DNA from: an uncultured archaeon
GTDB lineage: Archaea > Asgardarchaeota > Lokiarchaeia > Sigyniarchaeales > SOKP01
Reading direction: 5' to 3'
NCBI GenBank assembly: GCA_964388035.1
Contig: CAYLZE010000003.1
Coordinates: forward strand, 32,001 to 96,000
DNA: 64,000 nucleotides
Shown here: positions 1 to 64,000 of the stretch, piece by piece
Position numbering within the stretch: position 1 is the first letter of the stretch
Layout of the letters: every line of letters begins with the position of its first letter
Translations under genes and position numbers: made by a program
The notes under the pieces: generated by a model
Databases searched by the model: none
What the model saw: the letters and a program-made list of their open reading frames with translations, nothing else
What the model was told of the DNA's origin: nothing

Positions 1-240
1 TCTTATTCCAGACTTTATCACGTCTCAAATTCAAACGAATTGAAAAAATATCAACTTTTTTTTAATAATTTTATTTTTCTCAATCTTCATTTTTAGAATT
101 CATAAAAAAATCTTGTTCATAAGTTTCTTAAATAAATTAGTTAAATTTCATATCTCATGCTATTTAGATTTATACTTTTATTTATTATCTATTATAATCA
201 AATTCAAGTATTTTTTTAGATTATATCTTACTGATAAAAA

Positions 241-570
241 ATGAGTGAAAAGGAAATACTGGAAAAATGCAAGCTTACCAAGGAAGAATTAATGGAATAT
301 TATGAAAAATCAAAGCAAGTCGATAAAAAAACAGATCATTCAAGAGCTTATAGAACTCTTATGAACGCAACTAGAAGAAATATTTTGGAGTATGTTGGAT
401 TTGAAGTAAAGACAACAGATCAAATGGTAACCGACTTAGAACAAGATAGGGAACAGTTAAAATATCATTTATCCATGTTAGAACAATTAAATTTTATAAT
501 GAAGTGTTCTGATGGTTGGAAATCTACACCGAGAGGTATTGCATTCTTATTAAATGCTAGAATGGAATAA
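241..570 (+). CDS. ArsR-like winged-helix transcriptional regulator
   Basis: 109 aa; TRRNILEYV...QLKYHLSMLEQ...WKSTPRG wHTH pattern. Confidence 0.7.
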   Translation: MSEKEILEKCKLTKEELMEYYEKSKQVDKKTDHSRAYRTLMNATRRNILEYVGFEVKTTDQMVTDLEQDREQLKYHLSMLEQLNFIMKCSDGWKSTPRGIAFLLNARME

Positions 571-602
571 TTCAATTAATTAATTAAAATGGAGGAAAAA
601 TA

Positions 603-1172
603 ATGAGTTTCAATCAAGCGAAAGAACAAATTGGAGGAATATATAAAAGCATAGCAGATTCCCTGAATGACATTATTCATCGAGTAAAATTGAGTAAAGA
701 CGCCCGGATTTTAGATATAGGAACCGGTGATGGAAAAATGGCTATAACCTTAGCATTAAATGGATTTAAAGTAATTACGGGAGAACCAAAAGATGATTAC
801 TCAATGTATGCAAAGAAAAATTGGGCTGAAAATGCTAAAAAAGCGGGAGTTAAAGATCTAATTACCTTCAAACCCCTACGGGCAGATAATTTGCCTTTTG
901 GAGATGGATTTTTCGACGGAATATTCATGTATGGTACGCTCCATCATATCAATCATATCGAATTAGCTTTAAGGGAATGCTTGCGAGTCTTAAAAAAGAG
1001 CGGGGTAATTTGCATTATTGAACCGAACGAATCAATGATAGAAGCCATTAAAAAGACAAACCCAGATCATCCTGATCCCGTAGATCCCACGAAAATTCTA
1101 AAGAAATTGCCAGTTAATTTTGATCACGTGAGAGAGTTGAATTTAATTGGGTATATTATTAGAAAAATTTAA
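603..1172 (+). CDS. Class I SAM-dependent methyltransferase
   Basis: ILDIGTGDG motif I, LPFGDGFFD, TLHH, RVLKKSG; GGAGG RBS upstream. Confidence 0.85.
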   Translation: MSFNQAKEQIGGIYKSIADSLNDIIHRVKLSKDARILDIGTGDGKMAITLALNGFKVITGEPKDDYSMYAKKNWAENAKKAGVKDLITFKPLRADNLPFGDGFFDGIFMYGTLHHINHIELALRECLRVLKKSGVICIIEPNESMIEAIKKTNPDHPDPVDPTKILKKLPVNFDHVRELNLIGYIIRKI

Positions 1173-1191
1173 TTCAAAAGACCCATATGCT

Positions 1192-2178
1192 TTATAACCC
1201 AATATTTTTTAACTTTTTTATTAATTCTTCTTGATAAGAATTAATTTGATCAGGTATAGAAATTTTAATCTTTACTAATAAACTTCCTCTTTTACTTAAA
1301 TTCGAGTTATAAAAGCCCTTTTCTTTTATCCTTAAAAGGGTGCCATCTTTAGTTAAGGGAGGAACAATCACATTAATATCCTCGTCCAAGCTTGATATTT
1401 TGATTTTATCTCCTAAAATTGCTGTTGAATATGGTATTTCTTGTTTTATAATTAGGTCATCTAGAATTCTTCTATATCTTGGATGGGGTTTCACATGAAA
1501 AATTATATATAAATCTCCTGCTTCTCCCCCATTTATCCCGGGTAATCCTCTTCCTTTTAATCGCATTTTATGACCATCTTGGATGCCACGTTCAAATCTT
1601 ATTAATAAGTACTTCTTAATCCCATTCAATGGATCAAAATACCATACTTTTTTCTCACCACCCTTAAATGCTTCGCTAAATGTTATTTCTAAATCATATT
1701 TTAAATCATCTCCATCTTTCCGACCCTCTTCGGTATGCATTCCAGAGTAATAATATCTCTTAGAGTATACCCTAAAATCTTTTAGATTATTGAAAACATC
1801 TAGATTTTCTTCATGAGAGTTTAGTTCTTTATAAGAATTTAAATGAATTTTTTGAGAGGAAGATTCTCTAATGGTTTGAGTTCCAAAATTATTTGCCTTA
1901 TATATCCATGTACGACGGGTTTTAGGAATAGGGGAATTGAATTTTTCTGAATTGCTTTTAAGATTTATTTCCAGTATTATATTATATTTTTTTCTTCTTT
2001 CTTCATCAGATAAGATTTTATGAGCCTCACTTATTTCTTTAAATTTTTCGCCAGATTTGGATTCCTTAGGATTTACATCGGGATGATACCTTCTGGCTAA
2101 TCTTCTAAATGCACGTTTGATCTCTTCTTTGGTAGCATTTTTTTCAACTCCTAATATTGCATAATAATCTTTTATCAT
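1192..2178 (-). CDS. dnaJ: DnaJ-class co-chaperone (zinc-finger-less, second paralog)
   Basis: J domain with HPD (YHPDVNP), C-terminal DnaJ domains ([21 protein letters not shown]); no CxxCxGxG repeats. Confidence 0.85.
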
Positions 2179-2407
2179 GAAACCAACTCGTTATAATGAA
2201 AATTCCGTTTCAATTTTGTTAGAGTAGATATCATGTAGTAAAATCATCCTATACTGTATGAAATAGGTTTATTGAAATATGCAAGAATTAGCATTTATAT
2301 TTGTGCTTCCAATTAACGCTAAAGAAAATGGAATATTGATTTTATACACAACTCACTATAGTAGTTCTATTGTTAAATTTTCATTTCTTTTTATTAAAAG
2401 ACTAACT

Positions 2408-3130
2408 TTACGGATCCAGATGGAGCTCTTTCGAAACATTCTTCTCGAATTCTTTAATTTTAGTAAGTTTCCTATTCCAACGCCGAAAGTGTATCCACAT
2501 GTAAATTAGAAAGAAAACCAATACAATAGAACTGCTAAAATTTAAAATAAGCATGAATGGAAAAAATCCATGTACTTCTTTAACTAATAAAAATATTATT
2601 GCTCCAAATAATCTAAAAGACCACCATAGATAAAAGAAGGAGAGAATATTAATGATGTAAAAGACCCATCTAACTTTCTCCATGTGTCTAATAATATCAT
2701 AAAATAAACTTGTTAAAGTAGAAGTTCCCTCCGATTCAGAAATATTGGAATTATTCTGATTTGAATTTAGCATGCCGTATCGTTGATTATATTCTTTAAT
2801 TTTAAATTTCCATTTTTTTAAAAACAGGAATTGAATTATTGAAAAAAGAAATAAGATAAAGAAAACCACGGAAGGAATTAATAGATATAGCCCCAATACC
2901 AATTTTTCTTCAAGAGTTAAATCTGGTACGGGAGGATTTAGGGGTGAATAACGTAAAAAAATAGCTCCTATCAAAATAAAAAGGATATTTAAAGTAATTA
3001 TGCAAAGAGAATAGATTGGAAAGACTGTACTTATTTTTAAATATGACTTTTCCTTATTTATATAATTTAAGCCTCCTTTTTCCGCTTTTTCTAAAAGATC
3101 CATTCCCGAATAATTTTTTTTTTCAGTCAT
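2408..3130 (-). CDS. Hypothetical membrane protein (~4 TM)
   Basis: 240-aa ORF with four hydrophobic segments, directly downstream of a wHTH gene. Confidence 0.7.
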   Translation of the reverse strand: MTEKKNYSGMDLLEKAEKGGLNYINKEKSYLKISTVFPIYSLCIITLNILFILIGAIFLRYSPLNPPVPDLTLEEKLVLGLYLLIPSVVFFILFLFSIIQFLFLKKWKFKIKEYNQRYGMLNSNQNNSNISESEGTSTLTSLFYDIIRHMEKVRWVFYIINILSFFYLWWSFRLFGAIIFLLVKEVHGFFPFMLILNFSSSIVLVFFLIYMWIHFRRWNRKLTKIKEFEKNVSKELHLDP

Positions 3131-3196
3131 TTTCCTTACCTATCTTATATTAATGAGACTTTTTTATTTCATTCCATGCAAGTAGACTAAAAATTG

Positions 3197-3496
3197 TTAT
3201 TCCAATTCTGCGTTAATTTTAACAAACCATTCATACCTTTCTTTTCCAAGATCCGTGATTTCATACAACATTATCGTTCGTTCCCCCCATAATTCTTCTG
3301 AAGAGCTAATATACCCCGCCTCTTCCATTTTATTAAGATATTTTTCAGCAGTAGCAGTTTTTAGTTTGCATCGTTTTATTATATTAGATTTAACTACGCC
3401 TCGAGATTCATAGGGATTAGCTTTTTTACGAAGAAGAGTTTCTAAAATATTTAAAATAATTTCATTGGAAGATCGATAACTCGTTTTTTCTGCCAT
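3197..3496 (-). CDS. Winged helix-turn-helix DNA-binding protein
   Basis: YRSSNEIILNIL...KSNIIKRCKL...KYLNKMEEAGYI...YEITDLG archaeal wHTH pattern. Confidence 0.75.
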   Translation of the reverse strand: MAEKTSYRSSNEIILNILETLLRKKANPYESRGVVKSNIIKRCKLKTATAEKYLNKMEEAGYISSSEELWGERTIMLYEITDLGKERYEWFVKINAELE

Positions 3497-3798
3497 ATTC
3501 CTTATTCAGACATAAAAAAATTCGAAGCTTAGATAGGAATATTATTTCCTTTTTTTTAATTCTAATCCTTTTTATGATCAATTTTATATATTGCTGTAAG
3601 GCCTTAGATATAAGGGGTTATGGGATTATTTTATTTTAAAGATAAGACTTAACAATTATTAAATTCTATGGGACCATTGGTAAGTTACCGGAAGTGATCT
3701 CCATATTAAATACAAAGAAATACGTCTTTGAGAAGATAAGAATTACTTATATTTAAAAAAAATTAGCAAAAAAGAAGATATTAATTATTTAAGTTAAT

Positions 3799-4692
3799 TT
3801 ATACTTGAATTTTAATATTTAATTTCTTTTTAAGCTCCTTATATCTTGATCGAAGCGTGACCTCTGTTACTCCTATTGTATCCGCAATTTCTTTCTGGGT
3901 GATTTCTCTCTTTTTAATGAGACTTGCAAGATATATGGCACCAGCGCATATACCTCTGGGATCCTTTCCGCTTGTTCTAAATCGTTCAGTATAAACTGTT
4001 ACTATCTTGGTTGCAATACTTTGGATATCAGAAGATAATTCTAACTTGGAAATAAATCTCGGGATTAAATTGCTGGGATCTCTTGAAGGTAAATTTAATT
4101 TCAATTCTCTGATGAGAGCAGAATAGCATCTTTTTACATCTTTTTCATTTTCAGCGCTCTCATCCAATATTTCCTGGAAAGTTAAAGGAATTCTCTCTTT
4201 ACGTACTACATAATACACGCAGGCGGCTACCATACCATTAATTGAACGCCCTCGTAATAATTTCTTGTTAAAAGCAATTTTATATAACCGCATTGCCTCT
4301 CTTATTACATAATCCGGAATATTCAAATTACTTGAGATTCTTTTTAATTCTGTAGTGGCAATTAATAGATTCCTCTCATGCCAAGTGATTCTGGTATCCC
4401 ATTTAGCGGCTCGTTTTAAATTTGGATTCGAAATTTCACTTTTCTTTATAGTTGTTGTAAGGCTAATATCAGGAACTAATATTGAAATGGGAGCTCCAGT
4501 TTGTTCTCTACTATTCTTTTCTAAATTATCATAAGCTCTCCTTCCATTGTGGGAAAAATCTACTCCTCTATCTTCTAAAATTAACCCGCATTGCATGCAT
4601 ACAGTTTCCCCCGTATCTTCAATCATGATAATATTTCCCCCGCATTCGGGGCAAATTTGTGAATTATTTACAAGATTTGTTTCTATACTCAT
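3799..4692 (-). CDS. tfb: Transcription initiation factor IIB (TFB) paralog
   Basis: Zn ribbon CPECG...CMQCG, ERNL, LLRGRSI, GKDPRG, C-terminal HTH GVTEVTLRSRYKEL; GAGGTGA RBS. Confidence 0.95.
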   Translation of the reverse strand: MSIETNLVNNSQICPECGGNIIMIEDTGETVCMQCGLILEDRGVDFSHNGRRAYDNLEKNSREQTGAPISILVPDISLTTTIKKSEISNPNLKRAAKWDTRITWHERNLLIATTELKRISSNLNIPDYVIREAMRLYKIAFNKKLLRGRSINGMVAACVYYVVRKERIPLTFQEILDESAENEKDVKRCYSALIRELKLNLPSRDPSNLIPRFISKLELSSDIQSIATKIVTVYTERFRTSGKDPRGICAGAIYLASLIKKREITQKEIADTIGVTEVTLRSRYKELKKKLNIKIQV

Positions 4693-4826
4693 TTTTTGCT
4701 CACCTCTATATTATAATAAAATTAACCTTTTCCCTCATTTCTCACTACTAATCCTTTTATATTTATATATTTAAATGTTGGTGTTATTGATAAAAGTAAT
4801 TTTAAAGAGTTCATGAATATATTATA

Positions 4827-7433
4827 TTATTTCATCACTTCTATTTTATTAAAAATTAAATCATTTCGTGATCCTAAATCCACTTGTATGAGATCGCCCT
4901 CTGAAAAGTTTCCTTCCAATAATTTCAGGGACAAGGGATTTTGAATATAATCTTGAATTGCTCTCTTTAAGGGCCTGGCTCCGTATTGAGGATCAAATCC
5001 TTTATCGCTGAGGTATTCTTTTGCCTTGTCTGTCAATTGTAATTGTATGCTATGGTCTTTTAATGTTTTATTTAACTGTCTTATTTGAATTTCAACAATT
5101 TGTTTGATTTGCTGTTGTTCAAGGAAGTTAAATATGATGATATCATCGATTCTATTAAGAAATTCTGGTCGAAAATGACTCCTTAATTGTTTTAAAATTA
5201 ACTCTTTTACATGGTCATAGTCTTGTTGATGCATCTCCAAAATGTATTCACTACCAATATTACTGGTCATTATAATAATAACATTTTTAAAATCAACGGT
5301 TCTCCCGTGTCCATCGGTCAGTCTTCCATCATCTAAAATTTGTAAAAGAATATTAAATACATCATGATGAGCTTTTTCAATTTCATCGAATAAGAGAACG
5401 GAATACGGACGTCTTCTTACCGCTTCTGTCAAATAGCCCCCTTCTTCATATCCAACGTAGCCAGGTGGAGCACCTATTAATCTTGAAACGCTATATTTTT
5501 CCATATATTCGGACATATCAATTCTTACCATTGCATTTTCATCATCAAATAAAAACTCGGCTAAGGCTTTGGCTGTTTCTGTTTTTCCGACTCCTGTAGG
5601 TCCCAAAAATATAAAAGATCCAATGGGACGATTAGGATCTTGAATACCAGCCCGAGCTCTCCTAATTGCATTCGAGATAGTTTTTAAGGCTTGATCTTGT
5701 CCTATAACTCTTTTCTTTAATCGTTCTTCCATTTTCAAGAGCTTTTCTCTTTCAGTTTCTAACATTCTTGCTACAGGGATGCCCGTCCATTGAGAGATAA
5801 TTTCCGCAATGTCTTCAGCATCTACTTCTTGTTTGAGCATGGTTTTATTCTTTTGGATCTCTTCTAATTGTTCATTGTATTTTTGTAGATCTTTCTTTAA
5901 TTGGTTTAAAACCCCATAAGTTAATTCTGCCGCTTTTCCGAGATCGCCTCTCTTTTCTGCTTTTTCAGCCATTATTTTGGTATCTTCCATTTTTTTCTTA
6001 ATTTCATTAATTTTGGAAATGGCCTCTTTCTCATTTTTCCATTGTAATTTTAAAATACTTCCCTCTTCTCTTAATCGACTAATTTCCTCCTCCAAAGACT
6101 GTATTTTCTCCTTAGAAGCTGTATCATCTTCTCGCTTAAGGGCTTCTCTCTGAATTTCTAATTGGATAATTTTTCGTTCTATTTCATCGATCTCGGTAGG
6201 CATGGAATCTATTTCAATTCTTAATCTTGAAGCCGCTTCATCCATTAAATCAATAGCTTTATCGGGCAAGAATCGATCTGCTATATATCTATGAGATAAA
6301 GTCACTGCAGCAATTATTGCCGAATCAGAAATTCGAATTCCATGATGAATCTCATATTTTTCCTTTAATCCTCTGAGGATAGCGATAGAATCCTCCACGG
6401 AAGGTTCTGATACAAATACCGTTTGGAATCTGCGAGTTAATGCCGCATCTTTTTCAATATATTTTCGATATTCGTCTAGGGTAGTAGCACCGATAGCTCG
6501 TAATTCACCTCTAGCTAAGGGTGGTTTAAGCATATTAGAGGCATCGATAGCGCCTTCTGCAGCACCTGCTCCGACTAAGGTGTGTAATTCATCTATGAAT
6601 AAAATGTATTTTCCAGCCCCTTTCTCAATTTCTTTTAAAAACGCTTTTAATCGGTCTTCAAATTCCCCTCGATACTTTGCTCCCGCAATCAATGCGGCCA
6701 AATCAAGGGCTACAATTTCTTTATTTTTAAGAGATTCTGGTACATCATCATTCGTAATCCGCTGGGCTAATCCCTCTACTATTGCTGTCTTTCCTACACC
6801 CGCTTCACCAATTAATACGGGATTATTCTTTGTTCTTCGAGATAAGATATGCATCACGCGCCGAATTTCATCATCTCTCCCAATTACAGGATCCAATTTA
6901 TTTCTTCTTGCCATATCTGTCAGATTTCTACTATATTTCTGAATGGCTTGATATTTCCCTTCGGGATCTTGATCGGTAACTCTTTGATTTCCCCGAACAC
7001 TCTTTAAAGCTTGTAGAATCCTCTCTTTAGTTATACCAAAATTTTTGAATAAAATATGAGTTGGTAGGGAATCTACTTCTGCGATTGCTAAGAGTAGATG
7101 TTCGGTACTTAAATATTCATCCTTTAAAAATTCTGCCTGCTTCCAGGCATTATCAAACAAAATTTTTGTGTTAGGCGATATTACCACGTTAGAAGCTCCC
7201 GGTCCTGTAACATTCGGTATTTTTTCTAATTCATTATTTAAATCTGCCTTGAAATGATTAATGTTCACGCCTAATTTTTGTAAAAGGGGAATTGTAATTC
7301 CATCTGCTTGCTCTAACAAAGCAAGAACTAAATGAACAGGTTCAATCTGCTGATGATTATAGCCCTCTGCAATACTTTGGGCGGACATCAGCATTTCCTG
7401 TGTTTTTATCGTAAAATTATCAAATTTCATCAT
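4827..7433 (-). CDS. clpB: ATP-dependent disaggregase ClpB
   Basis: 868 aa; two AAA+ modules ([16 protein letters not shown]), long coiled-coil M-domain, [13 protein letters not shown]. Confidence 0.97.
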
Positions 7434-7448
7434 GATTTATAATTCCTC

Positions 7449-8462
7449 TTATAATCCACTTTTTTTTAATTCTTCTAATAACTTTTTTTGATTATTATTC
7501 AATCTATCAGGCACTTTTATGGTTACTTTTACCAAAAGACTGCCCCTTTCATTTGAATTAATTTTATAAAATCCTTGATTTTGCAATCTTAACACGGTCG
7601 AATCTCCCGTGCCTGATGGTATGGTAACGGTTAATTCTTTCTCCACTCCGGGTACTTTCACCTTTCCACCCAAGGTGGCTGTTGTAAAGGGAATTTCCTT
7701 CTCGATATACAAATCATCTTCTCTTCTTTCGAATATGGGATGATTTCTAATGTGAATGGCAATATATAAATCTCCCGCAGGTCCTCCGTATTCTCCTGGC
7801 ATTCCCTTCCCTTTTAAGCGTAGCTTTTGATTATCCTTAACACCTCGGGGTATTGTTATCGTTAATATTTGATTTTCCTCGGTAGAAGGATCCCTATATT
7901 GAATCTTACGTTTCCCTCCTTCGTAAGCGTCCATGAAATCAATTTCCATATCATATCTTAAATCATCTCCTTCTCGAGGAATATTTACCCGTTGTGAATC
8001 AGATCTTGCTCTAGTGCTTCCACCTCTTCTTGAAAATACATCAAAAATATCTCCAAGATCATTGAAAAAATCAAATCCTCCTCCACGTTGAGATTTTGGA
8101 CTGCCAAAACCACTGAATATATCATTAAAATCAAAGCCCTCTTCGGGACTTCCCGAGGAGGAGTAATAATAGGTGCGTCCATCTGGACTGGTGTATACAC
8201 TTCCAGGACCGCCTGCATATTGCTGTCCTGTCCCTGCACTTCCAACACCTTCTACCACGCCAAATCTATCATACATTTGTCGTTTTTCATCATCCGATAA
8301 TACTTGATATGCCTCATTAATCTCTTTAAATTTTTCTCCTGACTTTGGCTCATCAGGATTCACATCAGGATGATATTTTCTCGCCATTTTACGGAATGCT
8401 CGCTTTATTTCATCCTTGGTAGCATTCTTTTCAACCCCTAATATTTCATAATAATCCGGCAT
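7449..8462 (-). CDS. dnaJ: DnaJ-class co-chaperone (class B / CbpA-like, no zinc finger)
   Basis: J domain with HPD, G/F-rich linker with DIF motifs, C-terminal domains; between dnaK and clpB. Confidence 0.92.
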
Positions 8463-8555
8463 TATTTTCCCTTTTTTGTAATAAGTTATGAATAATTAAA
8501 TGAACGTGAAAATAATAAAAATAAAAAAATAGAAAAAAAACTTAAATGCTTATTT

Positions 8556-10433
8556 TTACTCGTAATCCGCATCAACAACGTCTTGACCAGCTGCTCTACG
8601 ATATTGTTCCTGTTCTATTTCATCTTGTGTCTTGGTATGACCACCCATTCCCCCCGGTGGTGTTCCCGTATATGTTTGATTTGCTCCGGGTTGCTGTCCA
8701 TACATTCGGGATGAAACTTCATGTAATGAACTTTGTAAATCATCAATAGCATGCTGAATCTTATTCTCATCATCCGATGCAATAGCAGTTTCCAATTGCT
8801 TAATTTTCTCTTGAATCTTGGTTTTCAAGTCTCCTACCAATGATTCATTCTCTCGTATCAACTTTTCTGCTTGATATATTAAGCCTTCTGCGGTATTCTT
8901 CAATTTCACCAATTCCTTAAACTTCTTATCGTCTTCAGCATTTTTCTCTGCTTCTCTGACTTTTCTATCAATCTCATCATCAGACATTTTAGTTGAAGCC
9001 GTAATCGTGATTGACTGTATTCTTCCCGTTGCTTTATCCTTGGCAGATACTTTTAATATTCCATTCGCATCGATGTCAAAAGTTACTTCAATTTGAGGTA
9101 CACCTCTCGGTGCAGGTGGAATTCCATTTAAATGAAATTTTCCTAAAGAAAGATTATCAGCAGCTCTTGGTCTTTCTCCTTGTAATACGTGAACTTCGAC
9201 AGCAGATTGATTATCTGCAGCAGTTGTAAAAGTCTCCGTTTTCTTTGTAGGAATTGTAGTATTCCTCTCTATTAATTTCGTAAATACTCCACCTAAGGTT
9301 TCAACTCCCAAGGATAAGGGCGTCACGTCTAAGAGCAATAAATCTTCTACCTCTCCTGTCAAGACTCCACCTTGAATGGCTGCTCCTTGCGCAACACATT
9401 CCATAGGATCTATTCCGCGTGCTAATTTTTTTCCGAAAAATTCTTCAAATTTTTTCTGAACACTTGGCATTCTCGTAGGACCACCAACCAAGATCACTTT
9501 ATCAATTTTGTCTCTAGCTAATCCTGAATCACTTAGCGCTTTTTGAATGGGTCCTTCTAATCTTTTCAAAACAGGCTCAATCAATTGTTCGAGTTTTGCA
9601 CGAGTTATTGTCATGTTTAGATGTTTTGGACCAGTATTTGTTGCTGTTACATAAGGTAAATTGATATCAGTAGTAAGAGTGGTAGATAGTTCAATCTTAG
9701 CTTTTTCTGCAGCTTCTTTAACTCTCTGTAAGGCCATTTTATCTTTTCTTAAATCAACACCTTCCTGCGTTTTGAACTCTTCCACGATGTAATCAACCAG
9801 TATATCATCCATATCTCTTCCTCCTAATTGCGTGTCACCGCTCGTCGAAATTACTTCAAATACTTTTTCCTCCATTTCCATGATGGTGACATCAAATGTA
9901 CCGCCACCAAAATCCAAGACGACGATTGTTATTTGCTCGTTTTCTTTATCTAAACCATAAGCAATAGCAGCAGCAGTAGGTTCGTTTATTAATCGGCGAA
10001 CATTCAGTCCTGCAATCTTACCAGCATCTTTAGTAGCTTGTCGCTGATTATCATTAAAGTATGCAGGAACGGTTATTATGGCTTCTGTTACTTCTTCGCC
10101 TAAATAGTCACTTGCATCTTGTTTAATCTTTCTTAAAATCATCGCGGAAATCTCTTGTGGGGTGTATTCTTTGCCATCAATTTTTACCCTATAGGAGGTC
10201 CCCATTTTTCTCTTTATACCTGTAATAGTACGTTCTGGATTAGAAATAGCTTGTCTCCTTGCTGGTTCTCCTACTAGTATCTGACCGTCTTTTGTAAAAG
10301 CAATTATACTTGGAAAAGCCTTACCATATAAGGTTACCCCTTCTTTACTAGGAATAATTTCAGCTCTTCCGCCTGTTAATACAGCAGCAGCACTATTGCT
10401 AGTTCCTAAGTCAATTCCAATAATTTTTGCCAT
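8556..10433 (-). CDS. dnaK: Molecular chaperone DnaK (Hsp70)
   Basis: [54 protein letters not shown], terminal VVDADYE. Confidence 0.98.
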
Positions 10434-10503
10434 TTTTTATCACTTTATCTTGTTATTTTTTATTTTTTGATTTTAAATTTTAATTATTTTAAAAAATGTT
10501 GAT

Positions 10504-11151
10504 TTAAATTGTATCTTTCTTAGAGATTTTGACCTTAGCAGGTCTTAAAACCTCATCATTATAATAAAATCCATTTTCTAATTCTTGTAAAATGGTTCCT
10601 TCCGGAACATTTGCATTGTTCTCTGTTAATATCGCTTCGTGCTTATAAGGATCAAATTTCTCGCCCATAGTATTCATTAATCTTATGCCATACTCTTTGA
10701 GAAGATTTTCGAAATTTTCTACAATCATATTAAAACCTTTTTTGAAAGATTCATTTACTTCTATTGTATCTAGTACTTCAGAAGCTCTCTTCAAGTCGTC
10801 CAAATGATTTATTAACTTTTTCAATATTTCAAATGTGAATTTAATACGATTTCTTTCTTGGATACGCTCTACATTCTTTCGGTAATTTTCGAAGTCAGCT
10901 TGTAAGCGCTTTAATGAATTTAAGTAAGATTCCGCTTTTATTGTTAATTCTGAATCTCTTTTCTCCATAGAATTTATTTTCTCCATTTCTTCAGTCAATT
11001 TTTTATTTTCCAATGCTAACTCTTCAGCTTTTTTCATGAGTTGATCAGAATGCTGTGCTTTCTCTTTTAAAGAATTATATTCCTGCTTTGTAATAGATAC
11101 TTTATCAGAATCCATATTGTAGAAATTTTGGTAAAATTCTTCGAACGACAT
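10504..11151 (-). CDS. grpE: Nucleotide exchange factor GrpE
   Basis: RLQADFENYRK, FDPYKHEA, VLRPAKVKISK. Confidence 0.95.
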   Translation of the reverse strand: MSFEEFYQNFYNMDSDKVSITKQEYNSLKEKAQHSDQLMKKAEELALENKKLTEEMEKINSMEKRDSELTIKAESYLNSLKRLQADFENYRKNVERIQERNRIKFTFEILKKLINHLDDLKRASEVLDTIEVNESFKKGFNMIVENFENLLKEYGIRLMNTMGEKFDPYKHEAILTENNANVPEGTILQELENGFYYNDEVLRPAKVKISKKDTI

Positions 11152-11230
11152 TGATCATTTTCCTCTTTTTTATATTACTTATTGTTCTTGGCAATCTTTT
11201 TTTGTAAACTTTATATTGACAACATTTAAT

Positions 11231-11246
11231 AAGTTAATATTAACTT
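11231..11246. promoter_or_regulatory. Perfect 16-bp palindrome, putative operator
   Basis: AAGTTAATATTAACTT immediately downstream of the grpE TATA box. Confidence 0.5.
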
Positions 11247-11249
11247 GAC

Positions 11250-11266
11250 TATATAAAAGTTTCGTT
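11250..11266 (-). promoter_or_regulatory. Archaeal BRE+TATA promoter of the grpE-dnaK operon
   Basis: Minus strand AACGAAACTTTTATATA about 100 nt upstream of the grpE ATG. Confidence 0.65.
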
Positions 11267-11595
11267 TTTATATTATTCGCTCCCTCAATAAATTAAATAT
11301 AAAATGTAACCAGAAAAACTCCTAATCTTTAATTTTATAATTAAATTTCCTAAGAATTGATTTTTTTTATGCCATATTTAAAGGAGAAAGGTAAGTATTT
11401 AAGTACATCTCTAATTTTTTTAATTAATAGCAATATTATTATACTATTCTTGTTAGGATATTGATATTAGGATTCCCATTCACCCCAAATTTCTCAGGCA
11501 TTATCTTATAAGCAAAATTTATATAAAATAAATGAAGATAGTAAATGGATTTATCAAGAAGTTGGACAATTTTCAAAAATAAGAGGAAAAGAAAC

Positions 11596-12102
11596 TCAGC
11601 TTGTTAAAAGTAGTTTTCCACTTTTAACATATTTGCTGGCAAGGATCTCTTTTTCTCCAAAAGAAAGAGAGGTGTATAAACTTACACCATTTGGAAGCGA
11701 TTTAATGGTTTGTCTATCTAATGATTGAACAAAGGGATTAAAGAGAGTATGATGGCTAAACTCCATGCATTTAGCACATTCATTCACACCTTCAATTGTA
11801 ATGGGCAAGATTTTGCAGCAAGAGCAATATCCATAAATTTTAATTGTACTTTTATAAGGAAAGTCTAACAAGGTCCTAAAATGGTGCATTACTCGTTTTT
11901 TGGAGATTAAGCTCTCTAAGATAAATAATTTCCCTTTCTTTTTAATAATTTGAATATATTCCATTACACGATCCGTTACACTCATTATCTGTAGGATTTC
12001 TGAGGTAATTAGAAACCTTTCTTCCAAATCCAGTCGAAAAAGATCCATGTGACCCAAAAATAATTGCTCTATTCTTTTGTCTAATCTTTTAAAGAGTTTC
12101 AT
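11596..12102 (-). CDS. Hypothetical protein with putative Zn-binding motif
   Basis: CSCC...CAKC...HH; the GTG start in the ORF track is part of the GGTGA RBS, so ATG at 12102 is preferred. Confidence 0.6.
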   Translation of the reverse strand: MKLFKRLDKRIEQLFLGHMDLFRLDLEERFLITSEILQIMSVTDRVMEYIQIIKKKGKLFILESLISKKRVMHHFRTLLDFPYKSTIKIYGYCSCCKILPITIEGVNECAKCMEFSHHTLFNPFVQSLDRQTIKSLPNGVSLYTSLSFGEKEILASKYVKSGKLLLTS

Positions 12103-12430
12103 ATTCATTTTCACCTTATAATGTTGTTAAAAATAAAGATAAAGAGAATTTTAAAAAATAGACGGATTGTAAGTTTTCTGATTCATCTTAAACTTTTTTT
12201 GAAATAAGGAAAATCTTTTTAAAAATGCAAGTAGTTATCCATTTTTCGAAGATAATCACTGTATTCAAATTTACCAAATTTCATTAAGATTACTTTATAG
12301 GTTTTTAAAAGGGATTGCACTTAAATAAAAATTATAACACTTTAGTTTTTTAGCAGCAACTGCTTATAACACAATGCTTATCTTTTTTACTAATTATCAT
12401 TAAAAGGGGGGTTGAAAAGGCAGATTCAAG

Positions 12431-12846
12431 TTGTTAAATATTTATATTATAGCTCAAGATGGCATTCCCTTATTTATTTATCACAATAATCCCAAGAGTA
12501 AACGTGATAACGAAGAACTCTTAGGAAAGTTAATTCTAAGTCTGGAACAATTTGCTAATGAACTGCAATCGAAGTTCACGTTATGACTATGGACAAATCA
12601 TGCTTTTATACAATAAAAGATTCTTCCAGCAAACTATCTTTTATTATTGAAACATATAAGAATCCTGATGATCAATTTATTGAAGAACTCTTAATCTCGT
12701 TAAAAAAACTCTTTAATACTATTATTGAAGGATACGAGCGTCTAATAGAACAAGATTTAACCGTTAAATTTTCCACATTTCAAGAGCAATTAGATCAAAA
12801 ATTAGAAGAGATTTCAGGTGTTACTGGATTTTTAATGGGACTGTGA
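12431..12846 (+). pseudogene. Longin-like protein split by a 1-nt frameshift (or two coupled ORFs, 12431-12586 and 12583-12846)
   Basis: TTG ORF MLNIYIIAQDGIPLF...ELLGKLILSLEQFANELQ continues in the -1 frame as EVHVMTMDKSCFY; N-terminus resembles 52864-53712. Confidence 0.6.
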
Positions 12847-13004
12847 TCTAATAAAACGAGATTAATTAAAAATAGAAAATGTTGAAGACCATTCCTTTTT
12901 ATTAAGTGTTAAATTTATAGACCATTAAAATTTAAAATCTTTTTAATACACTATTAGCTTACATCAAGTAGAGAAGATTCCATGATTAAAAGGATAACAT
13001 TTAT

Positions 13005-13826
13005 TTACATCTTCGATTTTATCATCACTTCCTGCTTTTTTAAATGCCTAGCTGCTTGTCTTTTCTGAAAATGAACTTGTTCGGGGTCGATGAAAGCAAG
13101 AGCTTTTTGAGTTTGAGAGGTTGAAGGAAGAATATCGAGAAAATTTATGATATTATTTATTACTTCTTGAGGTTTTCCTGTTAAATCATAAAAATCAACG
13201 TAAAGATGTTTTTTATCTTTTACAAATGTATCTATACGTGAATAACCTTCTTGGATTACAGTTCGATATCTCTTCTCATCAAAAAATACATTGCCATGAG
13301 AAAGAAATTTCTTAAGAATTCCCCAACCCAGACCTAACAAGCGAACAATATTAAAATACTTAGACATGTATAGGATAGTCTGATACCAGTCAATGAATTT
13401 TGCGGCATTCAAATGTGATTTTACCACGCTTTCAATTTCACGCTTTAGAATGATATAATGAGGATTTTTTAAAAGATGCTCAAAATAGGGAAGAGTGTAT
13501 ATGCTAGTAACGTCCTTCCAACCCCATAACTCACGTTCATTCTTCATTATCGCGAGTTTGATCCAGGGTTCATAATATTTAACAGCTAACTTGACTTTCT
13601 TATCATTAGGAATATCCGCCCAGCTGAGAGAAAAACTTTGAGCATGATAAAGAATATTGAGGTTCAAGCCGTAAAAATCTTGGTTTTCATAATTTCCATA
13701 TTTATTTACGAACGATCTCCGAATTAACCCCGTAACATGACCCATTTGAATGCCGAGTCGTTGCAAAATGCCTGCAAGAAGGCTAGAACCACTACGAGGT
13801 AATGATAATACCACAACAGTGATCAT
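13005..13826 (-). CDS. Sulfotransferase family protein
   Basis: LSLPRSGSS PAPS-binding loop, GNYEN, WGWKD, R...V..S, FYDL..KP. Confidence 0.8.
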   Translation of the reverse strand: MITVVVLSLPRSGSSLLAGILQRLGIQMGHVTGLIRRSFVNKYGNYENQDFYGLNLNILYHAQSFSLSWADIPNDKKVKLAVKYYEPWIKLAIMKNERELWGWKDVTSIYTLPYFEHLLKNPHYIILKREIESVVKSHLNAAKFIDWYQTILYMSKYFNIVRLLGLGWGILKKFLSHGNVFFDEKRYRTVIQEGYSRIDTFVKDKKHLYVDFYDLTGKPQEVINNIINFLDILPSTSQTQKALAFIDPEQVHFQKRQAARHLKKQEVMIKSKM

Positions 13827-14093
13827 TGATTAAGATATAAAAAGAAAGAAAATAAAGATTATTATTTAAACCCCTTACTTATAATAAAAGGGTGTTATTC
13901 CTATTTAAAGTCCTTTTAATAAGAAATTATGAACGATACATGTTAAAAATTCTTACTCTTATTATTGGTTCATATAAAAAAGAAGAATAGTGAGATATTA
14001 AGAGCCCAACAAAAAAAATCGAAAAAAAAGGAAACTTATTAATTGAATCATGCCAATCATACCAAATCTTGATTTTTTATCCTTCTTATTCTT

Positions 14094-14495
14094 TCATTTC
14101 CCCGAATTGAATTGAACCATCCATAAAAAGCCAAACTTATCCGTTAAATCACCGAATGTACCAAAAAAGGTTTCGTTTAATGGATTGCCAATTTTCCCCC
14201 CTTATGAAAGCTTTTGAAACAATGTTTCAATCTCTTTCTTTGACCCACAAAGCAAACATAGAATTATATTATTTCCTCTTTGAAGCTTATCCGGTCCAAT
14301 AGTATCCGCACCCATGAGCATAATATTTCCCTTATTGATTGTTGCATGAAATATCTTGTCTTTCATTTTTGATGGAGTTTGGGAGGCCATAGGAGATTCT
14401 CCGTAAGTTTGAAAAGATGGTTCTTGCTCAAATACATCTTTATAAAACTCAAAGACTTCACGACAATTACCATCAAATCTTATATGTACTGTCAA
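14094..14495 (-). pseudogene. PhnB/VOC family protein with internal TAA
   Basis: FDGNCRE...FYKDVF...IFHATI...LMGAD...LFQKLS*GGKIGNPLNETFFGTFGDLTDKFGFLWM; the conserved C-terminus continues in frame past TAA 14202-14204. Confidence 0.8.
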
Positions 14496-14930
14496 GCGTG
14501 CTAATTTTATAACACCTCTTTTGAACAGAAAAAAAATTACTACAGTTAAACTTTAGATAGAGGTCTTTAAATTGTAAAAGTTAATAAATTATTTAATAAA
14601 TTATTTTCAGAGAAGATATGCTCGCTACCAACATGAGATTAATTTTAAAAGATCTTTTTAAAATATAATTTTATTCGCTTCATAAAAAAATACCTTTTTT
14701 TTAGGTTTTAATTTAAAAGACTAATTGCGAAAATTTTCTCAGGCTTTTATAAAAAAAGAAGTTATTCGTAACTAACTCAAAAAAAGTTGCCAATTGTCTG
14801 ATATAAAGAATGGTTAGTCAATTGTGTTTGTATTAATCAGTGAATATAGCATAAATTTAAAAGTATTTATATCAAGAAAGAAATAGATCCTATTAAATTT
14901 TAAAATTTCATTAGAAAGGGGATATGAAAA

Positions 14931-15659
14931 ATGTTGTTAAGTTTTGACTTAATGTTAATCGGAATTTTTACAATCATCTTCATTGTAATTCAGATCTTAG
15001 TAGGAATACGGATTATTTTAAAATTTTTTACATACAAAAAGGTCTTATTCATACAAATTGGTATTGGGTGGATAGGTGCATCAACCGTATGGATAGGAGT
15101 AGCTGTAGATTTCATTTCCGTTTTATTGTTTAACACACCAACACCCATTCAAGTGCATCTATTAATAATTGGTGGAGTACTCCCTTTCACTCAACTTTGC
15201 TGGATTGCTGCCATAACAAATCTTATTGAAATCAAGAAGTCCACGAGAAAATTAATGTTGACCATCGGTATTATTATAGCATGTATTTTTGCTCCAATAT
15301 ACATTTACATATCCATGACAAATCCCCTTGTTTGGGGTGAAAAGATTACCCCAATTCAACTGAAATTATCTTTTCTCAACCAAATCCATTATGCTATTGA
15401 GATTATTATTTTTATAGTACCTGGTTTATGGTTTTCAAAGGTTTCAATGGCTTCTAACCAGCCAGATATTAATTTGAAAGGAAAAATTCTATTATCAACA
15501 TTTTTAATTTCAATAATCATGACCTTGTTAGAACTTTTATCCTCCGGTTTATTAATGTATTTAATAGCACGAGTTATTGCCGTGTTGGTAGCAATCTTAT
15601 TCTACATCGGTTTCATGATACCAAATAGGGTAAAAAATTTAATATTAAAAAATCAATGA
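14931..15659 (+). CDS. Hypothetical 7-TM membrane protein
   Basis: 242 aa with about 7 hydrophobic segments, ends YIGFMIP. Confidence 0.75.
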   Translation: MLLSFDLMLIGIFTIIFIVIQILVGIRIILKFFTYKKVLFIQIGIGWIGASTVWIGVAVDFISVLLFNTPTPIQVHLLIIGGVLPFTQLCWIAAITNLIEIKKSTRKLMLTIGIIIACIFAPIYIYISMTNPLVWGEKITPIQLKLSFLNQIHYAIEIIIFIVPGLWFSKVSMASNQPDINLKGKILLSTFLISIIMTLLELLSSGLLMYLIARVIAVLVAILFYIGFMIPNRVKNLILKNQ

Positions 15660-15734
15660 TTTTCTGAATAATTACCCTCATTTTTGCCTTAAAAAAGGGT
15701 TGAATAAGAATATAAAAAAGAAAGAAGTTATTTT

Positions 15735-16340
15735 TTAATGAACTTTCCAATCATACACGCGTGGCCCAGCAAAAAGTAAGATAAGGGAACATATTAGAAT
15801 AGGTGCTCCGCCCCATCCATATCCAAAAATCTCCATTAAAATTCCCCAAATAAGCATCCATGGAAATTTAACATCCCCTATTATAAATACATCATTATAT
15901 AAAAAATCCCAGTCTTTTTTAGAGCAGGGCTCTGAAAATCGTGGTTTGACAAAATTGATTGTTAAAATTAACACGATAATTCCATTGACAATAGCGGAAA
16001 TACTGGTCAAGATCGAATAGCTTGAATAAGAAAGAGCTCCGATTACTAAATTAGAGATCCCTCCTATTAAGGATATAATGGCATTTATTAATCCAATAAT
16101 CCACGCTAAGCTCCCCAACACGGAAACAAAATTTTCCATGTTACTCCAATTGGGGTGAGCTCCTTCTCTTATTGGTGTACTTGTGGGTTTTCTTGATGGA
16201 CTTGGTTGAGGCGAGATAGTAGCACGATTTGTAAGCGACATCTCTTTATCCTCCATCGTGTCATAACCACATAAATCACAATATCTATTAGACTTTTCCA
16301 TTTTATTCCCACATTCCGGGCAATACTTATTTTCGCTCAT
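15735..16340 (-). CDS. Zinc-ribbon + membrane domain protein
   Basis: N-terminal CPECG...CDLCG, Pro/Ser linker, membrane domain paralogous to 16536-16997. Confidence 0.8.
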   Translation of the reverse strand: MSENKYCPECGNKMEKSNRYCDLCGYDTMEDKEMSLTNRATISPQPSPSRKPTSTPIREGAHPNWSNMENFVSVLGSLAWIIGLINAIISLIGGISNLVIGALSYSSYSILTSISAIVNGIIVLILTINFVKPRFSEPCSKKDWDFLYNDVFIIGDVKFPWMLIWGILMEIFGYGWGGAPILICSLILLFAGPRVYDWKVH

Positions 16341-16535
16341 ATCTCTCACGATTTTGTTTTATTATGATAAGATAAGATGTAATTTATTTTTTATATATTA
16401 TTATTGGATCAACTAAAGTAATTGATTTGTGGTTAAAAAAGAAATTTAAAAAAAAAGTATTGTCAAAAGTCATAATTATATATTATAGGTTAAATAGAAA
16501 AATAAAAAAAAGAATAAAAAAGTTTAAATTAGCTC

Positions 16536-16997
16536 TTATTCAGTCCATTTATATTCCTGAGGACCAGCAAAGAGTAATATGAGTGCCGGAATAATGACGC
16601 CTGCACCACCCCAGCCATATCCGAACACTTCCAAAATTATACCCCAAATCAGCATCCAAGGAAGTCGAACACTCCCCAGCTTGAGAACATCATTATATAA
16701 CCTGTTCCAATCCTTTTTTAGGCAAGGTCTTGAAATTCGGGGTAAAACAATAATGAGAGATACCGCTATTTCAATGATACCCGAAATAAGATACCAAATT
16801 CCAACTCCTGATGTATAATAGTACCCGTATGCAGCTAACGCACCTAGGACTACCAAAATATATATACCCCAAATCAGATAGATTACACCAGAGACTACTC
16901 CAATTAACCAAGCCCATCCGCCTAAATTTATTACTAATTTCCCTAAACCGCTATCATTCCAACCAGCTGATGGTTGGCTTTTTTTACTTTGACTCAT
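16536..16997 (-). CDS. Membrane protein, tandem paralog of adjacent gene lacking the zinc ribbon
   Basis: Shared KDW..LYNDV...PWMLIWGI..E.FGYGWGGA...LILLFAGP motif. Confidence 0.8.
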   Translation of the reverse strand: MSQSKKSQPSAGWNDSGLGKLVINLGGWAWLIGVVSGVIYLIWGIYILVVLGALAAYGYYYTSGVGIWYLISGIIEIAVSLIIVLPRISRPCLKKDWNRLYNDVLKLGSVRLPWMLIWGIILEVFGYGWGGAGVIIPALILLFAGPQEYKWTE

Positions 16998-17519
16998 TTT
17001 ATACACTTTTTTAATTATTTAATTCTTAATAATTAAAAATCATGTTTTACATGATTGGATCGTATTATTAATATAGATCTCTTATAGCTTATTTAAATCT
17101 ACCTTTTTATATTTAAAAGAAAAGACCAAAACGTTTATATAAATGCCTTTTTTCCTTAATAAATAAATTCTAAATTAAATTATAAGCAATATGGCTTCTT
17201 AAGAGCTGACTAACAATGAACTCTGAGATAAATTCCTCCAGAAAAAGTAAAGAAATTTCCTCAAGAATTTCAAAACCATCATAATATGTTATAGAGTACT
17301 TGAATTACTTAGCCCTATATCACTATTGGGCTATAGAAATAGGAATAATAATCGGAGTCCTTTTAATAATTCTCTCTTTAAAGGGTTGGGTTTAAATTTC
17401 TCATACTATTTTTATTAGATAGAATAGAAAAAGAATTTAAAAGACTACAAATACATCTTTTTTCGATTCAATAATTTTTATTCATCATTAATTTATCGTT
17501 AAAGGAAAGAGAATAGCAA

Positions 17520-17966
17520 ATGAAAACAAAAGTATGTTTAGTTCAAATCTTGGTAGAGGATTTGGAAAAAGCAATAAAGTTTTATAAAGTCGTATTTGAA
17601 TGGGATCTTTCAAAAAAGAGTCCTTATGATAAGATATTGGTGCAATCTAATGGAAGGGTTGCATTTTTGGATGCAAATGGGGTTTATATCGAATTGGTGG
17701 AACCCAAAAATGGCGAGAGATTAAGACTATTGCAAACTAAAGGTAATGGGTATATTAGATTATACGGAATTGAAGTTGATGATATTGAAGCATTTACCGT
17801 AAAAATAAAAAATTTGGGTATTAGTCCCGTGGATGGAGAAGGAAAATTGATAGAAAAATTCATACGAACAACCAGTAGAGGCGCTAAAGTGTTTATTATT
17901 CCTCCCGATAGGGCTTTAGGAACAAAGATAGAAATAATAGAATGGATTGGAAATTCAGGTCCTTAA
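17520..17966 (+). CDS. VOC/glyoxalase family protein (methylmalonyl-CoA epimerase-like fold)
   Basis: VEDLEKAIKFY, IELVEP, IEVDDIE, GTKIEIIE. Confidence 0.75.
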   Translation: MKTKVCLVQILVEDLEKAIKFYKVVFEWDLSKKSPYDKILVQSNGRVAFLDANGVYIELVEPKNGERLRLLQTKGNGYIRLYGIEVDDIEAFTVKIKNLGISPVDGEGKLIEKFIRTTSRGAKVFIIPPDRALGTKIEIIEWIGNSGP

Positions 17967-18115
17967 AATATGAAAAAACAATAGGAGATCATTCGGTTAA
18001 ATTCCATGCTTTTGTGGATATATCAATTAGATCAATAATAAAAAAAAGAAGAAAATTTTTTTTGTAAAATGGGCAGTTTCAATTTTAATTAAAAACCATT
18101 AATTTATTCACCCAC

Positions 18116-19495
18116 TTATTTTCCATCAGTTGCATCTAACCGTCTTTGATTTAACTCTTTAGCGATCTGTGCATTCAATTCTCTGGTTAAAGGATACCAA
18201 AATAATATTATGAGGGCACCTATAATGCCAAAGATTGCCGGCAGGGTAATATATGCCCAATATATACCTTGAATAGCGGTGGTAGTTTGTTCTACATTAG
18301 GAATGTATCCCGTAGCGGCTAAAATGTATCCCGGTATTGCAGCTCCTATTCCAAGTCCTGCTTTTTGAATAAAGGAAACGAGTGATGCAATTGCAGCTTC
18401 AGTTCTATCACCATGTCTCCATTCAATATAATCCGTGTTATCCGCTTGTAATCCATATCCTACTATGGATGTTAATCCGATTCCTATTCCCGTGATTCCA
18501 AATATCGAAAAAATTAATAGGAAATTTTCGGGATTTACGATAAGAATGAAAAAGTAAGGAATATTTGAAATTAACGCCCCGATTACCCATGTGTGTTTCT
18601 TTCCAAATCGATTTAGCATGGGAGAACCAATTACAAATCCAATAAGAATTCCCATGACAATGAATACTGCTACCAAGCCTATTAAATCAGGTCTCTTAAC
18701 TACGTACGTCCAAAAATAGATTCCCGCAGCAGTATTAGATCCAGACCCAATAGCCGTAATTAAGTTCGAAAAAAAATGGGTAGATACTGGTCTTGCACTG
18801 AGTATTTTTTTGAAATCTTTTAGCTTGTATCGTTGCGTTGCTATTGGTTTAATTCTCTCTTTTACTCCCCATGCCCCTATGAATGAGCATACAAAAATAA
18901 AAATAGCGGTTCCAACAATCAATGTATGATATCCTTGCGCGATAGTAGGAAAGCTCGTCACAAATGGAATGGTTATAACAGTAAAAATGACAGTACCAGC
19001 TATATAACCAACGCTCTTGATAATTGTAAGAGTATTCCTATCTTTTCCTGTCTCAGTCATTACAGGAATTAGAGAATTTAGAGGAATATCCATCATATCA
19101 AAAGTAATGCCAATTAAAAAGTAGGATATATATGCAATAAGTAATTTTCCAGCTATCACTAAACTGGGACCCAACCAAAGTAAAATAAAATTCAAGGAAC
19201 ATATAAGACTTCCTATGGCAAGGTATGGTCGGAATTTGCCCCATTTGGTACGGGGAAGATGATCAATGATAAAACCCATTAGAGGATCATTAAATGCATC
19301 GATGACGCGTGCAATGATGAATAAGGTGGCCACTGCCGCGGGGTTAAGACCAACTACATCCGTGTAAAAGATTAATAGAAACGTACCTATTAACGTCATA
19401 AGCGGGATGTTCCCGATATTGCCTATGAAAAAAGTAATTTTTTCTTTCGCATTTAATACACTTTTTTTCGAATTTAAAGTGCTTGATTCCTCCAT
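18116..19495 (-). CDS. GPH-family (MelB-like) MFS sugar:cation symporter
   Basis: FYTDVVGL, DAFNDPLMG..D...TKWGKFRPY, ADNTDYIEW, YPLT. Confidence 0.9.
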   Translation of the reverse strand: MEESSTLNSKKSVLNAKEKITFFIGNIGNIPLMTLIGTFLLIFYTDVVGLNPAAVATLFIIARVIDAFNDPLMGFIIDHLPRTKWGKFRPYLAIGSLICSLNFILLWLGPSLVIAGKLLIAYISYFLIGITFDMMDIPLNSLIPVMTETGKDRNTLTIIKSVGYIAGTVIFTVITIPFVTSFPTIAQGYHTLIVGTAIFIFVCSFIGAWGVKERIKPIATQRYKLKDFKKILSARPVSTHFFSNLITAIGSGSNTAAGIYFWTYVVKRPDLIGLVAVFIVMGILIGFVIGSPMLNRFGKKHTWVIGALISNIPYFFILIVNPENFLLIFSIFGITGIGIGLTSIVGYGLQADNTDYIEWRHGDRTEAAIASLVSFIQKAGLGIGAAIPGYILAATGYIPNVEQTTTAIQGIYWAYITLPAIFGIIGALIILFWYPLTRELNAQIAKELNQRRLDATDGK

Positions 19496-19610
19496 TTAGC
19501 ATCGACCTTCTTTAGGTTATATTAAGAAGGAAAATTAAGGTTAATATTTATAGTATGCGTTTAGGAGCAATGAATGATTTGAATGGAAATTAAATATGTT
19601 TAACAAATTT

Positions 19611-20411
19611 TTAATTTGAATCTTTTTGGCTAGTCAAATCCTTAATTAGAATTTCGGGATGATGATATCTGTCATCGTAAACTCGTTTTCCTTGATATTT
19701 AATAGCCTTCTCGGGACAATAATTAATACATGATAAACATTGTTGGCAATCATGCTGCCATTGGGGTTTTCCATCAATTAAAATAATATTATTTACCGGA
19801 CATATTCTCTCACAAATTCCACAACTGGTGCAATTTTCGTCAATGTAGAATTTATCATCGCTTGCATTTACCAAGTCATGAAAATTTTCATTGATTCTTT
19901 TAAATCTCCTATAATATTTTTGATCTCGTGCTTTTGCTTGATATGATTTGTTTTGTTTGATAAGTTCAGAGACTTTTTTAACGTTTTTGGATGCATTTTC
20001 AAACAATTCTTTTTGCTCTTCTTCAGTTGGAGCGGGATATCCAATAATAAAATTATTAGGCATCATGATCGCAAATTCTAAATCAAGAGTTTTGGATTTA
20101 GAGTTAAAAATATTTCTCAATTGATAGAAGCAAGAACCGTCCTCATCTCCTGCTCGTGTAATAACGGCAAAATGATACCTAGTAAGATTCAAATCTATTT
20201 TTTGCAAAAAATCTTTTACGATTTTAGGAAGCCCATAATAATACAAGGGAAAAACAAAACCTACTTTCTCGGTTGTAGGAGTAATATTTTTCCGTTTCCG
20301 TTCTCGTGCAATAGGGATCAACTCACAATCTCCTAACTTATCGGAAATTTCTTTCGCAATTTTTAAGGAATTACCCGTGCCCGTGAAATAATAAATAGTG
20401 GTAGTAATCAT
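19611..20411 (-). CDS. Flavodoxin + 2x[4Fe-4S] ferredoxin fusion (EFR1-like)
   Basis: YFTGTGNS, FVFPLY, MPNNF, CTSCGICERICP, CQQCLSCINYCP. Confidence 0.88.
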   Translation of the reverse strand: MITTTIYYFTGTGNSLKIAKEISDKLGDCELIPIARERKRKNITPTTEKVGFVFPLYYYGLPKIVKDFLQKIDLNLTRYHFAVITRAGDEDGSCFYQLRNIFNSKSKTLDLEFAIMMPNNFIIGYPAPTEEEQKELFENASKNVKKVSELIKQNKSYQAKARDQKYYRRFKRINENFHDLVNASDDKFYIDENCTSCGICERICPVNNIILIDGKPQWQHDCQQCLSCINYCPEKAIKYQGKRVYDDRYHHPEILIKDLTSQKDSN

Positions 20412-20451
20412 TTAAGAGGTATAATTTAAATTTTTAAAAAAGGATTATTAC

Positions 20452-21918
20452 TCAAAACTCCTGATTGAATTCACCAAGAATTTCTCCGACATAGTATAAT
20501 CCTACTAAATTTCCCGTCTTCGGAAATTTTCGGGAGGTTAATAAAATAATCACGTGTTCATTCTCGTCCAGAACTCCCCTTTCAACGCCGTATTTTACGG
20601 ATTCTTCAATAATTTCTTCTGCTGCTAAATTGAAGAAATCGATGTTATCTATGTGAAAGGGTTGAACTCCCCAGACTAGATTAAGTTCGCGTGCAGTTCG
20701 CTGAAAAGGCGTCATGGCTATAATCGGCAAGGGGGGACGATATTTAGAAATCATCCGGGCACCATATCCACGTCGGGTAATCACCAAGATTTTCCCCCTA
20801 AAATTGAGACCCTCAATTTCTTTAGCTATTGCATGAATTGCATGCCCTAAGGTTTGAGTATGAGTTAATCGTGAGGAATCAAAATCATCCGGAATTCTTA
20901 AAGGCATGGCTTCAGTGGCGGTACGAGCAATTTTATTCATGAAGTTAACAGAATCAATGGGAAAATTGCCCACGGCCGTTTCTTCCGATAACATTGTCGC
21001 ATCTGCCCCATCATACACGGCATTAAAAACATCATTCGCTTCTGCCCGGGTAGGAATAGGAGCATTTGCCATGGATTCGAGCATTTGAGTTGCCACGATC
21101 ACGGGTTTTCCTTCCTTGTTGCATTTATAAATTAATTCTTTTTGTCTTAAAGGAACTTGATCGGGTGAGATCTCCACACCCAAGTCTCCACGGGCAACCA
21201 TTATTCCATCAGAAACTTCCAGAATTTGATTAAAGTTATCGAGAGCGATAGGGCGTTCAATTTTTGAAATTAATTTTATTTCATTATTTCCATAGTTTTC
21301 GATAATCCTTTTGACCCTCATTACATCATCTCCATCAGCGACAAAAGAAATTGCGACAAATTCGGGATTTAATTTAGTAATAACTTCAAGATCTTTGATA
21401 TCTTTTTCCGTGGGTACTTTTTGTTTTAAATCCCCCGAGGGGATATTCACGCCCTTATTACTGCTTATCGTTCCACTTGTTATTACTTCTCCGACGAGAT
21501 GATCACCCTCCTTGTTAACCACTCTAATTTTAATGATACCATCATTCACGAAGAAAACATTTCCTTTCTTCATGGAATTTAAGAAACCCGGTAATGGAAT
21601 GGAAAATTTCTCGTTAGTTCCCAAAATTTCTTTCTCATAGACTTCTACTTGTTGTCCAATGTTTAAATGGTATGTTTTATCATCCGCGAAGTTTCCAACG
21701 CGTATTTTTGGTCCTTGAATATCCGCCATAATTGCTACATGTTTATTTGTTTCTCGAATTCTTTTAACTAATTCTTTTTTTTCTTCATGAGTGCCGTGAG
21801 AAAAATTTAATCTGAAGACATCTGCTCCTGCATCTATAAGTTTTTGAAGCATTTCTTTAGATTCAGTTGCCGGTCCAAGAGTACAAACAATTTTTACCGT
21901 ATTCTCTCTAAATAACAT
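20452..21918 (-). CDS. pyk: Pyruvate kinase
   Basis: KIVCTLGPA, RLNFSHG, DIQGPKIR, ISKIE, MVARGDLGVE, ATQMLESM. Confidence 0.97.
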   Translation of the reverse strand: MLFRENTVKIVCTLGPATESKEMLQKLIDAGADVFRLNFSHGTHEEKKELVKRIRETNKHVAIMADIQGPKIRVGNFADDKTYHLNIGQQVEVYEKEILGTNEKFSIPLPGFLNSMKKGNVFFVNDGIIKIRVVNKEGDHLVGEVITSGTISSNKGVNIPSGDLKQKVPTEKDIKDLEVITKLNPEFVAISFVADGDDVMRVKRIIENYGNNEIKLISKIERPIALDNFNQILEVSDGIMVARGDLGVEISPDQVPLRQKELIYKCNKEGKPVIVATQMLESMANAPIPTRAEANDVFNAVYDGADATMLSEETAVGNFPIDSVNFMNKIARTATEAMPLRIPDDFDSSRLTHTQTLGHAIHAIAKEIEGLNFRGKILVITRRGYGARMISKYRPPLPIIAMTPFQRTARELNLVWGVQPFHIDNIDFFNLAAEEIIEESVKYGVERGVLDENEHVIILLTSRKFPKTGNLVGLYYVGEILGEFNQEF

Positions 21919-21982
21919 GTTATTTCATTTTTTTAAGGATAATTAATAATAATATAGTATAAGGGTTTTAAAAAACCATTCA

Positions 21983-22462
21983 TTATAACTTATTCTTGAG
22001 ATTTTTCAATTTTACACGAAATTCTGCCCTAAATTTCTTTAATAAATCAAGAATTTGTTCGTATTGTCCAATTTGCGTAAATTCTTTCAAGGAGATTAAA
22101 TAAATTCTATGTTGTTTCGGATATATTGTATATTGCATTAATTTTAAATCATGTTCTTTCGCAAAATCGGTTGCTAGTATTACTAAAAAGTCGGAACTCT
22201 GAGAAGCTAATGAGATTCCAAAAAAATAACGTGATTTAGGATACTTCGAATAATTTTTTGTGGTGAAGAAAAAAATATCCTCTTTATCTTTCTTCATCAC
22301 ATGGACTGATTTAATCTTTAATTTCTGGTGGATACCTTTAATTTTTTCCGAAATTGGAGGAAAATCTCCCTTTATTCTTTTGGCGGAATCAATGACATTT
22401 TCGCGAATAAAGCTCTTAATTTCTGGGTCTTGCTCAACTTCTATTTTTTCATCAGTATTCAT
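21983..22462 (-). CDS. Hypothetical protein
   Basis: 159-aa ORF with GAGGAG RBS between aor and pyk. Confidence 0.7.
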   Translation of the reverse strand: MNTDEKIEVEQDPEIKSFIRENVIDSAKRIKGDFPPISEKIKGIHQKLKIKSVHVMKKDKEDIFFFTTKNYSKYPKSRYFFGISLASQSSDFLVILATDFAKEHDLKLMQYTIYPKQHRIYLISLKEFTQIGQYEQILDLLKKFRAEFRVKLKNLKNKL

Positions 22463-22520
22463 TAAAATTTCTCCTCATAGCTAATTTCAATAAAAAAAAG
22501 AGATAATATAGAAAAAAAAC

Positions 22521-24491
22521 TTAATAAAGATCTTTTATTACAAATCCCAAGTCCAGCTCTTGCAGAGTATCTTTTAATGGATATCCATTTTCTTGGTTCC
22601 ATCCCATTTCTTGACAATATAATTTGTAGAAGTCTTCATAATTTACTGTAATTCCTTTTAAGGGTCCTTTTTCATCGGTAGGGTCACCGATTACTCTCCC
22701 TGGTAATCGATTTTCAGTTAGTTTAATTCCTTCTCGTAAAGTAAAGGCTTGTCTTAAATTTTGAATCCTTAATCCAATTTCAATAATTTCATCAATGTTA
22801 ATATCCCATCCGGTCATTGCATTAATCAATTCTAAAATAGGATATGGACCAAACATGGTGGAAAACATGCATAACCCAGCAGCAGATACTACTTGGTGCA
22901 ATCCTGTAATTATTTTCTGAGCTTTAGCTTTCAGATTCTGATCTTTTTTCCATTTTTTCGGAAGATGAATACCTTGCAAGAATGCTTCCGCAGAACCAAT
23001 TTCAAAAAAGTCAATACTAGCCGTAGTGTGTCGTCCCGGAGTAGGATCATAAGCATAACTAAAAGCTAACGATTCATAAGCTCTGGGATTATGCATCGCG
23101 ATCTCTTGCCCCAGAGAGGTCATGGCAAATTTAATAGTATTTTTACCGATTTTTTCTGCTGCACTATTCGCTCCATCTGCTAAAATATCTCCAATACCTT
23201 CTCGATTTATGATTTTTTTTACTAATTCCAAAATTGCTTCGGAATTTCCCCAACTCAATTCGAGTCCATCGGTATCTTCCTTGGTTATTAATCCATTTTC
23301 AAAACATTCAATGGCAAATGCTACCGTACTTCCCGTGGAAATGGTATCAATTGCTGCCCGATTACACAAATCATTTATTTTAAAGATAGTCATGAGATCA
23401 TTGTTTTGTAACATTGCGCCAAATGCACAGCATGTTTCATATTCTGGCATGTGAGTCTCCATCATATCTATTTCTGGAATCGAAAGAATAGCTCCACATT
23501 GAACTGGGCAAGAGAAACATCCATACTGTCGGATCCTATATTCATGAATCTTTGTTGCTGATAAATGTTTTGACATGGTACTGAATGGAAAATCATACAT
23601 TCCTATACCACCCCAGTTTTTTACGGGAGAGTCTCCTGTTTCAGCACTTAACGTATTGCCCGAGGGGGTCCCTAAATTATGATATACACTCCTAACCATG
23701 TTAGGTGGTCCTCCTGCCATAGGCATTTTAATAAGACGAAACATTTTTGCCATGTTAGGAATTCTTCCAAGTAACCATTTACTAACTCCCTTAGCATCTT
23801 TTGCTTTATATCCTTTATTATAATTTCTTACATGTTCCATGAACTTATCCTTATCAAGCAGCGGAACCTTCTCATTTCCTTTAAGCACAATCATTTTCAA
23901 GTTTTTTGACCCCATAACAGCTCCAAGACCAGATCGAGCAGCAATTCTTCCTTTATCATTAGCAATTCCGGAAATACAGGACTTTAATTCGCCAGCTCTT
24001 CCAATTCCTGCCGTTTTTATTTTATTTCCATGCTTTTGCTTTAATTTATCTTCTGCTTGTATGATATCTAAACCCCATATATCTGATGCGTCCAAGATTT
24101 CAATATTTCCTTCTTGAATTAAAACATATCGAGATTCTTGTGCTTTTCCCGTGAAAATTAAGCCATCATAACCACATTTTTTTATCTCGGGACCAAAAGA
24201 ACCTCCTCCATTAGCATCGCCCCATCCCCCAGTTAAAGGAGATTTTCCAACAGCCATGTATCTCCCAGAAAAAGGTGCAACTGTTCCCGTCAATAATCCG
24301 GGGAAAAATCCTAATATGGAATCCGGACTTAAGGGATCGATATTAGCATTCATCCGTTCATAAATAATTCTACTCCCTAGTCCATATCCTCCTAAATAAT
24401 TTTTAAAAACCCCTTTCTCAATGTTGATTTCTTCAAACTTTCCCCCCGAAAGATCAAAGTAAAGTATTTTTCCAAAAAATCCATGGATCAT
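22521..24491 (-). CDS. aor: Tungsten/molybdenum aldehyde:ferredoxin oxidoreductase family
   Basis: YLGGYGLG, KSPLTGG, AARSGLGAVMGSKNLK, CFSCPVQC, PEYET, DTISTG. Confidence 0.93.
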   Translation of the reverse strand: MIHGFFGKILYFDLSGGKFEEINIEKGVFKNYLGGYGLGSRIIYERMNANIDPLSPDSILGFFPGLLTGTVAPFSGRYMAVGKSPLTGGWGDANGGGSFGPEIKKCGYDGLIFTGKAQESRYVLIQEGNIEILDASDIWGLDIIQAEDKLKQKHGNKIKTAGIGRAGELKSCISGIANDKGRIAARSGLGAVMGSKNLKMIVLKGNEKVPLLDKDKFMEHVRNYNKGYKAKDAKGVSKWLLGRIPNMAKMFRLIKMPMAGGPPNMVRSVYHNLGTPSGNTLSAETGDSPVKNWGGIGMYDFPFSTMSKHLSATKIHEYRIRQYGCFSCPVQCGAILSIPEIDMMETHMPEYETCCAFGAMLQNNDLMTIFKINDLCNRAAIDTISTGSTVAFAIECFENGLITKEDTDGLELSWGNSEAILELVKKIINREGIGDILADGANSAAEKIGKNTIKFAMTSLGQEIAMHNPRAYESLAFSYAYDPTPGRHTTASIDFFEIGSAEAFLQGIHLPKKWKKDQNLKAKAQKIITGLHQVVSAAGLCMFSTMFGPYPILELINAMTGWDINIDEIIEIGLRIQNLRQAFTLREGIKLTENRLPGRVIGDPTDEKGPLKGITVNYEDFYKLYCQEMGWNQENGYPLKDTLQELDLGFVIKDLY

Positions 24492-24838
24492 ATAATCTTC
24501 TAAACCTCTTCTGAGTTAATTGAATAAGTGATCTTTATTCACCAATCATTATAATAATAACTTTGATTTAATATTAAATTCTTCCTATTAAAAGATCATA
24601 TTCATGCCTTTTTTGATGGAAGAAACCAATAATTAATTTATAATTAGATTTAAAGTGATTTTCGAAATATTTAAATATGACGAAACATTTAAAAGAAATC
24701 CTTCTTATAAAATATATGCAAAGTTAATTCAATATTTAACGAAATTACATGAATGTTGAGTTCATTTTATTAAATATAATTTAAAGCTTTATAAGTTCTA
24801 TTTAATATATAAAAATAAATAAGCAAGAGGGATCCTTA

Positions 24839-25063
24839 ATGTCCACAACAAGTTCTTTAGAGAAAAAAAAAGAACGTTTGTCTATTGGAAAATTTTTAGA
24901 TTTTGATAATACAAATAAGATCTTTTATAGTAACCTATATTTGGACGATTTTAAATTGGTGGTCAAAATTCCCCTCTCATCAGCTACTTCAGATCAATCT
25001 GGAGAGCAGATTAAAATAGAAACGTTTGATTTAGCGAAATATACATATCTTACTAAAATCTAG
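24839..25063 (+). CDS. Small hypothetical protein
   Basis: 74 aa, ATG preceded by GAGGGA RBS-like sequence. Confidence 0.5.
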   Translation: MSTTSSLEKKKERLSIGKFLDFDNTNKIFYSNLYLDDFKLVVKIPLSSATSDQSGEQIKIETFDLAKYTYLTKI

Positions 25064-25149
25064 GAATTTGGATGTGCCAGTTATTTTCTCATTAAGTTTG
25101 GATTTTATTTAATTAATCTTCTTAAGAAAGAACGTTCTCTAATTTTTAC

Positions 25150-25284
25150 CTACTTTTTATCTTCTTTTTGTTTTTGTTTCAAATATTTGTTCCAACAAGA
25201 AAAACAAATCCATTTTCCATTACATAAAAATACCATGTCTTTCTTTGCACGTATCATTTGACAACTAGCACATTGTTCTTTCAT
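25150..25284 (-). CDS. 44-aa C4 zinc-finger microprotein (not in ORF track)
   Basis: MKEQCASCQMIRAKKDMVFLCNGKWICFSCWNKYLKQKQKEDKK*; two CxxC; AGGTTGGA RBS-like sequence upstream. Confidence 0.7.
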   Translation of the reverse strand: MKEQCASCQMIRAKKDMVFLCNGKWICFSCWNKYLKQKQKEDKK

Positions 25285-25910
25285 TTTTTAATTCCAACCT
25301 TTTCAGAATTATATAATTTCAAATCAATTAAGTTAAATATGAGATCATGAGTAATAAATAAGTGGAAAAAGTTGAGAGAGCGGAAAACGCATGACAAGGA
25401 TGGTGAAAAAAAGTTTAAATAAGGTTGTTAAGAAATAAGAGAAATAAACTGGCCCCAAATTACTGCGGCAATGAATCTATTTCATATTATATGCTTTAAG
25501 ATTTTAACCAATTAACTCCTCTTTTTCTTAAGATACTATCATCTTATTCATTCAGAAATTACTTTCACTCAAACGTTTAAAGTTATAAAAGGAGTGTTTG
25601 GAACTTTTAATTAACATCTAAGGATATCTAAAGATTCTAATATACCGAAATTTTAAGTGAAATTTTAAAAGTAAAATTACATGAGGAATAACATAAAATG
25701 GGGAAGATTTCGGTCGTGATTTGACTAAAAATAACTAATTTTTCTTCGAGGATTCTTTTAGTCACATACATACTTTGTTATTTTGTATGGTCAAGAGCAA
25801 GACTATATTTTTAGAAAATTAATATCCAAAAGAATTTAATATTTTAAGGTTGTAGATTAAATTATAACATGTAGGATAAAGAATTAGGAAAAAAACGAAA
25901 ATTAATTGTT

Positions 25911-27440
25911 ATGTCAAAAGTTAAAGAAATTTATAAAGAAATAGAAAGCATTGTGGGACAGAATAATCTCTCAGATAAAGATTTCATGAAAGCTGCTTAT
26001 TCAAGAAACGTGGATCCTGCATTTCCAGACAGATGGGCGGATATAATCGTAAGACCAGAAACAACTGAAGAAGTTTCTGACATTGTAAAAATAGCAAATA
26101 AATACAAAATTCACATAATTCCACGGGGAGGAGGTGCTGATTTAGTCGGAGGTTCCGTGAACGAGGGAGGTATTCTAATGGATCTCACTCGAATGAATAA
26201 AATTATCGAAATTGATGAAGTAAATCTTTATTGTGAAATAGAATGTGGTACAACATGGGGAGCGTTACTCTCTGAATTGCATAAAAAGGATTTAACCACG
26301 GGAATAATAGGGCCTGGCAGCGGATATTCGGCAACGATTGGGGGCGGATTATCTAATAGTACAGCCGGGTTTGGATCAACTAAATATGGTCTGGTTCCTG
26401 ACATATGTCTAGGAGTAGAAGTCGTTCTACCAAATCCCAAGGGCACTATCATAAGAACGGGAGCTGCAGCTAATAAATATGCAAAGCCTTTCTGTAGGTA
26501 TGGAGTTGCTCCTGACTTCACGGGGTTATTCATGGGAGACGTGGGAACCATGGGAATAAAAACCAAGGCTTTTTTACGATTATTTCCTCTCGCGCCGATT
26601 AAGAAATTTAGAAATTACATGCTAAATAAAAATGATTATACTATTGTTTCTAAGCTATTGCAAGAATTTAGGAAGGAGGTAAGTGATGGTTTACAAGATT
26701 TATATGTCGTTCCTGTGGCTGTTGTCCAGCTTTTGTCTGGCTTGGCAAAAAATAAACCACCAGGACGTGCAAGAATGAAGGGACCGGTATTTCAAGTTTT
26801 TTTGGAAGCCTTTGATGAACGCATCATGGATGTATACCTTGAAAAGGTAGAAGAGATCATGAAAGAGTATGCTAGACCTTTTGAGTGGCAAGAGATTGAT
26901 CTGGATGCAGAATTATCCAAGGATTGGAAGTTTAACCTTAATTTTTCTTATACGTATTTCAACAAATTTATTTCGCTTGCACCCCCGAAAATCTCGTGTG
27001 TAACATGCCACAAGCTCCCAATCTCAGAAATTGCAGAAAAAGAAAAATCTAGTATTAGTTTTGATACAGAACACATCAAGGAGTTTCCACGACAAAGTTT
27101 TTCTTTATTTGCCAGATCCATTCATTTACTTCCAAATGGTAATTGCGTTTGTGCTGGGGGATTTAATGCAGAAAATCGTGAGGACCAGAGAGAGGGCGCC
27201 ATGAAAATTTGGCACGAGAAGCTTCGCTTTCAAGTAAAATATGGGGGAGTTCATTACTGGTTGGGGGAATCCATCTCGCAATCCATTGTGGAAGCCGGAG
27301 CCTATACTCCAGAATTTGCTCAGTTTTTTAAGGATATGAAAAAAACCGTGGATCCCAATTTTTTACTTAGTCCCAGAAAATTCCACATGTATGATTATAA
27401 TGATGATTTTTCAAAATATGTAATTAAAGAGGAGGAATAA
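25911..27440 (+). CDS. FAD-binding oxidoreductase (GlcD/D-lactate dehydrogenase-like)
   Basis: VRPETTEEVS, PRGGG, DLTRMNKI, ATIGGG, GTMGI, DPNFLLSPRK. Confidence 0.88.
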   Translation: MSKVKEIYKEIESIVGQNNLSDKDFMKAAYSRNVDPAFPDRWADIIVRPETTEEVSDIVKIANKYKIHIIPRGGGADLVGGSVNEGGILMDLTRMNKIIEIDEVNLYCEIECGTTWGALLSELHKKDLTTGIIGPGSGYSATIGGGLSNSTAGFGSTKYGLVPDICLGVEVVLPNPKGTIIRTGAAANKYAKPFCRYGVAPDFTGLFMGDVGTMGIKTKAFLRLFPLAPIKKFRNYMLNKNDYTIVSKLLQEFRKEVSDGLQDLYVVPVAVVQLLSGLAKNKPPGRARMKGPVFQVFLEAFDERIMDVYLEKVEEIMKEYARPFEWQEIDLDAELSKDWKFNLNFSYTYFNKFISLAPPKISCVTCHKLPISEIAEKEKSSISFDTEHIKEFPRQSFSLFARSIHLLPNGNCVCAGGFNAENREDQREGAMKIWHEKLRFQVKYGGVHYWLGESISQSIVEAGAYTPEFAQFFKDMKKTVDPNFLLSPRKFHMYDYNDDFSKYVIKEEE

Positions 27441-27445
27441 AAAGA

Positions 27446-28651
27446 ATGGCAGATTTTAATCCAAAAGAAAAATTTAAACATTTAGCTCCGTTTGGAGAAG
27501 TCTTACTTCAATGTATCTCTTGCGGAGATTGTAGAGAAGCGACAGATTATACTTCAGATCCTCAAAAATGGGGTGTTTGCGTTGCTCGAGAACATACTTC
27601 CGGTTTTGAACCGTTCTTTGGAAGAGGAAAGATGCAAATTATTCGATCCTTGTGGCAAGGAAAACTGGAATTAAGTAAAGACATGGCGGAGGTTATATTT
27701 CAATGCCCTACTTGTAATGCCTGTGCGGAAACGTGCGCATATGACATGGATAATGCAAAAATTTATGAAGCTTTGCGAGCAGAATTGGTGGATGCAGGAT
27801 GTGGTTTAGAAGTGCACGTTCCAATGAATGAAGCGATGGTGAATTTGTTAAATCCTTATCAGAGAGATAATAAATTAAAAGCAGAATGGTTAAAGGAGTT
27901 AAATTTTAAAGTAAAGGATGCATCAAGCGAACAGTCGGAAGTGCTCTATTTTGTAGGTTGCACGGCAGCGTTAACGCCCGATATTAGAAAAGTTGCCATC
28001 GATACCGCTAAAGTACTTCATAAATTGAATGTTGATTTTTCTGTTTTTGGAGAACAAGAGATTTGTTGCGGTAGTGTCGCAATGAGAACTGGGGATCGCA
28101 AAGCGTTTAATATCGTTGCGATGAAAAATTATGAACTTTTTAGAAAGAGTGGGGCAAAGACGATCATTACCAGCTGTGCGGGATGTTATAGAACGCTAAA
28201 ATTAGATTATTCTGATCTTCTTGAAGATTTAGGGATAAAGGTTTTGCATACCATTGAATTTATATGTGATTTAGTCATGGAAAAGAATATCTCCTTAAAA
28301 AATCTCGGAATTAAAACCACATATCACGACCCATGTCATACGGGACGTCATATCGGAATCTATGAGGAACCTCGTAAGTTATTAAAGAAAATTTCAACGT
28401 TGACAGAAATGAAGACTATAAAAGAAAATGCAAAATGTTGCGGTGCAGGAGGAGGAGTCAAGAAAGGATTTCCAGAATTAGCTTTAGAAATCGCTAAGAG
28501 TAGAATCCAAGAGGCGGAAGAGACTGGAGCAGATTATTTGGTGAGTATCTGCCCCTTCTGTTATAGAAACTTATCAGATGCTATTACTGCTTTGAATTCA
28601 AAGATTAAAATGATTGACTTGTTAGAATTAGTAAATAAGGCATTACAATAA
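27446..28651 (+). CDS. Fe-S oxidoreductase with CCG domains (GlcF/GlpC/HdrD-like)
   Basis: CISCGDC, CPTCNACAETC, YFVGC, ICCG, SCAGC, YHDPCH, CCGAGGG, CPFC. Confidence 0.9.
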   Translation: MADFNPKEKFKHLAPFGEVLLQCISCGDCREATDYTSDPQKWGVCVAREHTSGFEPFFGRGKMQIIRSLWQGKLELSKDMAEVIFQCPTCNACAETCAYDMDNAKIYEALRAELVDAGCGLEVHVPMNEAMVNLLNPYQRDNKLKAEWLKELNFKVKDASSEQSEVLYFVGCTAALTPDIRKVAIDTAKVLHKLNVDFSVFGEQEICCGSVAMRTGDRKAFNIVAMKNYELFRKSGAKTIITSCAGCYRTLKLDYSDLLEDLGIKVLHTIEFICDLVMEKNISLKNLGIKTTYHDPCHTGRHIGIYEEPRKLLKKISTLTEMKTIKENAKCCGAGGGVKKGFPELALEIAKSRIQEAEETGADYLVSICPFCYRNLSDAITALNSKIKMIDLLELVNKALQ

Positions 28652-28726
28652 TTGTCTCAAGATATTTTATTTATTATTTTTTTAATTTAAATCTAAAAAA
28701 TATAGAAGGTAAAAAGGTAGATTAAA

Positions 28727-29527
28727 ATTAGTTTTAAAAAAGATGTTAAAGAAATTGAAAGGAAAAAAGAAGAATTAAGAACGACTAAATTTAGAAATAC
28801 GGAAATGATCACGGTATTATGGGAGACCAAAAAAGAAATTATAGAGCGCTTGCTTCCGCCCCCCCTGAAACCAGCTAGTAGACCCATTGTAATGAGTTTT
28901 ATCGCTAAATATCCCTCTACAAATCAAGGCCTTCCATATAATGAAGGGGCTCTCACTTTAAGGTGCCAATACCAAGATATACAAGGAAATTATTATTTAG
29001 CAATGCCCGTTACGGATGATCGTGCCATGATTGGAGGGCGGGAGATTTTTGGATTTCCCAAGAAAATGGCGAATGTTGTGTTAACACGGGAGAATAATGA
29101 AGTCCACGCTTATTCGGAGCGGTTAGGAGTTAAAAATATTGAGATCCATGCTAAATTATCAGGTAAATTCAATGATCCCGAAACTCCCAAACTCATTAAA
29201 GAATTGGAATTATTGCCAGGAAGAAAAAAAAATACGATAAATTTTAATTATAAATACTTTCCACACCCAACCAAGGAAGGATTTGATCATGATCCGTGGT
29301 TAGTACAGCAAGAAACTTCTGTAGGACCAAAATCCATGGAAATGGGAGAAGCAGATATACAATTAAACTCAACCATTCATGATCCTTGGGCTGAAGTGGA
29401 AATAGTAAAAGTCTTGGGAGCTTTATACTTGAGAGGGGATAATGAAATGCTACCAGGAAAAATCGTGGCCAAAGTAGATTCAGAACAGTTTTTACCTTAT
29501 TCTTATAATAAATGGGATTGGTACTAG
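28727..29527 (+). CDS. Acetoacetate decarboxylase family protein (probable ATT start; first ATG at 28805)
   Basis: RLLPPPL, PYNEG, GREIFGFPKK (Schiff-base Lys), DPWAE; frame open upstream to TAG 28718. Confidence 0.85.
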   Translation: MSFKKDVKEIERKKEELRTTKFRNTEMITVLWETKKEIIERLLPPPLKPASRPIVMSFIAKYPSTNQGLPYNEGALTLRCQYQDIQGNYYLAMPVTDDRAMIGGREIFGFPKKMANVVLTRENNEVHAYSERLGVKNIEIHAKLSGKFNDPETPKLIKELELLPGRKKNTINFNYKYFPHPTKEGFDHDPWLVQQETSVGPKSMEMGEADIQLNSTIHDPWAEVEIVKVLGALYLRGDNEMLPGKIVAKVDSEQFLPYSYNKWDWY

Positions 29528-29678
29528 CCTTATATAAAAAAACAATTATTTTCAGATATTCTTTTTCTATTCTTTATTTTCTTTTAAAATTCAAACAGGA
29601 TGTTGTAGAACATCATTGATTTTTCTTTGGTTAATTGCAATTTAAATACAAACCATGTAAATTAAAAAAGGAATAAGG

Positions 29679-29800
29679 AAGGAAATGACTCATGGAAATC
29701 CTTTAAAATTTTTAAAGGAAAAGTTTGAACCACAAGGGAATTATTCCAGAGTGGTCAGAGGGCGAAATCCAATATGCGATTTCCATAGAATCCATTCCTT
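29679..29800. ncRNA. Candidate structured non-coding element (~120 nt, multibranch)
   Basis: End-to-end pairing AAGGAAATGACTCATGGAAATC / GATTTCCATAGAATCCATTCCTT enclosing two hairpins; no family recognised. Confidence 0.4.
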
Positions 29801-30082
29801 TATATTTTAGGCGTTTTAATATTTAAAAAGTTGATGAATATATAGAATTTCCGTGTTATCCGTACGAATGATTATTGAATATTTATTCATTAATCCTAAG
29901 AATTAACTAGGTATTATTTGAGGATTCATGCAAAATCGATTAATGGTTACTAAACCAAATAATGAAATTTAGCGTTTGAACCAACTTCTTCTGTAGATCA
30001 GTCATAAATGATTCTCAATCAAAAATACTAAATGATAAATAGAAAATAAAAAAGGATTTCTATAGGTCAAAACTTTAGTAGC

Positions 30083-31084
30083 TTAGAGTCTCTTGATGAC
30101 TACATCTGCCATACGATGACTAAAACCCCATTCATTATCGTACCAGCTAAGGACTGCCACGTGATTTCCTATTACATTTGTCCATAATGGGCAAAATATG
30201 GAGCTATGTGAGTTCTTTATGATATCTTTACTCACGATAGGATCGGGGTTATATTGCAAAATGCCTGCGAGTTTCCCTTCGGAATATTCTTTCATCTTTT
30301 TATTTATTTCTTCTACTGTAGGCGTTTTTTCAACATTTACTTTTAGATCTACTACACTTCCATCAACTGTAGGTACCCTTATTGCCATACCATCGAGTTT
30401 TCCGTTTAAATCGGGGAAGATCAAACCAATAGCTTTGGCGGCTCCCGTCGAAGTTGGGATTATATTTTCCGCACAAGCTCGCCCACGTGTCATTTTTATA
30501 GGATCCCCTGCCTTGGCAGTATCCACAGGTGCTTGCGTGCTAGTATAGGAGTGAATAGTAGTCATTAATCCATTTTTGATAGTAAAGGATTCGTGGAGCA
30601 CTCTCACGATAGGTCCTAAACAATTAGTGGTGCAGGATGCATTGGAGACAATTTTATGTTCTGGTTTAAGTTTATCATCGTTACATCCCATGACTACGGT
30701 AAAATCGGGATTCTTGGCGGGTGCAGAGATTAAAACTTTATCGGCTCCTGCGTCTAAATGTTTCGAAGCACCATCTCTATCAATGAAAAAGCCAGTAGAT
30801 TCTATCGCAACGCTAATATCATTCTTGGAATGAGGTAAATCTGCAGGGTTTCTCTCTTTTGTTATGGGAATTGTTTTTCCATCCACGATGAGAGTATCTT
30901 CGCTTGACTCAACTTTTCCAGGGAAATTTCCGAAGACCGTGTCATACTTTAGAGCATAAGCTAAGTATTTTGGGTTAAACAAATCATTGATGTAAACCAC
31001 TTCAATTTTGGGGTTTTTCCAGACGGCTCGAAAAAAATTGCGGCCAATTCGTCCAAATCCATTAATCATTATTCTTTTTGGAAT
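30083..31084 (-). CDS. gap: Class I glyceraldehyde-3-phosphate dehydrogenase (probable ATT start; first ATG at 31069)
   Basis: INGFGRIGR, SNASCTTNCL, NIIPTSTGAAKA, RVPT, WYDNEWGFS. Confidence 0.96.
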   Translation of the reverse strand: MPKRIMINGFGRIGRNFFRAVWKNPKIEVVYINDLFNPKYLAYALKYDTVFGNFPGKVESSEDTLIVDGKTIPITKERNPADLPHSKNDISVAIESTGFFIDRDGASKHLDAGADKVLISAPAKNPDFTVVMGCNDDKLKPEHKIVSNASCTTNCLGPIVRVLHESFTIKNGLMTTIHSYTSTQAPVDTAKAGDPIKMTRGRACAENIIPTSTGAAKAIGLIFPDLNGKLDGMAIRVPTVDGSVVDLKVNVEKTPTVEEINKKMKEYSEGKLAGILQYNPDPIVSKDIIKNSHSSIFCPLWTNVIGNHVAVLSWYDNEWGFSHRMADVVIKRL

Positions 31085-31351
31085 TTCTTATCACTCTCTT
31101 TATAAGTTTATTTCACAAGTAGGGATACAAGAGGAATTAATAAATCTAACATGTAACATTTATACATTTGAGGTAAAAGTCGAATGGAAGGAGGGAGGAA
31201 AATTTAATTTTTTTTGAAGAGATGAAACATTTTAAGTAACGAATGAGGGAAGAAATTATTCGAGAATTATTTTTAAAGAAAATTCTCAATCAATTTACTC
31301 CGCTTCTACAAATTTATTTGATATTCATTTAAACTTTAAACTAAGAAACTT

Positions 31352-31753
31352 CTATTGTTTTGGTTTCCAATGTTGGAAATATTGAAATAATTCTATAAGA
31401 TTATCGGAAGGATCCAGAAGAAGGATTTGCTTACCACCGACTCCTTTGACCATCTCATTACGAAAACGGCAACCTTCTTTTTTTAATTTTTCTATGAGTG
31501 AATCTAAATCTTCGACTTCAATTGAAATTCTATTCCATCCTCCCGGGATTTGAGGAGTTCCATCTGGCATAGCATAACCACCCCCTTCTTTCTCACTAGG
31601 TTTGGTAAGATATAATTGGATCCCTTCTCGTGAGACAATAGCGAATTCTGGTGCGGGGTGCATGACTATTTCAAATTCTAACATTTTGGTGTAAAATTCA
31701 ATAGCTTTCTCTACATCATTAACGATATATCTAAAATTTATTGCCGACATCAT
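31352..31753 (-). CDS. VOC/glyoxalase family protein
   Basis: RYIVNDVEKAIEFY, PGGWNRI, GGKQILLLDPSDNLIELF. Confidence 0.88.
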   Translation of the reverse strand: MMSAINFRYIVNDVEKAIEFYTKMLEFEIVMHPAPEFAIVSREGIQLYLTKPSEKEGGGYAMPDGTPQIPGGWNRISIEVEDLDSLIEKLKKEGCRFRNEMVKGVGGKQILLLDPSDNLIELFQYFQHWKPKQ

Positions 31754-32148
31754 TTAATTATCCTCAACACCCAATAGTTTTCTTTTAAGTCAAAAAAGAA
31801 TAGATTTGAACTAATCATTCTCTCTTTCTTGTCCAAATTTTTAATTATCTTTAAATTTTATAGGTATTTTTTTCTAATTTATCAAGGATAATGCACCATC
31901 TTAAACTTTCAGTACATAAAATATACATGATTTTTGATTTTTAGATAAATAATTTGCATACTAGAACATAATATCTTTATCGCGTGTTTTGTCGTTTTGG
32001 AAGGGTGTTTCTTTACATTTCAGTCATGGTATTCATGTAAGAAAAAAACAAGAATTGGACTATAAAAAGCATTTATAATGGGTCAGATTTGGTAGATTAT
32101 AGAGAAATAAATTTAAATTAACAATAAATGTAAAGAGTTGATAGAAAA

Positions 32149-32661
32149 ATGGGAGCCGGAAAAACTTTTTCCATTATTGCTGGAATTATCTCACTAATCT
32201 CCATGTTTTTTCTAACATGGTATGTAAAATTGGAAGATGGTGTGCTGAAGCTGGCTTATGGTATTGTAGGATTTAGAAGCATTCCTCACATGTTTGTATA
32301 TCCTGGATTATATGGAACTCCGTATTGGGTCACTTATATTTTTGCCGGGTTATTTATTTGGCTTTTAATCTCCCCATTTATACAATTTGGAGGAGTTAAA
32401 CACCAATTTATTTCAATTTTGGGCGCAACCATGCCCATATTGATAGCAACGATTATATTATTGAGCGGGTTTGGTGGTCCCATACCCCCTTTAATGAGTT
32501 ATGTGGATGCTTTTTTGGAGTCGGAAGTCTTAATACCAGGAATTATCCCTTTAACTTACGAGATTCCTGGGACTTTTTATCCGATTGGTGTTTATGGAGT
32601 TCTTACTGGGGGCGTTCTTAGCTTAATTGCTGGATTTATTCCCCGAAAAAAGAAGGAATAA
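32149..32661 (+). CDS. Hypothetical membrane protein (paralog of 34061-34549)
   Basis: MGAGK..SIIAGI, AYGI.G, PGIIP, GG.LSLI.GFI shared motifs. Confidence 0.8.
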   Translation: MGAGKTFSIIAGIISLISMFFLTWYVKLEDGVLKLAYGIVGFRSIPHMFVYPGLYGTPYWVTYIFAGLFIWLLISPFIQFGGVKHQFISILGATMPILIATIILLSGFGGPIPPLMSYVDAFLESEVLIPGIIPLTYEIPGTFYPIGVYGVLTGGVLSLIAGFIPRKKKE

Positions 32662-32737
32662 ATAAATTATTTTTTTAATTTTTTTTTTTAATTTTTTATC
32701 TCTTTTTATCGTTCTTCATGTTCAATATTATAATCTA

Positions 32738-33610
32738 TTAATTTTCTTGTCCGATGAGAAATTTGATGTATTTGGGAAAATTCTTGGGATGAAAAAAGAA
32801 CGCGGGAGTGCTTTTTTTATAATCTTCATAACTCGCTCCAAAACGCTGTAGTAATTCTTTTTCTTCGACAACTTTTACATGGATATTCATGCCGATTATA
32901 AACATCACGCAAAGAATTATTGAAAATATCGAAAATCGGAAGAAGATAAAGCTAAAACTCATCAAAAAAAGCCCAAGATAAGTGGGATGGCGTACTATCG
33001 AATAAATTTCAAGATTTTGTACTTCAGATTCTTCGGGATAATAAACATATAAAACTGACATGTAATCGATGCCAAAGGTATGTAAAGACCTTAGCACAGT
33101 TCCGAGTGCAAATATTAGGAATCCTAATCCTATAAGAAGTCTAGGGATATAAGTAAGATCGGCATTACCGAAAACAAAATATGAAAGAGGTTTAGACATG
33201 GTCCACATGAGGGAGCTTTCATCTAATTGGGCATAAAAAACATCAAAGGGAATAAATCCGTGTAACATAGAAACCACAAAAAAGGGGATTCCAATAACTA
33301 CATAGGGAAATGCCATTTGATATGCACGTTCTTGGGATAACTCTAAAAATCTTTTTTTTTTACTCCAAATGCAGCTAACAAGATAAATTCCCGTGGCTTC
33401 GAAAATAAGAGAAGAAATAACGACTATGAATGGTCCTATGCTCCTTAAAATTAAATTGGAAGAATAAAGTACTGGAAGAAGATCTAAAAAGATCATCAAA
33501 CACAACGGACCAATGAATGAAAAAGCCATGATGGGAAGGTAAATAAAAAGTTTATTTCCGGGATAATCAGGGAGCTTCGATCTTAATTTCTCTGTTCCTT
33601 TAATATGCAT
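32738..33610 (-). CDS. PEMT/ICMT family membrane methyltransferase
   Basis: IYSIVRHPTYLG, EEKELLQRFG..YEDYKK..P.F. Confidence 0.8.
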   Translation of the reverse strand: MHIKGTEKLRSKLPDYPGNKLFIYLPIMAFSFIGPLCLMIFLDLLPVLYSSNLILRSIGPFIVVISSLIFEATGIYLVSCIWSKKKRFLELSQERAYQMAFPYVVIGIPFFVVSMLHGFIPFDVFYAQLDESSLMWTMSKPLSYFVFGNADLTYIPRLLIGLGFLIFALGTVLRSLHTFGIDYMSVLYVYYPEESEVQNLEIYSIVRHPTYLGLFLMSFSFIFFRFSIFSIILCVMFIIGMNIHVKVVEEKELLQRFGASYEDYKKSTPAFFFHPKNFPKYIKFLIGQEN

Positions 33611-34060
33611 AAAAAGTTCACTTAAACTAAAATATAATTTACAATATAAAGCTTTTTGCGTTTAATCGTAAAGGTTGTGAGGGATTTTTTGTACTATAAT
33701 GTAAAAAATTCAATTTAAACCAAGTTAGTGATTAGAATATAAATTTAAAATAAAAATTAATTTAAAATTACATTCAATTACAATTAGATGCTCTGAAATC
33801 AAGATTAAGGTAAGAAATACGGCTTGAGATCGAAAAACTTACAAAATACTTACAAATTTCTAAGCTCTATTGACAATTTTGAGGGTATAGGAAATTGAAC
33901 TTTTATTGGATATGTATGGATCAAGGGAAAATTCTTTATTTTTTATTATTTTTCGCGGTTTTTTTTAATAAATATTGTATAAAGATTTTAAAAGATAGAT
34001 TGCTATATTAAAATCATCAGAATTAAAAAAATAATTTATACAAAAAAATAGTGATATATT

Positions 34061-34549
34061 ATGGGCGCAGAAAAAGGTTTAAGCGTAATAGCAGGTATTT
34101 TAACGCTGATTGCCACCTATATATTAGTATGGTATACTACTGCGGGAGGTGAATACGCTTATGGGATTGGAGGAATACTTGGTTTTCTTGGTTTACTTAC
34201 AGATTTTACTAATTGGGTCACATATGTCGTCATAGTTATCGATGTCTTGCTTTTAATTTCATTTCTTTTACAATTTATAGGAGCAAAAAGCCGAGCAACC
34301 GCAATTATCGGAGCTATCATGCCATTAGTCATTGGAATTTTTATTATCTTAAACACTTTTGGATTAGATGTTATTGGATTCATGAATTTTCTAAGCGTGT
34401 TCGAGACCTCCTTCACGATTGTTCCTGGGATCATACCTTTCGATTATGCACTTCCTACCCGACCTGAATCAATAGGGACATATGTGTTATTACTTGGTGG
34501 ACTTTTAAGTTTAATTAGTGGCTTTATAAGTAGATCTATCTATTATTAA
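34061..34549 (+). CDS. Hypothetical membrane protein (paralog of 32149-32661)
   Basis: Same motifs as 32149-32661; AGTGA RBS 6 nt before ATG. Confidence 0.8.
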   Translation: MGAEKGLSVIAGILTLIATYILVWYTTAGGEYAYGIGGILGFLGLLTDFTNWVTYVVIVIDVLLLISFLLQFIGAKSRATAIIGAIMPLVIGIFIILNTFGLDVIGFMNFLSVFETSFTIVPGIIPFDYALPTRPESIGTYVLLLGGLLSLISGFISRSIYY

Positions 34550-34681
34550 ATATCATTTCTTTTTTTAATCTTACTTTTCTTTTCTTTTCTTTATTTTCTA
34601 TATTCTTAAAGCCTTCTAACGAAAACTTTTATCGAAATGTGATGTTAAGATGAATTATAATTTATCCGTAATCAATCATTT

Positions 34682-35215
34682 TTGGAAAAAGATATGGAAG
34701 AAATAAAAGAACCTGATGGGTTAGAGAAAAAGTCAATTGCATTCGAAAAGAAAAGCATTAGTTTGCGGGTGGCATTAACAGCCATGACAGCAGCTTTATA
34801 TACTGCTTTAGGGTATATTTTTCAGCCGATAAGCTTTTTAGGAATCCAATTTCGCGTGGCAGAATTGATTGCGGGAATGTGTATTTTATTTCCTTTTGAA
34901 GGGTTAATTGGCAAAGTAATTGGTGTTTTTTTCGTTAACCTAAGTTCTCCCTTGGGGATCATAGATTTACTTAGTTGCATTGTAAATATTCCTGCTTTAT
35001 ATTGTATTATCATTTTTAGGAATAAGAAAAGATTGAAATACTTAGGTGGAATTATATACGCAATGATCATTTCCTTATATGTGGCAATTATCATTAATTT
35101 CGTATTACAATTGCCCATTTGGTTGATTTTCATTCAAGTATTGGTTTCTGAAGTCATACTAGCTTCTTTAGGGATTTTTCTATTCGATTATATACGAAAA
35201 AAAATCGAATTATAA
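34682..35215 (+). CDS. queT: QueT-family ECF transporter S component
   Basis: A..AALY.AL...QPISF..IQFRVAE, NLSSPLGIID. Confidence 0.8.
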   Translation: MEKDMEEIKEPDGLEKKSIAFEKKSISLRVALTAMTAALYTALGYIFQPISFLGIQFRVAELIAGMCILFPFEGLIGKVIGVFFVNLSSPLGIIDLLSCIVNIPALYCIIIFRNKKRLKYLGGIIYAMIISLYVAIIINFVLQLPIWLIFIQVLVSEVILASLGIFLFDYIRKKIEL

Positions 35216-35493
35216 TTAAATTCAAAATAAGTTCAAAACGGGATTAAAGATAACTTCCAAAGTCTATTTTTTAATAAATTCTCTATATTACCGAATAGAA
35301 CTATATTTCTCTTAGAATCTATAGACTTAAATCTTAAATGGAGCGGGTTTTATTCATTAAATCGAGAATATATTAAAGAAAGTGTGATAAAAATCGAAAA
35401 TCTTATATTAGAAAATTACAATGCATCCGAGAATTTTAGAGACATTAGTCTTATTCCAAATGAATCTAATACAATTTGCCTTAAAAATAGCTT

Positions 35494-35943
35494 TTAAATC
35501 GATAAATAATTAGTCTTCAAGTTATTTGGAGGTTCAGATTGAACACAAACGGGCTCAATTAAGCTTTTAATTACGTTATTGAAGCTTTGATATTTCCTAA
35601 TCTCTTTAACTTCCTGATATGAAGCTTCCGGATACATGATTAAAAAAGTATTTAAACATTTCATGAGACTTTTTTCATAGAATGTAATTTTGTCAGAATT
35701 ATCTAATAAAAAGAAGATCATGGTATTTTTTTTCTCATGCATTAAAAACTTTAATTGATTCATCTGAATTAACCGTATTCTATTTTGACCCAATTCATTG
35801 CAGAAATGTCTAATTGCTGTCAAAAAACAGCCAATTAGCTCAGATCCTAGCGCTTCCTCTTTATATTGATTAAGAGAATTAAATTTTTTCGTATAGAGCG
35901 TTATTCCGCTAGGAATGTTTATTATTGATACTATATGTATTAT
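35494..35943 (-). CDS. Longin-like domain protein (probable ATA start; ORF track starts at 35823)
   Basis: Open frame upstream gives (M)IHIVSIINIPSGITLYTKKF...ELIGCFLTAIRHFCNEL; GGAGTGA RBS 6 nt before ATA 35943. Confidence 0.65.
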   Translation of the reverse strand: MIHIVSIINIPSGITLYTKKFNSLNQYKEEALGSELIGCFLTAIRHFCNELGQNRIRLIQMNQLKFLMHEKKNTMIFFLLDNSDKITFYEKSLMKCLNTFLIMYPEASYQEVKEIRKYQSFNNVIKSLIEPVCVQSEPPNNLKTNYLSI

Positions 35944-36256
35944 TATTCATCACTCCAATCATTATAAAAAAATGATTACTCACCTATTGTTTATAAAAAA
36001 CCATTTAAACTAGATGCTTATATCATCTTTTCAATTTTACTGTTTTCACCACAATTAACTCCAGCAAAAAAGGAATATCTTTCATAGTTCAAATTTTCCA
36101 AATTCATGGCTTTCATTAATATTAAAGTGAAACAGAAAATCTTAAAAAATGAGTAGGTGAAATAAATTTAATAATTTCTTGAAATGAAAGCATTTGATTT
36201 ATTTATTAATTCCTTTGAAATAGATAGTGGATAATAAGTTATACAGACGATTAAGA

Positions 36257-36676
36257 TTATTTGATGATATCTGTAATGAAGCAGGTTTCTATTATTTTAA
36301 TTCCTTCAATACGTGAAATTTTATTCTCAATAATTGGGTTGAACTCCTCAATAGAAGGTATTTCTAGCTTTAAAAATAACCCGCATTCTCCTGAAAGTCT
36401 CCAGATATCCGAAATTTCCTCTATAGTTGTTAATTCTTTTATAATATTCTTAATATTTTTAAAATTGGGTTCTATTTTTATCGTTGCACGTATTTTAGGT
36501 TTTGAGTTGATCTCATAATCAATAGTAAATTTTTTGATTATATCATCTTTAATTAAGCTTTTTACCCTCCTCCTGATAGTTGCTTCTGTTCTTCCTACTA
36601 CTTTCGCAATATCGCTATATGAAGATCGACTATCTTTTTCTAATTCCTCCAAAATTCTCTGATCTATTACGTCAAT
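36257..36676 (-). CDS. Lrp/AsnC family transcriptional regulator (probable ATT start)
   Basis: (M)DVIDQRILEELEKDSRSSYSDIAK..G.TEATIRRRV..L...DIIKKFTI; RAM domain LSGEC. Confidence 0.9.
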   Translation of the reverse strand: MDVIDQRILEELEKDSRSSYSDIAKVVGRTEATIRRRVKSLIKDDIIKKFTIDYEINSKPKIRATIKIEPNFKNIKNIIKELTTIEEISDIWRLSGECGLFLKLEIPSIEEFNPIIENKISRIEGIKIIETCFITDIIK

Positions 36677-36709
36677 AAAATTACTTCACCTATTAATGAT
36701 TCTTTTATC

Positions 36710-36729
36710 GATCATTTTTAAAAATGATC
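36710..36729. promoter_or_regulatory. Perfect 20-bp palindrome upstream of the Lrp gene, putative operator
   Basis: GATCATTTTTAAAAATGATC. Confidence 0.55.
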
Positions 36730-36969
36730 ATCTTATTTATTAATTAGGATGAAGTATTATTAAATTTTATCATTTTATAGTCAAAAAGGAATATTGATCT
36801 TATCAAAACGAAAATTTTTGTAGCAAATTCTCTATTAAATTATTAAAACATGCATAATTAACCTCATTTAACATTAATTTTAAGTAAAAGTGCTTTTTAT
36901 TAACTGTTGATAACCCTAAATTTTATATTAAAAACTTTAATTTCAATGCATTTTAAAGGAAGATAGCCT

Positions 36970-38163
36970 TTAATTTTGGTTAAGCCCTTTTATTTTATTT
37001 TCATTTCCTGGAATAACAATTTTTCCTTCCTCGATTTTTTTATATATCAACCCTAAAATGAATCCTAAGATAAAACCAACTATAATGTTAATAAGGAAAC
37101 AGAGTAGTCCAGAAAGTAAAATTATCATAAATTTTTTAATTTCAAAATCTTTCGTGGAGACTCTCCCCAATAAGAACGCAGTATAGAGAAGCATTGCTCC
37201 AAGAATTGCTTGGGGAAAATTGGAAAACATCATAAAAAGGGTTTGAGAAAAAAATAGTCCTAAGAACAGTTCAATGGTTCCCTCCATGATCATTGAACCT
37301 CCTGTTCGTGCCCCAAAGGCATATTGAGCTGCAAATCCTCCAGAACCATGACACAAAGGGATTCCTCCCAGGAAGGGACTAAACAAATTAATAACCCCCA
37401 TATTATCTGCCAAAGTATTTGCATTTACTTTATTGGCTTGATCAGGAAAAAAATCCTTTATTAGGGCAGTTGTAGCAATCATTACATTAGTTAAAGTAAG
37501 AAATAATTGGGCAATTCCTGCAGCAACCATTCCTATTAATAGATTTTCCCAATTAGGTAAATAAAAATCAAAATAGGGCATATTAAATGCAATATCATTG
37601 GTAGAAACTAAATTTGTTATAAGAATAAGGAATATACCAAGAAATACTAGGATGATTGCTGATGGATTCCATTTGAACTTCATTAAGACAAGAATAATTC
37701 CTACTGAAATAAATCCCAAGAGATAATTCGTTGAAAATAAGAGCAGAGCAGCCCATCCTAAGATTAACCCCAATCCAAGTTGAATCCCCCGCACAGTAAT
37801 TGTTGGAACCTTCTTTATAATATAATTAATTTTTTTTGAAAATCCTAATATAGCCCATACGATTCCTGTTCCAAATCCTGTTGAAATTACTAAACTAGGG
37901 GTCCATTTATTCGCTAGCGCAATGGTTCCTATGGTTTTTTGCGGTTCAATCGGTAAAGGAAGATTATATTTTATTCCAAGAATTATATTTGTGAGACCTA
38001 AACATAAAAAAATGCCAGCAGGATTTAACCGGACAATAGAAACATATCCTATAATGAAGGGAATAAGCGTTCCCCAATCTCCCAACGAACCCGATAATTC
38101 CCCTATGGTGAATTTTCTCTTAATTTTATGGATTATTTGTTCTTCTTGAAAGATTTCTGCCAT
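36970..38163 (-). CDS. MOT1-family molybdate/sulfate transporter
   Basis: ELSGSLGDWGTLIP, PLPIEPQK, VRGIQLGLG, PLCHGSGGFAAQYAFGARTG. Confidence 0.88.
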   Translation of the reverse strand: MAEIFQEEQIIHKIKRKFTIGELSGSLGDWGTLIPFIIGYVSIVRLNPAGIFLCLGLTNIILGIKYNLPLPIEPQKTIGTIALANKWTPSLVISTGFGTGIVWAILGFSKKINYIIKKVPTITVRGIQLGLGLILGWAALLLFSTNYLLGFISVGIILVLMKFKWNPSAIILVFLGIFLILITNLVSTNDIAFNMPYFDFYLPNWENLLIGMVAAGIAQLFLTLTNVMIATTALIKDFFPDQANKVNANTLADNMGVINLFSPFLGGIPLCHGSGGFAAQYAFGARTGGSMIMEGTIELFLGLFFSQTLFMMFSNFPQAILGAMLLYTAFLLGRVSTKDFEIKKFMIILLSGLLCFLINIIVGFILGFILGLIYKKIEEGKIVIPGNENKIKGLNQN

Positions 38164-38338
38164 CCCAAATCATAATAAATTGCTTATTTTAATCAATGAA
38201 ATTATTAGTATAAAAAAGACCTTTCTACCTATTTAATACCGAAAAAAATCACATATATTTTTCCAATATCTATATTTTATTACTAATAGAAATTAACAAT
38301 TCAAAATTTTGCCCTATCATTCATGAGAGGTTATAAAA

Positions 38339-38956
38339 ATGACTAATTGGAGTAATAGCAGTAGGGAGATTCTCTTTTATCGGATAATTTTTGCGGGATT
38401 AGGTTTGATTACATTGATAATTACTGCAGTGATTGGTGCGGAATTCTTTCTATTTAGTTTGATATCTTTTACCATGCAGACTAACTTGATGGTTTCTATT
38501 TGGTGGATCTTAGCAATCATTTGGCATAATAAACCGGAAAAACTCAAAAAAATATCAGGATTACTTAAAGGTGCTTTCACTCTATATATTACAGTTACTT
38601 TTGTGATTTTTGCATTGCTACTTAGCATATTCTATCAACCAACGGGTTTTGAAGCATTCATGAATCTAGTCGTACATTATATAGTCCCCATTGCATTTAT
38701 CATTGATTGGTTGTTAACTGAGAAAGATATCAAATATAAATGGACATATTTGTTGTATTTTATGGCCTATCCTTTATGTTATTTGGTTTTTTCGCAAATA
38801 TACGGCGATATTACGCGTAATTATTTATATTACTTTTTGGACATCAGTACTTTAGGTGGTTTAGCGTTCGCTCTTTATGTGATATTCTTAATTGCTTTCT
38901 TTATTGCTGTAGGAAGCCTATATATCGCAATAAATAGAAAAAGAATAAGGGAATAG
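38339..38956 (+). CDS. Pr6Pr / FAR-17a-AIG1-like membrane protein
   Basis: SFTMQTN, HYIVP...IDWLL, YPLCY, YYFLD. Confidence 0.75.
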   Translation: MTNWSNSSREILFYRIIFAGLGLITLIITAVIGAEFFLFSLISFTMQTNLMVSIWWILAIIWHNKPEKLKKISGLLKGAFTLYITVTFVIFALLLSIFYQPTGFEAFMNLVVHYIVPIAFIIDWLLTEKDIKYKWTYLLYFMAYPLCYLVFSQIYGDITRNYLYYFLDISTLGGLAFALYVIFLIAFFIAVGSLYIAINRKRIRE

Positions 38957-39020
38957 ATTTCTTAACTCTTTTTTTTATATTTTAAATTAGTATTATGATG
39001 CATGTGATATGCTTCTCATT

Positions 39021-40142
39021 TTAACATTGATTTTTTTCAGCACTCGCTAATTCTGCTTTTTTATCCATTATTGTCATGTATGTAGCGGCAGTGTTTAAAG
39101 GCGGTATAATTTCCTCTTCTTTCTTGTATAATTTTATGGCTTCAGATGTGCATGTGGAAACACAAACACCGCAACCGATACATTTTGATCGATTAATATG
39201 AGCAATAGCGTTTTCAACAGTTATGGCATCCATATTGCAGCGATCCAAGCAAATCTCACAACCAATACAAGCATCTTCATCGACTTCTGCATAAAAATTT
39301 GTAGCAAAAAGGCGGGCAGGTTCATCAAATTGCTTTTGATTGGTCAGAACCTCGCAGCAACAACCGCAACAAGTGCATATGCACATAGGCCTCTGGGAAT
39401 TGCCCGGCTGAATTACCAAGCCTGCTTCCTCTACTTTTTTTAAAATTTGGAATGCTCGTTCTTTTGTTATTTCCTTACCAAATCCTCGATCAATATAAGC
39501 ATCTGCTGCTCTATTAAAGCTAAAACAAGATTCTCTTAAATCCGTTTTTTTACACGGGTCTCCGATTATATCTTTTGATTTCCTGCAAATACACTCAGCT
39601 ACTGCAATTTTACTAGAATTTTCTATCAAAGTTCTAAGGTTATCATATGTTGAGATCCCCATCTCATTATCTATGCTCTGTTCAACAGGAATAACGCGTA
39701 ATTGGGGTATGCCCGGTTTGTTATATTCATCCTTGAAGAAGGATTCTTCAAAATATTGCTTTACATCTTTAATAAACTCAGGAGTCAATCTCTTTAATTG
39801 ATATTCGAACATTCCAATAACCAAGGGCGCATTTGCATAATATTTTATTAATTTATCGCCCTCTCGATTTGTACCAAAATTAAGTAAACCTTTTTCATAC
39901 ATGGTATCTAGTGATTTTTCAAGGTTGTCGATTGAAATTCCTGTTTTTTTAACTTTTCTATAGATCTTTTCTAAGGGTTCAGCGATAAAATTTAATTTAG
40001 TTGCCAATTCTGCCTCTTCCGGGGTAAAAAGGTGTTGCAACACTTTCAATTCAATGCCAGATTCCGTTTTTGGAAATCCTACGGGCATTTTATCGAAATG
40101 CTGACGTAACTTTTGATATATTTCCATTTTTTGATCAGACAT
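39021..40142 (-). CDS. Multi-[4Fe-4S] protein with N-terminal HTH-like region
   Basis: LFTPEEAELA, CICR...C...C, ICTCCGCCC, CIGCEICLDRC, CIGCGVCVSTC. Confidence 0.88.
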   Translation of the reverse strand: MSDQKMEIYQKLRQHFDKMPVGFPKTESGIELKVLQHLFTPEEAELATKLNFIAEPLEKIYRKVKKTGISIDNLEKSLDTMYEKGLLNFGTNREGDKLIKYYANAPLVIGMFEYQLKRLTPEFIKDVKQYFEESFFKDEYNKPGIPQLRVIPVEQSIDNEMGISTYDNLRTLIENSSKIAVAECICRKSKDIIGDPCKKTDLRESCFSFNRAADAYIDRGFGKEITKERAFQILKKVEEAGLVIQPGNSQRPMCICTCCGCCCEVLTNQKQFDEPARLFATNFYAEVDEDACIGCEICLDRCNMDAITVENAIAHINRSKCIGCGVCVSTCTSEAIKLYKKEEEIIPPLNTAATYMTIMDKKAELASAEKNQC

Positions 40143-40210
40143 ACAACATCCAATATTTTTTAATATATAAAGTATTGTATTTACTATAGTTTTCTATACC
40201 ACTATATGAG

Positions 40211-40990
40211 ATGCAAACGATGATTGAAGAAAAAGAAGAATTTAAAGCAATTAATAAGAAAATTAACGATCTTAATAATAAAGTAACTGCTTTACAAGAC
40301 ATCATTCTTACCATGCATAACGATTTTAAGATCTTTTTTGAAGCTAATCTTAGGACAAAATCCATACCTCAATTAGATCAAGAAACAAATAAATGTTATA
40401 AGGGATTTTTGGCTGATATTCCTTCAGATTGTAAATTTAGAACGCAGTGTTCTTTAATCATAGAAAATGAAGTTTTTAAAGTATTGAGAATTTACGAATT
40501 GACTGGACCTTCAGAGTCTTTAAAATATTTAGAAGGTACCATTATCAAATTAAAAAAATTAATAAAAAAGTCAAATTGCAGAAATGAAAATTGTATTAAT
40601 AATGCATTTAAAATATTTACGATTTTAACTGAACTTATTTCAGAACCTCATGAGAAACATCTAAATGCAAATTTTATAGAGGATATTTCCCCAAACGCTA
40701 ATTTTTTTAATGATGAATTAGATGAAGCAATTAGTGAATTATTAGCACCATTATCAAACAATTTAAGAATCAAAATTTTAAAAGAATTGTCGAAGGGAAG
40801 CAAATCGTTCACTCAATTAGAGCAAGAAATAAAAATTCAAGGCGGCCATCTTCAACATCATTTAAAATATCTTATCAAAGCTAATTATGTAGAAAAGAAG
40901 GGAGATTATCATTTAACCACATCTGGATTGATCATTTTAAAGTATTTAAACAATTTAAGCAAAATAATCTATAATCAAAAGTATGAATGA
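40211..40990 (+). CDS. ArsR-type regulator with Cys-rich N-terminal domain
   Basis: C-terminal PLSNNLRIKILKEL...SFTQL...GGHLQHHL...YHLTTSG; five Cys in the N-terminal domain. Confidence 0.8.
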   Translation: MQTMIEEKEEFKAINKKINDLNNKVTALQDIILTMHNDFKIFFEANLRTKSIPQLDQETNKCYKGFLADIPSDCKFRTQCSLIIENEVFKVLRIYELTGPSESLKYLEGTIIKLKKLIKKSNCRNENCINNAFKIFTILTELISEPHEKHLNANFIEDISPNANFFNDELDEAISELLAPLSNNLRIKILKELSKGSKSFTQLEQEIKIQGGHLQHHLKYLIKANYVEKKGDYHLTTSGLIILKYLNNLSKIIYNQKYE

Positions 40991-41103
40991 AAATTACTTA
41001 AAATAATCATTTGATCTAATTTTTTCTTGAATAGAATACAAATTATTATACATCTTTTTTCTTTTTCTAAATTGTGTACTATATATTGGAATAGTGAGTT
41101 CAA

Positions 41104-42249
41104 ATGCGGTTCATATCCAAAGTAAAATTGGACTCCTTGCTTCAATTCATGGAAGCAGAGGGCATAGATTCATTACTCATTATAGATTTAGCCTATTTGG
41201 TTAAGGATGTTAATCTTAGATATTTAAGCGGTCATCCTTGCGATGCAGCTTTAATCTTGAAAAGCTCAGGAGAGATGATACTATTTCCATGGGATTATGC
41301 TCTTGCTAAAGAGTATTCTGAAGTGGATTCAATAGCAGATTTAAGCACTATTAATAATAATTGGAAGCTTGCTGTATCAGAGTTTTTTAAAGAAAATTAT
41401 CCCAGGAAAAAGCCAATTGTTGGAGTAATGGATTTTCTCCCTTATAATCTATTTCAAGAATTTACTTCTCTTCCGGTTATCGAGCTTTATAAAAAACCTA
41501 ATATAATAACTAATTTTCTCAATAATTTACGGGTCACTAAAAGTGAAATAGAACTTAAATTTATTAAAGAAGCAATGGAAATAGGAAATCGACTACTAAA
41601 AAATATTCACGAAGAAATTGAAAAAAATATTCTACAAACAGAGTTAGAATTTGCGAGTTTCATTTTTAATAAAATGAAGGAATATGGAGCAGAAGATCAT
41701 GCTTTTCCTGCAAGTGTCGCTAATATTACTCGTTCCCATCATTATCATGCTTTTCCTCCTGTCACTTTACAGAAATTCAAGCAAAAGGGCTTAGCAATAA
41801 TTGATTTTGGAGCGCAAGTAAATGGTTATTGTTCTAATATAACCTTACCCATAAGTTTTGGGAAACTCTCAGAAAAACAGAATAAAATGAAAAATACGGT
41901 TATCAAAGCATTCGAAAATGCTGTTGAAGCAATACATGTTGGAGTTAAAGTTTCCGAAATAGAAAAAGTAGTAGCAAACGTAATAAATACAGCAGGATTC
42001 AAACATAATATTGCAGTGGGCCATGGTTTAGGATTAACTCCATTAGAAGCTCCAAGAATAAGAAAGGCTCCTGCAACTTCTCAAAAAAAAGAAGGCTGGA
42101 AAGATTATAAATTTAAAAATGGAATGGTTTTCACCATTGAACCTGCAATTTATTCAAAAGGGGAAGGAGGAGTAAGACTCAAAAATGATTTTTTCATTCA
42201 AAATAATAAGTTGTATATGGGAACAAAATCCCAGTTTTGGCAATTTTAA
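41104..42249 (+). CDS. M24 (Xaa-Pro peptidase) family protein with degenerate metal ligands
   Basis: NLRYLSG, R.TKSE.E, IDFG, GHGLGL, GMVFTIEP; YCSNIT and RLKND deviate from consensus. Confidence 0.85.
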   Translation: MRFISKVKLDSLLQFMEAEGIDSLLIIDLAYLVKDVNLRYLSGHPCDAALILKSSGEMILFPWDYALAKEYSEVDSIADLSTINNNWKLAVSEFFKENYPRKKPIVGVMDFLPYNLFQEFTSLPVIELYKKPNIITNFLNNLRVTKSEIELKFIKEAMEIGNRLLKNIHEEIEKNILQTELEFASFIFNKMKEYGAEDHAFPASVANITRSHHYHAFPPVTLQKFKQKGLAIIDFGAQVNGYCSNITLPISFGKLSEKQNKMKNTVIKAFENAVEAIHVGVKVSEIEKVVANVINTAGFKHNIAVGHGLGLTPLEAPRIRKAPATSQKKEGWKDYKFKNGMVFTIEPAIYSKGEGGVRLKNDFFIQNNKLYMGTKSQFWQF

Positions 42250-42366
42250 TATCATTTAAAAAGTAATGGATAAAGGATAATATAATAATAAAATATCGAT
42301 AATTAGCATAGATTCAGAAATCAGTAGTAAATTATATTGAAAAAGAAAAATAATTTAAATAATAGA

Positions 42367-42930
42367 ATGTCAAAAATTAAAATTCGATTAGGACCCTATT
42401 TATATCCGATGCCAGTTGTTCTTGTTGGAGCAATTGTTGAAGAAAAAGCTAATTTCATGCCAATTGCGTGGACTTGCATTGTTGAACATCACCCTCCATC
42501 CATTTTAATTTCATCCTCAAGGACTCATCATACAAATAAAGGAATATTAGAAAAAGGGACTTTCAGTATCAATACTCCTTCTGAAGAAATGGTGGTAAAG
42601 GCAGATTATTGTGGTTTATTCACGGGAAGAGATACCAATAAATCTGATATTTTCGAGGTTTTTTATGGTGATCTAAAGACTGCTCCATTGATAAGGGAAT
42701 CACCCTTAAATCTTGAATGTAGGTTAGTAAATCATTTCGATTATAAAAACCACATTATCTTTATTGGAGAAATTGTACAAGCATATGCAGAGGAAGCATG
42801 TATAACGAATAATATACCCGATATGGAGAAAATGAATCCTTATGTTTTTTCAATGAATGATAATAATTATTGGAAAATAGGAGAATGTATCGGGAAAGCG
42901 TGGAAAATAGGAAAAAATTATGAAAAATGA
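42367..42930 (+). CDS. Flavin reductase family protein
   Basis: YPMPVVLVG, NFMPIAW, TFSIN.P, APLIRESPLNLEC, HIIFIGEI. Confidence 0.88.
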   Translation: MSKIKIRLGPYLYPMPVVLVGAIVEEKANFMPIAWTCIVEHHPPSILISSSRTHHTNKGILEKGTFSINTPSEEMVVKADYCGLFTGRDTNKSDIFEVFYGDLKTAPLIRESPLNLECRLVNHFDYKNHIIFIGEIVQAYAEEACITNNIPDMEKMNPYVFSMNDNNYWKIGECIGKAWKIGKNYEK

Positions 42931-42983
42931 TAAGATTCGTTAAATAAAATAAATTAAAGAGTTATTAACTGGTTCTAAATTTT

Positions 42984-43673
42984 TCAATTATTTCCTTTAT
43001 AAGGGTTCTGTTTCAACTTTTTATTTGTTCCGTATTTCCTGGCTTGTAATTTCCAGCCAAAATCACCTATAAGCTTGTAAATTGTTGGAGCTATTATTGA
43101 TTTCCCCGCATAATCAATAGCTTCTTTAGAAATAATCTTTCCCTGAGCAAGATTTAAAGCTGCAAGTTCAAGACCTCTAATAATATTTCTTGCCATCCCC
43201 TTAATTCTCTCTAGAGGACGTCCACTCAATGCGCCACCTCCACCAATTGCTAATCCGCCTCGCCAAGTTAGACCTACTTGTTTAGCAAATAATTCACATA
43301 TTTTCAAGGCGGTATTGTTTTGTAAGGATTCTGGAAATCCACTATTTATAATCGCACAAAATCCTTTTCCCCGAAAGCGAGCTTTAATATTAAGATCTTG
43401 ATCATAAATTAATTCAAAAGTCTTTATAACCAAAGCAGGTAAACTATCTACATATAAGGGAGAAGAAAGAATTATTAAATCTGACTCTAAAATTTTAGAA
43501 ATTAATAAATCTTGATTTTGCTTTCTAAAAGTCATTCGATACACATATTCTTTTTCGCTAGTAAATCCCTGTTGTTCTAATTCAGAAAGCATAAAATTTC
43601 CAAGCGATTCTGAAGTACTTTTTTCCAACCGTGGACTTCCTACGAGTAATAAAACTTTTTTAGGAATTTTCAA
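42984..43673 (-). CDS. Flavodoxin-like NAD(P)H-dependent oxidoreductase
   Basis: LVGSPR...STS, SPLYVDSLPA, NSGFPE; TTG start after GAGGTG; overlaps upstream gene. Confidence 0.82.
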   Translation of the reverse strand: MKIPKKVLLLVGSPRLEKSTSESLGNFMLSELEQQGFTSEKEYVYRMTFRKQNQDLLISKILESDLIILSSPLYVDSLPALVIKTFELIYDQDLNIKARFRGKGFCAIINSGFPESLQNNTALKICELFAKQVGLTWRGGLAIGGGGALSGRPLERIKGMARNIIRGLELAALNLAQGKIISKEAIDYAGKSIIAPTIYKLIGDFGWKLQARKYGTNKKLKQNPYKGNN

Positions 43674-44247
43674 TTAGCACCTCTATTTGATTTAAAATAT
43701 CATTAAAATTCTTTATGATGAAATCCATAGCTTGTCCTTTAACAAATATTAGGACTTCATGAATAGGAGCTAACATGTTTATTGAATTTCGATATATTAA
43801 TTCTTTGAAAACCGCTTCTTGTTCTTTATCAGGTTCCGTTAAAAAGCCCATAACTATGATAGAGGCTCGTTTTTCATATCTCTGTTTATGATGGACTTCA
43901 CCCTTAATTTTCTTAAAGAAGGGAAGGATGTTGGGAATGAATCTATCCATTACCTTTTTCATTTCTGAAGAATAACCTCCGAAGGTTATCTCTGTCAAAT
44001 GGATAATTAGATCACTTTGAACCATATATTTGGCAATATCTCGCCCTTCATCGTGAATTTTACATTCTCCAGGAGTTTTCAACCAGCAATCAAAACAGCC
44101 TTGACAAGGAGCCACTTTCTTTTCTCGGAGCAAATTGGAATTAACATTCCAATTATTACTTTCAAGGACATTGATAATATTAGAATAAATCGCGTTAATC
44201 TCGGCATCTTCTTTTCTGGTTCCATTCAAAATTAAAGCATTTTTCAT
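43660..44247 (-). CDS. Iron-sulfur flavoprotein / flavodoxin family protein
   Basis: PCQGCFDCWLKTPGEC, ITFGGYS..MK..MDR.IP, HH..RY. Confidence 0.85.
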   Translation of the reverse strand: MKNALILNGTRKEDAEINAIYSNIINVLESNNWNVNSNLLREKKVAPCQGCFDCWLKTPGECKIHDEGRDIAKYMVQSDLIIHLTEITFGGYSSEMKKVMDRFIPNILPFFKKIKGEVHHKQRYEKRASIIVMGFLTEPDKEQEAVFKELIYRNSINMLAPIHEVLIFVKGQAMDFIIKNFNDILNQIEVLIENS

Positions 44248-44280
44248 AATTTTTTTTTCACACAATTTGATTAGATTTAT

Positions 44281-44778
44281 TCATTGGTTAGATATACGAG
44301 GAATCCATTTAGGAACTTTCTTTTTATGTATTAAATACTCCTCCCCAAAAAGAGTTTCTAATATTTTTTCTTCAAAATTAACCATTTTATTATAAATAAG
44401 GAAAACGATTACAAAAATAGCAATGCTTATCAGTGAAATCGAAAGACAAATCAAGGAAATATAAATCAAGAGAAAACCAAGATACATGGGATTTCTAATA
44501 TGGGCGAGAATCCCTTCATTAATTAGAGTCTTTGGAGCTTCGTGGTTTTTAAATAATGTTTTATGGGATAAATAAATTAAGATAAAAGCTAAAATCAAGA
44601 ACATAGAAAATATAATTATCCGTATTAGGAATGGAACAAAATCATTTAAAAAAATCGAGATTTTAAAAAATTGAGTATCTAAAAACCATGTTATAACAAA
44701 TACAATGGGAAGAAGTGCATGCAAAAAATGAGAATTCTTCATTTCCCTTTCTTTATCAGACAAGTGAATTGAGGCCAT
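44281..44778 (-). CDS. PEMT/ICMT family membrane methyltransferase
   Basis: LINEG...HIRNPMYLG, FEEKIL...FGEEY..HKKKVPKWIP. Confidence 0.85.
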   Translation of the reverse strand: MASIHLSDKEREMKNSHFLHALLPIVFVITWFLDTQFFKISIFLNDFVPFLIRIIIFSMFLILAFILIYLSHKTLFKNHEAPKTLINEGILAHIRNPMYLGFLLIYISLICLSISLISIAIFVIVFLIYNKMVNFEEKILETLFGEEYLIHKKKVPKWIPRISNQ

Positions 44779-45057
44779 TTTAATTTCACCCTATATTTAC
44801 CTAATGAATTTATTATAAGCAATTAATAAAAAATATTAATAATTATTTGTTTTTTTAAAAACTCTCCATAAAATGTTGAATTGATTCTCTGAAATAATTT
44901 AACCAATTAACTAATATGAGATAGTGCGTTTTTAAAATTAAAAAAGAATTGTAGTCCAATATTTACATGTCAAATTAATAGCATTGATATTTTCATAAGA
45001 GAATTCAGAGCCTAATTTTAAAAAAGCTAAAAAGAATTAAAAATCGAAAAGTAATAC

Positions 45058-45366
45058 TTAGAAATTCCATAAATACTTCTTCAAATTAATAGAATTATCT
45101 CTATTAAAAATTATTCCTTCTTTTTCTAAAAGATTCTTTTGTAACTCTCCGCCTCTATTTGGAGGTAGGGAAATTTTTCCTTTACTATTTATAACTCTAT
45201 GCCAAGGCAATACATCTTTTCTAGAGCTCGAATGTAAAATCCAAGCAACTTGACGTGCTGCCCTTGAATTGCCAGCAAGCTTGGCAATTTGGCCATAAGT
45301 TGCAATCTTTCCCCTGGGAATTTGCTTAATAACTTGTTTTACTTGAGATGTAAAAGAAGCCATCAT
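45058..45366 (-). CDS. Alkyltransferase-like (ATL, MGMT family) DNA repair protein
   Basis: IPRGKIATYGQIA, AARQVAW, PWHRVINS (Trp in place of catalytic Cys). Confidence 0.9.
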   Translation of the reverse strand: MMASFTSQVKQVIKQIPRGKIATYGQIAKLAGNSRAARQVAWILHSSSRKDVLPWHRVINSKGKISLPPNRGGELQKNLLEKEGIIFNRDNSINLKKYLWNF

Positions 45367-45446
45367 AATATTAACCCATAGAGATTAGTTGCTTGATTTA
45401 ATACGATAATTTCTCCAAAAATAAAACATTTTGTATTAATTATATA

Positions 45447-45968
45447 TTAGATTCCTTCTAACTTATTGATTTTTTGAATAATTTCTCTCGCAATTTGATC
45501 GGGAGATTTATTATAGCAAGAGATTTTAACATGGGCATATTTATTATAGAGAGGAACACGTTCATTATATAAGCATTTTATGTTTTTTGATTTTAAACCA
45601 ACAATTCCTCTTGATTCTTTGTTGTCTAAGCGCTCTTCTAATTCTTTCAAGGGTACATCCAAGAAGACAATGTAGGAATCTTTTTTTAGAGCATTCATTA
45701 TTTTTTCTGAATAAATGATACTCCCTCCTGGTGCTAGAACGTGTTTAGTTAAAGGCAATAGTTCAAAAATTCTTTTTTCTTCCATGGAACAAAAATTAAT
45801 ATCCCCTAACTCATTTATTAATTGCTGTAGTTTCTTATTTTCCTTGTTTTCAATGTATTGATCCGTATCAATAAAAGTATAATTATAATGTTGAGCGACT
45901 AACTTGCCAATTGTAGATTTTCCCGACGAGGGCATTCCAATTAAGAGAATATTATCCTTTTTTAACAT
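45447..45968 (-). CDS. aroK: Shikimate kinase (bacterial NMP-kinase type)
   Basis: IGMPSSGKSTIG, FIDTD, APGGS, ERVPLY. Confidence 0.88.
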   Translation of the reverse strand: MLKKDNILLIGMPSSGKSTIGKLVAQHYNYTFIDTDQYIENKENKKLQQLINELGDINFCSMEEKRIFELLPLTKHVLAPGGSIIYSEKIMNALKKDSYIVFLDVPLKELEERLDNKESRGIVGLKSKNIKCLYNERVPLYNKYAHVKISCYNKSPDQIAREIIQKINKLEGI

Positions 45969-46094
45969 TGTGAAGTATCTTAATATATCTCAATTTTTTA
46001 GCTTGAATAATTATAAAAATGAAAAATTCAGTTTAGTTTTTTCCTAATTATCTAAAATAATTAATTTGATCTTCCTAAGCACGTGTTAGATTTC

Positions 46095-46604
46095 TTACCA
46101 TCGAGATTTTTCAATTAATTCTACTAATTTTGATTTTAAATCTTCAATCCCTTCTCCCGTTTTAGCAGAAGTTTTTAGCCATTGAACGGGACGTTCTTTA
46201 ATCAGAGGCAATTTTAACGTTCCTCGAGCTTTAACATAATTTGCCTGAGCATCTTCCAAGTCCATTTTATGAAAACATACCATCAAAGGAATACCACGAG
46301 TATTCAAGTTATTTACAACGTTATCTAACTCCTTCTTTGCTTCATCAAATCGAATTGCATCAGAAGTATCTAAAACAAACAAGAAAATTGAAGTTCCTGG
46401 AAAACCTGAGGACCAACTATCTCTATATGATTTTTGTCCTGGAGCATCCCATACTACACATTCAATAGATTTAATTATCATTTGGTCAATATTAAACGCT
46501 CTTGTTGCTTCTGGATTTTCCAAAAAGCTATCATCCTTAATATACTTGCATAAAGTGGTTTTTCCTGCATTTTCAAGTCCAAATAAAAATATTTTATCAT
46601 CCAT
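46095..46604 (-). CDS. Arf-like small GTPase
   Basis: G1 GLENAGKT, G2 T (ATRAF), G3 WDAPGQ, G4 HKMD, G5 SAK. Confidence 0.92.
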   Translation of the reverse strand: MDDKIFLFGLENAGKTTLCKYIKDDSFLENPEATRAFNIDQMIIKSIECVVWDAPGQKSYRDSWSSGFPGTSIFLFVLDTSDAIRFDEAKKELDNVVNNLNTRGIPLMVCFHKMDLEDAQANYVKARGTLKLPLIKERPVQWLKTSAKTGEGIEDLKSKLVELIEKSRW

Positions 46605-46828
46605 TTTTAATCTCGATTAATTTTATTTTTTATATCTTAATAAATTGAACTTAATAATATAAAAGAACCATGCATGATAATTATGAAGTACTGATTTTAC
46701 TCTTGAGCGGGCGTTATTCCCGACTTTTAATTAATTTCCTTGGAAAAAAATGGTTTAAGTCGTTAAAAAAAAGAATATAAATTGAAAAGAGTTATTAACA
46801 ATAAAGAAATGAAAAACTTTTTTTAACG

Positions 46829-47272
46829 ATGAATGAAAAGTCATTAAATAATAGCAAAATCATTAAAATCTTTACTGATGGTGCGGCTCGGGGTAATCCA
46901 GGACCCGCAGCGAGTAGTTTTATTATAGTTGAAGATCGTGATATTATAAAAAAAGGTAGTGAATTCATTGGAACGGCAACTAACAATATCGCAGAATATA
47001 AAGCCATTATTTTAGCATTAAAATCTGCAAAAAAATTCATTAAAAATCCCATTCAAGTATATTCAGACAGCAATCTTGCGATCCAGCAAATCAATGGAAA
47101 TTGGAAAATTAATGTTCCTCACCTCTTAGAACTTCATAAGACCGTAATCGGATTAGTGAAGGATTACAAAAAAGTTGAATTCATCCATGTTAATCGTGAG
47201 AATAAGTATATTCAAAAATGTGATAAAGCGTGTAATATTATATTAAACAAAAAAGCTGCTTCCCTTAAGTAA
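46829..47272 (+). CDS. rnhA: Ribonuclease HI (archaeal/actinobacterial type)
   Basis: FTDGAARGNPGPA, TNNIAEY, YSDS.L..QQING, HVNRE.N. Confidence 0.92.
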   Translation: MNEKSLNNSKIIKIFTDGAARGNPGPAASSFIIVEDRDIIKKGSEFIGTATNNIAEYKAIILALKSAKKFIKNPIQVYSDSNLAIQQINGNWKINVPHLLELHKTVIGLVKDYKKVEFIHVNRENKYIQKCDKACNIILNKKAASLK

Positions 47273-47321
47273 TTCAAGCAACACGCTTCATTTATTGTTT
47301 AAAAAAATGGATTTATGAAGA

Positions 47322-48569
47322 TCAATAATATTCTTTATTAAATTCTTCAATAGCTTCAAACATGGCAACGATGTTCTGGGGAGGGACATCCGGTAATATA
47401 TTATGAATTGTATTCCACACATATCCTCCACCAGGAGCAAAAATTTCTAATAACTCTTTCACGTGCTTCTTAACATCATTGGGAGATTTTATTGGTAATA
47501 CATTTCGAGTATCAACACCACCACCCCAAAAAGTTAAATCATCACCATAATTTTCTTTTAAAAACTTTGGATCCATATTTTTTGCATTAATTTGAACGGG
47601 GTTTAAAATATCGATTCCCACTTCGATTAAATCGGGAATCAGAGGTGTTATAGAGCCACAACTATGCAAAAATATTTTCACATTTGATTTTTTTTTAATA
47701 TAATCACAAACTTCTTCGAGACGGGGTTTAAAAAACTTTCGGAATAATCGAGGACTAAAAATGGGCCCTTTATTTTCCCCATAATCATCTCCAATAGTAA
47801 TTACATCTATTAGATTATCTAGTGATTTTAAAGATAGGAAAAGAGAAGTCAATTGAAACTCTAATAATACATCTAGAAATTTTTCAAATTTCTGAGGGTG
47901 TCGTATCATGTATACTAATACTTTATCCATTGGTTTTAAAGATGTACCAAATTGAAAAAAGCTCACGCTGGATGAAAAAACTAAAGCTTTGTCGGTCAAC
48001 TTTTTTAATTCCGTGACTTCTCGCCTTAATGTTTTCCAAAATCCTTTTTCGGATAAATGGTCAAATGGAGGAGGGGCTAAATCCAATCCGTTTCTTGATA
48101 ATGCTTTAAATAATTCATTTATATCTTGGGGAAGATCGTCATGTTCACATGGGAAGAAAGTTTGATCGATAACTAATGCTGCTTTGGACATTGATGCCAA
48201 TTTCGTACCATCTGGGTGGAATACATCAATAGAACCATCTTCATTGAATTGAGGCTTGAATCCTTTAGGAAATTGAGCAGGAATTCCGTTAACCGATACA
48301 TCATACCAATCCTCATTACTTGTGTTGAATACACGTCCAATATCCATGGTATCAACGTGAAAGTAATTTAATATAGATTCTTCTGGATAAGCTAATTGTT
48401 GCATTACATCATATATACGTGCATGCCCACCCTTCATGTTTAAATATTTCTTTAAATTATGGTATGCAATTGCAGAAATCCCTGTTTGAGGGGTAGAGCC
48501 AAGGTCAATTGGTACTCTATCGGGCTCCTCGTGGTTAATACTTTTTAATATTCTTTCTCGGGAATTCAT
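47322..48569 (-). CDS. Uroporphyrinogen decarboxylase / MtaA-CmuA superfamily protein
   Basis: MNSRER...HEEPDRVPID, GDDYG, LHSCG, LNPVQ, FWGGGVD, HNILPDVP. Confidence 0.88.
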   Translation of the reverse strand: MNSRERILKSINHEEPDRVPIDLGSTPQTGISAIAYHNLKKYLNMKGGHARIYDVMQQLAYPEESILNYFHVDTMDIGRVFNTSNEDWYDVSVNGIPAQFPKGFKPQFNEDGSIDVFHPDGTKLASMSKAALVIDQTFFPCEHDDLPQDINELFKALSRNGLDLAPPPFDHLSEKGFWKTLRREVTELKKLTDKALVFSSSVSFFQFGTSLKPMDKVLVYMIRHPQKFEKFLDVLLEFQLTSLFLSLKSLDNLIDVITIGDDYGENKGPIFSPRLFRKFFKPRLEEVCDYIKKKSNVKIFLHSCGSITPLIPDLIEVGIDILNPVQINAKNMDPKFLKENYGDDLTFWGGGVDTRNVLPIKSPNDVKKHVKELLEIFAPGGGYVWNTIHNILPDVPPQNIVAMFEAIEEFNKEYY

Positions 48570-48774
48570 AATTATTAACTCATAATTTCAAAAAGTTTAC
48601 TCCTTTTTTTTATTTTTTGTAGTTTTGTATAAATAGCTTTATACCTCCATATCTTATTTACATTATAAGTGTTTTTAAAAGATTACGTATCGATATTTTT
48701 TAGATGAAATTATAGATGTTTTTCAACATTTACTTTCTTTATTGTTCAAGAATTCTTCTAATACGATAAGAAAT

Positions 48775-49665
48775 TTAAATATCAAATGGAATTATATTCA
48801 AATCATTTAATAGCTTTTGAAGTTTTTTGTTGATGAATTGGCGTTCGTCGGTTTGCCATGGATGGAAGGAAGGTTTCAAGAATGACTTAAGCTTAAAAAC
48901 AAGCCCTTTTATTATTCCTTCCTTTCCTATAAGATATTTTAGAAATTTCATGCGATGGTGATTGTCCCATTTCCCATCTCTCCTCATCAAGTAGCGGAAT
49001 CGTATAAAAATACCGTACATTAAATCTATAGTTATAAAAAGAAAACCAAGCATCCGTCCAAAGTAATTTCCAGAAAGATTTTGATAAAGATCAAAGCAGA
49101 CACTCTTATGCTCCAATTCTTCCATGGCATGATAAAGAAGAAGCCCCCGAAAAGGCTGTATTGAATTAATGAGGAATTCTCGTTGAATGTGAGTAAAAAA
49201 AAAGGCCAGAGAAGCAGTATAGTGTTCAGCAGCTGCAGTTATCGCTAGTCGAAATGTTGCAGGTACATATTTTTTAAAACGGGTGCGAAAGCGTTTTATA
49301 TTATGATCATATTTTTCCATGTCCTTATATCCAATATCAACAAGGGCCTTGGTCCATAATGAATGCTGGTGGCTATGGCGAGCCTCTTGCCTAATAAAAA
49401 GATCCATGTCTCTTTTAAGTTGTCGATCAAGCTTTTTCTTCTGAATAATCTGACTAGCCCCATCAAGGGCAGCTTGAATAAAGAATTTTTCTCCCTCTGG
49501 AAATGTTGCCTGTAGTGCATTAAAAAAATGAGTGATGATAGGATCTGTATCATACCAAATTTTATTTTTTTTTAATGGGTCTTGATACGTATAATCAACA
49601 GGACGTACTATAATATGCAAATTATTAGGTCTTAGAGATTTACTTTTGGCCATTTTAACATCCAT
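48775..49665 (-). CDS. Predicted metal-dependent hydrolase / diiron protein
   Basis: FPEGEKFF, QEARH..QH, AEHYTA, HAMEELEHKSV.FD, FHPW. Confidence 0.82.
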   Translation of the reverse strand: MDVKMAKSKSLRPNNLHIIVRPVDYTYQDPLKKNKIWYDTDPIITHFFNALQATFPEGEKFFIQAALDGASQIIQKKKLDRQLKRDMDLFIRQEARHSHQHSLWTKALVDIGYKDMEKYDHNIKRFRTRFKKYVPATFRLAITAAAEHYTASLAFFFTHIQREFLINSIQPFRGLLLYHAMEELEHKSVCFDLYQNLSGNYFGRMLGFLFITIDLMYGIFIRFRYLMRRDGKWDNHHRMKFLKYLIGKEGIIKGLVFKLKSFLKPSFHPWQTDERQFINKKLQKLLNDLNIIPFDI

Positions 49666-50349
49666 CTTTTTACGTTAGAAACAATTTGATGTTCTTAAAC
49701 TAATCAAAAATGCGTTCGGAATCGTTTTTATTCTTTTAAAAGATATTTACAATAAATTTGAAGAAAAAAGGATATTTAAGTTGTTTTCTAATAAATTATT
49801 ATTTACAAACAGGAGTATTAGGAGAATATTAAAACATAAAAGAAAAACAATGGTTTAATATTCTTCAATAAACTTATTCTTATTTGTTAAAGCAAGAGAT
49901 ATGATAAAAAAAACTTGATTCCAAGTTTAAAAATTATGATTAATAATTTGAGATTTTTGAGCAAAAATGAGCTTGGAAGAAGTGTTTTTTTTCAAATATG
50001 TAAACTACTACATAATTAATAAATTTCCTAGTTTTTTTTTAAGATGACGTCTTAAAATCTAATTAGAATCCGCACCTTTTAAGAATTTAAAAAATCTTTC
50101 TCTTGTTCATGAGTTGTGAAAAATTTAGCTACGGTGCAGTTTTCTGAAAATCAATTGTTTACTTGATTTATTTATATTTTATAACAATCCAATAAAAAAT
50201 CCGATTTAGATTGAATTAAAATTCAACTACTTGCTCTTTAAAATATAAGCATTAGATATATGATTCCAAGTGTTTATTTAAAATATAGAAATTAATTTTA
50301 TAAAAAAACACGTGAAATTAGAATTTAAATATAAAGAGAGGTTTATAAA

Positions 50350-50598
50350 ATGACTGAAAATGAAGAACTGGAGTTTGATGAAGAATTAGATACACGAGGT
50401 TTATTTTGCCCAGAACCTTTGTTTGAGGTGCGAAATCTTTCTGAAACTCTTGAAGTAGGACAATGTCTCAAGGTCTTAGCTGATGATCCCGCTGCGGAAG
50501 AAGATTTTAAAAGATGGGCGAAAAGAACAGATACTGAAATTATGAAATTTATAAAAGAAGGAGACGATCTAGTCTTTTACTTTAAGAAGAGAAAGTAA
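50350..50598 (+). CDS. tusA: TusA-family sulfur carrier
   Basis: LDTRGLFCPEP, VLADDPAA..D...W. Confidence 0.92.
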   Translation: MTENEELEFDEELDTRGLFCPEPLFEVRNLSETLEVGQCLKVLADDPAAEEDFKRWAKRTDTEIMKFIKEGDDLVFYFKKRK

Positions 50599-50697
50599 TT
50601 ACGGTGAAAAAATAATGAAAATTATGACAAGCTTTTTAAAATTTGTTTATTCCATCCATTTCTTAGATCGATATATTTTAAAGGGTGAATAATAAAG

Positions 50698-51891
50698 ATG
50701 AATGTCTATTTAGATTATCAAGCAGCAAAACCCGTGGATGAAAGGGTTTTGAATGAAATGTTGCCTTTTTTCAGAGAAACATACGCTAATCCAGCGAGTC
50801 TGCATTGTGAAGGGGATATAGCAACTACTGCTTTAGACAATGCAAGAAAAAAGGTGGCTTCTTTCATTAATGCTCCAGATCCTGAAAGCATTATCTTTAC
50901 TTCTGGGGCTACTGAATCAAATAATCTTGCATTAATTGGTGGAGCATTAAGAAATAAAAGAAAAGGAAATCATATCATCATTTCAGAAATAGAACATATT
51001 TCGATCTTAAATATTGCTAAATATTTAGAAAAAGAAGGTTTTAGGATAAGCAAAGTACCAGTAGATCAATATGGAATTGTAAAACTTGAAAAATTAAAGC
51101 AATTAATTACGAATGATACAATTTTAATCTCAGTAGCAGGGGCTAGTAATGAAGTGGGTTCTTTGCAACCCATAAAAGAAATTAGCGAAATTGCTTCTGA
51201 GAAGAAAATTCTATTTCATTCGGATGCTTTAGCTCTAGAACCAACAGTTCCAATTGATGTACAGAAAGTTCCTTTCGACTTACTAACTCTTTCTTCTAAT
51301 GATATTTATGGACCGAGAGGAGTAGGTGCATTATATTTAAAAAAAGGCCAGAGGGTGAATCCTGTATTGATTGGAGGAGGACAAGAAGAGGGGATGAGAT
51401 CGGGTTCCCATGATATGCCGGGGATAGTAGGATTTGGTAAAGCTGCTGAAATCATGACGAAAGAAATTGATGGCGAGGCGAGACATTTGAAAGGTTTCAG
51501 AGATCAACTAATTGATGGCGTTTTAAAAGGTATACCCAATTCGCATCTTAATGGGCATCCAGAAAAAAGAGTACCGCATAATGCACATTTCAGATTTGAT
51601 TTTATAGAAGGAGAGTCATTAATATTAGGATTAAAGGATGAATTTGTCGCAGCAGCCACTGGGTCGGCTTGTTCCTCAAAGACACTCGAACCTTCCCACA
51701 CGCTAATTGCAATGGGATTATTGCATGAAGAGGCTCATGGCAGTTTAGAACTTACTCTGGGCCGATATACGGAACAATCTGATATTGATAAATTAATAAG
51801 AGTATTACCAGGAATTGTAAAAAGATTACGAATCCTCTCGCCTCTCACCCCCCCTGATTTATTAAAATATTATAATGAGGTGAAAAAATAA
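50698..51891 (+). CDS. iscS: IscS-like cysteine desulfurase homolog (PLP Lys replaced by Asp)
   Basis: YLDY, YANPAS.H, FTSGATESNN, IEH, SSNDIYGPRG, GGGQE, GSACSS. Confidence 0.92.
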   Translation: MNVYLDYQAAKPVDERVLNEMLPFFRETYANPASLHCEGDIATTALDNARKKVASFINAPDPESIIFTSGATESNNLALIGGALRNKRKGNHIIISEIEHISILNIAKYLEKEGFRISKVPVDQYGIVKLEKLKQLITNDTILISVAGASNEVGSLQPIKEISEIASEKKILFHSDALALEPTVPIDVQKVPFDLLTLSSNDIYGPRGVGALYLKKGQRVNPVLIGGGQEEGMRSGSHDMPGIVGFGKAAEIMTKEIDGEARHLKGFRDQLIDGVLKGIPNSHLNGHPEKRVPHNAHFRFDFIEGESLILGLKDEFVAAATGSACSSKTLEPSHTLIAMGLLHEEAHGSLELTLGRYTEQSDIDKLIRVLPGIVKRLRILSPLTPPDLLKYYNEVKK

Positions 51892-51893
51892 GT

Positions 51894-52694
51894 ATGAATA
51901 TGAAATCTACCCAATATTCGGATAAAGTAATGGAACATTTTCGGAACCCACGCAATGTTGGAGTAATAGAAAATCCCGATGGTTATGGTAAAGTAGGAAA
52001 TCCAGTATGTGGGGATATCATGGAGATGTTCATAAAAGTAGGAAAGAACGATAAAGGAGAAGACATTATTGAAGATATTAAATTTAGAACCTTTGGTTGT
52101 GGTAGCGCGGTTGCAACCTCATCAATGACCACGGAAATGGCAATTGGAATGACTTTAGATGATGCATATAAGATAACTCGCGCGGATGTCGCAGAAGAAC
52201 TCGAGGGACTACCACCGATTAAAATGCATTGTTCTAATTTAGCAGCAGATGCGTTGAAAGCAGCAATTGATAATTATCGGACAGGGAAAGAATCTACGAT
52301 AGTAGCTCCCGTCTCGTGCCAAACTACCGAATTACATGTAATTTTGGGTTTGGATGAATTTCTGGGAAAAGGAGTGTATAATGAAGTAAAAAATTTAGAT
52401 GAATTTAAAGACAAGCGAGTCTTGGTAGTTGATACGGGAGATGAATCTGTTAAGACTGCTGTTGAATTAACCGAACACACGGGACGTGTCATTTTAATGA
52501 CATCGGGTACTAACCTTCCAGGAAACGAAGATCTACAGAAAAAATTAAAACGCTCAGACGTAAAAATTTTGTACCAATCAGAATTAATGGAAGTCCAAGG
52601 AACAAATGATATTGAAAAGGTCATCATCCATGATTTGGATGAAGATGAGCAATATGAATTATTCATAGATTCTCTGATAATATTTCAAAAATAA
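51894..52694 (+). CDS. iscU: IscU/NifU-N Fe-S scaffold fused to a thioredoxin-reductase-like C-terminal domain
   Basis: YSDKVMEHF.NPRNVG, NPVCGD, FGCGS, KMHCSNLA; C-terminal DEFLGKGV...FKDKRVLVVDTGD resembles the TrxB NADPH domain. Confidence 0.9.
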   Translation: MNMKSTQYSDKVMEHFRNPRNVGVIENPDGYGKVGNPVCGDIMEMFIKVGKNDKGEDIIEDIKFRTFGCGSAVATSSMTTEMAIGMTLDDAYKITRADVAEELEGLPPIKMHCSNLAADALKAAIDNYRTGKESTIVAPVSCQTTELHVILGLDEFLGKGVYNEVKNLDEFKDKRVLVVDTGDESVKTAVELTEHTGRVILMTSGTNLPGNEDLQKKLKRSDVKILYQSELMEVQGTNDIEKVIIHDLDEDEQYELFIDSLIIFQK

Positions 52695-52863
52695 AATTGC
52701 TCATTTTTTTTCATTTTCATGGACGAAAGAAGTATTAAATCGCTTGTATTATTTTAATTAATTATTATTTTATATTTTATTGGACTCAACTTTAAAAGAT
52801 ATAGCTTAAAAATATTATTATTATTATAGCTATTATCATTGAAATTAAGATTTCTTTAAAAAA

Positions 52864-53712
52864 ATGATAATATGGATAATCGATAGCACATCGGGAGTAA
52901 AATTGCTCTATTGGGCGAATAGGTCCGTTATAAATATTGATGAAGATCTAATCTCGGGATTATTAACTGCATTTCATCGTTTTTCTGTAGTTGAATTTCA
53001 ACAAAATTTAGAATCCATAGAAATGGGAGGATTAAAGTGGATTTATCAACAAGAACCCGAATATAACTTGATGTTCGTAGCTGCTGATAATAAAGATATC
53101 AAAACCGAGATTTTAACAGCTAGATTATATATAATTAATAAAATATTCTTGGATAAATATAAGGATTTATTCAAAACAAGGGGTTCTAGTTGGGAGGGAA
53201 ATTTTAATGTGTTTACCCCCTTTATAGATATTTTGGAATCTTACAATGCTCAATGGGACGAAACAAATGATATAAACCAAGTGGCTGAAATTTATGATAT
53301 TTTGCGGATTTTCCAACAGATTTTTATTATTTTAGGAAATTTATTACGCAATAGAATGTATCAAAAATCCCAAAATCGAATTTTAAGCGAAATAGAGAAA
53401 GATTTTGGTAAATTAATGAAAAATGAGAAATTTAATGAGCAATTTAATAAGCAAAACGTGTCGTTTTCAAAAATAAATTGGTTTGATCTTGAGGACATTA
53501 ACCTAATCAAAACTAATAAATTTTTACTTTTAGATTTTTTAAAATCTTTATTAGTCCTTATTATAAATGCTTTTAGAAAAGTAAAAGGCAATGAATATTG
53601 TTTTAAATATTTTAGTGAAGAGAAAATTTTTCTATATTTATATCAAAATATGAATTTAATTAAAGATCTTAACTTGGACTTATTTTTTCTAAAAAACTTC
53701 TTATTATTATAA
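52864..53712 (+). CDS. Longin-like domain protein with helical C-terminal extension
   Basis: MIIWIIDSTSGVKLLY...DEDLISGLLTAF..F...ESIEMGG. Confidence 0.7.
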   Translation: MIIWIIDSTSGVKLLYWANRSVINIDEDLISGLLTAFHRFSVVEFQQNLESIEMGGLKWIYQQEPEYNLMFVAADNKDIKTEILTARLYIINKIFLDKYKDLFKTRGSSWEGNFNVFTPFIDILESYNAQWDETNDINQVAEIYDILRIFQQIFIILGNLLRNRMYQKSQNRILSEIEKDFGKLMKNEKFNEQFNKQNVSFSKINWFDLEDINLIKTNKFLLLDFLKSLLVLIINAFRKVKGNEYCFKYFSEEKIFLYLYQNMNLIKDLNLDLFFLKNFLLL

Positions 53713-53943
53713 TTTTATAAATAATCTTAAATTTCATTCTTATTCTAACTCTGATGGAAAGGAAGTATTATTTTATCCTGAATACAATCTGTTAAGAAAG
53801 AATTGAAGTTAAGCTTTTAAATAATGAATAGCGTTAAGGATGAACATAGGTTATTTTATCAAAAAATATAATATGAACTAATTGGACACTTTTTTATTAA
53901 CTTAAAGTTAATTTATTATCTTTTTACTTAATTGAAGTGCGAT

Positions 53944-54279
53944 CTATTCCATTAGGGCATCTATTTTTGCAGCGACAATGAAATCGTTCAAATGTAAGCC
54001 CTTTATTACGTGTGTATGCAGCTCCAAAACGACTTGGTCATAAAATATATGAATATCCGGATGATGATCCTCTTCTTCTGCAATTTTAGCAACATTATTG
54101 ACAAATTTCATTGATTCACCGAAATCATCAAACCAGAATTCTTTCCGTATTTTATGGATTCCTTCCCTCGATAAAGCCCAACCTTTCAAATCATTTAAAT
54201 ATTTTTCTTCATCTTTTTCATTTAAGGGGGGAATTCCGCCCTCACAAGGAACGCACTTCTTTTTTACTAATTCACTCAT
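53944..54279 (-). CDS. phhB: Pterin-4-alpha-carbinolamine dehydratase
   Basis: CVPCEGG, AEEEDHHPDI, THVIKGLHLNDFIVAAKID. Confidence 0.92.
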   Translation of the reverse strand: MSELVKKKCVPCEGGIPPLNEKDEEKYLNDLKGWALSREGIHKIRKEFWFDDFGESMKFVNNVAKIAEEEDHHPDIHIFYDQVVLELHTHVIKGLHLNDFIVAAKIDALME

Positions 54280-54557
54280 AAAATTCACATTTTTTTTATC
54301 TCGTAATTATCTAATCACTTTTTTATATATAAATGCCATTTTGATAACTTATAACTTGGTTCCTTCTTTTAGATTTCAGAAAATCTATCCATTAAATGAT
54401 CCTTCTTAGAATCATTTCTGAATAAAGGACATTAATTTTTAAATTTAAAAAAAATATAAAGAAAATCTAAAAAACTCCAACACGATTCCACTTAAAATGT
54501 AACATTAATCCTTATCTATTAAACTAATTTCCTAAACACCATATTAGAAGAAAAGTT

Positions 54558-55037
54558 CTAACAGAATAAACAACTCGATTTTCCATGTTTTTCATAATAA
54601 CGTTGATGATACTCCTCCGCTTCATAGAATTCTTTCGCAGGTACGATTAAAGTCACAATTTTATTTTTATACTTTCCAGATTTATCCAATTTTGCCTTGG
54701 AATCAAGAGCTACTTTTCGCTGCTCCTCTGAAGTGTAAAAAATAACGGATCTATATTGCGAACCTACATCAAAACCTTGGCGATTGAGAGTTGTGGGATC
54801 ATGGATATCCCAGAATACATCTAATAAGGATGCATGGGAAAGAATTTCTGGATCAAAGATGACTTCTACGGTTTCAGCATGCCCCGTTGTATGGGAACAA
54901 ACATCTTTATAAGTCGGATTATCAGTTGTTCCTCCACTATACCCCACCCGGGTTGAAATTACACCTTTAACTTTCCTAAACGCGGCTTCAACTCCCCAGA
55001 AGCATCCTGCACCAAAATATGCTTTTTCTACTGTCAT
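54558..55037 (-). CDS. msrA: Peptide-methionine (S)-S-oxide reductase
   Basis: GAGCFWG, GYSGG, HAE, HDPT..NRQG.DVG.QYRS, AEEYHQ. Confidence 0.96.
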   Translation of the reverse strand: MTVEKAYFGAGCFWGVEAAFRKVKGVISTRVGYSGGTTDNPTYKDVCSHTTGHAETVEVIFDPEILSHASLLDVFWDIHDPTTLNRQGFDVGSQYRSVIFYTSEEQRKVALDSKAKLDKSGKYKNKIVTLIVPAKEFYEAEEYHQRYYEKHGKSSCLFC

Positions 55038-55243
55038 AGGTATATAATAAAAATTAAGAAAAAAAAAATACTTCTAATCAAGTATAAAAAATTCTAAGTA
55101 AAAGCTTATTTATAAAAAAAGAATTAAGAGATTTTTTATATATTAAACTTACAACTATAATAAAGAAAATTTCACAGCGTACTTTATAAGATCTAAAGAT
55201 GCTGGATGTTTTTACCTCTAATATACTGAAATTATTAATAAAA

Positions 55244-56050
55244 TTATCTATTCCGATATCCGTGAATTGTTTCTGCCGTTCTAAGTAAAGATTTTTCCGA
55301 TTTATCCGGTTTAATCTTCCCTACACGAGCTGTATATACTGCAAATTCTTCTTTTCCATCTAAGGAGAGATATCGATCCATTAATTCTTGATCATATGCA
55401 CCAACAGCACAAGTGCCTGCACCAATTGCCTCAGATGCCAGATAAAGGTTCTGACAAACGTGACCTGTTTCTTGCGCAATAGTTTTGTATGAAAAATCAC
55501 CATATCTCCATTCCGTGCGATATGGAATAACAGTCCATATGAAAACTAGGGGTGCTTTAAAGACCAGGGTTTTATCTAAAGGAAAAGGATCCTCTAAATC
55601 TTCTCGCAGTAAGAGGAGTTTATGTTCAATGCTTAAATATCTATACAATCCGGGTTTAAGATCTCCTTCAAGAGAAAGATATAAGTAGGTTTCAAATGGA
55701 TGTCTAGCCCCTCCTGAAGGAACGGTTCTCCATGTAGCAGAATTATTTCCAATTATACGCTGGACTCCTTGCGTGCTCCATAATAAAAACGAAATTTCTT
55801 CCAAACTAAAAGGCTCCTTAGTGAACTTCCTTCGACTTCTTCTTTTATTAATGACATCTATTAAAGACATATTTCCAATGGAAAAGTTTTGTGGGTCCAC
55901 TAAATCAATTAGGGGGACATCTTCAGGATAAGGCTTTTCTAAAGGAGGAGGAGGAATCTTTTTTATTTGATCACTTACGAATTTAGCTCCTTTTTGAAAA
56001 GAAATAGATTTGAGAAATTCTCTATATTTTTTATATTCTTCTTCGCTCAA
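55244..56050 (-). CDS. SagB/ThcOx-type nitroreductase family protein
   Basis: RRSRRKF, LLWSTQG, RTVPSGGARHPFE, GHVCQNLYL..EA.G.GTC. Confidence 0.88.
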   Translation of the reverse strand: MSEEEYKKYREFLKSISFQKGAKFVSDQIKKIPPPPLEKPYPEDVPLIDLVDPQNFSIGNMSLIDVINKRRSRRKFTKEPFSLEEISFLLWSTQGVQRIIGNNSATWRTVPSGGARHPFETYLYLSLEGDLKPGLYRYLSIEHKLLLLREDLEDPFPLDKTLVFKAPLVFIWTVIPYRTEWRYGDFSYKTIAQETGHVCQNLYLASEAIGAGTCAVGAYDQELMDRYLSLDGKEEFAVYTARVGKIKPDKSEKSLLRTAETIHGYRNR

Positions 56051-56561
56051 TTTTAAAATCTCACTAGTTCAATTTTTATCAAATTAATATTAAATTGAGA
56101 TTTATTGGTTGATAATAATTATCATTAATTTTCTATAATAAAAGTTGCACTGATCATTTTTCTGAATTTTTAATAGAATTTCATATGAGACAATTGCTTG
56201 CCGAACTGTTTAATATTAGAAGATCCAATCTATAATTTAATCCTTATTTGTAAATAATACGAGTTTTTTTAGCATATAGATGACATTTAGAGGTCCAATA
56301 ATTTGAGTGATAAAATATTATAATAGGGAATTATAAAAAAAGAGACATTAATTTAATTTACAAGAAAAAAAATGTAGAAGATTTTTTGATATAAGGCTTG
56401 AAACAAGAAGTTCAAGTTAACTCCTATAATTTCCAAGATTAAATGAAATGGATGTAAAAAATTATCAATACTATGGAAGTAAAAAAAAATACAGGAGTTT
56501 ATGAAATAAATTCTTTTTTATAAATCATATAACAGTTTAAAATTTAAGAAGGTGAGAATAA

Positions 56562-57149
56562 ATGGCGCAACCAATTGGTCCTTTAATGATGGAGCATCGG
56601 CTAATAGAAAGGATGATAGCTCTACTTAAGAATGAACTCCAACGGATAACAAGTAAAACAGAAGTAAATTCTGTTTTTATTAATAATGCCGTGGACTTCA
56701 TGAGAATTTATGCAGACAGAACCCATCACGGAAAAGAGGAGGATATTTTGTTTAGAGAGTTGAAAAAAAAGAAGATCTCTAAACAACACGAAACCATGAT
56801 GAATGATCTTATAAATGATCACATGTTCGCACGGAAAACAACAGGAGAATTAGTTAAAGCTAACCAAGATCATCTAAATGGAATTTCGGATGCGATTAAT
56901 ATTATCATCGAAAAACTCGCTATTTTAACGGAATTTTATCCCAAACACATTGAAAAAGAAGATAAACATTTTTTCATACCTGTCATGGAATATTTCACGC
57001 AAACTGAAAAGAATAACATGCTTGAAGAGGGACAAGTATATGATCGGCGAATGATTCATCGTAAATATAATTCGTTCGTCCTTGCAATTGAAGAAGAACG
57101 GCAACTAATTACAAAAAGATCAAATGATACATGGATAAATTACATGTAA
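56562..57149 (+). CDS. Hemerythrin (HHE) domain protein
   Basis: LMMEHRLI, YADRTHHGKEEDILF, DH, HIEKED. Confidence 0.88.
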   Translation: MAQPIGPLMMEHRLIERMIALLKNELQRITSKTEVNSVFINNAVDFMRIYADRTHHGKEEDILFRELKKKKISKQHETMMNDLINDHMFARKTTGELVKANQDHLNGISDAINIIIEKLAILTEFYPKHIEKEDKHFFIPVMEYFTQTEKNNMLEEGQVYDRRMIHRKYNSFVLAIEEERQLITKRSNDTWINYM

Positions 57150-57317
57150 GCATTTTCTTCTTTTTTTTTAAAAACTTAATAAAACGGTTAGAAAAAATGT
57201 ATTCAGCATGATAATAACCGAAATATTCAGTTATTTCTCGTTAGTGAAAAGGTTTACGAGCAAAAATAAAAATTGGACTATTAAAATTATTTCTTTAAAA
57301 ATGTTAAGCTTTATTTT

Positions 57318-58032
57318 ATGGAACTAAATAATAAATGCCCGGTTCTTTTTAATTCAAAATTTAGAGTTATTTCTACGTGGATTTTCTTTCTTTTAGGTGC
57401 AATCATTGTCATTTTAATTTTCGTAGCAATTTATAATTTTAACATTGGGTAAGCTTTAATAAACACTACAATATAATCGTCATCTTTATGCTTACATTGA
57501 AGTAGTTTCCGTTGGATTACTCCCCATGATCTATACCATTATTTGCAAGGAAAATCCTTCAATTTATGGCATAAGTATTAAAAAAAAAGGGATTATTAAG
57601 TCAATTCTACTATCGATGCTTTTAGTTCTTGTTTTATTCACTTTAGGATATTTAACCAAGGGAACTATAGTTAATTACGAATCCTACAATTTTGAATTGA
57701 ATTTTCCTTGGAACGTATTTTATTTTCTGCTCGGTGTTTTCGCTTGGGGTCCTTTAGAAGTTTTCTTTTTCGTGTATCTTATTATAAATACTGATAATAT
57801 CTTTCAGAGAGAGAATAAAATAGTCTCTTATGGATTAATAATCACTACTATAATTTTTGCATCATATCATATTCTAACGACTCAGAGTTTATATAATGCT
57901 TTTTATACCGGATCTATTTTTTTTGTCTTGGGTTTAATATTCCAATATTCAAAAAATTCAATTGGACCTATGTTAGCTTGGACTTTAATAAATGGACAAA
58001 TTTGGTTTATCTTACAAATGTTATGGCTTTAA
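57318..58032 (+). pseudogene. Disrupted membrane protein (CPBP/CAAX-protease-like)
   Basis: ATG 57318 hydrophobic ORF stops at TAA 57450; a different frame opens at 57463 and runs into 57526-58032 (GPLEVFFF, FASYH). Confidence 0.5.
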
Positions 58033-58234
58033 ACTATTTAATTTTTTTTTATTCTTTTTGGTATAAAGAAAAGGATGGGAAACAAACAATTATATCTTGT
58101 ATTTTGATTGCCTTTTGAAAGGTTTTAGTTAAAGAAATTTGTCAACTAACTTGTTATGATTCTTTTTTCTCTTTCCAACTCCTTTAAATTGTTAATCAAA
58201 GAGTATAAAAATTCACTAATTTAATTTAATAGAG

Positions 58235-59074
58235 ATGCAATATCTAAAATTTGGAAAGGAAGGAGAAAAAATTCCCTTAGTAGGACAAGGAACGGCAGGA
58301 ATCGAACCTTCTTTATCATCGCAAATGTTAGATAATTGGAAAATGGTCCTAAAGAAAGGTATCGAATTGGGAATGACCCATATTGACACCGCTGAACTGT
58401 ATGGAAATGGATTGGCAGAAGAAATCGTGGGAGATGTAATAAAAGATCATGACAGGAATGATTTGTTCATTACAACTAAGATGTTACCCTCGCGTATTAC
58501 AGAAAAAGCCATGAGATCAGCAATTGAAGGGAGCCTCAAAAGACTGAAGTTAAAATATGTCGATTTATATTTAATTCACTGGCTGGAAGAAGATAGTTCA
58601 ATTGAGAAAATAATGAGATTTTTAGAAAAGATGGTAGATGAGGGAAAAACAAGATATATTGGAGTAAGCAATTTCTCATTAGATGAAGTTAAAGCCGCAC
58701 GAAAGGTTTTGAAAAAGAATGACATCATAACAAATCAAATTAGATTGAATGTGAGAGAAAATCTTCACATGCTGGAATGTCTTCCTTATTATCAGGATGA
58801 AAACTTGTTTATTACAGCTTACAGTCCTTTAGATGATAACGGCTTACAGTCAATCGAACCCTCTATTCAAGAACTATTGAAAAGGTTAGCAGAAAAATAT
58901 GAAAAAACCATTCAACAAGTAGCTATCGCATGGTTAATCAACCATGATAATGTTATCGCAATTCCAAAAACAACCAGTGTAAAACACGTTGTAGAAAATG
59001 CGGAAGCGGTTGATATAAAATTAACGTGGGAAGAGTTGAAGGCATTCGAATATAAAATGATAGACAGTTTTTGA
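58235..59074 (+). CDS. Aldo/keto reductase
   Basis: IDTAELYG, FITTK, SLKRL..YVDLYLIHW, IGVSNF, AYSPL, IPKT. Confidence 0.93.
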   Translation: MQYLKFGKEGEKIPLVGQGTAGIEPSLSSQMLDNWKMVLKKGIELGMTHIDTAELYGNGLAEEIVGDVIKDHDRNDLFITTKMLPSRITEKAMRSAIEGSLKRLKLKYVDLYLIHWLEEDSSIEKIMRFLEKMVDEGKTRYIGVSNFSLDEVKAARKVLKKNDIITNQIRLNVRENLHMLECLPYYQDENLFITAYSPLDDNGLQSIEPSIQELLKRLAEKYEKTIQQVAIAWLINHDNVIAIPKTTSVKHVVENAEAVDIKLTWEELKAFEYKMIDSF

Positions 59075-59373
59075 ATGAATAGAATATTTATTTGAATTGA
59101 ATTCTCCATCCATGCTGAATAAATTCATAAAGAAGGAACAAATACATTAATTCTTCCCATATTTGACTTACTTTACTTTTTGAAATAAGGTTTCATACTA
59201 TTTCCTTCATGATCCATGTAATTCGAAAAAGAAAGTATAAAATTTCTAATATTTTCCTTTTCATCCTTTAATCATTAAATTTTCAATATAAAATATTTAT
59301 AAAAATTTTATATTATTTGATTATTTTTAATACTTAGAAGTTGTTAGTAAGAATATAATTTAGTACAAAAATA

Positions 59374-60912
59374 ATGGGAGAAAATGTAAAAATGAGAACA
59401 AAAGAGCAATACATGAAAGATTTGGGTAAGATGAAGAAAAACATATATTTCGATGGCGATAAGATTGACCGATTGGACGAACGCCAAATGAATTGTATTA
59501 ACACGATTGGAACAACTTTCGAAGTCGTAGATGATCCTGCATTTAAAGATTTGATTCTAGTGAAATCTCATCTTACTGGTGAAATTATAAATAGATTTAC
59601 CCATGTTCATCATTCTACCGATGATCTTCATAAAAAGCAAGACTTGACTCGAAAGTTATGTCAAAAAGTCGGAGGATGTATTCAACGATGCATGGGTTGT
59701 GATGGAATGAATGCCGTTTATAATGTGAGCTATGAGGCAGACAAGGCAAATAAAGGAAAAACTAATTATCATGAAAATTTTAAAAGATGGTTATTACGAT
59801 TTCAAAAAGAAGATTTAATAGCAGCTTGTGCCCAAACCGATGTAAAAGGAGATCGTATAAAGCGTCCAGCAGATCAGGCGGATCCAGATATGTATGTTCA
59901 TGTGGTTGACCAAAATGATGAAGGAATCGTGGTTCGGGGTTGTAAACTTCACATTTCTGAAGCTTCTGTTTCAGATGAGATTTTAGTGGTACCAACCAGA
60001 GCTTTGCGAAAAGAGGATAAAGATTATGCTGTTTCCTTTGCTGTTCCAGCAGATTATGAAAATGTGTCTCAAGTAATAACTATACATAATTTAAGAGAGA
60101 GAGAACATTATCATCGCGGCTTTACAATGGGAGCAACCGATTCCTACATTATTTTTGATGACACCTTCATTCCATGGGAACGGGTTTTCTTATGCGGTGA
60201 ACATGTATACGGAGGTGCTCTTGCCTTGTTATTTGGGTTATTTCATCGACATAGTTATTCAGGATGTAAGCCAGCAATCGGTGATATGATGACGGGAGTG
60301 GCAGCATTGGCCGCAGAGTATAATAATATTGAACAAGCTTCCCATGTTCGACACAAACTAGCGGAGCTCATCAGAGTCACTGAACTTGGGTACGCAGCAG
60401 GATATACTGCTTCCGATTTGGGGAAGCCGGAATTGTACGTGCCCGGTATGGGAGTAGTTCCATTTGGCCCAGGAAGTTACATTCCTAATTCAATTTATTG
60501 TAATGTAGGAAGATGCTTAACGGGAGAAAATGTATATCGTGAAGCAGAAATTATATGTGATATATCAGGTGGTATACCAGCAACTTTTCCTCATGAAAAA
60601 GACTTCATGAATCCAGAACTCACGGAAAAGTTATATAAATACATTACAAGAAATACTAATATAGCACCAGAGAATGCCACCAAGTTTTGGATGTTTGTAG
60701 GCGATTTATTATGTTCTGCAAGTGGAGGAATTGCACAAGTTGGTGGTTATCACGGAGGAGGCTCACCCGTAATGGAAGAGATTGCTATTACTTCGCAATA
60801 TGATATCGAAAAGCGAAAGAAAATCGTAAAAGATATCGTTGGAATTAGCGATAATTTAAATCGTGAATACATCAAAAAGAATAAAAGTCTTTCGAAATTG
60901 AAGCCTCGCTAA
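59374..60912 (+). CDS. abfD: 4-hydroxybutyryl-CoA dehydratase family (FAD/[4Fe-4S])
   Basis: CIQRCMG, QTDVKGDR, VVRGCK, FIPWERVFL, HRHSYSGCK, HGGGSP. Confidence 0.85.
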   Translation: MGENVKMRTKEQYMKDLGKMKKNIYFDGDKIDRLDERQMNCINTIGTTFEVVDDPAFKDLILVKSHLTGEIINRFTHVHHSTDDLHKKQDLTRKLCQKVGGCIQRCMGCDGMNAVYNVSYEADKANKGKTNYHENFKRWLLRFQKEDLIAACAQTDVKGDRIKRPADQADPDMYVHVVDQNDEGIVVRGCKLHISEASVSDEILVVPTRALRKEDKDYAVSFAVPADYENVSQVITIHNLREREHYHRGFTMGATDSYIIFDDTFIPWERVFLCGEHVYGGALALLFGLFHRHSYSGCKPAIGDMMTGVAALAAEYNNIEQASHVRHKLAELIRVTELGYAAGYTASDLGKPELYVPGMGVVPFGPGSYIPNSIYCNVGRCLTGENVYREAEIICDISGGIPATFPHEKDFMNPELTEKLYKYITRNTNIAPENATKFWMFVGDLLCSASGGIAQVGGYHGGGSPVMEEIAITSQYDIEKRKKIVKDIVGISDNLNREYIKKNKSLSKLKPR

Positions 60913-61254
60913 AGAAACATGTGTGAAATTTTCCAAATATAATAATAAAATTCTCATTTATTTTTCTATTTCTTAATATAGATGAGCTTAGAAAAAAAAA
61001 GTTCATTTTAAATTCTAAATTCATTGGTCATGTTATTTTTTATATAATAATGGAAGCAAATGTTAAAAAGCAAGCTTTTTCTGATTAATCTTGTCAAGAA
61101 TTTAGGAATTTCATCGCTTATCTTGCAATTTTCAATTTTTTTAAGAATTTCAATGTTATACTACAAAAATTGACATTTAAAAGAATTTTTTCAACTAATT
61201 GGAAAATGGGATGGACTTACATTAGTTTTAAGCTATTTTTTAATTATAATTAAC

Positions 61255-61995
61255 TTAAAATCTTTTTCTCATAAAGGTATAGTGAATGACTTCATTGGGA
61301 CATGAATCAACACAATTAGCACAAAGTATGCATTCTGAATGAGAAATTGCCCCAAGTTTGATCATTTCCATCACAGGAAGTGATATGGGACAATTTGTAG
61401 AACAGATCCCACAATTCGTGCACTTCTCCGGATAAGTTTTAAGTATTAGAGTCGGAAGAGATATTTTTTCACTTAACCCTTTTCCGATAATCATGAAAGG
61501 GGCCATCCAACACAAATAATGACAAAACCCCCTTTTTCCTGTTGCAAGAGCAAGAATTAACACGATTGCCACTGTCATTGAATACATCACCCATTCGGCT
61601 TCTTGAGGCAAAGGAATGCCAAATGCTCGTTTATAGGCAAGATCTACTAATTTGAAACCGCCATTATAGAACCCGAGCAAGAAGAAGAGACTTATCCACG
61701 GGATGAATGAAAGATATTTAATCCAATTCCATTTATTATTTACTCTGCGATTATTAATTCCAAATGCAATTTCTTGCAAACCACCGCTCGGACAAATTCA
61801 TCCACAAAATAATCTTCCTCCAAAGAAAGAAAACAGAAACAAAATACTAAAAACAATCACATCAGCAGCTATGATCCCTTCTGAAGCTCCAAATAATAGT
61901 AAATCAGGAGAAAAAAGATAATAAGTGATAGGGTACCAGATGATCGAAATTAATAAAATTAATTTCCGAATTTTTTGACGATTTTTCCTTATCAT
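61255..61995 (-). pseudogene. Membrane 4Fe-4S-binding (NapH/MauN-like) protein interrupted by in-frame TGA
   Basis: GRLFCG*ICPSGGLQE joins the two track ORFs in frame; RGFCHYLCW, CTNCGICSTNCP, CILCANCVDSCP. Confidence 0.8.
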
Positions 61996-62173
61996 AATTG
62001 TTTATAATCTTTTTCTTTTTTAAAGGTTTTATCCTTCAATTTTTGTTATTCATTTCACATTACCAACCAGAATAATAAAGAGATTAGATTAAAGCTCCAA
62101 TATAACAAAAATTAAAACGTATACTCATATCATATTGTTGAATTAATTAAAAACGCTTACAAATTTAATTCAC

Positions 62174-62568
62174 GTGTTCTTTTTAATAGGGATAGGTATT
62201 GCGGGTTCATTATACAGCAAGGATCTCGTAGTTTCGGATATAATAGATGAAGATGAGGTTCTCACAGGTACAAGGCGTGATGCAAGTTATTTTGGCATCT
62301 ATACTTTTTATCTAAGGATTGGATATATTTTTGTATTTCTATCAATTTCTTTGGTTTTTACCATCATGGGTGGGTAATTTTTGAACCAGATAAAGTAACT
62401 CCAGAAATAATTTTAGGTTTACGTATCTTTGGTTTCGAGTTTCCTGCGATTGCCTTATCATTCATAATCATCTTCATACATAAGTATCCTCTTCACAGAG
62501 AATATTTAAAAGAAATTAAAATAAAGCTTGAAACGATACATAAAGAAAATAGAACATTGATACCATAG
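62174..62568 (+). pseudogene. C-terminal relic of a GPH/MFS transporter with frameshift
   Basis: SDIIDEDE..TG.RR...YFG, then shifted frame GWVIFEP...GLR...FPAIAL...KYPL; no N-terminal half. Confidence 0.7.
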
Positions 62569-62629
62569 TAAATTATTTTATTTTTGTTTTTTTAATATTT
62601 CAAAAGATATATTACAAGAAAATTCTTAT

Positions 62630-64000
62630 TTAGAACTCTAAAATCGCTCCTTTGGCTGCAGAAGTAACTAATTTTCTATATTTTAACAATGCTTTACTTT
62701 TAATCGTTTTTTCAATTGGTTTCCAGTTTTTTAGACGAGTTTGAATTTCCTCTTCCGTTAAATCAACGATTAATTTCCTATTGGGAATATCTATTTTTAT
62801 CAAGTCTTCATTTTCAATGATGGCTAATGGGCCTCCAACATACGCTTCCGGGCTCACGTGACCAATACATGGGCCCGATGTTGCTCCAGAAAATCTTCCA
62901 TCGGTTATTAATGCCACTTTGTCTAAATTTTTCCTTAACATTAGAGTAGCTGTCGTTGCTAACAACTCCGGCATTCCTGGTCCACCTTTTGGTCCTTCAT
63001 ATCGAATGATTATGACCGAGCCATTGGGAATGTTATTTAAAGCTAATGCATTGAGTACGTCCTTCTCATCATTAAAACAATATGCGGGACCTTCAAATTT
63101 CATCATTTGGGGATCTTTAATTGCGGATTGTTTCACAACCGCTCCTTCTGGTGCTAAATTCCCTTTTAAGATTACTGTTCCTCCCTCGGGGGCAACGGGA
63201 TCATCAATAGGTCTGATAATTAAATCGTTCAAAACCTCTTTCTTACGAATTTGTTTCTGTAAAGTAATTCCTGAAACGGTTAAGCAATCTAAATTGAGGA
63301 AGCTTTTTAATCTATTCATGACTGCCTCTACCCCACCCGCTTTATACAAATCTACGATTCCATATGCACCAGATGGAGATACATTCACGATGGTTGGGAT
63401 TTTCTTACTATATTCGTTAAAGAGTTCCAGATCAAATTCAATTCCCATTTCATGAGCAATGGCCGGTAAGTGCAATGCAGAATTAGTTGATCCCCCAATT
63501 GCCACGTCAATCATTATAACGTTTTCCAAGGATTTTTGGGTAATTATTTTAGAAGGTGTAATTCCGTTCTTAATTAAATCTATTATTTTTCTTCCCGAAT
63601 CTCTTGCAATTAAGAGTTTTTTTCTACTAATTGCGGGAGAAGTTGCCGCATCAGGAAGTGTCATTCCAAAAGCTTCCATTAAGCATTGAAAAGTATTTGC
63701 CGTGCCCATTATTTCACAAGCCCCGTAAGTTCCGCACGTGATACAATTCAACTTATTATCAAAATCATCATATAGATTTTGCTCAATACCTTTATAATCA
63801 GACGTAAATCTTATTTCATATAAGTTTGGACCTCCAGGTACGCATATTGTAGGAATGTCCAATCTTATTGCAGCCATTAATACTGCGGGATTAATTTTAT
63901 CACATCCCGATAAGGTTACCATGGCATCTAATCGATGAGCTTCAATCATTAATTCAATTGAATCCGCAATGACTTCTCTCTGGGGTAAAATATGCCTCAT
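62630..64000 (-). CDS. ilvD: Dihydroxy-acid dehydratase (5' end outside window)
   Basis: REVIADSIE, GCDKINP, GACEIMGTANT, GGSTN, GNLAPEG, YEGPKGGPGMPE, TDGRFSG. Confidence 0.95.
   Translation of the reverse strand: MRHILPQREVIADSIELMIEAHRLDAMVTLSGCDKINPAVLMAAIRLDIPTICVPGGPNLYEIRFTSDYKGIEQNLYDDFDNKLNCITCGTYGACEIMGTANTFQCLMEAFGMTLPDAATSPAISRKKLLIARDSGRKIIDLIKNGITPSKIITQKSLENVIMIDVAIGGSTNSALHLPAIAHEMGIEFDLELFNEYSKKIPTIVNVSPSGAYGIVDLYKAGGVEAVMNRLKSFLNLDCLTVSGITLQKQIRKKEVLNDLIIRPIDDPVAPEGGTVILKGNLAPEGAVVKQSAIKDPQMMKFEGPAYCFNDEKDVLNALALNNIPNGSVIIIRYEGPKGGPGMPELLATTATLMLRKNLDKVALITDGRFSGATSGPCIGHVSPEAYVGGPLAIIENEDLIKIDIPNRKLIVDLTEEEIQTRLKNWKPIEKTIKSKALLKYRKLVTSAAKGAILEF

Follow-up and report, generated by a model that had tools for sequence, protein, structure and literature searches.

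Four reading frames that probably open at ATT or ATA

Where does translation begin in genes whose conserved N-terminus lies upstream of the first canonical start codon (here ATG, GTG or TTG)? This question is raised by four genes in the window, the 64,000-nucleotide stretch of contig CAYLZE010000003.1 analysed here, which belongs to a metagenome-assembled genome (MAG; labelled G000, 211 contigs, 7% estimated contamination) of a Loki-type Asgard archaeon from a Promethearchaeota (Loki) family. An earlier note on this DNA had proposed that the four frames extend to an ATT or ATA just behind a ribosome-binding site (RBS) and an in-frame stop, and all four sites do read this way: each codon lies 1–3 codons past an in-frame stop and 6–9 nt past a Shine-Dalgarno (SD)-like motif, and no ATG, GTG or TTG occurs between that stop and the conserved N-terminus of any of the four genes. 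The motifs match the anti-SD implied by the 3' end of the 16S rRNA of this genome (GGATCACCTCCT) at canonical spacing, with an exact 5-mer at three of the four sites; the motif of the Lrp/AsnC gene is an exact 5-mer but at a secondary spacing, and that of the acetoacetate-decarboxylase-family (ADC) gene is a 4-mer only. At the ATG starts 34061, 50698 and 56562, used for comparison, GTGAT or GGTGA lies 5, 9 and 6 nt upstream, respectively. The earlier estimate of four such genes in about 55 is fair, as the window holds about 60 open reading frames (ORFs) of at least 100 codons and no additional near-cognate start was found among those with long pre-start stretches.

Conserved N-termini at the near-cognate codons

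Public gene calls use downstream canonical codons (ATG 28805, ATG 31069, TTG 35823 and TTG 36652), which would make the upstream part an untranslated leader that is open by chance. We regard this as improbable: no SD stands within working distance of any of these four codons (that of GAPDH is 21 nt away), and in family relatives an ATG, sometimes a GTG or TTG, occupies exactly the codons that are ATT or ATA here.

The ADC-family gene (28727..29527, forward strand, read from ATT 28727) is preceded at 6 nt by the weak SD-like motif AAGGTAG (28714..28720, forward strand), of which merely AGGT matches the anti-SD and which includes the in-frame stop TAG (28718–28720). The region reads AAGGTAG-ATTAAA-ATT, with a second ATT at 28721. 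When the frame is opened at 28721, the Pfam ADC domain spans residue 18 onward and the first ATG (28805) is residue 29, so that a start at this ATG would remove 26 residues and reach into the domain. These 26 residues are 60–78% identical across genera, where they are headed by ATG. In orthologs, ATG-AGT-TTT (MSF) falls exactly over ATT-AGT-TTT, with one TTG and one ACG/ATT.

The class I GAPDH gene (30083..31084, reverse strand, read from ATT 31084) encodes complete Gp_dh_N and Gp_dh_C domains (8e-35 and 1.1e-56) with INGFGRIGR at the N-terminus, and follows GAGTGA (31091..31096, reverse strand) by 6 nt (GAGTGA-TAAGAA-ATT), with in-frame TGA and TAA between motif and start. Position 2 of the Gp_dh_N profile aligns with the R of PKRI, and more than 20 orthologs carry an ATG (in one case a GTG) at precisely the position of the ATT, for an N-terminus of M-x-K-[RK]-[VI]-x-INGFG behind the same SD-N6-start layout. 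GAPDH is the weak case, since the first ATG (31069), five codons downstream, could also serve, yielding MINGFGRIGR, and the ATT is therefore not strictly required; this second ATG is also present in two loci that keep the upstream ATG (L122 and L128), which makes a 328-aa enzyme conceivable. Across the wider contig set, GAPDH relatives were at most 57% identical and mostly bacterial, with a 3–5-residue lead before INGFG, and were uninformative on the orthologous codon, which was supplied by the family orthologs. As predicted for gene callers, a public NCBI-sourced collection holds truncated proteins from this contig, namely a GAPDH of 328 aa and an ADC protein of 240 aa.

The Lrp/AsnC regulator (36257..36676, reverse strand, read from ATT 36676) is led by GGTGA (36686..36690, reverse strand) 9 nt upstream, whose own TGA is the in-frame stop. 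It combines an N-terminal HTH_AsnC-type domain with a C-terminal AsnC_trans_reg domain, and only a start at the ATT, which coincides with profile position 1, makes the HTH complete and, as had been claimed, restores helix 1. With TTG 36652, the first canonical codon, as the start, the protein would lose eight HTH residues that fit the Pfam profile from its first position on. Among 19 orthologous loci the codon is ATG in eight and TTG in one; other loci start 1–8 codons upstream at ATG or TTG/GTG, and near-cognate starts appear as CTG in L084 and L087, ATT in L086 and ATA/ATT in L085.

The fourth gene encodes a protein with a predicted longin fold (35494..35943, reverse strand, read from ATA 35943, with ATA 35934 as an alternative) and follows GGAGTGA (35950..35956, reverse strand) by 6 nt (GGAGTGA-TGAATA-ATA), with an in-frame TGA at 35949 and further ATA codons at 35946, 35940 and 35934. 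A Pfam search with this protein gave no match, and its relatives, not found in the wider contig set, emerged when the genomes of relatives were searched. In these, ATG aligns with codon 2 (35943) and/or codon 5 (35934), and one shows the identical layout, GGAAGTGA-N6-ATG. An AF2 model (pLDDT 71, pTM 0.68) is of moderate confidence owing to a shallow, 5-sequence alignment; its top matches are Sec22b, Ykt6, VAMP7 and the AP sigma/mu longin domains, with TM scores up to 0.80 (0.80 against the Sec22b longin domain, 1IFQ), which points to the beta2-alpha-beta3-alpha2 longin fold. According to this model, strands 1–2 and most of helix 1 would be lost if translation began at TTG 35823, the first canonical codon, and five columns that are invariant in the alignment lie upstream of this TTG.

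In all four genes, then, the homolog-defined N-terminus falls on a non-canonical codon, as in SD-led near-cognate (AUH) initiation, and it is very likely that these are intact genes translated from AUU or AUA. They look like products of drift in an AT-rich genome that tolerated the change of an ancestral ATG to ATT or ATA, and not like cases of dedicated regulation; they are probably translated less efficiently than they would be from AUG.

Probable near-cognate starts across the genome

The earlier note had read the four genes as a sign of relaxed start-codon selection and had called for a genome-wide scan for RBS-led ATH codons. We scored in-frame codons that precede the first canonical start by at least 5 codons for an exact SD 5-mer at an aligned spacing of 7–10. 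Such a motif preceded 48 of 1555 in-frame ATT codons, compared with 146 of 18911 codons that are not near-cognate (OR 4.1, p 1.5e-13) and with 12 of 2119 out-of-frame ATT codons (OR 5.6). Enrichment over other codons was likewise found for ATA (OR 3.3, p 2.5e-7), ATC (2.6), ACG (3.7) and CTG (4.4), and over out-of-frame copies for ATA (OR 3.8) and ATC (OR 5.7), such that, overall, an SD at canonical spacing is 3–6 times commoner at in-frame ATT, ATA or ATC than at control codons or out-of-frame copies. ATT, ATA, ATG and TTG share a peak of aligned SD spacing at 9–10, and no such peak is seen genome-wide at AAA, AAT, TAT or TTT. Applied to 800 kb of a complete genome from a sister family (G026; OR 1.57) and to 369 kb of the sister species (G001), the enrichment test was underpowered and gave no significant result.

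From the scan, 39 candidates combined an SD with a near-cognate codon. Eighteen of them were informative, and in 17 of these the Pfam domain begins upstream of the first canonical codon, so that canonical starts would cut away domain beginnings, P-loops among them, and in uS10 and PCNA the entire N-terminus; this also speaks against downstream starts in general. The Pfam-validated candidates include uS10, PCNA, V-ATPase subunit D, four Ras-like GTPases, AOR, AKR, Sir2 and DHDPS. In a comparison with the 369 kb of G001, a near-cognate start was needed in 11–12 of 210 ortholog pairs (~5%), with direct ATT/ATG, ACG/GTG and ATT/ACG correspondences. BLAST HSPs extending upstream of the first canonical codon had flagged 41 of the 210 pairs, of which only these 11–12 were counted as robust; most extensions of 5–8 codons, and several longer ones, proved by eye to be conserved leaders containing the SD and not N-termini. 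The length distribution of pre-start stretches was dropped as a frequency estimator because operon overlaps confound it. Taken from sequence comparison, these figures suggest that roughly one gene in twenty (~5%) starts at a near-cognate codon, with ATT used most, followed by ATA and then by ATC, ACG and CTG. Orthologs, Pfam domains, the structure model and the frame- and codon-specific SD signal all argue for relaxed start-codon selection, which we infer to be a property of the initiation machinery.

An indirect route to the same N-termini would be read-through of the stop from a canonical upstream start, or termination followed by reinitiation after a short upstream ORF ending in the SD; both are known to loosen start-codon requirements. 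The GGTGA before the Lrp ATT is exactly where a 9-codon ORF (ATG...TGA) ends, many candidates lie two codons after the TGA of a GGTGA, the stop upstream of the ADC gene is a TAG, and the genome encodes a tRNA whose anticodon is CUA. The TGA within GGTGA is, however, a by-product of the SD sequence, and orthologs begin with ATG at the same codon, without an upstream extension. For the ADC, GAPDH and longin genes, read-through was rejected because the stretch bounded by the first two in-frame stops upstream contains no canonical start; for Lrp it is not needed. We therefore give the indirect route slightly less credit even than the downstream starts, and favour direct initiation at AUU or AUA.

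Sequencing or assembly errors at true ATG codons, or decay of the genes into pseudogenes, would be conceivable in a MAG of 211 contigs with 7% contamination, in which a few ORFs are indeed real fragments (for example, a C-terminal piece of NAD synthase). Yet the four frames are intact and conserved over their whole length, the frame-specific pattern recurs about 70–90 times behind SD motifs in the genome, and independent assemblies agree: the PCNA gene has ATT in each of the two species of the genus, uS10 has ATA or ATT in 8 family loci, and the initiation factor aIF1 has a near-cognate start throughout the family (see below). This explanation is very improbable, the least credible of the three set against direct near-cognate initiation.

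Relation to known near-cognate starts

Bacterial AUU, AUA and AUC starts behind an SD are exemplified by E. coli infC and pcnB, and NCBI table 11 lists ATT, ATC and ATA; in well-studied bacteria, such starts are confined to a handful of genes per genome. The genes described here resemble infC and pcnB in their third-position near-cognate start, normal SD spacing and downstream canonical codons that mislead gene finders. They differ in that ~5% of genes would be concerned, including uS10, PCNA, GAPDH and V-ATPase D, and in that the machinery is of the archaeal/eukaryotic type (aIF1, aIF1A, aIF2), as opposed to bacterial IF3.

The only precedent found in the literature is a one-gene anecdote, the Asgard tubulin AtubA from a Kariarchaeaceae (Heimdall-group) MAG, for which a 'rare ATT start codon' was described (PMC13394414). 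There, too, the deposited protein lacks its first beta strand, which is restored by an ATT with a plausibly placed RBS (PMC13394414). Unlike that single curiosity from another Asgard class, the pattern here appears systematic and includes an initiation factor. As standard callers admit only ATG, GTG and TTG, roughly 1 in 20 proteins encoded by these genomes would be deposited without an N-terminus. The missing parts comprise P-loops, HTH helices and first beta strands, and their loss would distort alignments, structure predictions and expression constructs of Asgard 'eukaryotic signature' proteins, small GTPases and longin proteins among them.

aIF1 and the initiator tRNA

Inspection of aIF1 for fidelity-altering substitutions, which had also been called for, revealed no obvious change in loop 1, where K/W/K stand for R31/Y32/K34 of P. 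abyssi; because these residues look conserved, the sequence of the factor does not explain a lower stringency. The aIF1 gene itself starts at a conserved near-cognate codon. In G000 its ATT follows AAGGAAGGAA, and the first canonical codon (TTG) falls inside the zinc knuckle (CX2C...CxC). The start is ATT, ATC or ATA in 22 of 22 family loci and canonical in 7 of 8 loci of sister families, and alignment with M. jannaschii aIF1 (4MO0) confirmed the N-terminus.

We propose that SD/anti-SD pairing would place the near-cognate codon in the P site, where the ordinary Met-tRNAi could read it despite a mismatch at the third position, so that the protein would begin with Met. Such parking is not the whole story, because elsewhere in the genome several near-cognate starts that orthologs support lack an SD. 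The lineage may tolerate near-cognate starts because start-codon stringency, governed by aIF1, is set low.

In Sulfolobus, aIF1 discriminates against AUU, and the AUU of infC is autoregulatory (PMC4705826; PMC6237735); PMC4705826 credits the infC autoregulation to Butler et al. (1987). By analogy with infC, where a low level of the factor lets more initiation occur at AUU and thereby replenishes it, scarcity of aIF1 could increase initiation at its own AUU and so restore the factor. As with IF3 and eIF1, the gene of a factor that turns away non-AUG starts has a poor start itself; the fold of aIF1 is, however, unrelated to that of IF3. Eukaryotic eIF1 autoregulates through a poor Kozak context on AUG and not through a non-AUG codon. 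A speculative extension, which we hold only tentatively, is that the conserved AUU of aIF1 forms a homeostatic loop with a deliberately low, tunable stringency, and that the ~5% of near-cognate genes form a regulon following aIF1 activity. Its putative members would include uS10, PCNA, V-ATPase D, small GTPases and GAPDH, with AUU, AUA, AUC, ACG or CUG starts. Start-codon stringency is a defining difference among bacteria, archaea and eukaryotes, and a lineage adjoining the eukaryotic root in which near-cognate starts appear routine and the eIF1 homolog is encoded behind one would open the evolution of start-site fidelity, and that of autoregulation of the eIF1 type, to direct tests.

ARAGORN found 7 tRNAs without and 22 with intron search; an anticodon-arm pattern search matched non-tRNA sequence only. 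The initiator tRNA gene, taken from the intron-aware run, is canonical, with A1:U72, three G:C pairs and a CAU anticodon.

Four genes in the window with predicted ATT or ATA start codons

The source genome (G000) is a metagenome-assembled genome of 5.47 Mb in 211 contigs, with 33% G+C and 7% estimated contamination, and the window corresponds to G000:C3:32001-96000. We re-read the sequence at four sites for which an earlier note had proposed initiation at ATT or ATA behind a Shine-Dalgarno (SD) motif and found all of them as described. The acetoacetate decarboxylase (ADC) family gene (+ strand) carries AAGGTAG, the 6-nt spacer ATTAAA and ATT at 28727, with an in-frame TAG at 28718 and its first canonical start codon (ATG, GTG or TTG), an ATG, at 28805. 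For GAPDH (- strand), the order is GAGTGA, TAAGAA (6 nt) and ATT at 31084, with in-frame TGA and TAA directly upstream and the first canonical ATG at 31069. The longin-like gene (- strand) has GGAGTGA, TGAATA (6 nt) and ATA at 35943, an in-frame TGA at 35949 and its first canonical codon, TTG, at 35823, while the Lrp gene (- strand) has GGTGA, a 9-nt spacer and ATT at 36676, its in-frame stop being the TGA inside GGTGA, and a first canonical TTG at 36652. In the ADC, GAPDH and longin-like genes, the stretch from the first upstream in-frame stop back to the next one also lacks a canonical start. As the 3' end of the 16S rRNA is GGATCACCTCCT, SD motifs of the GGAGGTGAT type are expected; in three ATG-initiated comparison genes, GTGAT or GGTGA stands 5, 9 and 6 nt upstream of the start. 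A 9-codon upstream ORF (ATG ATC GAT ... AGG TGA; 36686-36715, - strand) ends in the TGA of the Lrp SD and could be a uORF or reflect termination-reinitiation coupling. We looked for a fifth near-cognate start among the ORFs of the window with long pre-start stretches and found none.

Conservation of the N-termini

From sequence comparison, the conserved proteins of all four genes are predicted to begin at these ATT/ATA codons. Pfam profiles reach upstream of the canonical codons: position 1 of an HTH_AsnC-type profile falls on the Lrp ATT, the R of PKRI in GAPDH is position 2 of Gp_dh_N, and the ADC profile match has already begun at residue 18 of the frame, the first ATG following eleven residues later. 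We take the start codons of orthologs, compared in 30–40 relatives of the same order that are not independent samples, to be decisive for the conserved N-termini, and these were indeed ATG, with some GTG or TTG, for all four genes. More than 20 GAPDH loci have ATG (one GTG) on the ATT codon, followed by x-K-[RK]-[VI]-x-INGFG, and one relative reads ATG-CCA-AAA-AGA-GTA against ATT-CCA-AAA-AGA-ATA in G000. ADC orthologs have ATG-AGT-TTT where G000 has ATT-AGT-TTT, except one with TTG and one with ACG/ATT. On the Lrp codon, eight loci carry ATG and one TTG, and others begin 1–8 codons upstream; four family members have CTG, ATT or ATA after GGAGGT, GAGGT or GGTGA, with a stop just upstream.

GAPDH is the weakest of the four cases, because initiation at an ATG five codons inside would yield MINGFGRIGR. 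This inner ATG is also present in two relatives alongside the upstream ATG and is therefore older than the ATG-to-ATT change, and its 21-nt distance from the SD argues against its use. G000 encodes another class I GAPDH, a paralog with 66% identity to that of the window, at G000:C4:107715-108719 (-).

The longin-like gene has few relatives; in these, ATG occupies the position of codon 2 (35943), of codon 5 (35934) or of both, and the arrangement in one of them, GGAAGTGA-N6-ATG, is that of G000. The alignment has five invariant columns ahead of TTG 35823. An AlphaFold model (pLDDT 71, shallow alignment) has a strand-strand-helix-three strands-helices order and matches longin domains, first that of Sec22b (1IFQ, TM 0.80), then Ykt6, VAMP7 and AP sigma subunits, so that the label 'longin-like', first given from sequence alone, holds. 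According to this model, a TTG start would remove strands 1–2 and most of helix 1.

Genome-wide SD signal at near-cognate codons

A genome-wide scan for SD motifs before near-cognate codons (ATT, ATA and ATC, as suggested in the earlier note, and also ACG and CTG) took in 81% of G000 as 4364 stop-to-stop ORFs, each 100 codons or longer and none overlapping another. We tested in-frame codons that precede the first ATG/GTG/TTG by 5 codons or more for an exact SD 5-mer, with spacing aligned to the anti-SD and enrichment counted at spacing 7–10. SD 5-mers peaked at 7–10 nt for ATG, GTG and TTG, and sharply at 9–10 for ATT and ATA; the equally AT-rich AAA, AAT, TAT and TTT showed no such peak, and their odds ratios (OR) relative to their own out-of-frame copies did not exceed 1. 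Compared to non-near-cognate codons (146/18911 with SD), ATT was enriched with an OR of 4.1 (48/1555; p 1.5e-13), ATA with 3.3 (29/1156; p 2.5e-7), ATC with 2.6 (9/460), ACG with 3.7 (4/145) and CTG with 4.4 (3/91). Against out-of-frame copies the corresponding values were 5.6, 3.8, 5.7, 3.3 and 2.5, the last two not significant. The excess corresponds to about 66 genes, which is a floor, since a strict SD is uncommon even at canonical first starts (about 10%).

In 46 candidates the first canonical codon lay at least 18 codons downstream, and Pfam was run on 39 of these; 17 were supported, one was rejected and 21 were uninformative. In the supported genes the domain begins before the first canonical codon is reached, as a rule within 25 residues of the ATT/ATA and at profile position 1–5. 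They include uS10, PCNA, V-type ATPase subunit D, aldehyde:ferredoxin oxidoreductase, aldo-keto reductase, Sir2, DHDPS (with an ACG start), ApbA, enoyl-CoA hydratase, an amino-acid permease, a CitMHS transporter and four Ras-family GTPases, which would lose their P-loop with the canonical start. The rejected NAD synthase ORF (G000:C45:19178-19471) covers only the C-terminal part (profile positions 148–242 of 242); it is a broken or split gene and the sole false positive among the candidates.

A comparison of G000 with its sister species (G001; 369 kb), made without the SD, gave 210 ortholog pairs; in 11–12 of them (about 5%, judged partly by eye), coding conservation continues far to the 5' side of the first canonical codon. 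Start codons corresponding in position behind GGTGA included ATT/ATG, ACG/GTG and ATT/ACG. About half of these 11–12 pairs have a strict SD, versus about 10% of canonical starts; near-cognate starts therefore lean on the SD, although not exclusively. In both species, a CTP-synthase-like ORF outside the window (in G000, g0_2193 on contig C37, +) opens mid-protein right after a stop, which points to read-through, recoding or a gene that has been split.

Initiator tRNA and aIF1

The initiator tRNA gene, which has an intron, is canonical: the anticodon is CAU, three G:C pairs adjoin its loop, and the A1:U72 pair is present. The pattern is not explained by an altered anticodon. About 19–22 tRNA genes are detectable in G000, most with introns of 11–40 nt, the set being incompletely assembled or hard to detect. 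One intron-bearing tRNA outside the window (G000:C7:54735-54839, -; 'tRNA-Pyl' in ARAGORN) has a CUA anticodon and may be an amber-suppressor or pyrrolysine tRNA.

The start-codon fidelity factor aIF1 (SUI1 family) is encoded by a single gene. The earlier note had suggested inspecting aIF1 for fidelity-altering substitutions, and none was obvious in loop 1, where K/W/K at the equivalents of P. abyssi R31/Y32/K34 shows no visible loss of function; what did emerge was a predicted near-cognate start of aIF1 itself. Its first canonical codon, TTG, comes only once half of the N-terminal zinc knuckle (CPRC) has been encoded, and an ATT after AAGGAAGGAA gives M-KDEL-ICPRC, in agreement with M. jannaschii aIF1 (knuckle from residue 4) and the archaeal motif CX2CGLPX3CxC (PMC6237735). 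The codon at this position is ATT, ATC or ATA after AAGGTTGTGA-like motifs in 22/22 family loci from 12 genera, and ATG, GTG or TTG in seven of eight sister-family loci.

Sulfolobus aIF1 causes rejection of AUU by the 30S complex, and the same paper describes autoregulation of bacterial IF3 via its own AUU start and of eIF1 via a poor AUG context (PMC4705826). We infer a four-step mechanism, in which the SD would position the codon in the P site, Met-tRNAi would read AUU/AUA with a third-position mismatch, aIF1 homeostasis via its own AUU would hold stringency where near-cognate starts function, and G-to-A/T mutation pressure in this 33% G+C genome would keep generating such starts.

Distribution in the lineage

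Near-cognate starts were both gained and lost within the family, as seen for PCNA and uS10. PCNA has ATT solely in both species of the G000 genus; all other family loci have ATG, as do 78 of the 80 other species representatives. For uS10, 8 of about 19 family loci have ATA or ATT and the rest GTG, ATG or TTG on the same codon, always behind a GGTGA-type SD; six of ten sister-family loci have ATG there, and the other four an ATG or GTG slightly upstream, L306 with ATT on the aligned codon. Two loci of genus g9 (L294 and L295) have TCG after GGTGAG-N6 where relatives have ATA/GTG/ATG; from the stop to the conserved QKARIR, these two contain neither a canonical start codon nor one with a single mismatch. 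SD enrichment over 800 kb of a complete sister-family genome, an underpowered sample, gave an OR of 1.57, which was not significant; our claim for the trait goes no further than that it is family-wide. Since the near-cognate state of the four window genes is limited to the G000 species or a few relatives, it resembles drift that was tolerated.

Relation to known starts and to public annotation

Near-cognate initiation behind an SD is of a known kind (infC, pcnB), and ATT, ATC and ATA are among the table 11 starts. For archaea, a 2020 review gives AUG, GUG and UUG (PMC7531240). Our full-text literature search returned only a 'rare ATT start codon' in one Heimdall-group tubulin (PMC13394414), and neither systematic use nor the aIF1 start was found described. 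The truncation by gene callers that had been predicted is borne out: for this 120,520-nt contig, an NCBI-sourced public collection contains exactly the shortened proteins, so that the deposited GAPDH (328 aa) begins at the downstream ATG 31069 and the deposited ADC (240 aa) at the downstream ATG 28805.

Follow-up and report, generated by a model that had tools for sequence, protein, structure and literature searches.

A widely conserved operon of TusA, a lysine-less IscS and an IscU that carries an apparently degenerate NAD(P)H domain in a lokiarchaeal genome

The tusA, iscS* and iscU genes that lie side by side in a genome of the Lokiarchaeia belong to a real and widely conserved operon, a system of the inactive-IscS/minimal ISC type. 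Since IscS*, a class I cysteine desulfurase paralogue that lacks the PLP lysine, is judged from its residues to be very probably inactive as a desulfurase, and since the link to tusA is specific to lysine-less IscS, our best guess (probability about 0.55) is a reverse persulfide relay, which would run from TusA to Cys325 of IscS* and on to IscU, with an extra C-terminal domain of IscU acting as a tether.

The window (the whole stretch of DNA that was analysed, 64 000 nucleotides) comes from a genome of 5.47 Mb (33% GC, completeness 96.7%), and the closest named homologues are from Lokiarchaeota/Promethearchaeota. The features of the locus are the following.

50350–50598, + strand: tusA, 82 aa, CPEP motif (Pfam PF01206, E = 7e-18).
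50698–51891, + strand: iscS*, lysine-less class I desulfurase paralogue, 397 aa; best PDB match 4EB5.
51894–52694, + strand: iscU fusion, complete ORF, 266 aa.
51894–52283, + strand: IscU/MisU scaffold domain, residues 1–130 (TIGR03419, invariant ligands, Foldseek match to 4EB5_C).
52284–52334, + strand: flexible linker, residues 131–147 (pLDDT < 50 at 134–148), with Cys142.
52335–52694, + strand: apparently degenerate NAD(P)H domain, residues 148–266 (PDB matches 2ZBW and 5XHU), predicted to dock on IscS*.

Open reading frames and profile matches agree with the gene trio as it had been described earlier, i.e. a tusA with the CPxP motif, an iscS and an iscU in the same orientation, the last two separated by 2 bp; the gap between tusA and iscS* is 99 bp. 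This gene order is kept across the order to which the window belongs and beyond, and therefore the arrangement is not due to chance. A scan for promoters and terminators gave 19 against 15.9 ± 3.4 in shuffled sequences and thus no excess, the model being bacterial and the host archaeal.

Normal enzymes have SxHK where IscS* has SSND (residues 199–202): Asp202 aligns with the PLP lysine of the Escherichia coli enzyme (Lys206) and Asn201 with His205. The loop cysteine is retained (TGSAC; Cys325 corresponds to E. coli Cys328), so that the original prediction of an IscS deprived of its PLP lysine and still endowed with its Cys loop was correct. Other replacements are A179 for Q183 and E351 for R354 (E. 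coli numbering). Q183 is kept in 112 of 113 normal IscS sequences and is an alanine in 129 of 138 lysine-less ones; R354, kept in 111 of the 113, is mostly Leu, Val, Gln or Glu in the lysine-less clade, from which the Thr12–Thr13 pair has also disappeared (138 sequences versus 113 normal ones). We take R354 to be the anchor of the cysteine carboxylate, a role for which the literature search gave no confirmation. The PLP-site residues H100, D176, T72 and S199 are retained in IscS*, and the loop cysteine is present in all 138 lysine-less sequences. The clade has also gained residues of its own, Arg299 (137/138), Lys/Arg328 (136/138) and His343, which IscS* has as R299, K328 and H343. Judged from these alignments, the lysine-less clade is a rebuilt enzyme rather than a decaying one. 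IscS* thus has the Cys loop of a class I cysteine desulfurase and lacks the PLP lysine and the Q183/R354 pair; it conforms to the inactive IscS of the Archaeoglobus fulgidus type, with an Asp at the lysine position, the loop cysteine and an adjacent iscU. That this IscS would be unable to desulfurate cysteine, as had been suggested, is supported by the joint loss of K206, H205, Q183 and R354 and by the inactivity of the A. fulgidus relative.

TusA matches PF01206 with 64.7 bits (cut-off 28.6) and has the CPxP motif; its score is under the cut-off of the E. coli-type equivalog (46 versus 78). Of 88 lysine-less iscS genes, 80 are directly preceded by a tusA or a dsrE (tusA 76, dsrE 58), against none of 95 normal ones (Asgard 0/25, metagenomic 0/70), the denominators 88, 25 and 70 being genes with enough upstream sequence. 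The original prediction had named a failure of this linkage as evidence against it, and the linkage proved to be conserved. The lysine-less iscS genes look like one related family, so the 80 of 88 reflect a conserved operon and not 88 independent events. Carrier cysteines are invariant at the sampled loci (TusA motif Cys 130/130, DsrE 97/97), and iscU is adjacent in 71 of 90 members of the lysine-less clade. A scan of GTDB genomes with the lysine-less motif gave at least 120 loci, among which are archaea (Bathyarchaeia, Asgard lineages, Thermoplasmata, Methanosarcinales, Hadarchaea and Geoglobus), bacteria (Deltaproteobacteria, Actinomycetota and WOR-3) and other groups; the usual gene order among the loci listed is tusA-(dsrE)-iscS*-iscU.

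Several observations count against a relay. Both carriers are absent at 8 of the 88 lysine-less loci. Within the window's order, where tusA is present in 28 of 29 loci and dsrE in 25 of 29, the window is one of the few loci without dsrE. The position that matches E. coli Trp45, a residue that we presume to be part of the TusA site on IscS, is an Asp in 57 of 61 members of the lysine-less clade. No remnant of dsrE was detected in the 99-bp gap between tusA and iscS*, and a query with the operon DsrE found no orthologue in the rest of the host genome, which does contain more distant DsrE-family genes. The three-gene system originally described is present as a trio, but relatives usually have dsrE as a further gene of the operon, and this one has been lost here. 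One apparent DsrE–IscS fusion (locus L091) was discarded, as it consists of half a DsrE followed by unrelated sequence and is probably due to a frameshift. An observation in favour of a relay is that 9 of 29 Loki loci have a fusion of CoA-disulfide reductase, rhodanese and TusA on the 3' side of the operon; such a fusion is also present elsewhere in the host genome, which has six TusA-domain genes besides that of the operon.

The first 130 residues of the iscU product are those of an ordinary scaffold. A NifU_N match covers residues 7–130 (E = 3e-46), TIGR03419 (NifU_clost) scores 194 bits, over its cut-off, and Foldseek superimposes the domain on 4EB5_C with an rmsd of 0.9 Å at 64% identity. 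The ligands C39, D41, C69, H112 and C113 are invariant in 140 homologues, and an LPPIK motif is present, so that the domain has the three Cys, the Asp, the His and the LPP(V/I)K of the IscU/MisU scaffolds. In the AlphaFold model of the fusion two confident domains are joined by a disordered linker (134–148). Linkers are typically 17–19 aa long, and the linker Cys142 is fairly conserved (a Cys in 135 of 140 mostly Loki homologues and in 55 of 65 short fusions overall).

The additional TrxB-like domain of about 120 aa that had been noticed on IscU was confirmed: it measures 118 aa and matches positions 95–232 of TIGR01292 (TrxB; E = 1.8e-14), i.e. the NAD(P)H domain only. In the PDB it comes closest to TrxB-like proteins without CxxC and to ferredoxin-NADP+ reductases of the TrxB type (2ZBW, 5XHU). 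With 2ZBW, 5XHU, 3AB1 and 3LZW the domain shares the same CxxC-less segment after GKGVY; unlike them, it has no FAD domain, no glycine-rich loop (GGG replaced by D-T-G) and no HRR. It is thus neither a TrxB (FAD domain, CxxC, GxGxxA and HRR all absent) nor a TrxB-type reductase of the YumC-like FNR group (FAD domain and nucleotide motifs missing). Where the nucleotide loop should begin with Gly, most of the 35 short forms have Asp, His or Tyr, whereas the remaining 87 rows of the tree set all have Gly. Without FAD domain, glycine loop or HRR, the short form is unlikely to bind NAD(P)H. The sequence of the extra domain points to a CxxC-less TrxB/FNR-like flavoprotein of which just the NAD(P)H domain is left, with its nucleotide motifs gone. 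It is acidic (25 D/E versus 14 K/R).

A match to the domain was found in 38 of 40 genomes of the window's family and in 39 of 43 of a Thor-like family. The fusion of IscU to the short domain also occurs in several bacteria, and one ESM Atlas cluster has 458 members, 66% of which are bacterial. Among 71 iscU genes that follow a lysine-less iscS, 21 encode the short domain and 3 encode a whole flavoprotein, while neither is seen in the other 47; the domain is optional for the lysine-less system. The co-occurrence of three features put forward at the outset hence holds for the link between tusA and iscS* but not for the fused domain. Whole flavoproteins fused to IscU (443–448 aa) were seen in Methanoperedens, in another genome of the Methanosarcinales and in one Asgard family, and 444-aa fusions retain the FAD domain and mostly also the glycine loop. 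In the tree the short forms group together (100/100) at the end of a long stem. They fall on the CxxC-less side (support 82/96) and do not nest within the clade of full fusions. A joint clade of short forms and full fusions, a group defined after inspection of the tree, was not rejected (AU P = 0.25), and a profile of the short forms gives the full fusions the highest scores (median 87 versus 68 and 61 bits); the tree of the IscU domain gave no resolved branching. By these comparisons, an origin of the short domain as a truncated full IscU-flavoprotein fusion is neither shown nor rejected.

Complex prediction was run with the isolated extra domain, the IscS* dimer and three controls. The score of the domain with IscS* was 0.68 (best control 0.00). 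Of 80 solved complexes 58 score this high, as do 2 of 110 mismatched pairs, which for the present case are rough figures. At least 92% of the contacts are shared between runs, and the partner pLDDT is at least 89. On the domain side, the predicted interface comprises R175, R198, K224, E241 and residues 254–259; R175, R198, K224 and D259 are invariant, E241 and F257 nearly so. On the IscS side it comprises residues 97, 121–124, 132, 135–136 and 337–343, just past the Cys loop. I337, E97 and L342 rank 1, 3 and 10 among the 397 positions when these are ordered by how well they separate IscS proteins with fused partners from those with unfused ones (nominal P = 0.004, the separation being confounded by shared ancestry). 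No solved complex of a TrxB-derived domain with IscS appeared in searches of the PDB, and we know of none of this kind. Binding of the extra domain to IscS* is supported by these models. Because the domain is predicted to sit on IscS* and has lost the NAD(P)H motifs, a tether fits better than a dock for an electron donor. The earlier proposal had been a docking site for 'an electron donor or partner'; the partner would be IscS* itself, and the donor half of the proposal is disfavoured.

Neither the dead IscS nor its gene cluster is new, and the novelty originally proposed for the system was overstated, since the enzyme and a sulfide-fed route have been published for A. fulgidus (PMC8918507) and the cluster has been printed for Methanosarcina acetivorans (PMC7585200). 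The IscS of A. fulgidus has no desulfurase activity and binds PMP, and its loop Cys ligates a [2Fe-2S] cluster on IscU (PMC8918507, PMC7585200). Like A. fulgidus IscS2-IscU (4EB5, 4EB7 and 4HVK; D199K variant 4R5F), the window's pair has the SSND motif and the Cys loop (4EB5, E = 8e-137); the A. fulgidus IscU, unlike the fusion in the window, is a protein of 153 aa without a reductase-derived domain. The literature examined assigns no sulfur carrier to IscS2-IscU. The isc1 cluster of M. acetivorans consists of MA0810 (SirA(TusA)-like), MA0809 (DsrE), MA0808 (IscS1) and MA0807 (IscU1) (PMC7585200, Fig. S1); IscS1 has no PLP lysine, and the neighbouring carrier genes are given as of unknown function (PMC7585200). 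It resembles the window in combining a TusA-like protein, a lysine-less IscS and an IscU (of 24 kDa in M. acetivorans) and differs in the presence of dsrE. The search of the literature, with most subscription journals outside its scope, returned no paper interpreting TusA or DsrE in company with a lysine-less IscS and none describing an IscU–TrxB fusion.

As in the MIS system (MisS/MisU), an IscS-like protein is paired with an IscU-like one without the chaperones and carriers of the ISC operon (PMC13066941). MisS, however, is by definition an active desulfurase (PMC13066941), whereas the protein in the window is degenerate and linked to TusA and its scaffold has an extra domain; with its lysine missing and tusA attached, the locus lies outside MIS and resembles it only at the level of the scaffold. 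The E. coli complexes IscS-TusA and IscS-IscU (3LVJ, 3LVL) involve the same three families (IscS 42% identical), but there IscS is active, sulfur passes from IscS to TusA, and tusA lies outside the isc operon region. On a single E. coli IscS monomer the sites for TusA and IscU overlap, so that the two proteins compete (PMC11302665).

Other sources of sulfur were sought in the host and its relatives. No normal class I IscS and no SufS over the cut-off were found in the host genome. A VC1184-type PLP protein keeps the lysine and has no Cys of the SufS motif, and a divergent sufC is paired with a short sufB-like gene that is far under the SmsB cut-off. Normal IscS is present, however, in 36 of 40 genomes of the window's family, so the host may have lost it, or the gene may fall in a gap of the assembly. 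In the Thorarchaeota-like family the lysine-less motif occurs in 38 of 43 genomes and the normal motif in 6 of 43. The lysine-less system usually runs parallel to normal IscS and does not replace it. The check for another canonical desulfurase that had been suggested at the outset thus found none in the host but a normal IscS in most genomes of its family.

The relay, which would make the operon a cysteine-independent minimal unit of Fe–S assembly akin to A. fulgidus IscS and M. acetivorans IscS1, may be pictured as follows. IscS*, strongly inferred to be unable to desulfurate cysteine, would act as a platform whose Cys325 loop is mobile. Gene linkage suggests that sulfane sulfur on TusA (in relatives mostly also on DsrE) would be passed to Cys325, in the direction opposite to that of E. 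coli. By homology, Cys325 would then deliver it to IscU, and Cys325 could ligate the nascent [2Fe-2S] cluster. Reduction of the persulfide would require electrons, presumably provided in trans by an FNR-like or other reductase; such a reductase would be needed for sulfane sulfur, not for sulfide. The leftover NAD(P)H domain, free of nucleotide, is predicted to clamp IscU on IscS* beside the Cys loop. Given the competition of TusA and IscU in E. coli, a relay through one Cys loop needs an exchange of partners, which would give the tether a purpose: clamped IscU could vacate the active site for TusA and then return without dissociating. The analysis shows the gene content, the residue losses and the specificity of the linkage, and it predicts that the domain binds IscS*; gene order is silent on which way the sulfur moves, and we infer this direction as well as the donor and the source of the electrons.

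The relay has to be weighed against other readings of the same operon. IscS* might be a ligand-only platform fed by free sulfide, as proposed for A. fulgidus by Pagnier et al. (PMC8918507), with Cys325 just coordinating the cluster and TusA and DsrE as co-regulated accessories that do not touch IscS* and just buffer sulfur or bring it in. A solved structure does show the IscS Cys as a cluster ligand, and carriers are missing at 8 of 88 loci and the reductase domain from most; yet the near-obligate and exclusive link with Cys-bearing carriers and the repeated fusion of IscU to a reductase would be left without a reason, and we consider this reading unlikely. Sulfur could also flow outward, the Fe–S site of IscS*-IscU turning sulfide into sulfane sulfur that loads TusA or DsrE for tRNA thiolation or molybdenum-cofactor synthesis; sulfur would then pass from IscS to TusA as usual, but cysteine would not be needed. 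The linkage data fit this too, TusA normally takes its sulfur from IscS (PMC11302665) and 36 of 40 family genomes have a second, normal IscS; however, no precedent was found in the literature searched, the host carries TusA domains in six other genes and lacks a class I IscS of the normal kind, and the ligand set of IscU is fully canonical, which makes outward flow distinctly improbable.

That an unusual mechanism still lets IscS* desulfurate cysteine to some extent, and that the operon is an ordinary IscS hub with TusA and IscU as acceptors, is highly improbable. H100, D176, T72 and S199 of the PLP site are kept, a 2013 paper named the A. fulgidus protein an 'unusual L-cysteine desulfurase' and the host genome has no other canonical desulfurase, but later work found no activity and the D199K variant of A. 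fulgidus still carried PMP (PMC8918507), K206, H205, Q183 and R354 are lost together in the clade, and normal iscS is never beside tusA in our samples (0/95). As to the extra domain, it could be an adaptor that brings in ferredoxin or a separate flavoprotein as electron donor, or it could still bind a nucleotide, the modelled contact with IscS* being incidental or wrong. Its descent from a family of electron-transfer flavoproteins, its acidic character (25 D/E against 14 K/R) and the existence of IscU fusions to the whole enzyme would agree with that; nevertheless we give it a rather small chance, as most of the 35 short forms have Asp, His or Tyr instead of the loop Gly, the HRR is lost and the predicted interface with IscS* accounts for the invariant residues.

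How Fe–S clusters are assembled on A. fulgidus IscS-IscU without desulfurase activity is posed as an open question in a 2022 review (PMC8918507). M. acetivorans deprived of both SufBC copies has no sulfide-specific defect, and the sulfide-fed route is thus unexplained (PMC10500019); minimal systems are likewise said to lack a known electron donor (PMC13066941). The operon offers candidates, TusA and DsrE as sulfur donors and the FNR-like flavoprotein as electron donor, and the MA0807–MA0810 cluster of M. acetivorans, an organism with genetics, makes the question of the sulfur source testable. The predicted tether gives the fused domain a concrete role that can be checked. A broader proposal, tentative and somewhat less probable than its opposite, is that the lysine-less IscS family of many anaerobic archaea and bacteria represents a distinct route in which persulfides of TusA and DsrE would feed a dead desulfurase in reverse, electrons would come from an FNR-like flavoprotein in some lineages, and a stripped NAD(P)H domain would clamp IscU on IscS in Loki- and Thorarchaeota and in some bacteria. 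Nearly all Loki- and Thor-like genomes that were sampled have the system, which therefore bears on the Fe–S biology of the archaeal relatives of eukaryotes.

In the genome of the window's archaeon (G000), sulfur-related genes lie on three contigs outside the tusA-iscS*-iscU operon, where iscS* is the lysine-less desulfurase paralogue, and two genes close to the operon in the window were also considered:

Window 46095-46604, - strand: Arf-family small GTPase gene (PF00025, E 4.5e-31)
Window 52864-53712, + strand: 282-aa ORF directly 3' of the operon
C12:69120-70877 (locus L041): sufC-like gene and short sufB-like gene
C12:55626-58506 (also L082-L087): neighbourhood of a second IscU-like gene
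C26:47564-49933 (also L070:7636-10011): CoA-disulfide reductase-rhodanese-TusA-rhodanese fusion, ~790 aa
C47:22931-27198: two small membrane genes, tusA, and dsrE-like and selD-like genes (the latter two judged by eye)

The GTPase, of a eukaryote-like family typical of Asgard archaea, is encoded at the corresponding position in a same-genus genome. The 282-aa ORF had no match in Pfam and is not kept beside the operon in the relatives compared; its N-terminus may be longin-like.

The CoA-disulfide reductase fusion, whose domains were checked on the L070 copy, lies immediately 3' of the operon in 9 of the 29 Loki loci and on a different contig from it in G000. The C47 genes possibly form a thiosulfate or selenium uptake cluster. 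The L041 genes are a divergent SMS-like pair, the sufB-like protein (320 aa) scoring 65 bits against SmsB (cut-off 650). The second IscU-like gene is found, in several relatives, 3' of a ~760-840 aa metallo-beta-lactamase/beta-CASP-like gene and 5' of a heavy-metal ATPase-like gene; its G000 product has two Cys only.

The gene order is reversed in three loci (L106, L120 and L206), with iscU 5' of iscS* and tusA either 3' of the pair or not seen; two of these carry the names Thaumarchaeota/Nitrososphaerota. In two Methanocellales genomes (L115 and L126), a standard CxxC TrxB/AhpF-like gene immediately precedes tusA in the same operon. Fusions of IscU to an entire CxxC-less TrxB/FNR-like flavoprotein (443-448 aa; L114, L121, L188, L225-L227 and L385) were found in Methanoperedens and a further genome of the Methanosarcinales, as well as in one Asgard family; such proteins are candidates for the role of electron donor in minimal Fe-S systems.

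Follow-up and report, generated by a model that had tools for sequence, protein, structure and literature searches.

A relic reductase domain fused to the IscU scaffold protein of Lokiarchaeia and Thorarchaeia

Introduction

The archetypal archaeal Fe-S cluster assembly system of the minimal (MIS) type is the IscS-IscU pair of A. fulgidus (4eb5, 4eb7). It is encoded by an adjacent two-gene core, its IscS has an Asp in place of the PLP-binding Lys, and the IscU chain in the crystal comprises about 135-138 residues with no C-terminal domain. A 2026 review states that it is not known which electron donors serve the minimal archaeal assembly systems, MIS and SMS (PMC13066941). A precedent for building a redox domain into an IscU-type scaffold is found in the same review: NifU consists of IscU-like, ferredoxin-like and Nfu domains, and its added domain is a functional [2Fe-2S] ferredoxin-like module (PMC13066941).

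Two families of flavoenzymes are also relevant to the locus described here. TrxR-like ferredoxin-NADP reductases (FNRs; 2zbw, 3lzw, 6gar) are two-domain FAD enzymes of about 310-340 aa which carry the GGGDSA and HRR motifs and lack the CxxC motif. Low-Mr thioredoxin reductase TrxB (TIGR01292) possesses the FAD domain, CxxC, GxGxxA and HRR.

This work concerns a stretch of 64,000 nucleotides from the genome of an uncultured Lokiarchaeial archaeon (contig CAYLZE010000003.1), referred to below as the window. It contains an iscU gene whose product is about 61-63% identical to A. fulgidus IscU and is encoded next to an IscS with the same Lys to Asp replacement (SSND in the window), but which, unlike the A. 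fulgidus protein, continues into a C-terminal domain. The added domain also differs from that of NifU in being flavoenzyme-derived and in having lost its cofactor domain. It shares the fold of the NAD(P)H domain with TrxR-like FNRs (TM about 0.9, 25-29% identity) and is CxxC-less like them; only this inserted domain is kept, attached to IscU. Among named families, TrxB scores best for residues 127-263, and its central domain has the same fold, whereas none of the four TrxB features listed above is present in the window's protein. Below, we describe the protein, its distribution and probable origin, and discuss what the added domain may be doing.

Organisation of the operon

All three genes of the operon are located on the + strand. 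The first one (50350..50598) codes for a TusA-like sulfur carrier (PF01206, E 7e-18). It is followed by an iscS/misS homologue (50698..51891; PF00266, E 9e-69), in which the PLP Lys is replaced by Asp within the SSND sequence and the Cys loop GSAC is intact. The iscU-fusion gene (51894..52694 according to the ORF list, 266 aa) starts 2 bp past the end of iscS. Its product is laid out as a complete IscU, a disordered linker with a single Cys (C142) and a 116-aa domain. The peptide quoted in the first-pass annotation, which was made from the sequence alone, is present in the translation of ORF 51894..52694(+), and the limits given there are correct: 52317 is the first position of the Cys142 codon (52317-52319), and the stop codon ends at 52694.

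The operon consists of TusA, IscS and IscU genes only, without HscAB, Fdx or IscA, as expected of a minimal MIS locus. The flanking ORFs are unrelated and not conserved; in particular, the ORF that comes next downstream (52864-53712) matches no family and shows no conservation.

The arrangement of TusA, IscS and IscU-fusion genes is conserved in the genomes of Lokiarchaeia, Thorarchaeia and Jordarchaeia. A TusA gene precedes IscS in 12 of the 14 wider loci from these genomes, and the adjacency of IscS and IscU is kept in nearly all loci examined. Outside the window's family, a DsrE-like gene (PF02635) lies between TusA and IscS in most Lokiarchaeial and Thorarchaeial loci. In Candidatus Methanoperedens, which has a related fusion (see below), a DsrE-like gene (PF02635) is located directly upstream of IscS; in the window's genome, a tblastn search found no such gene.

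SSND is present in all 16 aligned IscS proteins of Asgard operons and in 5/5 of those from Methanoperedens, and the Cys loop is intact in these proteins. One could imagine that the decay of the reductase part described below tracks the loss of the PLP Lys from IscS. Since SSND is found in every operon IscS, including those encoded beside full-length fusions in Jordarchaeia and Methanoperedens, reductase decay does not track IscS chemistry, and this explanation was rejected.

The IscU scaffold domain and the linker

Residues 7-130 (51912..52283) match the NifU_N profile (PF01592) with an E-value of 3e-46 and a score of 157 bits (cut-off 22), as well as TIGR03419 with a score of 194.4 bits, above the curated cut-off of 187.9. 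The cluster ligands C39, C69, H112 and C113, together with D41, are invariant in 52 relatives. Foldseek search with the N-terminal half of the model retrieved IscU 7c8m at 70% identity and also A. fulgidus IscU (4eb5). Judged by these sequence features (profile scores, ligand residues and an adjacent IscS-type partner), the product of ORF 51894-52694 is a bona fide IscU/MisU.

When the whole protein is modelled with AlphaFold (pLDDT 83), two well-folded domains are seen, separated by a low-confidence stretch covering residues 134-147. As the linker is disordered, the relative placement of the two domains in this model is uncertain. The flexible linker itself includes residues 131-148 (52284..52337; pLDDT 40-45) and carries Cys142.

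Fold of the C-terminal domain

The domain following the linker (residues 149-266, 52338..52691) can be described as a relic NAD(P)H domain of a TrxR-like ferredoxin-NADP reductase, based on the profile matches, fold, phylogenetic tree and dN/dS values presented here and below. Residues 127-263 match positions 95-232 out of 300 in the thioredoxin reductase model TIGR01292 (E 1.8e-14); this match is only partial in length, and its score of 53.3 bits compares with a curated cut-off of 343.45. Pyr_redox_3, FMO-like and Pyr_redox profiles match the C-terminal domain more weakly than TIGR01292. Sequence search against PDB placed the Thermus TrxR-like protein 2zbw at the top (E 1.3e-8), followed by FNR and TrxR entries.

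Structural comparison leads to the same families. Modelled alone, the domain reaches pLDDT 95 and superimposes on the NADPH domains of TrxR and FNR with TM of 0.88-0.92 (Foldseek); the C-terminal half of the whole-protein model also retrieves TrxR and FNR. A Z-score structure search, independent of Foldseek, aligned all 116 of 116 residues with residues 129-246 of the Sulfolobus TrxR 3f8d (Z 19.4, rmsd 1.5 A). 3f8d is tied with AhpF and B. subtilis FNR, and other flavoenzymes with two dinucleotide-binding domains drop to Z of 12-15. Search of the ESM Atlas yielded generic Pyr_redox fragment clusters only. The domain does adopt the TrxB-type NAD(P)H-domain fold which the first-pass annotation had proposed from a motif comparison and for which it had suggested a structural check.

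Loss of the catalytic and cofactor-binding motifs

In alignments, the position of the GGGDSA motif is occupied in the window's protein by DTGDES (residues 180-185, 52431..52448), a degenerate version of the dinucleotide-binding loop that replaces GxGxxA, and the position of HRRDxFR, which contains the HRR site for the 2'-phosphate, reads MTSGTN. YNEVKNL stands in place of the TrxR CxxC motif, and there is no Cys anywhere in the domain. Neither half of the FAD domain, the N-terminal one with GxGxxG or the C-terminal one with the GD motif, has a counterpart in the window's protein, which stops at the point where the chain would re-enter the FAD domain. The absence of GxGxxA, HRR and the FAD domain, noticed earlier from the sequence, is therefore borne out by the alignments; the case of CxxC is different and is considered together with the origin of the domain. 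As the FAD domain, CxxC, GxGxxA and HRR are all missing and the score is far below the family cut-off, the protein does not belong to the TrxR or FNR families.

The dinucleotide-binding loop is neither glycine-rich nor conserved among Lokiarchaeial and Thorarchaeial orthologues, where it reads DTGDES, ENGEKT, EYDQKS, FKGDIS, YTSEET or HTGDKS. The first Gly of GxGxxA is represented by D, E, H, Y or F depending on the orthologue, and the HRR position is likewise variable. Because the loop differs between orthologues, binding of NAD(P)H is unlikely. Fifteen residues are invariant across Lokiarchaeia and Thorarchaeia: G152, K159, G160, R175, L177, A189, L192, R198 and V199 in the first part of the domain, and S221, G236, E241, E250, Y254 and D259 further on. 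G152, K159-G160, R175, A189, G236 and D259 are also present in full-length fusions or stand-alone relatives, and S221, E241 and E250 belong to a signature common to Jordarchaeia. No new conserved pocket is evident among these invariant residues. We infer that both NAD(P)H and FAD binding have probably gone from the relic domain.

The mentioned signature, RSD..VEKV..HDLxEDE, is common to the Jordarchaeial and truncated forms, and stand-alone enzymes do not have it. It ends with an acidic beta-hairpin, HDLDEDE in the window's protein (residues 246-252, 52629..52649) and HDLGEDED in the Jordarchaeial full-length fusions, which is absent from stand-alone FNR-like proteins. D249 and E250 of the hairpin are invariant in alignment A1, and E250 is invariant across Lokiarchaeia and Thorarchaeia in alignment A2.

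Distribution of the fusion

When the C-terminal part was used as a query against 5.8 billion proteins, 171 proteins matched. NifU_N was present in all of the 120 matches listed; most of these proteins are 255-273 aa long, and the named sources among the matches listed are Lokiarchaeota or Promethearchaeia. A six-frame search was also carried out in 400 genomes of the phylum, where strong matches (E 1e-25 to 1e-58) correspond to open frames of about 260-290 aa. Of the 134 genomes from the window's own family, about 114 gave such matches, and so did each of the six further Lokiarchaeial families sampled and about 73 genomes of Thorarchaeia.

Two cultured Asgard archaea are among the carriers. 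By exact look-up, the orthologue from Lokiarchaeum ossiferum is UYP44078.1, annotated as 'Ferredoxin--NADP reductase', and that from Prometheoarchaeum syntrophicum is QEE15270.1, annotated as 'scaffold protein'. The former name is misleading. In the genome record of Freyarchaeum, the reductase part of the full-length fusion described in the next section appears as a 326-aa 'NAD(P)/FAD-dependent oxidoreductase' from which the IscU part is missing.

The first-pass annotation had left room for a chimera unique to this assembly. Its presence in most genomes of Lokiarchaeia and Thorarchaeia and in the two cultured species answers this doubt. Moreover, short contigs from three other salt-marsh sequencing runs cross the domain junction with zero differences. 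The architecture, which the first-pass annotation did not recognise, turns out to be common across both classes; at the same time, no description of an IscU-reductase fusion, either truncated or full-length, was found in our survey of the literature, most of which lay outside subscription journals.

Some apparent variants were discarded. The 391-aa 'extended' form in locus L036 is an ORF-finder artefact that results from an upstream start overlapping iscS. Many of the short 'stand-alone' matches in the representative library are gene fragments whose start lies within IscU (MHCSNLA...), and apparent chimeras account for a few.

Full-length fusions and origin of the relic domain

Two types of full-length fusion were found. 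The homologue from Jordarchaeia/Freyarchaeum, present in 6/6 genomes, is 448 aa long, with NifU_N in front and a complete Pyr_redox_2 enzyme (E 3e-44) behind it. It has an intact FAD loop, GGGPAG, and an intact GD motif, the NAD loop reads GNG[DE]QA (GxGxxA is kept), HRR is changed to YKEKD, and there is no CxxC. The second type, 443-444 aa in length and with intact GGGNSA and HRKDELRA, was revealed by a profile search among 1.84 billion representatives. A genome scan located it in about 30 Candidatus Methanoperedens genomes, directly behind a lysine-less IscS.

Both types resemble the window's protein in the IscU domain (about 66-72% identity) and in having a lysine-less IscS as a partner, and their NAD domains form the sister group of the relic domain. 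They differ from it in keeping both FAD halves (GGGPAG, GD motif), neither of which exists in the window's protein; the Methanoperedens fusion also keeps GGGNSA and HRK, and the window's protein has neither of these. With such sets of motifs, the full-length fusions are probably active flavoreductases.

Among stand-alone proteins, the closest relatives are TrxR-like, lack CxxC, measure about 310-325 aa and come from Thor-, Hod- and other archaea; the presence of GGGD[ST]A and HRR marks them as FNR-type enzymes. A maximum-likelihood tree of the NAD domain was built on 116 domain columns. It has the topology (Methanoperedens-type, (Jordarchaeia, truncated Lokiarchaeia plus Thorarchaeia)) with supports of 95/88, 97/85 and 100/100. 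All IscU-fused domains form one clade (95/88) within the CxxC-less group, the split between this group and canonical TrxR is supported at 100/99, and canonical TrxR falls outside. A long stem (0.99) leads to the truncated clade, whose inner branches are short. By its place in the tree, the relic domain descends from the CxxC-less FNR-like branch.

This placement modifies the earlier reading of CxxC. The motif is indeed absent from the window's protein, but it was not lost in the lineage of Lokiarchaeia and Thorarchaeia, as the nearest relatives and the full-length fusions already lack it. Since the fusion clade nests among CxxC-less FNR-like enzymes and full-length fusions are CxxC-less too, CxxC was never present in this branch.

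The simplest history includes three steps. A single fusion of IscU to an FNR-like enzyme would have come first, followed by the decay of the NADPH site; finally, both FAD half-domains would have been deleted before the split between Lokiarchaeia and Thorarchaeia. The reverse order is implausible, because the two FAD half-domains would have to be gained around an orphan NAD domain. The first-pass view of a repurposed Rossmann module holds in so far as the domain has neither catalytic nor cofactor motifs, but this module was not recruited alone: it is the remnant left after the FAD halves had been deleted from an IscU-reductase fusion.

A missing FAD domain could also be supplied by a separate gene, so that the reductase would be split rather than truncated. 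No gene for an FAD domain alone was found in the window's own genome by a TIGR01292 scan. One TrxR-like gene, on contig C26, seemingly lacks the NADPH domain, but a 100-N scaffold gap is located there, which makes it an artefact. Partial matches on contigs C58 and C32, considered as FAD partners, are pieces of unrelated flavoproteins.

Selection, charge and the flexible cysteine

Median pairwise dN/dS, calculated from 64 pairs with dS between 0.05 and 1.5, is 0.13 for the domain versus 0.07 for the IscU part. Identity of the domain between Lokiarchaeia and Thorarchaeia is 47-53%, within a range similar to that of TusA from the same operon (44-56%). The low dN/dS and the nearly constant presence of a flexible Cys (see below) indicate that the domain is functional. 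Given this purifying selection, it has probably been retained for a non-redox role.

The acidic character ascribed to the domain by the first-pass annotation is usual: net charge is -12 in the window's protein and from -3 to -20 in most orthologues. As it is 0 in one of them, so that the whole range extends from 0 to -20, 'acidic docking' cannot be a universal property of the family.

The lone linker cysteine pointed out earlier is there as well. Outside the IscU core the protein has no Cys other than Cys142, which is located in the stretch with pLDDT of 40-45 and does not vary among 52 family members. Of 121 parsed proteins, 116 have a Cys in the linker, about 12 residues ahead of the domain in Lokiarchaeia and 3 residues ahead of it in Thorarchaeia. 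The family of L. ossiferum and P. syntrophicum has a linker without Cys and a Cys in the C-terminal tail instead (3/3 loci and three further proteins). In TrxR-type folds, the strands entering and leaving the NADPH domain adjoin each other, so that the tail Cys would come out close to where the linker Cys does. Two family representatives do not have any extra Cys, and in the full-length Jordarchaeial forms it is not consistently present. Because of these two representatives and the three different positions, the role of Cys may be dispensable or coincidental.

Possible role of the relic domain

We expect the gene product to act as the Fe-S scaffold of a minimal (MIS-type) TusA-IscS-IscU system. 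In the full-length enzymes, electrons could pass from NAD(P)H via FAD to the scaffold, which would correspond to the role of ferredoxin and its reductase in ISC systems. In Lokiarchaeia and Thorarchaeia this electron supply may have been given up or replaced, with the leftover domain being kept for a non-redox role. Such a domain would bind neither flavin nor NAD(P)H and would perform no redox chemistry. As a tethered, mostly acidic module it could dock onto the IscS-IscU complex or its partner or regulate them, and the Cys in the flexible segment at its foot probably takes part in the handling of sulfur or a nascent cluster. Overall, we favour the view, with a probability of roughly 0.55, that the relic domain serves the IscS-IscU machine as a docking or regulatory module without redox activity.

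The most attractive specific version of this reading is the one where the mobile Cys handles sulfur or a cluster. Stated in its strict form, it says that the domain serves to position a mobile Cys arm, which acts either as a persulfide acceptor (from TusA, DsrE or the Cys loop of IscS) or as an extra or exchange cluster ligand, and thereby replaces chemistry that is impossible for a lysine-less IscS. The near-universal linker Cys, its invariance in the window's family and the appearance of a tail Cys, expected to emerge beside the linker, where the linker Cys is absent are in line with this proposal, as are the sulfur-relay proteins encoded in the operon and the IscS without the PLP Lys. On the other hand, the position of Cys shifts between Lokiarchaeia, Thorarchaeia and the family with the tail Cys, two representatives manage without it, the Jordarchaeial full-length forms are inconsistent in this respect, and the reach of the arm to the IscU site is an assumption. 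We therefore regard the strict form as rather unlikely to be correct.

Oligomerisation, nucleotide sensing and a split reductase are all less likely than a docking or regulatory role. TrxR-type enzymes dimerise through their FAD domain, that is, through the very part which has been lost, and this speaks against an oligomerisation module that would pair two IscU molecules so that two [2Fe-2S] clusters are more readily coupled, by reduction, into a single [4Fe-4S] cluster. Such a module nevertheless has some appeal, as the IscU part is 70% identical to Methanothrix IscU crystallised as a holo dimer (7c8m) and the dimer-interface residues Y8, F64, D41 and K110 (named in PMC13066941) are invariant or nearly so; we consider it improbable. 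Even less probable in our opinion is a sensor of redox or energy state that gates cluster assembly and has retained the ability to bind a pyridine nucleotide or a related ligand. In favour of a sensor, nothing of the Rossmann-like fold has been lost, and the loop usually has Gly in its third position, with Ser/Thr following, but the replacement of the first Gly of GxGxxA by five different residues and the unconserved HRR position are hard to reconcile with nucleotide binding, and the invariant residues of the pocket are core and ancestral ones only. Finally, the probability that the domain is an artefact or a decaying remnant (a chimera, a frameshifted neighbour or a pseudogenised tail) is negligible: we found no supporting point for it, the ORF is continuous in hundreds of genomes of two classes, including closed genomes of cultured strains, independent contigs cross the junction, and dN/dS of 0.13 is not that of a pseudogene.

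Returning to the docking or regulatory reading, we can speculate on how the full-length and truncated forms may relate to each other in function. The full-length fusions of Methanoperedens and Jordarchaeia could be self-contained NAD(P)H-driven scaffolds, and the Lokiarchaeial and Thorarchaeial domain with its mobile Cys could be a docking or hand-over site where an external donor (ferredoxin, a reductase or the TusA/DsrE sulfur relay) delivers electrons or sulfur to IscU. We put this combined proposal forward tentatively, as possible rather than probable.

Implications

If the full-length fusions are indeed driven by NAD(P)H, the electron donor of archaeal minimal Fe-S systems would be identified. 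If the truncated form provides a hand-over site, it would add to Fe-S biogenesis a new accessory module that is specific to the archaea most closely related to eukaryotes. The proteins form a graded natural series, from an intact NADPH flavoreductase in Methanoperedens, through an altered nucleotide site in Jordarchaeia, to a cofactor-less relic in Lokiarchaeia and Thorarchaeia, and this series makes the question of the electron donor directly testable.

The gene family also exposes annotation errors, as in the name of the L. ossiferum protein and in the Freyarchaeum record, and shows that a domain may stay under purifying selection even when the catalytic domain it was paired with has been deleted. 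The relic form is the IscU encoded beside IscS in most of the Lokiarchaeia and Thorarchaeia genomes searched, including those of two cultured species, and accounts of Fe-S biogenesis in the archaeal relatives of eukaryotes must include it.

Neighbourhood of the operon

In most Lokiarchaeia and Thorarchaeia loci outside the window's family, a DsrE/DsrF-like gene (PF02635) is located between TusA and IscS (for example, L032:2922-3296, L038:6969-7343 and L057:2338-2820, with 8 further loci), and in Methanoperedens such a gene lies upstream of IscS. In the window only 100 bp separate TusA from IscS at the place where other loci hold this gene, and a tblastn search of the window's entire genome found no DsrE/DsrF-like homologue. 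The IscU fusion is directly followed by a 282-aa ORF on the forward strand (52864-53712), which matches no Pfam family and is absent as a conserved neighbour of the operon elsewhere.

Related, aberrant and misannotated genes

The window's genome holds two further distant IscU/SufU-like genes (contig C12:55644-55991 and contig C24:17019-17390), which share 39% and 33% identity, respectively, with the IscU portion of the fusion; both lack the fusion's C-terminal domain. On contig C26, a TrxR gene that comes after a protein-disulfide-oxidoreductase-like gene appeared in profile scans to lack the NADPH domain. We rejected this candidate, as its appearance is produced by a 100-N scaffold gap inside the gene (L047:1403-1502).

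A 534-aa ORF of genome G130, a 66% complete MAG, joins a complete IscS to only the last ~65 residues of the relic reductase domain, with IscU missing in between (L034:3645-5249). Either the deletion is genuine or the contig is misassembled. Family f16 is otherwise devoid of the fusion, but one of its genomes, G074, carries a copy close in sequence to those of the window's family (C463:2085-2459; E 2e-46, 60% identity). The copy sits on a low-ranked contig (numbered 463, in an assembly of 460 contigs) and resembles a binning contaminant or a gene transferred recently.

Public annotation of two IscU fusions is misleading. The relic-domain IscU of L. ossiferum (L033:4557-5399) is named 'Ferredoxin--NADP reductase', and the only record found for the Freyarchaeum contig is a 326-aa 'NAD(P)/FAD-dependent oxidoreductase', whereas the reading frame of this full-length fusion (L031:4224-5570) begins at a TTG codon, runs uninterrupted for 448 aa and takes in IscU.

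IscS without the PLP lysine

In the IscS of the window operon, Asp replaces the Lys expected to form the Schiff base with PLP (motif SSND, within residues about 197-211, window 51286-51330), while the Cys loop GSAC is intact. SSND together with an intact Cys loop was found in all 16 aligned Asgard operon IscS sequences and in 5/5 Methanoperedens operons (loci among L031-L044 and L051-L080). Such uniformity across both groups indicates that the lysine-less IscS is a trait common to the entire clade bearing IscU-reductase fusions.
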